The notes under the pieces are model-generated. The model did no database searches and was not told where the DNA came from. It saw only the letters and a list, made by a program, of their open reading frames with translations. Positions 1 to 64,000 of a stretch of DNA of 64,000 bases are shown in pieces (within the stretch, counting starts at the first letter, position 1; each line of letters opens with the position of its first letter). The stretch is from Haliotis cracherodii (Eukaryota), in NCBI RefSeq assembly GCF_022045235.1, contig NW_027266330.1, positions 12,710,001 to 12,774,000 of the forward strand, read 5' to 3'. Both the position numbers and the translations under genes were made by a program.

Positions 1-13567: not shown

Positions 13568-14597
13568 GTTTAAGGTCGCTTGGAACAGCATTTCAGTTAT
13601 TGGGCGCTCAGAAAATTGCCCATGGGGGTGGGTCTTAAAATCATACACAATAAACTAAGAAAACAAAATAAGGTAGATGAAACCAATTCTTTTGCAATTA
13701 CAGGCCCCTTAATTAGCTGACTGAGAAGATTTTTCAGACGATAACCTGGATATAGCAATCACATTGTCTTCCCATTGCTCCTGTGCTCTGCATCTACTCA
13801 TATCAATCATCCATGTAATTTGAAATACTATCTCCTTCACAACTAACAATACATTTTATGTAAATATGACTGACAGATTTGCAGAAATATCAGTAAATGC
13901 TAACAATTTACCTCTCAGAACAAAAGCCTTTCCCTGACTACTAATAACATATATTTTTCTGCTGCAAATAGTTTTGTAGCTCATTTTCTTGACATATTGT
14001 TTTTCGCTAGACAACTATCTTCAGACATGTCTTATTAGGAAGGGGCCATGAGTGATGTTTGCGGAATGCAAGACAGGTATAAACTCAATAATCATGTTCA
14101 TGTGATATCACCTGACAGGCCAACGGCGCCATCGTTGTCATTGGTTAAATTCATAAGGAACATAATTGAATCTTGGTATCATCTAAATTCATGAAATTCT
14201 AAAACCTTTCCAAAGTTCACCATTTATTTCACCTTTACTTGATGCGTTAACATTCAATGAAAAAAACAAAAACTTCCATATGTGGATATTTGTTACGAAT
14301 TAGATTTTGAAAGGATGAAAAATTATTTTTTTCAAAACTGCAATAATTGGTAAAAATGATTTTTAGGTAGAAGCTGCATTGCAATTGTAAAAATATTCAA
14401 ACACAAACAAGTTTCATTTAAAAAAAACCCACTTAAATTAATAACATTATTCTGGCCTGACTTCATGTTTTAATTTGCCATCAGATTAACATTTACTGTA
14501 CTAAGTGTCAATGCAGCAGTCAGTACATCAAAATGGGTCACTTAACATGGCGAAAGCAGGACCTTCTTTCCACATAGTTTACACATAGAAGAACTTC

Positions 14598-14643
14598 AGC
14601 ATGGGTTGCTGAAGACCTATTCCACCCCGGACCTTCACGGATC
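14598..14643 (-). mobile_element. SINE family A head only
   Basis: Minus strand gatccgtgaaggtccggggtggaataggtcttcagcaacccatgctg. Confidence 0.8.
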
Positions 14644-14839
14644 GACATAGTACTGCAATAGATCGTACATGTAGAATGTAGAAGTACATGTATTGCCAAC
14701 TACATAGATGTCCTTGCATTACAGAGCATGATGAGAAAGCTACCCGTGTCAAGTAATGGGAGTCGTGGTGACCTCAGCTGCAGCTCCAACAGGACTGGAA
14801 TCTCCAACTGTTTCCATCAGGGCAACCAGGACCCATGGA

Positions 14840-15359
14840 CGGGCCTCAAAGTTTCAATTGGCTACAAGCATTATTTTTTGCAGGAAGCCAGTGGTAAAAT
14901 CAAGCCAATATTGTAGGTAGCCAAAAGATTTGAAATGATCTTTTATCATAATTATGTACATGTTATAGCACCAGTCTTGGAATTGTATATTAGTGAAAAC
15001 TGTGCTTGATTTTTATTACTTGTGAATTGAACAATGATACAATCTATGTTACTAGATTACATAGGTATAGCCTTGCTTATCCAATGTCGACTAGAATATG
15101 TACTAATTACATTAATATTTATGTATTTCAGTTCATTGTCGACTTTAGGAGGAATTATTTGCGATTACAATTCTTAGCAGACATGTTTTTCAAGATCAGG
15201 TATTATTTTTTTTTGAGTCTACAGATGTGTAGCAATAGAACTTGGTCGCCACGAGATATTTTTCAAGGTAGTCCTTTGGCTACCTCTGAATTTTAGACAG
15301 TAGACTAACTGGAATTTAGGTCGCATTGGCGGCCATTTTAGTTGCAACTTTGAGGCCTG
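14840..15359. mobile_element. MITE with about 20-bp TIRs
   Basis: cgggcctcaaagtttcaatt ... agttgcaactttgaggcctg, flanked by atgga direct repeat. Confidence 0.8.
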
Positions 15360-15416
15360 ATGGACATGCAGGCTTCATGTCCAACACTGTTTACACCTCG
15401 CCAAGTTCAGAAGACG

Positions 15417-15836
15417 CAGCGATAGAAACTAACAGTCTTAGTCTACTAGTCCTCATAATGATAACATACAGTGAAACCCTTGTACCGTGACAATTGCTGC
15501 TAGTCCTTATGATACCTTAACTATTAGGCAATGTGGTAAGGACTACAGGACTAGTGCCAGGTTCTAACGGTGAGGTGAGGTGAGGTGAAATGGGGTTTAA
15601 CGTCGCGTCTAAGATTATTGCACTTATATAGCAACGTGCATGTACGTGTATGTGTGTGTGTGGCTGCTTGTACTAGTCTGGACTGATGCCGATTTATAGT
15701 GCTAGCACACTGAGATACCATGCTGCAGTTTAACATGAATACCCCGCTCAGACACAGTATACTGACTCCGAGCCGACCAGTCCTTGTTTTAGCCCCTTAA
15801 TGCCGAGCGCCAGACAGGGTACAGTTTCTAAGGCTG
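15417..15836 (+). mobile_element. MITE family E
   Basis: cagcgatagaaactaacag...ggactacaggactagtgcc...tttctaaggctg. Homologous to 52718-52866 and 57828-58217. Confidence 0.75.
15570..15820 (-). mobile_element. SINE family D, 5'-truncated, inserted in the end of MITE E
   Basis: D body and tail. Flanked by cag(g/t)ttctaa. Confidence 0.88.
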
Positions 15837-16674
15837 AGATGCAGGGGAAGATGAATGGGGAGTTCTTAAGAAACCAGAGGTATCTCTGATGATTGTCTCA
15901 TGCACCTATTTCAACAAAAACACCTAAAAAAACAATCAATGGGATGGTAGTTGGTTTTTGCATCTGACGTGTAACTTTTGAAGTGCTCCCTTATATCTGT
16001 TGGCTTTGGAGAAGATTATTTACATCACCTACATGAAAATGGTTGAAATGTTTTTATTTATAAAATAAAAAATTGTTTCTCCCATTAAAAAATATTTCTT
16101 CCTAACCTTTTTGAAAAAGAAAAACATTATAAAGCTATATCAAAATTAATAATCCATGTTATTCAACAAATCAGTCTAAAATAACATCTATTGCTTAATA
16201 ATCACTTATCAAAATTACAAAATCATGATTCAGAACATTCTATCAATTAATCTTTATTTTCACATTGAAATATAATTCACACATAAAAAGTCCTTTTCCA
16301 TCAATACCCACTTACGAGCAGGATAGAACATGAAAAAAAAGGTTGACACAATGGAAATATAAACGTGCCATAATCAATACAAACAGTTTGTACGAATCTT
16401 AAAATCTTCAGAATTCTATTAAGGCTTTTTTGCTGCAGGAAACGCACAGAAGAAAGCAAGTTTAATCCATTTGGAACTAACCTTTAACTAACGCTTCTAA
16501 CAGTTAATCAATCACACAGAAATGTTTACTGCCACCTAGTAATTAAACGGTACCCAAGGAAGGGGCGCCACATCACCGTTTTATGTCGACTAAGCATAAA
16601 CGTGTCAACATTGACATGCACACCCTCAACATGAAACCAAGTAGAGAAAGACATCCCCATTACAAACAGACCAG

Positions 16675-17033
16675 TTAGTGCAGCAGTATGCTGGTGTTAT
16701 TTAATGCTAAACAAAATTATAGTCTATTTATAACATGTGCAGCAGCATTTTGATGTTATTTAATGCTTAACAAAATAATAGTCCATTTATAACATGTGCA
16801 GCAGCATTTTGATGTTATTTAATGCTTAACAATATAATAGTCCATTTATAACATGTGCAGCAGCATTTTGATGTTATTTAATGCTTAACAATATAATAGT
16901 CCATTTATAACATGTGCAGCAGCATTTTGATGTTATTTAATGCTAAAAAAAATTATAGTCTATTTATAACATGTGCAGCAGCATTTTGATGTTATTTAAT
17001 GCTTAACAATATAATAGTCCATTTATAACATGT
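16675..17033. repeat. Minisatellite, about 59-bp unit, 6 copies
   Basis: acatgtgcagcagcattttgatgttatttaatgcttaacaatataatagtccatttata. Confidence 0.95.
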
Positions 17034-17700
17034 TTATCTCGATGCAATATGACATGGTCAAAACGCACATGGGAAGTTTATGGAGATAGGCTTGTCGGAA
17101 GAGATGAGTTTTGAGAAGTGCCTTGAACATAGAGGTGGAAAGGGGTTTAACATCCTGTCTTATTGCACTTATATAGCGACGTGAATGTACGTGTGTGTGT
17201 TTGTTTGGCTGCTTGTACTAATCAGGACTGATGCAGATTTACAGTGCTAGCTCACTGAGATACCATGCCGCAGTTTAACATGAATACCCCACTCAGACAC
17301 AGTGTACTGACTCCGAGCCGACCAGTCCTTGTTTTAGCCCCTTAATGCTGAGCGCCAGACAGGGTAACAACAAGTACCATCTTTAAACGTCTTTTGATAT
17401 GACGCGGCCGGGCATCGAACCCCAGACATTCCGACGGCCGCTCTACCACAAGACCATGGAGGCGGTCCCTTGAACATAGAGTAGACAGGACAGGTTCAAG
17501 TTCAAATGGGAGCTGGTTCAATGTTACTGTTGCTGCACTTTTCTCCATAGCATCTGGACTTCACAAGAGGGACAGTCAGCAGGAGATTCATAAGGGGGAA
17601 GTGATATGGCCGGAATGTGTGAAATCATCAAGTCTCACAGGTAATCTGGGCACTACTGATACACTGCTGGTTGATGCACAGGGTCTTGTATGTGATCCAG
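17020..17700 (-). mobile_element. L2/CR1-group LINE 3' fragment (ORF2 C-terminus plus 3' UTR) interrupted by a D SINE
   Basis: Removing the SINE gives decayed ...ITYKTL...LLTVP...NQLPFEL...MFKALLKTHLFRQAY, a typical L2/CR1 ORF2 end. 3' end tataaatggactatta. Confidence 0.75.
17135..17467 (-). mobile_element. SINE family D (tRNA head plus MetaSINE/MESC/RUDI-type core), 14-bp TSD
   Basis: Core cgcgtcatatcaaaagacgtttaaagatggtacttgttgttaccctgtctggcgctcagcattaagggg resembles the Meta domain. TSD ccttgaacatagag at 17121-17134 and 17468-17481. Confidence 0.9.
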
Positions 17701-18225
17701 GAGTCCCAGGCATGGTCAGGTTTTATGTGTCAAGCTGTTTAATACACAGTCCACAGTCACCACTCTGGGCTATCTGACATCAGGAGTTCTAGGCATGGTC
17801 AGGTTTTATGTGTCAAGCTGTTTAATCCACAGTCCCCAGTCACCACTCTGGGCTATCTGACATCAGGAGTTCTAGGCATGGTCAGATTTTATGTGTCAAG
17901 CTGTTTAATACACAGTCCACAGTCACCACTCTGGGCTATCTGACATCAGGAGTTCTAGGCATGGTCAGGTTTTATGTCTCAAGCTGTTTAATCCACAGTC
18001 CCCAGTCACCACTCTGGGCTATCTGACATCAGGAGTTCTAGGCATGGTCAGGTTTTATGTGTCTAGCTGTTGAAACACCACAGTCCCCAGTCACCACTCT
18101 GGGCTATCTGACATCAGGAGTTCTAGGCATGGTCAGATTTTATGTGTCAAGCTGTTTAATCCACAGTCCACAGTCACCACTCTGGGCTATCTGACATCAG
18201 GAGTTCTAGGCATGGTCAGGTTTTA
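17698..18225. repeat. Minisatellite, 83-bp unit, about 6 copies
   Basis: caggagttctaggcatggtcaggttttatgtgtcaagctgtttaatccacagtccccagtcaccactctgggctatctgacat. Confidence 0.95.
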
Positions 18226-18747
18226 AAGTATTGACTTGCAGACTAATAGATTGCAACTCACTTTAAATGTCTAGAGGGCAAAAATTACCTCTTTACAAAC
18301 TTGTGTCTGGAACGTGGATGTCACCAATGATGTAATCAACCTTTGAGCTCTCACAAATTCCAAACGATTCCTCCCCATGCATAAAAAAATCACTCCTAAA
18401 CCATTTACAGATTCTTCGAATCCACCATTCCAAGATTAATCTGAGATTAATTTTTCCCCATTTCCTAGTTCCTGCTCAACCTCCACCAGCTTCAGCTCCA
18501 TTCTTCCCCTCCAAATCCCATAAATATCAATATTTTCCTCAACAAGCGACAAATGTGAGATTCATTCAAAAGCAATGGCCCACTAACCCAGCTCGACTAA
18601 ACCAATCTTGTCTGGTCTGACCTCCTCTATACAATTATTGGCTGTGTGACAGATCCATTGCTATGATGGAACCCTGCTTGTAGAGGCATCACTTGTACTT
18701 ATGCTCTGCTGGTTAAGTGGCAAGCTGAAGAGTCTGTCATGTTGGAG

Positions 18748-18915
18748 GAGTGAGTGAGTGAGTATGGTTTTATGCCGCTTTTAGCAATATTCCAGTAATA
18801 TGATGGCGGGGTACACCCGAAATGGGCTTCACTCATTGTACCCATGTCGGGAATTGAACCCGGGTCTTCGGCATGACGAGTGAACGCTTTAACCATTAGA
18901 CTACCCGACCGCCCC
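18748..18915 (-). mobile_element. SINE family B, 11-bp TSD
   Basis: TSD tcatgttggag at 18737-18747 and 18916-18926. Confidence 0.93.
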
Positions 18916-18970
18916 TCATGTTGGAGAATGACCTGGTGGATGACCTGGTGGATGACCTGGTTGAGGGCCT

Positions 18971-19138
18971 GAGTGAGTGAGTGAGTATGGCTTTACACCG
19001 CTCTTAGCAATATTCCAGCAATATCACGGCGGGGGACACCCGAAATGGGCTTCACTCATTGTACCCACGTCGGGAATCGAACCCAGGTCTTCGGCGTGAC
19101 GAGCGAATGCTTTAACCACAAGGCTATCCGACCGCCCC
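18971..19138 (-). mobile_element. SINE family B
   Basis: Second copy about 55 bp from the previous one. Confidence 0.92.
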
Positions 19139-19363
19139 GGTGGATGACCTGAAGTGACTCAGGTCACAGGCATTTACCATCTGGGTCCCCAGTGTTTTCC
19201 TAGTGGCAGAAAATGTCGGGCCAATAAAAAATGGGCCTGGTAATTTTTTACCACAAAAAAAAAATCAAGCAAGAAAAGTGTCAGTCCTATTACTGAGCCA
19301 GTGTCTGAAAAGGATAAGACAGGCGGACCAATCTTAGTTGTTGAAAAAAATGAAAATAAAAAA

Positions 19364-19586
19364 TGGCTATATGGCAGCAGTCTGTAAAAAATCGAGTCTG
19401 GACCAGACAATCTAGTGATTGACATCATGAGCATCAATCTATGCAATTGGGATACAATGACACATCAACCAAGGCAGCAGGCCTGATCCACTGATCCCAT
19501 TAGTCGTTTCTTAACAACAAGCATAGTTGCCTTTTACTTTTAGCATTAGTTGCTGAAGACTATTTCTAACCCGGAATCTTCACGGA
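19364..19586 (-). mobile_element. SINE family A
   Basis: Similarity to family A consensus. Confidence 0.88.
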
Positions 19587-19968
19587 ATGAACTGTCGTTC
19601 CACGATGATTCTTTGCACACAGATGTTTACCCGCTGTGTTCATTCTAGTTTCAGAATAAGTTTGGCCCTTGACAAAATTAAAAACAAAGTATCAGTCCGT
19701 CTTCAACAAGTTTCAGGTTAGAGACATTAACCACTCCTGTAAAACCCAGGTGCAGGGAATTGAGCCAGGCTGACTCTGGGATTTGCACCCACATCCTGCA
19801 GATGCTGGCACAACAAAGGGACACAACTCTGCACAGTGAGCCCTAAAACACTGGGTAGGAATGTACACATCATAATGTACAAAATGTCAATGTGTGGACT
19901 TATGTGAAGGTGTTGTATCATGTGTGCATGGGTATCTAGATCTGATTACAACCAAAGCTGCCACTTAC

Positions 19969-20016
19969 CCTCTCCAGTGCAATTTCCTCTGCCTCCCAGT
20001 CACCTTCGCCATTGGT
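19969..20016 (-). CDS. dlg1: dlg1 48-nt exon immediately preceding PDZ1
   Basis: Acceptor tttcatcttgatgtttcag, donor gtaagt. Translates TNGEGDWEAEEIALER, like DLG (V)NG...YEEITLER. Joins in phase 0 to GTTGLGF. Confidence 0.93.
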
Positions 20017-20060
20017 CTGAAACATCAAGATGAAACTAATAATACAAATGTCATCACATG

Positions 20061-20110
20061 TGAGTGAGTGAGTGAGTGAGTGAGTGAGTGAGTGAGTGAG
20101 TGAGTGAGTG
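20061..20110. repeat. (GAGT)n microsatellite about 45 bp upstream of a dlg1 acceptor
   Basis: Perfect run. Confidence 0.98.
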
Positions 20111-20792
20111 GGGTTTAGTGCTGCCTTAAACAGCTTTTCAGTGTCAGATTAAGTAGGATGAAACCTGAATATATAACATCAATGACAGAGAATAGCAAGT
20201 CTTGGTTGTCTTCTTAAACAGATTCCATTCAACGTAAAAGTCAAAATAGAGGTGAAAATTATATGAATGGATCACTGAAAATCAGTGACGGCACCAGGTG
20301 TTTGGGAAAAAGGGTAAGCATGTCCTGCCTGCTGGTGATGCTGATGCAAGACATTTACCACTTTGGTAATCCCTCAGGCAATTGTACATAAATATATGGC
20401 TGTGACTAAGTTCTAATTTACCGAGTGAGTGAGTTGAGCTCTATGCCTTTTATTTTGTTATATCTAAGCATATCATCTAAATGTCTCTTCAAAGCCAGGA
20501 ATGATGCAGATTGTAAAGGTATGTTATTCTGAAGACAGCCATGTGCTACGGCCCAGTGCTGACAGGCCAAGGGTCATAACTGGGGCAAATTTGTGTGACT
20601 TCTCAGATTGCTAGATCACCCATGCCCCTTTAACTCAAACTGACAGGGAAATATTTTCAGGAATTGACACTTGTAACGAGTCCAAAACTGGTGAACCATA
20701 CAGATGCCATCATCTCCACCCTTGGGTTGGACAGAAGCATAAAAGTACAAAGAATGATGGATTATCTCCCCTTATCCAATGACAGCCAATCA

Positions 20793-20995
20793 AATGCCAC
20801 TTAGCAATATTCCAGCTGTATGACGATGGTCTGTAAATAATCGAGTATGGACCAGACAATCCAGTGATTCATCTTGTGAACAACGATCAGGGTATGATGC
20901 CAGACTGATAACCAACTTACCAAGCCTGACCCCCGGATCTATTTGGTTGCCTCTCACAACCAGCACAGGTTGCTGGGAACTATTTAAACTGGGAA
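20793..20995 (-). mobile_element. Diverged family A variant whose head is tandemly amplified
   Basis: Family A tail and body, running into the 53-bp array. Confidence 0.75.
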
Positions 20996-21400
20996 TCCCC
21001 ATGGCGTACAACCACTACAGGTTGCTGGGGAACTATTTAAACTGGGAATCCCCATGGCGTACAACCAGCACAGGTTGCTGGGGAACTATTTAAACTGGGA
21101 ATCCCCATGGCGTACAACCAGCACAGGTTGCTGGGGAACTATTTAAACTGGGAATCCCCATGGCGTACAACCACTACAGGTTGCTGGGGAACTATTTAAA
21201 CTGGGAATCCCCATGGCGTACAACCACTACAGGTTGCTGGGGAACTATTCTATCCTGGAATCCCCATGGCGTACAACCAGCACAGGTTGCTGGTGAACTA
21301 TTCTATCAAGGAATCCCCATGGGTACAAACAGCACAGGCTGCTGGGGAACTATTTTAACCGGGAATCCCCATGGCGTACAACCAGCACAGGTTGCTGGGT
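20955..21400. repeat. Minisatellite, about 53-bp unit, about 8 copies, derived from a family A variant head
   Basis: gggaatccccatggcgtacaaccagcacaggttgctggggaactatttaaact. Confidence 0.93.
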
Positions 21401-21665
21401 TGGTTGGTAGGTTTGTTGTTTAACGCTGCACTCACCAATATTCCAGCTATATGACAGGGGTCTGTAAACAATCGAGTCTGGACCAGAAAAAACAGTGATT
21501 AATATCATGAGCATCTATCCATGCAAATAGGATCGATGACATGCATCAACCAATTTAAGTCAGCAAGCCTGACCACCCGATCCCGTTAGTCGCCTTTTAC
21601 AACAAGCAGAGTCGCCTTTTACGGCAAGCATGGGCACCTATTCTATCCCGGAATACCCCTAGGTC
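21399..21665 (-). mobile_element. SINE family A
   Basis: Similarity to family A consensus. Confidence 0.88.
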
Positions 21666-22001
21666 CCAAACTTTGTGGCATCCACAGAGTATTGATACCA
21701 TCTCCAACTGACACACCATGTCACATAATGGGATCAAACACTCGAAAATCTTTGCATCAAGGGGACACAACTCTGCACAGCAAGCATAGCGTACACATTA
21801 CACATGGAAATAGTGATTATTCCTGGTTGTATCTGTGTTAAATATCCTGGAATTTTAGGTCCAAGTTGGTTGATTTAATCCTATGGTTGTTGTTGTACCA
21901 GAATATGCTGGCCATCCAACATACATGTGAAATTATCTGATTGTTTGTTGTTTGTTGTTTAATGCTGCAATCAGCAATATTCCAGCTATATGACGGCTGT
22001 A

Positions 22002-22943
22002 AACAAATATGTGAAACACAAGAGCCCCATTGTTAAACAAACATGTGAAACACAAGAGCCCCATTGTTGAACAAACATGTGAATCACAAGAGACCTATTG
22101 TTAAACAAACATGTGAAACACAAGAGCCTCATGGTTAAACAAACATGTGAATCACAAGAGACCTATTGTTAAACAAACATGTGAAACACAAGAGCCTCAT
22201 GGTTAAACAAACATGTGAATCACAAGAGACCTATTGTTGAACAAACATGTTAATCACAAGCGACCATTACTAAACAAACATGTGAATCACAAGAGACCTA
22301 TTGTTGAACAAACATGTGAATCACCAGAGCCCCATTGTTAATCAAACATGCTAATCACAAGAGACCATTACTAAACAAACGTGAATCACCAGGAGACCCA
22401 TTGTTGAACAAACATGTGAATCACAAGAGCCCCATTGTTGAACAAACATGTGAATCACAAGAGCCCCATTGTTGAACAAACATGTGAATCACAAGAGCCC
22501 CATTGTTGAACAAACATGTGAGTCACAAGAGCCCTATTGTTAAACAAACATGTGAATCACAAGAGGCCCATTGTTGAACAAACATGTGAATCACAAGAGC
22601 CCCAGTGTTGAACAAACATGTGAATCACAAGAGCCCCATTGTTGAACAAACATGTGAGTCACAAGAGCCCTATTGTTAAACAAACATGTGAATCACAAGA
22701 GGCCCATTGTTGAACAAACATGTGAATCACAAGAGCCCCGTTGTTGAACAAACATGTGAATCACAAGAGCCCCAGTGTTAAACAAACATGTGAATCACAT
22801 GAGGACCATTGTTAAACAAACATGTGAATCACCAGAGCCCCATTGTTGAACAAACATGTGAGTCACAAGAGGCCAATGTTTAACAAACATGAGTCACAAG
22901 AGGCCCATTGTTGAACAAACATGTTAATCACAAGAGGCCCAAT
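22002..22943. repeat. Minisatellite, about 34-bp unit, about 28 copies
   Basis: aacaaacatgtgaatcacaagagccccattgttg. Confidence 0.96.
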
Positions 22944-23556
22944 CATAAGGGACTGGATGATCAACTCTGACCACTAGGTGCCTCCTAAGATCAACACAAA
23001 AGGAACAATACACTATCACCAACAATCGCCATCCTTGCTAACACAACAAACACGAAGAAGGCCACACAAAAACCACCTGAGACCTGAGGTCATTAATTTC
23101 CTACATATAGGTCCACCTCTGTGGTACACTCATCTCCAGAGACACATTATCCGCAGCGAGGGAAATCACCTCTCTCTTCCTTCTTTCAGTCAAACGAGAC
23201 TTTCAGTAAATCTATTCATATCAAACATCAAGAATTGATGGCATGGCAAATTCATCACTGTTTAACATTCATGCAGAATTCTATGCGCCTTTGTAAGGGA
23301 ATATTGCGTGGAAGGGCTTCATCAGTCACGGAGAATCCCGCCGTGCAGTCGTTGTGGAGATTGTGGCCATGCAGGGTCTGGTGTCTGACTTGTCATCTGG
23401 ACCAACTGGGACCTGGAGAGGCGCGTTACGCAAGATGCATGGGTTTAGTGATGGTACTTGCAGGACACCTCACAGTACGAACGCCAAACAGGCTTGGTGT
23501 TGAATCGTGTGTTCATGTGTGTGTGTGTGTTGTGCGTGCATGTGTGCGTGTGTGCA

Positions 23557-24310
23557 TGAGTGAGTGAGTGAGTGAGTGAGAGGGTGGTAGGTGTGTGAGT
23601 GAGTAGTGATTGAGTGAGTGAAAGGGTGGGAGGTGGGTCGCCTCAAACAGCTTTTTAGGAAAGCCGAAAGTGAGTGAGTGAGTGAGTGAGTGAGTAGTGA
23701 GTGAGTGAGTAGTGAGTGAGTGAGTGAGTGAGTGTGTGAGTGAGTGAGTGGTAGGTGTGTGAGTGAGTGAGTGAGTGAAAGGGTGGGAGGTGGGTCACCT
23801 CAAACAGCTTTTTAGGAAAGCCAAAAGTAGTGAGTGAGTGAGTGAGTGAGTGAGTGAGTGAGTAGTGAGTAGTGAGTGAGTGAGTGAGTGAGAGGGTGGT
23901 AGGTGTGTGAGTGAGTAGTGATTGAGTGAGTGAAAGGGTGGGAGGTGGGTCGCCTCAAACAGCTTTTTAGGAAAGCCGAAAGTAGTGAGTGAGTGAGTGA
24001 GTGAGTGAGTGAGTGAGTAGTGAGTGAGTGAGTGAGTGAGTGAGAGGGTGGTAGGTGTGTGAGTGAGTAGTGATTGAGTGAGTGAAAGGGTGGGAGGTGG
24101 GTCGCCTCAAACGGCTTTTTAGGAAAGCCGAAAGTGAGTGAGTGCATTAGTGAGTGAGTGCATTAGTGAGTGAGTGTCTTTAAGTCGCCTCAAATACCTT
24201 TTAAGGAAAGCCTAGAATGATCGTGTGTGCATGAGTGAGTGAGTGAGTGAGTGAGTGAGTGAGTGAGTGAGTGTCTTAAAGTCGCCTCAAACACCTTTTA
24301 AGGAAAGCAT
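23557..24310. repeat. Compound (GAGT)n with higher-order repeat units
   Basis: gaaagggtgggaggtgggtcgcctcaaacagctttttaggaaagcc recurs 4 times inside GAGT runs. Confidence 0.93.
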
Positions 24311-24631
24311 AAGAGTGATGCTGAGCCAAGACGTTTACCACTTTGGTGATCCCCTGATCAATTGTTTATCCAAATGGCTGTGACTTAAGTTCAAATTTAT
24401 CTAGTGTGTGAGTTGGGTTTAAATGTAGTCTTGAACAGTATACAGTTACATCTCAGCATGGCAGCTTAATGTGGGAGGAAAGCTCTATGTGATCCAGGTC
24501 TTCCATGTTTACCACTTGGGTGAAAACTACGAGCATGGGTATTACTCCAAGTACTAAAGGTGATGATGGCATGAGCAACAGCCAAGGCTGTCAACAGAGT
24601 GTGTGATTCAATCCCAGCCAGCCTTGCATGA

Positions 24632-25400
24632 GTTTGTTTGTTTGTTGTTTAACGCTGCACTCAGCAATATCCCAGCCATGTGACTGGGGTCTGTAACTTA
24701 TCAAGTCAGGACCAGACAATCCAGTGACTGATACCATGAAAATCGATACATGCAATTGGGTTGGTTGGTTTGTTGTTTAACGCTGCACTCAGCAATATCC
24801 CAGCTATATGACTGTGGTCTGTAAATTATTGAGTCAGGACCAGACAATCCAGTGACTGAGACCATGAGCATCGATACATGCAATTGGGTTGGTTGGTTTG
24901 TTGTTTAACACTGCACTCAGCAATATCCCAGCTATATGACTGTGGTCTGTAAATTATTGAGTCAGGACCAGACAATCCAGTGACTGAGACCATGAGCATC
25001 CATACATGCAATTGGGTTGGTTGGTTGGTTGGTTGGTTGGTTTGTTGTTTAACGCTGCACTCAGCAATATCCCAGCTATATGACTATGGTCTGTAAATTA
25101 TCGAGTCAGGACCAGACAATCCAGTGACTGAGACCATGAGCATCGATCCTTGCAATTGGGATACGATGACATGCATCAACAAAGTGAGCGAGCCTGACCC
25201 CCCATTCCAGTTAGTCACCTCTTACGACAAGCATAGTCACCTGTTAGTGTTACGACAAGCATGGGTTGCTGAAGACCTATTCTAACCCTGATCTTCACAG
25301 GTGAGTCAAGCATGGGTTGCTGAAGACCTATTCTAACCCTGATCTTCACAGGTGAGTCAAGCATGGGTTGCTGAAGACCTATTCTAACCCTGATCTCAGG
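24632..25400 (-). mobile_element. SINE family A with about 4 tandem tail units (about 125 bp) and 3 tandem head units (about 51 bp)
   Basis: Repeated ttgtttaacgctgcactcagcaatatcccagc...atgcaattggg units, then caagcatgggttgctgaagacctattctaaccctgatct x3. Confidence 0.9.
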
Positions 25401-25427
25401 TCCCTTGTATGAGACACAGGCTGTTGA

Positions 25428-37132: not shown

Positions 37133-38298
37133 TATTCCAGAGGAACGCCCATTCAGCACAATGTTAAAATGCCCTATTTTATTTGAAAATTTAGACAAAT
37201 TTATTTATTTCACTGACTGACTGGAATATTGCTAAAAGCGGCAATAAAACCAAACTAATTCACTCAAAATCTAATGTAAGACAAGCATGTAAAATAGTCA
37301 CCATTCCAGTACATGAGGCCAAATAAGCATATTGTTTTGTTTGAATGCCGTTAATTTCTTATCAAAACGGTTAAAGGCAAACTTCTGGTCCCCTTCATAC
37401 AGAACAATTCAATCTCGGTCAAATATTCCTCATAAAATCAATGGACTGAAAACAGTTATATCCTAATACTTCAAACTGCTGAAGACAATTTGAGAGAACC
37501 CTGACACAAAAACTGACAAAAACAGGCACCGGCTCCATCTGGTGGTGCAAACCCTCCAGCAAGATGCAGATCCCCACGTGGCGATGCCACCATCGCCTGC
37601 AGCCTCCCCATCTATCACGGGTCCATGTTTTGTGGATCCGAGCTGAATAAGGACACAACCTCTTCCTACACATTACATGGTCATAAACATCCCCATACCT
37701 CAGACAGCACGTCTCCTGGACGTTTCATTCTCTGTGTGACATTTACAGCACAAAGGGGACCGCCGCTACCAAACCATAAGTTACACAACAAATAAAACCA
37801 ACATTCTTGGCACTTTAAGACCTCATTTGACCAACAGCATCATGCTGGCATGGCTTGTAAATTGATCAGAATGATGGCTGTCATAAAACTGGTCGAAGAC
37901 ATAAATTCCATCAAATACTAATTTTTTAAATAAAATTTAATTACCTTGGTCCATACATAATAATCATAAGATCAGAAGAAGATAAAGAAAATCTGATTCT
38001 TTCATATGACTCTGGTTAATCTGTCGTCCCATGACTGATAAACTATTATAAATTGAATGAATTGGGTGTTCTTGAACTTCTTTTATGTAGAATATTGTGC
38101 ATCCTACGAGTGTTTGGTAATACATTTGGGGGTCTCATGGTGACCACTGTACCACAAGCAAACACAATACATGTTTGATGCCTTATGTTACAAAAAGTTT
38201 GTTTGTTTGTTGTTTAACGCTGCAGACTGTTGTCAATCTGTGTGACCAAGCCCAACATTAACAAGTGCTTAATGCAGCTGTAGCCTTATGGGGAGACA

Positions 38299-38460
38299 CC
38301 ACTGTCCTTATAATGGGGAACAGGTGCTTGCTTATGTCCTGTCCTGCCATGTGAATGAGATGCTGTTCATCGAGGACTTCCACTGTCCTTATAATGGGGA
38401 ACAGGTGCTTGCTTATGTCCTGTCCTGCCATGTGAATGAGATGCTGTTCATTGAGGACTT
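38299..38460. repeat. 81-bp direct duplication
   Basis: ccactgtccttataatggggaacaggtgc...gaggactt x2. Confidence 0.93.
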
Positions 38461-38579
38461 TGTACCACATTTGTTTGCTCTGCCTCATGTATGAATGGCT
38501 GAAGAATGCATAAGGAAGTTACACATTTGTAACACAATTTAATAGTTAACGATGTGCAAAGACATAAAATTCAATGAGT

Positions 38580-38806
38580 TTGGCTTGGTTTGTTGTTTAG
38601 CAATACTCAGCAACATTACACCTATGACAGTGGTCTGTAAATAGTCAAATCTGGACCAGAAAATACAGTGATTGACATCATGAGCATCGATCCATGCAAT
38701 TGGGATACTATGAGATGCTTCAACCAAGTCAGCGAGCCTGACCACCCGATAGCCTTTTATGGCAAGCAGTGGTTGCTGAAGACCTATTCTACCATGGATC
38801 TTCATA
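38580..38806 (-). mobile_element. SINE family A
   Basis: Similarity to consensus, internal deletion. Confidence 0.87.
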
Positions 38807-38902
38807 GATATGTTACAGAAAATTATCCATTGGTTGAATCAAAACTTGGTGACAGAATAAGGAATATCTAGCATGGATTGTCAATCGTATTTCTTACCAG
38901 AT

Positions 38903-39028
38903 TGCGCCAGGAAGGGTAACAACAAATACCATCTTTTAACGTCTTTTGGTATGATGCTGCCGGGGATTGAACCCCGGACCTTCCGCTCTCCGGGCGGATG
39001 CTCTACCACTAGACCACGGAGGCAGTCG
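38903..39028 (-). mobile_element. SINE family D head and core
   Basis: tRNA head gactgcctccgtggtctagtggtagagc...ggggttcaatccccgg. Confidence 0.87.
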
Positions 39029-40339
39029 CATTCAATAGGACTTGCACTGAATACATGCATTCATACACGATGCAATATTGGAATTCGGCATATATTCTTC
39101 TGTTGAAAGGTCAGAAAGCAATGAGATCTAATATTGCAAGTGTCTGTTGTAATGAAACCTTATCTTCCTCATCATTTAATACCATTATTGCCACCACAGT
39201 CATAGAAAGGGCACCTCGACTACAATATCCTTAATCTATTTCCTGTGGCCTAACAACATATCAGAGTCCTTCAAAGTTCATTAGTGAACACTATTTCCCC
39301 CAGGAAATCCTAAATCACAAATGCCTCCAATAATTTATGATGTACAGAAATTAATATCTTGGGTGCAAATATACTGGGGAATTCAGAGTGGAGACCTTGA
39401 ATCTGAGGGTTCTTTTCTGTGGGTTAACCAAATTCTTGTTGTAGTCTGCGACTTTAGCAACTAGACCAAAGCCAGAGTCTTGTAAAAATCTATTTGGTTT
39501 TGTAAGACCAGCTGAAACAACACCATATGACAACACTAAACTGTCCTGACACGATGCAAAGTGTGGACTCAAAGTTTTTTTCAACACAGATTGGTTTTTT
39601 TCTGATCATGTCTTTTAATTATTATAAACAGTTGTATATTTCCCCAATACTACTGCTTTGACTTGGTCTATAGCTCATCTGTTTTCCCTAACCCAATGCA
39701 AAAATAGGCTAGAACACACCTGACGATCAGAAGCCCAAATAAATAAAAGAGCTGACTCTTTGGTGGAATACAAATCAAGAATCATGTTGAAAATTAGTTT
39801 GCATTTTTTAAAAGCTGTACTGTCAGTTTTGAAAGAATGGTGTTAACATGTCTTGTTAACTGCTTTGAGATAATGGCTGGCTGAAAAAGACACCAGCTCA
39901 GCATTTATAAACAAGTGCGATTGCCGTGCCTGGCCACATCTGTGTTGCTAAGTGTTCAAGCAAATTAAGCGACGAGGGATTTTCCGAGAGTACTTGGCCC
40001 TCTGGTGGTGACAGCTACCTTCCCTCTCCACGGCAGCTTCCGTGAAAAGATACCCTCACCTTCCATCTCAAAACAAGAAAATGGGATTTTTTTCACAAGG
40101 AACAAATTGAATAATTAGGAAACAAGAATGGCTATTTCCAAGCAGTCTATTTCGTAGTTCCGATAATTCATGAAACTGTGAATAATAAGGCTTGTCGTCA
40201 AGTAGTACATGCTGGGTGTAAAAGGAGATATAAAAAACTTCAATGTGGGAATAATTTGGAAAGATGAAGTAAACCAAGGTCTTGATGAATTTGACAATGA
40301 AATGATATTTGTATTTGTACTGGCTATTGTATAATAACA

Positions 40340-40505
40340 AGTGAGTGAGTGAGTATGGTTTTACGCCGCTTTTAGCAATGTTCCAGCAATATCATGGCGG
40401 GGGACACCACAAATGGTCTTCACACATTGTACCCATGTCGGGAATCGAACCCAGGTCTTCGGCGTGATGAGCGAACGCTTTAACCACGAGGCTACCCAAC
40501 CGCCC
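40340..40505 (-). mobile_element. SINE family B
   Basis: Imperfect TSD tgtataa(t/c)aac. Confidence 0.92.
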
Positions 40506-40815
40506 CTGTATAACAACGAGGCTACTCCAGCGTACAAGTTGTACACTTGTCCAAGTTACCTTGTAGACGACTGACTGGTGCAGCACAAGATGGACACTGT
40601 GTGACACTGAAAGGCCATCTTGGCCCACAGAAACTGAGAAATGACTTAAGTTCCCATAAATGTTTACGTAACTGATCAGTAATGGTCATTTGAATGAGAA
40701 TAAGACTTTGTTCTCATGAACATTTGCACATTATAGATTTCGGCTCAAATGTATTCAACTGGCTGATATTTTAAGTGTCCAGCGACTGTCTTACACCTGT
40801 ACATGAACAGACTTT

Positions 40816-41078
40816 GATTTGTTTGTTGTTTAACGCTGCACTCTGCAATATTTCAGCTATATGACGGCGGTCTGTGAATAACAGAGTGTGGACCAGACAA
40901 TCCAGTGATTGACATCATGAGCATCGATCCCCGCGATTGGAATACGATGACATGCATCAACCGAGTCGGCAAGCCTGATCGCCCGATCCTGTTAGTCGCC
41001 CATTACTAAAAGCATAGTCGTATTTTACAACAAGCATGGGTTGCTGAAGATCTATTCTACCCCGAAACCTTTACGGGC
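40816..41078 (-). mobile_element. SINE family A, full length
   Basis: Similarity to consensus. Confidence 0.9.
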
Positions 41079-43577
41079 ACAAACAGTCAGTTATCATTCC
41101 ATATGTAGGGAGCTTTAAGGTGTGACTGCAAGTATCCTTGCCCTAATACTTGGGACTCTTACAGATGATACGATAACTGTTTGATACGAAACTTACAGAT
41201 AAAGAAACTCGGACATGGAAAGTAACAGCTACTTGTCGCCGCCATAACTGATTTGGCCTTAATGAGATTCTTGAATCCCAGGAGTATCAGTGTGCAAATT
41301 AATTGAGTCTACTCTAAATTTGTACTCATATTACACGCAACATTTTGTATCCAGAAAACCCTTGAAACGTTGTCATGTTTGTACCACTCAACCAAGTGGT
41401 CGACGATGTGAGGAGCCAATATTGTAGGGGTACAGATATATAGATCACTAGTTGCAATATGGCTGAAATAAAGCCGATGACAACATTAAATTTTAACTCA
41501 CTCACTACAGATTGGTGTCTTTCCCGATACTAAGCAGCCATTCTAACATATACAACCACTGCATTTGACCGATTGTCTTGCCTGGTCAGAAAAGGTACCA
41601 GCAAACCAAAAAGCAGATGTTCCAATAATATATCTTCTTTCACCATCGAGATCATTAAACAGACATTAAAAAATTCTTAAAAAATAACCCCAAAACATCA
41701 AAGCGCCATCGAATCTACACATTACATTCTCAATCAATGTTTTTTCACCAAATCTAATGGGATGTGAAAACATCTCATCCTGGAGGCCATCTTGAAAAGT
41801 ATGACCTTGACCTTCTCTGACCCTATCACTCTGTTTACTTTGGAAGAGGGCTCAAAAAGATGGCCGCCGGAGCAACAACTCAGATTTCTCCACACACTAC
41901 TCAGAGGCACTATAGACAACTTTCTCGTCTTTCAATACAGTTGATGAAGGAAACGTGTCACCCCTTCCGTCCTTTGAGTCGCACTGCATCGCTTTGATGT
42001 CTTCCATGAGACACTTCCTTGTGAGTCTTCCCAATGCTAATTAATCAAATTCAGGGGGTATTTTTCAGCTCAGGATAAAACATTGTGCCAAAGATCTGGC
42101 CTCTAGAAAGCTAACTTTCTCAAGGAATGATTTGAGACTTGAGCAAATTTACTTTGCGAGGAACGTGGATTGTTGAAAGATCAATACATTTGGCATTATC
42201 TCACTTATCAAAGCCATATCTTGAAACATGGGGGTATTTTAAGAATTATTACCTCCTTATTAAATGAATCATTACATTTTCTTTCAAAGTTTCTTGGAAA
42301 TTTCACATGGCTTAGTGTCACTTTTACAGATTCCCCCACAATGATCAGCTCGCTCTTCCAGAAACTCCAGATTCACATGAATTGGACAGATGAATAATTA
42401 AATTTTAACTCAGAAAATGAGAAAATGTTCGATGAGTGGAATGCATTACCATCTTCCACTGACACAGTAGCTACAGTTCTTCAAGGGAGTTTTGCAACCA
42501 TGATCTCTCCACGTCTCGTACAAAGTCAGAGACTGAACACCCTTGTTGGTGTCATTGGTTTGTGAACTGTGTCAAAAGTGAGTATGGCCGTAGAGCAAAA
42601 TAATGTATATATGACCGAGGACACTAGATATAGTTTCACATCTTATACCAATGCTATAACACTGCCACATCACACATAGAACTCGGATAATGTTCACCCT
42701 CCATTCACTGTATACTAAAACATCAAAGCCTGGGGAGAATCCATCCTCATATTTCTGTCACATGAAAGTCCAAACAAAGAGGAATAATTGTCACACGATA
42801 TTGATCTTCCTAAAATGTGGGAAAAAACCATGTACAGGAAGTGAAACAAATCCAACAAAAAGAAACAGAAGAGAGATAAAAACACGCAATACGAGAGAAG
42901 GTACAATAAACCCACGCAAGAAACATACAAAATACACAAAGATTCAACAACGCTGAATTACACACGAACACCAAACTACAATTTCAAAAATCCATTTCTC
43001 GCCCTGCTATCAAAGCAGTGCAACATGGGTTAAATATATCACAATGGACCAAGAAATGTCTTCCTGAAATAGATCAATTGGTAAATTGACCATAAATAAT
43101 CTAATTCTCGACTGCTGTTTTTTCATTAAAGCACCATCACGTTTCCAAATTGGACCACAACCCCCTGAGCAGCGCTGAACAGAGTTGTAAGATCTGCCTC
43201 CCTCTGGCCCTCTCCCAAACACTGGTCGCAACACTTGATCCAGCGAGGAGGATGCTGACAGGGGATGGAGACAGCCTCAAGGCAAGTCTCAGTGTCAAAC
43301 GGTGGTACTTCTGTACCGACGTCTGCTTCACATAAATCACTCAACATTGGATAGGGATACGGAGATAATTTACAAGCCTTGATTTATCTATATAAAACAT
43401 GCACAAGTGCAACCTATTATTTGAAAAATACGAACTACTATTTATGTCTACATATGCACCAAGTGCAACTTAAAATTTATTTGTGTCGGACTAACCCTTA
43501 CTTGTCCACACAAAATCAATCTTTCAACAATCAATACCTCTAAAGTGTATTTACCATACCACATCACTAATCCCTGT

Positions 43578-43722
43578 GACCTGTGAAGATCCAGGGTGGA
43601 ATAGATCTTCAGCAACCTATGCTTGTCGTAAAAGGTGAATATGCTTGTTGTAAAAGGTGACTACCGGGTATGCTTGTCGGAAAAGGCGACTATGCTTGTT
43701 GTAAGGGGCGACTTAAGGGATC
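43578..43722 (+). mobile_element. SINE family A head with four hairpin modules, plus orientation
   Basis: gacctgtgaagatccagggtggaatagatcttcagcaacc followed by (atgcttgtcgtaaaaggcgact)-like x4. Confidence 0.85.
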
Positions 43723-43881
43723 ATATCTTGAAATTTCAGGATGCTAACTTGAAATTTCAAGATACATAAGTTGAAATTTTAAGATACTTTCAAGTTATTA
43801 TCTTGAAATTTCAAGTCAGTATGAATCTTGAAATTTCAAGAAAAAAACAAAAAAAACAAATGGCCCTAAAAGGCTTCCGTA
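43722..43881. mobile_element. Terminal fragment of a non-autonomous DNA element with palindromic repeats
   Basis: Five copies of (t)cttgaaatttcaag(a)-like palindrome, then aaatggccctaaaaggcttccgta. Confidence 0.55.
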
Positions 43882-44728
43882 AACATGTCATATATCCAGC
43901 ACAATTTTAAACCAACGACAAGCCACACAAAGCATACCGCACACAACAACTGACTGCATCACTGCCTAAATGATGATGCAGGTTCTTCAACATATCAGAA
44001 AAAAGTTCCCGAGTCCCCCTGGGCTGTAGAAAGTGCCCAGAGAAGCTCCTAGAGATTGTAACACTTGTGGCGTCCAATAATCAAGGTTTATTGTGAGGAA
44101 GAAATGGCCTATCACTGTATCTCATTACGATACCAGAATGTCCCCTGGATAAAAAATCTCCCTGATGGACCCTGTATCCAGTAATGACTTCCATCAATGC
44201 TCGTCCAAGAAACAAAAGGGACATTAGTTTATTAGGTTGCGGATGGCGATGGGATGTATTTGTAAATGGAATATGATATTAGTATAATGGACCTGGGATA
44301 GTTCTGGGATCAAAGGATTGCAGAAATTCATTTTCCTTTGTTCAAAGGTCAAATATATTCATGAAAGCAAAAATGTTGGCCATTCAATTTATTTGGGTCA
44401 TAACATGATAATGACTCCTTTTTCCCCGAGAACATGAGAGTCAGTGACCAATATGACAAAGTGATGCTGATCCTGATCAGTTCTTTTTCTGTTTCTTTTT
44501 CAGTATCATGAATTATGGAGACTTGGTGGCCTTGAAATTATTGAAACTAAGCGATATTCCTCATGAGGGTTTGTGTTTCTTTGGGCAGAATATATGAAAT
44601 GCTGGGTTTCCATTGAACGTGTACAACAAATATATACTACAAATTATACTATCGTGTCGGAAATATATTTAGAACCTATACGAACATAATATCTGCAACG
44701 ATGTATAGAAAATTAAAACGCATCAAAG

Positions 44729-45035
44729 TTTGTTGATTAGTTGTATAAGGCCTCATTCAGCAATATTCCAGGTGTATGTTTGTTTGTTTGTTTGTTGTTT
44801 AACGCCGCACTCAGCAATATTCCAGGTGTATGACGGCCGTCTGTTAGTAATCGAGTCAGGACCAGACAACCCAGTGATTGACATCATAAGCATCAATCTA
44901 TGGATACAATGACATGCACTGAGTCAGCGAGCCTGACCACCTGATCCTGTTAGTCGCCTCTTACGACAAGCATAGTCGCCTTCTACAGCAAGCATTGGTT
45001 GCTGAAGACTTATTCTACCCCGGATCTTCACGGGT
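44729..45035 (-). mobile_element. SINE family A, full length with duplicated tail
   Basis: Head acccgtgaagatccggggtagaataagtcttcagc on the minus strand. Confidence 0.92.
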
Positions 45036-45729
45036 TGCAGAGAAGTGAAACTCTCCAAGACAACAATTACACATGCCAGACCTATATATCTTCTTATATA
45101 AGATAGCTCCACAATAAGTCACAAAGGACAATGAAGAACAAGCATGGTTTAATTCACGATATAACATTATTCGATCATGACGTCATTTCTAGAGATTCGA
45201 ATATGTGCTCGCAACTTGATGACGTTATATACTGGACAACACTATTTTTTAGAAGGAAGTGTCTAGTGGGTTGTTTCCCATAAAAGGGCAATGCAGATAA
45301 ATGCCATTGCCTGCATCCAAAAGTGGGAGAGATATGACAATCGGGATTAGGAGAAAAGGTACAGATAATCGACGTGAGGATTGTGAGAATATGCGGGAGA
45401 TAATAAACTTAACCCACCTGTTTGTTAAATGGATTTGTCTGACATTTCCGAGGTCTGATTCCATTCAGTGAGTTGTCCTTATTAATAGTTTGGAAAATAT
45501 TTTTAAAGCTTGTATATTTTATCAACATCCTAAAGAGGCTGTACATAATGTCAACATCTCATATAAGAAATCAACGACTTGTGGTCGTTGTTTATCGTAC
45601 AATAAAACAATGCACGGTTTTATTGTATGATAAAGAATGACCTTGAGTCGCTAATTTCTGAATTAGAAATACTATTACAGCCTTCGTCAAGGACATTACT
45701 GCTCCTGGATTCAGGCACAGTCTTGAGAG

Positions 45730-46085
45730 TTGAAATGTGGTTTAATGTCGTGTTCTAGATTACTGAACCTATATAGGTCAGGTGAAATGGGGTAATGTTG
45801 GTTACAAGATTATTGCACTTATACAGCAACATGCACTGCTTGTTCCATTTGGACTAATGTCAGTTTTATAGTGCTAGCCAACTGTGATACCATGTCACAG
45901 GTTAACATGGATACCTAACTCAGACACAGTATACGGACTCCAAGGTGACCCATCCTTGTTTTGTCTCCTTGATGCCGCATGTCAGGCAGGGTAACAACAA
46001 ATACCAATTTTAACAACTTTTGGTATGAAAGCAGGATCACACACTAGCCTTCCGCTATCTGGTCAGACGCTCTCTCCACTACCCC
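45730..46085 (-). mobile_element. SINE family D, diverged
   Basis: Similarity to D along its whole length. Confidence 0.83.
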
Positions 46086-46291
46086 ATGTTTGGGAGACAC
46101 CACATTCACAGCTCTCAGGCAGTGTGGAGGAGTGAGAATATGTTCATCTCAATTGTCAGTAGGTTCCCCACAGCACAAATGCTGCCGAACTGAACCATCT
46201 TGAGTATACTGTCTCCAGTGAGACAGTGGTCCGTGGACTCCAGCACAATCAATACAGTGGCAGGTGAACTGTACTGGGAGATGAGCTCTTC

Positions 46292-46560
46292 TGTTATATA
46301 CTGTTGTACAGTTTTGTATAGTGCTGTGATAGTGTTGTACATAATATACTGTTGTACAGGGTTGAACAGTGTTGTATAGTGCTGTGATAGTGTTGTACAT
46401 GGTATACTGTTGTACAGTGTTAAATCATGTTGCATACTGTTTAGTAATGTATATTGTGTGATTCTGTAGTGTTGTATAATGCTGTACAGTACTGTATAAT
46501 GCTGATTACTGTTTAGTAGTGTATATTGTGTGATGTTGTACAGTGTTGTACAGAGCTGTA
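46292..46560. repeat. Degenerate about 10-bp (tgttgtacag) repeat
   Basis: Direct inspection. Confidence 0.8.
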
Positions 46561-47501
46561 CATTTAGTGCGTATACACCTGTGTAGCGTTGTACGCCGTA
46601 GAAACAAGCATAAGTCGGCACCAGACGTGTCTGTCAGGAACAGTGACATGACCATCAGAATTCTGTGGTCCAAAGATAACACACAACAACTGACAAGCAT
46701 CACCACATCCCCTCATCAATCACAATGCAATAAAATAAACAAGAACCATAAAAATTACAAGAAACAGGGTCACAGTGTTATCCAATCTTAACCATGTCAT
46801 TATTGCGCAGATACTACTCTCACCATTGGCAATAACCCCCAGCCTGAGTTGCTGATTCCCAAACAGATCAACACAAAAGTCCCTCAATACACACGGTTAA
46901 TAACCAGCTTCCTATCGTAATACGATTATGCAGCATGGACATTAGTCTCACCGCAACAGAAACAGGAGTGAGGTGTGATCAAACTTCAGACCTATCCCCT
47001 GCTAACTTGATTTCCTCAATTCCATCCCTCCTGGTGGTTTGCGTGAGGAGAAAATTATGAATTTGATGTGCGAGATGAGACTTGTATCTGGAACTGTATG
47101 AGCCATCTTTGATGAACACAATGCCCAATATGATCATTCAGATGATTTTGACCTCATTTTATCAAAGCTGAAATTTTGTAGTAATGTCCTTACTTGGTTC
47201 TGAAGATTGGGATTGAACTTCACCCGGCTGCTTCTGACAAAGGACTTTGATTTAATTCAGAAACCTGGATCAATAGGTCCTTTTAAGCTTTTTTTGTCCC
47301 TGGATATTTGAATCAAAGGAAATTGGATTGGGGACTTGACTTTTTAGAGCATTTATCCGGTCAGTAATTGGCCAATATTCCTCCTACACTTCTTGGCATT
47401 TAATATTTGCAACTATAACTAGATAGTACATCCAGTGAACATGGATCTGGATATGGCGGGCTAGCGTTGTAGAAATATTGAAATAGCAGCATAGCGTAGT
47501 A

Positions 47502-47850
47502 GGTGGTGAAATGGGGTTTAACGTGCAAGATTATTGCACTTATATAGCGACGTGCATGCACGTGTATGTGTGTATGTGTGTATGTGTGGCTGCTTGTACT
47601 AGTCCGGACTGATGCCGATTTATAGTGCTAGCACACTGAGATACCAGTTTAACATGAATAGCCTACTCAGACACAGTATACTGACTTCGAGCCGACCAGT
47701 CCTTGTTTTAGCCCCTTAATGCCGAGCACCAGACAGGGTAACAACAAGTACCATCTTTTAACGTCTTTTGGTATGACGCGGCTGGGGATCGAACCACGGA
47801 CCTTCCGCTCTCCGGGCGGACTCTATACCATTATACCACGGAGGTGGTCC
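47502..47850 (-). mobile_element. SINE family D, full length with TSD
   Basis: TSD atagcgtagta. Confidence 0.93.
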
Positions 47851-48124
47851 GAATAGCGTAGTAACATCAATGTGAATTGCAATGTAATATCACATGTTGA
47901 TATCTTATAACAATTATTCTACCTTCTGTCAACAGATTTAGTGGAACATAAAAGGTAAGATGATCCTAAATGTTGTTTAAGAAATAGTTTGGTACATCTA
48001 CAGCTATGTGAATTTGTCCTATGGATCAAGTCCACCCAGAGGACACAGAGACAGGAATGGTCTGGACAGGGTATGGACAGCCAAGACCAGATGCTGGGCC
48101 ACAGATGGTTAATATGCAGTTTAT

Positions 48125-48363
48125 GTTGGTTGGTTGGTTTGTTGTTTAACGAACCACTCAGAAACATTCCAGCAATATGACGGTGGTCTGTAAATAATTG
48201 ACCAGAAAATCCAGTGATTAATTTTATGAGCATCGATCCACGCAATTGGGATCGATGACATGCATCAACCGAGTCAGAGAGCCTGAGCAACCTATCCTCT
48301 TACGACAAGCATAGTCTCCTTTTACGGCAAGCAAGGGTTTCTGAAGACCTATTCTACTCCGGA
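48125..48363 (-). mobile_element. SINE family A
   Basis: Similarity to consensus. Confidence 0.87.
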
Positions 48364-50354
48364 TTGAAAGCTTGAGAATAGGGTCGGTTTTTTTTAGCCT
48401 GTTTAGAAAACATGATCAATTTCTTGCCTCAAGAAACGCTGAAATTTGTCTCAAACATTTTTCAGTATAATTTGGATGAAAATCTAATAATTATGTTTTC
48501 AGATTCATATTTATTCAATTAATTGATTTAACTCATTTAACAGTTCCACTACAAGGTCATCTTGTCCTATATGTTGGGAAGGATTTCTTCATTTGCAGAA
48601 ATTCTGCCATGTTTTATTCACTTATCAAAATCCCTGCAACCAGCAATATATTGGACATTTCTCCATTACATACACTTGGCAGCAGCCAACATAAAACACT
48701 GGACCACCAAAACAGCCCTTATTGACACGTCCTGCAACTAGTTGTCTTACTGCCAGTATCTGCTCCATCACATCCCGCAGCTAGTTGTCTTCCTGCTAGT
48801 ATCTGCTCCCTAACATTGTTATTTCATCATGTTAGAAGCGTGACAAAGCCTAATACTATCAGCTTAATCTATTCTGCGGCGCCTTTCGGCTGTGGTATAT
48901 ATCGCTTCACTTCTTACCCAAGAAGCTAACCTACTTGTGTTAGGGGACAATTCAAAACACCAATATCCCTTAATACTACGGTCAACCTTAACTACGTTGG
49001 ACTCAAACAAATAACAGATTAATCCTGTGACTTAGAATTTTGGAATATTTAAGTACATCATTTACTGAAACTGATGAAATGGCTTTTGGGCATCAGTTTC
49101 ATGGCCATTTCAGGCCCAATTATGTAATCTGAATGAATCATTCATGACATTGATAAAGATTTGGTGTCATAAATATCTTGGCAAATTAGACATTTTATTG
49201 TACATGTCAAAGATTGAACTCCAAATCCTCTGAAATAGGCCATTTGTATTAAACAGCAATGAAATAGTGCTTTAAGTTCTGATATTATTGTGAATTTGAA
49301 CAATAAATGCCTATATTTGGGCAAAACAATACCCAATAATAAAAACTGATTTTTAGAGTTGATAGCCCTGAAAATACATGCACTCTCACAACAATTTTAA
49401 TAATAATGGTTTTGTACTTTAACTGCCACAAATCAGCTTAAACAATTTTCTTTATCATTTTGGTGAAATTATCAACCATTCATCCTGGAAACAAATAGTA
49501 TGTCATAATCACAAAGTAAAGTTCGAATATTTCGATTATCCATGCTAAACTATCTTCCCTTATATAATGTAACTTGTCAAATATGCCTCCAAAAACTGAG
49601 TGACTAAAGGGAAACAACTGCAGCCAGGCAAGGGAGGCAACTTGTCCCGTGACATGGTTCCAGCAATCGGCATCACACATCAATACTCTTTTACTGCTCA
49701 TAGACTTTTATGGAATAGTGCATAGTAAAGCCAGTTAATCAATCGTATGAAACATCACACAACTTTGACCCTAGTCCAAGAAGGCTCACAACAATGATCC
49801 AATTCCACACACACTAGTTCCAACATCGACCATTACTGCAGAGTAGCAGCTTCAGAAAAACCCTTGATCCAACCCCCCTGGGACGAAGAAGATATTGTTT
49901 GACCAAACTGAGTGATTCATTTACTCAAACCTGGCTCCATGGACCTCCCCAAGCAGAAAATGTGTTGAAATTTACACAAAGATACAGTGAAATCTGACCA
50001 ATGAAAACCTATTAATACAACTTCAATTGGATTTCTACTTCATTAGTCATAATATACATCAAATAAAAGCTACATTTACACAAAGAAACATTGAAATTTG
50101 ACCATCAAAAACCTCTTTAAAAACCCGTTAATGGTTTTGAGTCGGTCCCTACTGAACATCTAGCGGATCTACGTCCGTTAATTGTCATGTCGGAGAAGGC
50201 TGACGGACAACATTACCCCACATGAACACTCTTGTCAACACCGTGGAATAGGGTAATTCATGCTAAGTGAGACTCATCAAATGTGCCTGGATAAACAACA
50301 TATGGCAGGCTAGTTACAGTCAAGTCATGTCTCACCAACATTTATCATGCTGGT

Positions 50355-50801
50355 TTGACTATGGCTGCTTGACCAGATGCTGTCTGTTACACGCTGGTGA
50401 TGGGAGCCGATCATCCGGCGTTCATAGTTCCACAAGCTTGACTATGGCTGCTTGACCAGATGCTGTCTGTTACATGCTGGTGATGGGAGCCCATCATCCG
50501 GCGTTCATGGTTCCACAAGCTTGACCAGATGCTGTCTGTTACACGCTGGTGATGGGAGCCCATCATCCGGCGTTCATGGTTCCACAAACTTGACTATGGC
50601 TGCTTGACCAGATGCTGTCTGTTACACGCTGGTGATGGGAGCCCATCATCCGGCGTTCATGGTTCCACAAGCTTGACTATGGCTGCTTGACCAGATGCTG
50701 TCTGTTACACGCTGGTGATGGGAGCCGATCATCCATCATTCATAGTTCTAAAAGCTTGACTATGGCTGCTTGACCAGATGCTGTCTGTTACACGCTGGTG
50801 A
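50355..50801. repeat. Minisatellite, about 83-bp unit, 5-6 copies
   Basis: ttgactatggctgcttgaccagatgctgtctgttacacgctggtgatgggagcccatcatccggcgttcatggttccacaagc. Confidence 0.95.

Positions 50802-64000: not shown

Follow-up and report, generated by a model that had tools for sequence, protein, structure and literature searches.

The conserved stretch at window positions 44945–45035 is best read, from sequence comparison, as the head of an ordinary member of the known LP-SINE kind of retroposon and not as a new ribozyme (the window is the whole 64-kb stretch of Haliotis cracherodii DNA analysed here). The first ~48 nt of the element would work as a start module by which the RNA's 5' end is fixed from inside the element; most likely, this module consists of an internal promoter and leader acquired from the 5' UTR of a LINE, as proposed for LP-SINEs (PMC4758252), and a hairpin within it would be an RNA-level feature of that leader. 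We give such a promoter and leader of LINE origin, serving as the 5' start module of an LP-SINE-kind retroposon, about an even chance of being what the head is. In the initial annotation, the same bases had been described as a structured, pseudoknotted RNA head that replaces the Pol III promoter. What stood of this proposal is a head of non-tRNA origin that has to define its own 5' end internally, whereas its pseudoknot and ribozyme parts did not: as judged from the comparisons below, the head fold does not appear to be a pseudoknot, and nothing indicates self-cleavage. Element positions were counted from the usual first G as position 1, with position n corresponding to window coordinate 45037 − n, and the features are collected in Table 1.

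Table 1 Features of the flagged family A copy and of related repeats (window coordinates unless a locus or contig is given)
Feature	Element positions	Coordinates	Strand	Details
Family A retroposon copy		44777..45036	minus	head, body, tail motif and (ACAA)n microsatellite
Flagged head region	2–92	44945..45035	minus	91 bases
Hairpin 5' strand	7–14	45023..45030	minus	UGAAGAUC; identical to the 'loop' strand of the proposed pseudoknot
Hairpin 3' strand	27–34	45003..45010	minus	consensus GGUCUUCA
Proposed stem P1, 5' strand	3–6	45031..45034	minus	CCCG, CpG inside
Proposed stem P1, 3' strand	15–18	45019..45022	minus	CGGG, CpG inside
Most conserved head core	20–40	44997..45017	minus	UAGAAU-N-GGUC-NN-CAGCAACC
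Two 22-nt units in tandem		44951..44995	minus	each capable of a small GYCG/CGAC hairpin
Tail motif		44797..44823	minus	common to tRNA-SINEs and third family; within CGCCG...CGGCG stem-loop
Partial second tail copy		44728..44776	minus	
Full-length family A starts in the window		45035/6, 41078, 61744, 11543, 52029, 25302		
Third SINE-like family		near 55653 and 51133	minus	
Third SINE-like family		near 10533	plus	
Third SINE-like family		loci L002, L007, L012, L022, L030		
Head-only array		25256..25396	minus	51-bp unit, 2.8 copies; directly 5' of another full family A copy
Head-only array		20956..21399	minus	class B-like head, 53-bp unit, 8.4 copies, then element 3' part
Further head arrays		L032-L047 (G000:C1:5953398-5958211), L049-L051, L053, L054		
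More head arrays (examples)		C1:1952727-1952946, C1:4975490-4975821		from genome-wide pattern coordinates

Family A, to which the flagged copy belongs, is an interspersed repeat of about 256–266 bp. BLAST of the flagged copy against the window returned ~20 further copies or fragments at 75–92% identity, and the 18-nt motif GTCGTAAGAGGCGACTAA of the initial annotation occurs 14 times in the window against 0.02 occurrences expected by chance, which together confirm the family of about 20 window copies reported there. The flagged 91 bases have at least 40 genomic matches at 94–97% identity (from 1,964 first-look candidates). When the assembly (1.18 Gb, 80 contigs) was searched genome-wide, the exact conserved core was recovered with class A spacing in 18,422 heads and with one extra base in 7,254, and a second head class (class B) was recovered as 5,212 cores with up to 2 mismatches allowed; the reversed-pattern control for each of these counts gave 0 matches. 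Heads with an intact core number at least 25,000 across the genome, and 8,210 carry the perfect 24-mer ACCCGTGAAGATCCGGGGTAGAAT.

The element boundaries were determined on 35 full-length copies (6 from the window and 29 from further genomic loci). All of them start sharply at (G)ACCCGTGAAG, as had been claimed for copies whose 5' ends fall close to P1, and they end in repeats of the (ACAA)n or (CCAA)n type; copies thus begin at one defined base whatever the flank. A G precedes 6,485 of the 8,210 perfect 24-mers (79%), i.e., the 5' end is well defined, yet off by one base in a fifth of the most intact copies, and the flagged copy itself has an A as its first base (45036). One-base fraying of 5' ends is usual for LINE-mediated insertion, and a templated first-base G and a copied cap cannot be told apart from copy counts. 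Two small-RNA raw-read runs yielded 1 and 3 reads, and in contigs from two runs of uncertain type the family copies end at 45035, followed by unrelated flanks; no transcript beginning at base 1 was seen in these RNA data.

Exact direct repeats of 7–16 nt abut both ends in 12 of the 35 full-length copies, compared to 1.1% (repeats of at least 7 nt) when 5' and 3' flanks of different copies were paired as a control, and several additional full-length copies have flanking repeats carrying one mismatch. The target-site duplications (TSDs) noted initially are thereby borne out. The flagged copy is without a clean one because its tail is doubled (44728–44832, 54-nt period, 1.9 copies). Many 5'-truncated family A copies with intact 3' ends were detected in the window by BLAST. 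The last ~30–45 nt comprise a stem-loop with GGAATATTGCT-N4-GCGGCGT-N-AAAC, a motif common to tRNA-SINEs, as the initial annotation had stated for the tail, and to a third family. This stem-loop is presumably the recognition site of the partner LINE, and since the motif is common to three families, at least three families use one partner LINE. With its variable TSDs, 5' truncation, and microsatellite tail, family A is copied via RNA by a LINE enzyme. The third, SINE-like family has a body of the form ...CACCGAAGTGGTAAACGTC...CATCACTTCGGGC..., the same tail motif, and an (ACTC)n end.

These properties were compared with those of the LP-SINEs, TSD-flanked SINEs reported by Matetovici et al. (2016, PMC4758252) for Littorina, Haliotis diversicolor, H. 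midae, Ostrea, and Saccostrea and grouped there into the families Hdi_LP/Hmi_LP (Haliotis), Lsa_2, and the Ostrea and Saccostrea LP families. LP-SINEs begin with ~70 bp derived from Nimb and RTE LINE 5' ends (Nimb-17_LMi, I-3_DR, RTE-9_CPB), and their body or tail is shared with tRNA-SINEs; the authors suggest that LP-SINEs use the LINE promoter, ask for experimental work on this point, and cite the promoter/ribozyme module of L1Tc as a parallel (PMC4758252). Like them, family A is a short non-autonomous retroposon with variable TSDs (12/35 versus 1.1%) and 3' tandem repeats ((ACAA)n/(CCAA)n), its heads match no tRNA, 5S, 7SL, or snRNA, its tail motif is common to tRNA-derived SINEs, and it occurs in Haliotis. 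Family A is therefore best read as a member of the published LP-SINE kind, an assignment that covers these traits of the sequence. A head of LINE rather than small-RNA origin combined with a tRNA-SINE tail had already been published for Haliotis and other molluscs (PMC4758252), and the initial expectation of a novel kind of element was not upheld. No counterpart to the conserved hairpin, to the two head classes, or to the head-only arrays of family A was found in the consulted parts of the LP-SINE account.

Several observations weigh against the promoter and leader explanation. The hexamers AATATA and ACTAAA, which precede the tail repeats of Haliotis and Ostrea LP-SINEs (PMC4758252), are missing as such from the family A consensus, where AATATT (one base off) and TTAAAC are found in a comparison of the hexamer strings. 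No LINE was present in the 195 kb of genome sequence examined, and inspection of the head by eye revealed no motif of the Inr or DPE type at the appropriate distance. Furthermore, a DNA promoter needs no covarying RNA hairpin, and the covariation of the hairpin amounts to one lineage split, with ordinary folding energy. In the published text searched, the head and tail motif strings were not found, and one body motif string had a sole match, a probe from Haliotis gigantea. This 49-nt pull-down probe for the SNP rs26532113 in ITGA8 (PMC13170236) matches the family A body at 45 of 49 positions (element positions ~74–122, window 44915–44963 in the flagged copy); rs26532113 is a G-to-A change at a CpG, and no mention of its location in a SINE was found in the searched passages of PMC13170236.

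In favour of the promoter and leader explanation, the multimers of the head at element 5' ends recall mouse L1 and its promoter monomers. Tandem arrays are built from the ~48-nt head alone, in units of 44–58 bp that start at element base 1–2, and they often lie directly 5' of an element body. In the mouse L1 5' UTR, promoter monomers of ~200 bp are arranged in tandem. The two systems would be alike in that a 5' start module stands as tandem multimers before the element body; they differ in unit size (~200 bp versus 44–58 bp), and the promoter role of the family A head is putative. The head arrays may stem from template jumps of the reverse transcriptase (RT), unequal crossing-over, or promoter multimerisation. 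Tandem repetition was also observed for the element 3' half together with its microsatellite (24632–25160 and 5909–6137; 128-bp unit, 4 copies), and the copy at 24632–25396 bears both a head array and a 3' array. The window further contains long minisatellites (22002–22941, 61875–62401, 16678–18225, and 30130–30627), its minisatellites including 34 bp × 28, 18 bp × 29, 59 bp × 6, 83 bp × 6, and 70 bp × 7, as well as many (TGAG)n microsatellites.

The head was examined for conserved pairing in an alignment of 64 distinct heads. The stem 7–13/28–34, which had been proposed as the second stem of a pseudoknot, is extended by C14-G27 to a hairpin of 8 bp with a 12-nt loop. In class B, the 5' strand reads UGGGGAU and the 3' strand GGUCCCCA, whereby A9-U32 and A10-U31 are replaced by G-C and G-C: AA at positions 9 and 10 of class A corresponds to GG in class B, and positions 31 and 32 change from UU to CC in compensation. 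Both pairs are AU in 46–47 and GC in 10–11 of the 64 rows. RNAalifold predicted the hairpin 7–14/27–34 as the sole helix, and this structure was paired in 90% of the alignment cells compared to 24–55% in slid controls. The covariation represents one lineage split (two pairs) and not multiple independent events; other 5'-strand variants (GCAGA, GGUGA, GAGGA) leave mismatches and are located in DNA-level tandem arrays or old copies, and no third paired type was found in two pattern searches across the genome, each sampled at 100 heads. Class A and class B heads, and their first 92–101 nt, were no more stable than dinucleotide shuffles (z −0.96 to +0.87). In the flagged copy, position 27 (45010) is an A that breaks the closing pair, for which reason the 8-bp hairpin is missing from its minimum-energy fold. 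A long-range pairing of positions 1–7 with 87–93, seen in one minimum-energy fold, was rejected, as it does not covary between the classes (UGG in class B, GGG in class A). Among the blocks best kept between class A and class B are positions 21–40, positions 81–120, and the tail; positions 21–40 (loop, 3' strand, and GCAACC) are 85% identical in every comparison of the two classes. The head core at 20–40, which covers the hairpin loop, the 3' strand, and the subsequent GCAACC, is retained in all head classes, and the number of 22-nt units differs between family A copies from 1 to 3. From these alignments, the hairpin 7–14/27–34 is probably a conserved RNA feature.

Such a feature could also be an RNA element of retroposition itself, i.e., a site of LINE protein binding, of 5' protection, or of RT completion or template jumping, with transcription being driven from elsewhere. 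The compensatory changes would be expected under this explanation, as they indicate selection on pairing and not on DNA sequence, and head-only arrays whose units run from base 1–2 fit repeated template jumps onto short head RNAs; however, the phase of the arrays is readable only at their edges, the array at window 21399 starts mid-unit, and the same first base in thousands of copies is left unexplained by a model lacking an internal start signal. We consider a role restricted to retroposition possible but improbable.

Rather improbable, and slightly more so, is a strongly degenerate Pol III head with a tRNA or other small RNA as its ancestor, in which TAGAATAGGTC at ~+20 and GGATCGGGTGG at ~+90 would be weak relics of the A-box and the B-box. 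The best-conserved internal blocks (21–40 and 81–120) are placed where such boxes could sit, the class B sequence GGTTAGAAT is similar to the T-loop GGTTCGAAT, and the partner LINE is common to family A and true tRNA-SINEs. Against this, the box positions match at only about 6/9 and 5/7, the T-loop-like motif lacks the invariant B-box C, and the 22-nt repeat alters the spacing between copies. Neither ARAGORN nor Rfam found a tRNA-like structure on family A heads; the single tRNA-like gene called by ARAGORN in the window lies outside them. It is a tRNA-Ser(GGA) at 38953–39024 (minus strand) amid SINE copies and may be a tRNA-SINE head instead of a gene. Rfam searches yielded no match at gathering scores in the whole window, nothing relevant at E up to 10 in 44760–45070, and no match at E up to 5 for class A and class B heads in six loci. 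Real tRNA-SINE heads were detected: as a positive control, the search at E up to 5 recovered two of them (locus L014) as tRNA with 31.9 and 20.7 bits. The statement that the head carries no A and B boxes of the tRNA type is consistent with these results. Two likenesses, AGACCGCC followed by TGGAATA to the 5S box C and class B GGTTAGAAT to the tRNA T-loop, were put down to chance, neither the 5S nor the tRNA model of Rfam having found a match.

A broader proposal sees the hairpin, its 12-nt loop, and GCAACC as a new functional RNA of small size with which the elements of a whole mollusc retroposon superfamily begin, acting either as a minimal self-cleaving motif or by recruiting a protein or the RT and so fixing the 5' end, with short head RNAs seeding the arrays via template jumps. 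This is very unlikely in our estimation.

Less probable still, by a little, is the idea of the head as a new small ribozyme whose self-cleavage at base 1 would free the element RNA from read-through host transcripts. It would account for sharp 5' ends irrespective of the flank and for a conserved hairpin with a conserved loop, and it has precedents, 5' ribozymes being known from the non-LTR elements L1Tc/NARTc (PMC3185411, PMC3383444) and R2 (PMC3774820). Each strand of the proposed stem P1 contains a CpG (C5G6 and C15G16), and all 'compensatory' P1 states in the alignment are CpG decay products (U5-A16 or A6-U15). Double decay was counted in 17,113 class A heads that show no other change over 20 nt, with the paired states U5-A16 in 294 and A6-U15 in 233 heads, two wobbles in 251, and two mismatches in 226. 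Paired states are not favoured over wobbles or mismatches, and hence no active lineage was selected for P1 retention; a like scatter around CCCG/CGGG was observed in class B copies. P1 thus behaves as neutrally decaying CpGs and not as the CCCG/CGGG stem of the initial annotation, which leaves the H-type pseudoknot unsupported: the letters of both stems are present and 7–14/27–34 is compensated, but P1 shows only changes of the CpG type.

Covariance models and topology also count against self-cleavage. No Rfam ribozyme (HDV-like, hammerhead, twister, twister-sister, pistol, hatchet, and others) was matched in the window, in 44760–45070 around the flagged copy (E up to 10), or in the six loci (E up to 5), in agreement with the initial failure to fit HDV, hammerhead, or twister. 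A descriptor of the HDV-like double pseudoknot (6–7 bp for P1, which had to start in the first 8 bases, 3 bp for P3, P1.1, and at least 4 bp for P2) had no solution in three class A copies or in locus L052; solutions in one class B copy (L056) were unshared by the others. HDV-like ribozymes of R2, RTE, and other non-LTR elements (PMC3774820) resemble the head in their position at the first base of the retroelement, and its stem order A, B, A', B' corresponds to the P1/P2 part of the HDV fold. The two stems give only this P1/P2-type pseudoknot, whereas the P3/L3/P1.1 core is missing, P1 is without evolutionary support, and the linker between the two 3' strands (equivalent to J4/2; class A, GUAGAAUA; class B, UUAGAAUU) contains no cytosine. 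The HDV-like fold was rejected on the unsolved descriptor in class A, the missing P3/L3/P1.1, and the linker. The head resembles the pistol ribozyme in that the loop of a 5' hairpin could form pairs with downstream bases beyond an A-rich linker; it differs in that P2 (the absence of which had been recognised correctly), P3, and the G-U cleavage site are missing and the pistol covariance model found no match. Moreover, pistol cuts 3' of its pseudoknot, and in family A such a cut would part the head from the body. Head multimers persist before element bodies, although an efficient 5' cutter would strip them from the RNA prior to copying, the first G is missing in 21% of perfect heads, and folding is no better than in shuffles. 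No result points to the new self-cleaving class that had been suggested. The trypanosome module Pr77 of L1Tc/NARTc combines an internal promoter with an HDV-like ribozyme (PMC3383444, PMC3185411, PMC4035085). As a 5'-terminal module of ~77 nt that is carried by a LINE and its short non-autonomous derivative and that sets the RNA 5' end, Pr77 is comparable to the family A head; both activities have been demonstrated for Pr77, whereas for the family A head either activity would be putative, and the HDV-like fold was not recovered.

Finally, mollusc Helentron-derived elements carry tandem repeats, microsatellites, and satellite-like arrays that family A may recall, but a non-autonomous rolling-circle (Helitron/Helentron, 'pearl'-like) element has a negligible probability, given 5'-truncated copies with constant 3' ends, a tail common to tRNA-SINEs, and variable TSDs of 7–16 bp, which exclude elements of the Helitron type, as these insert between fixed dinucleotides and produce no TSD.

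SINEs are defined by Pol III heads derived from small RNAs. Families with other heads indicate that copy numbers in the tens of thousands can be reached with different 5' modules driving amplification, and a head module of the LP-SINE type could serve as promoter, as RNA processing signal, or as RT handle. With two large classes of heads set apart by compensatory changes in the hairpin, a strongly conserved loop, and natural head multimers, this genome provides a clean test system.
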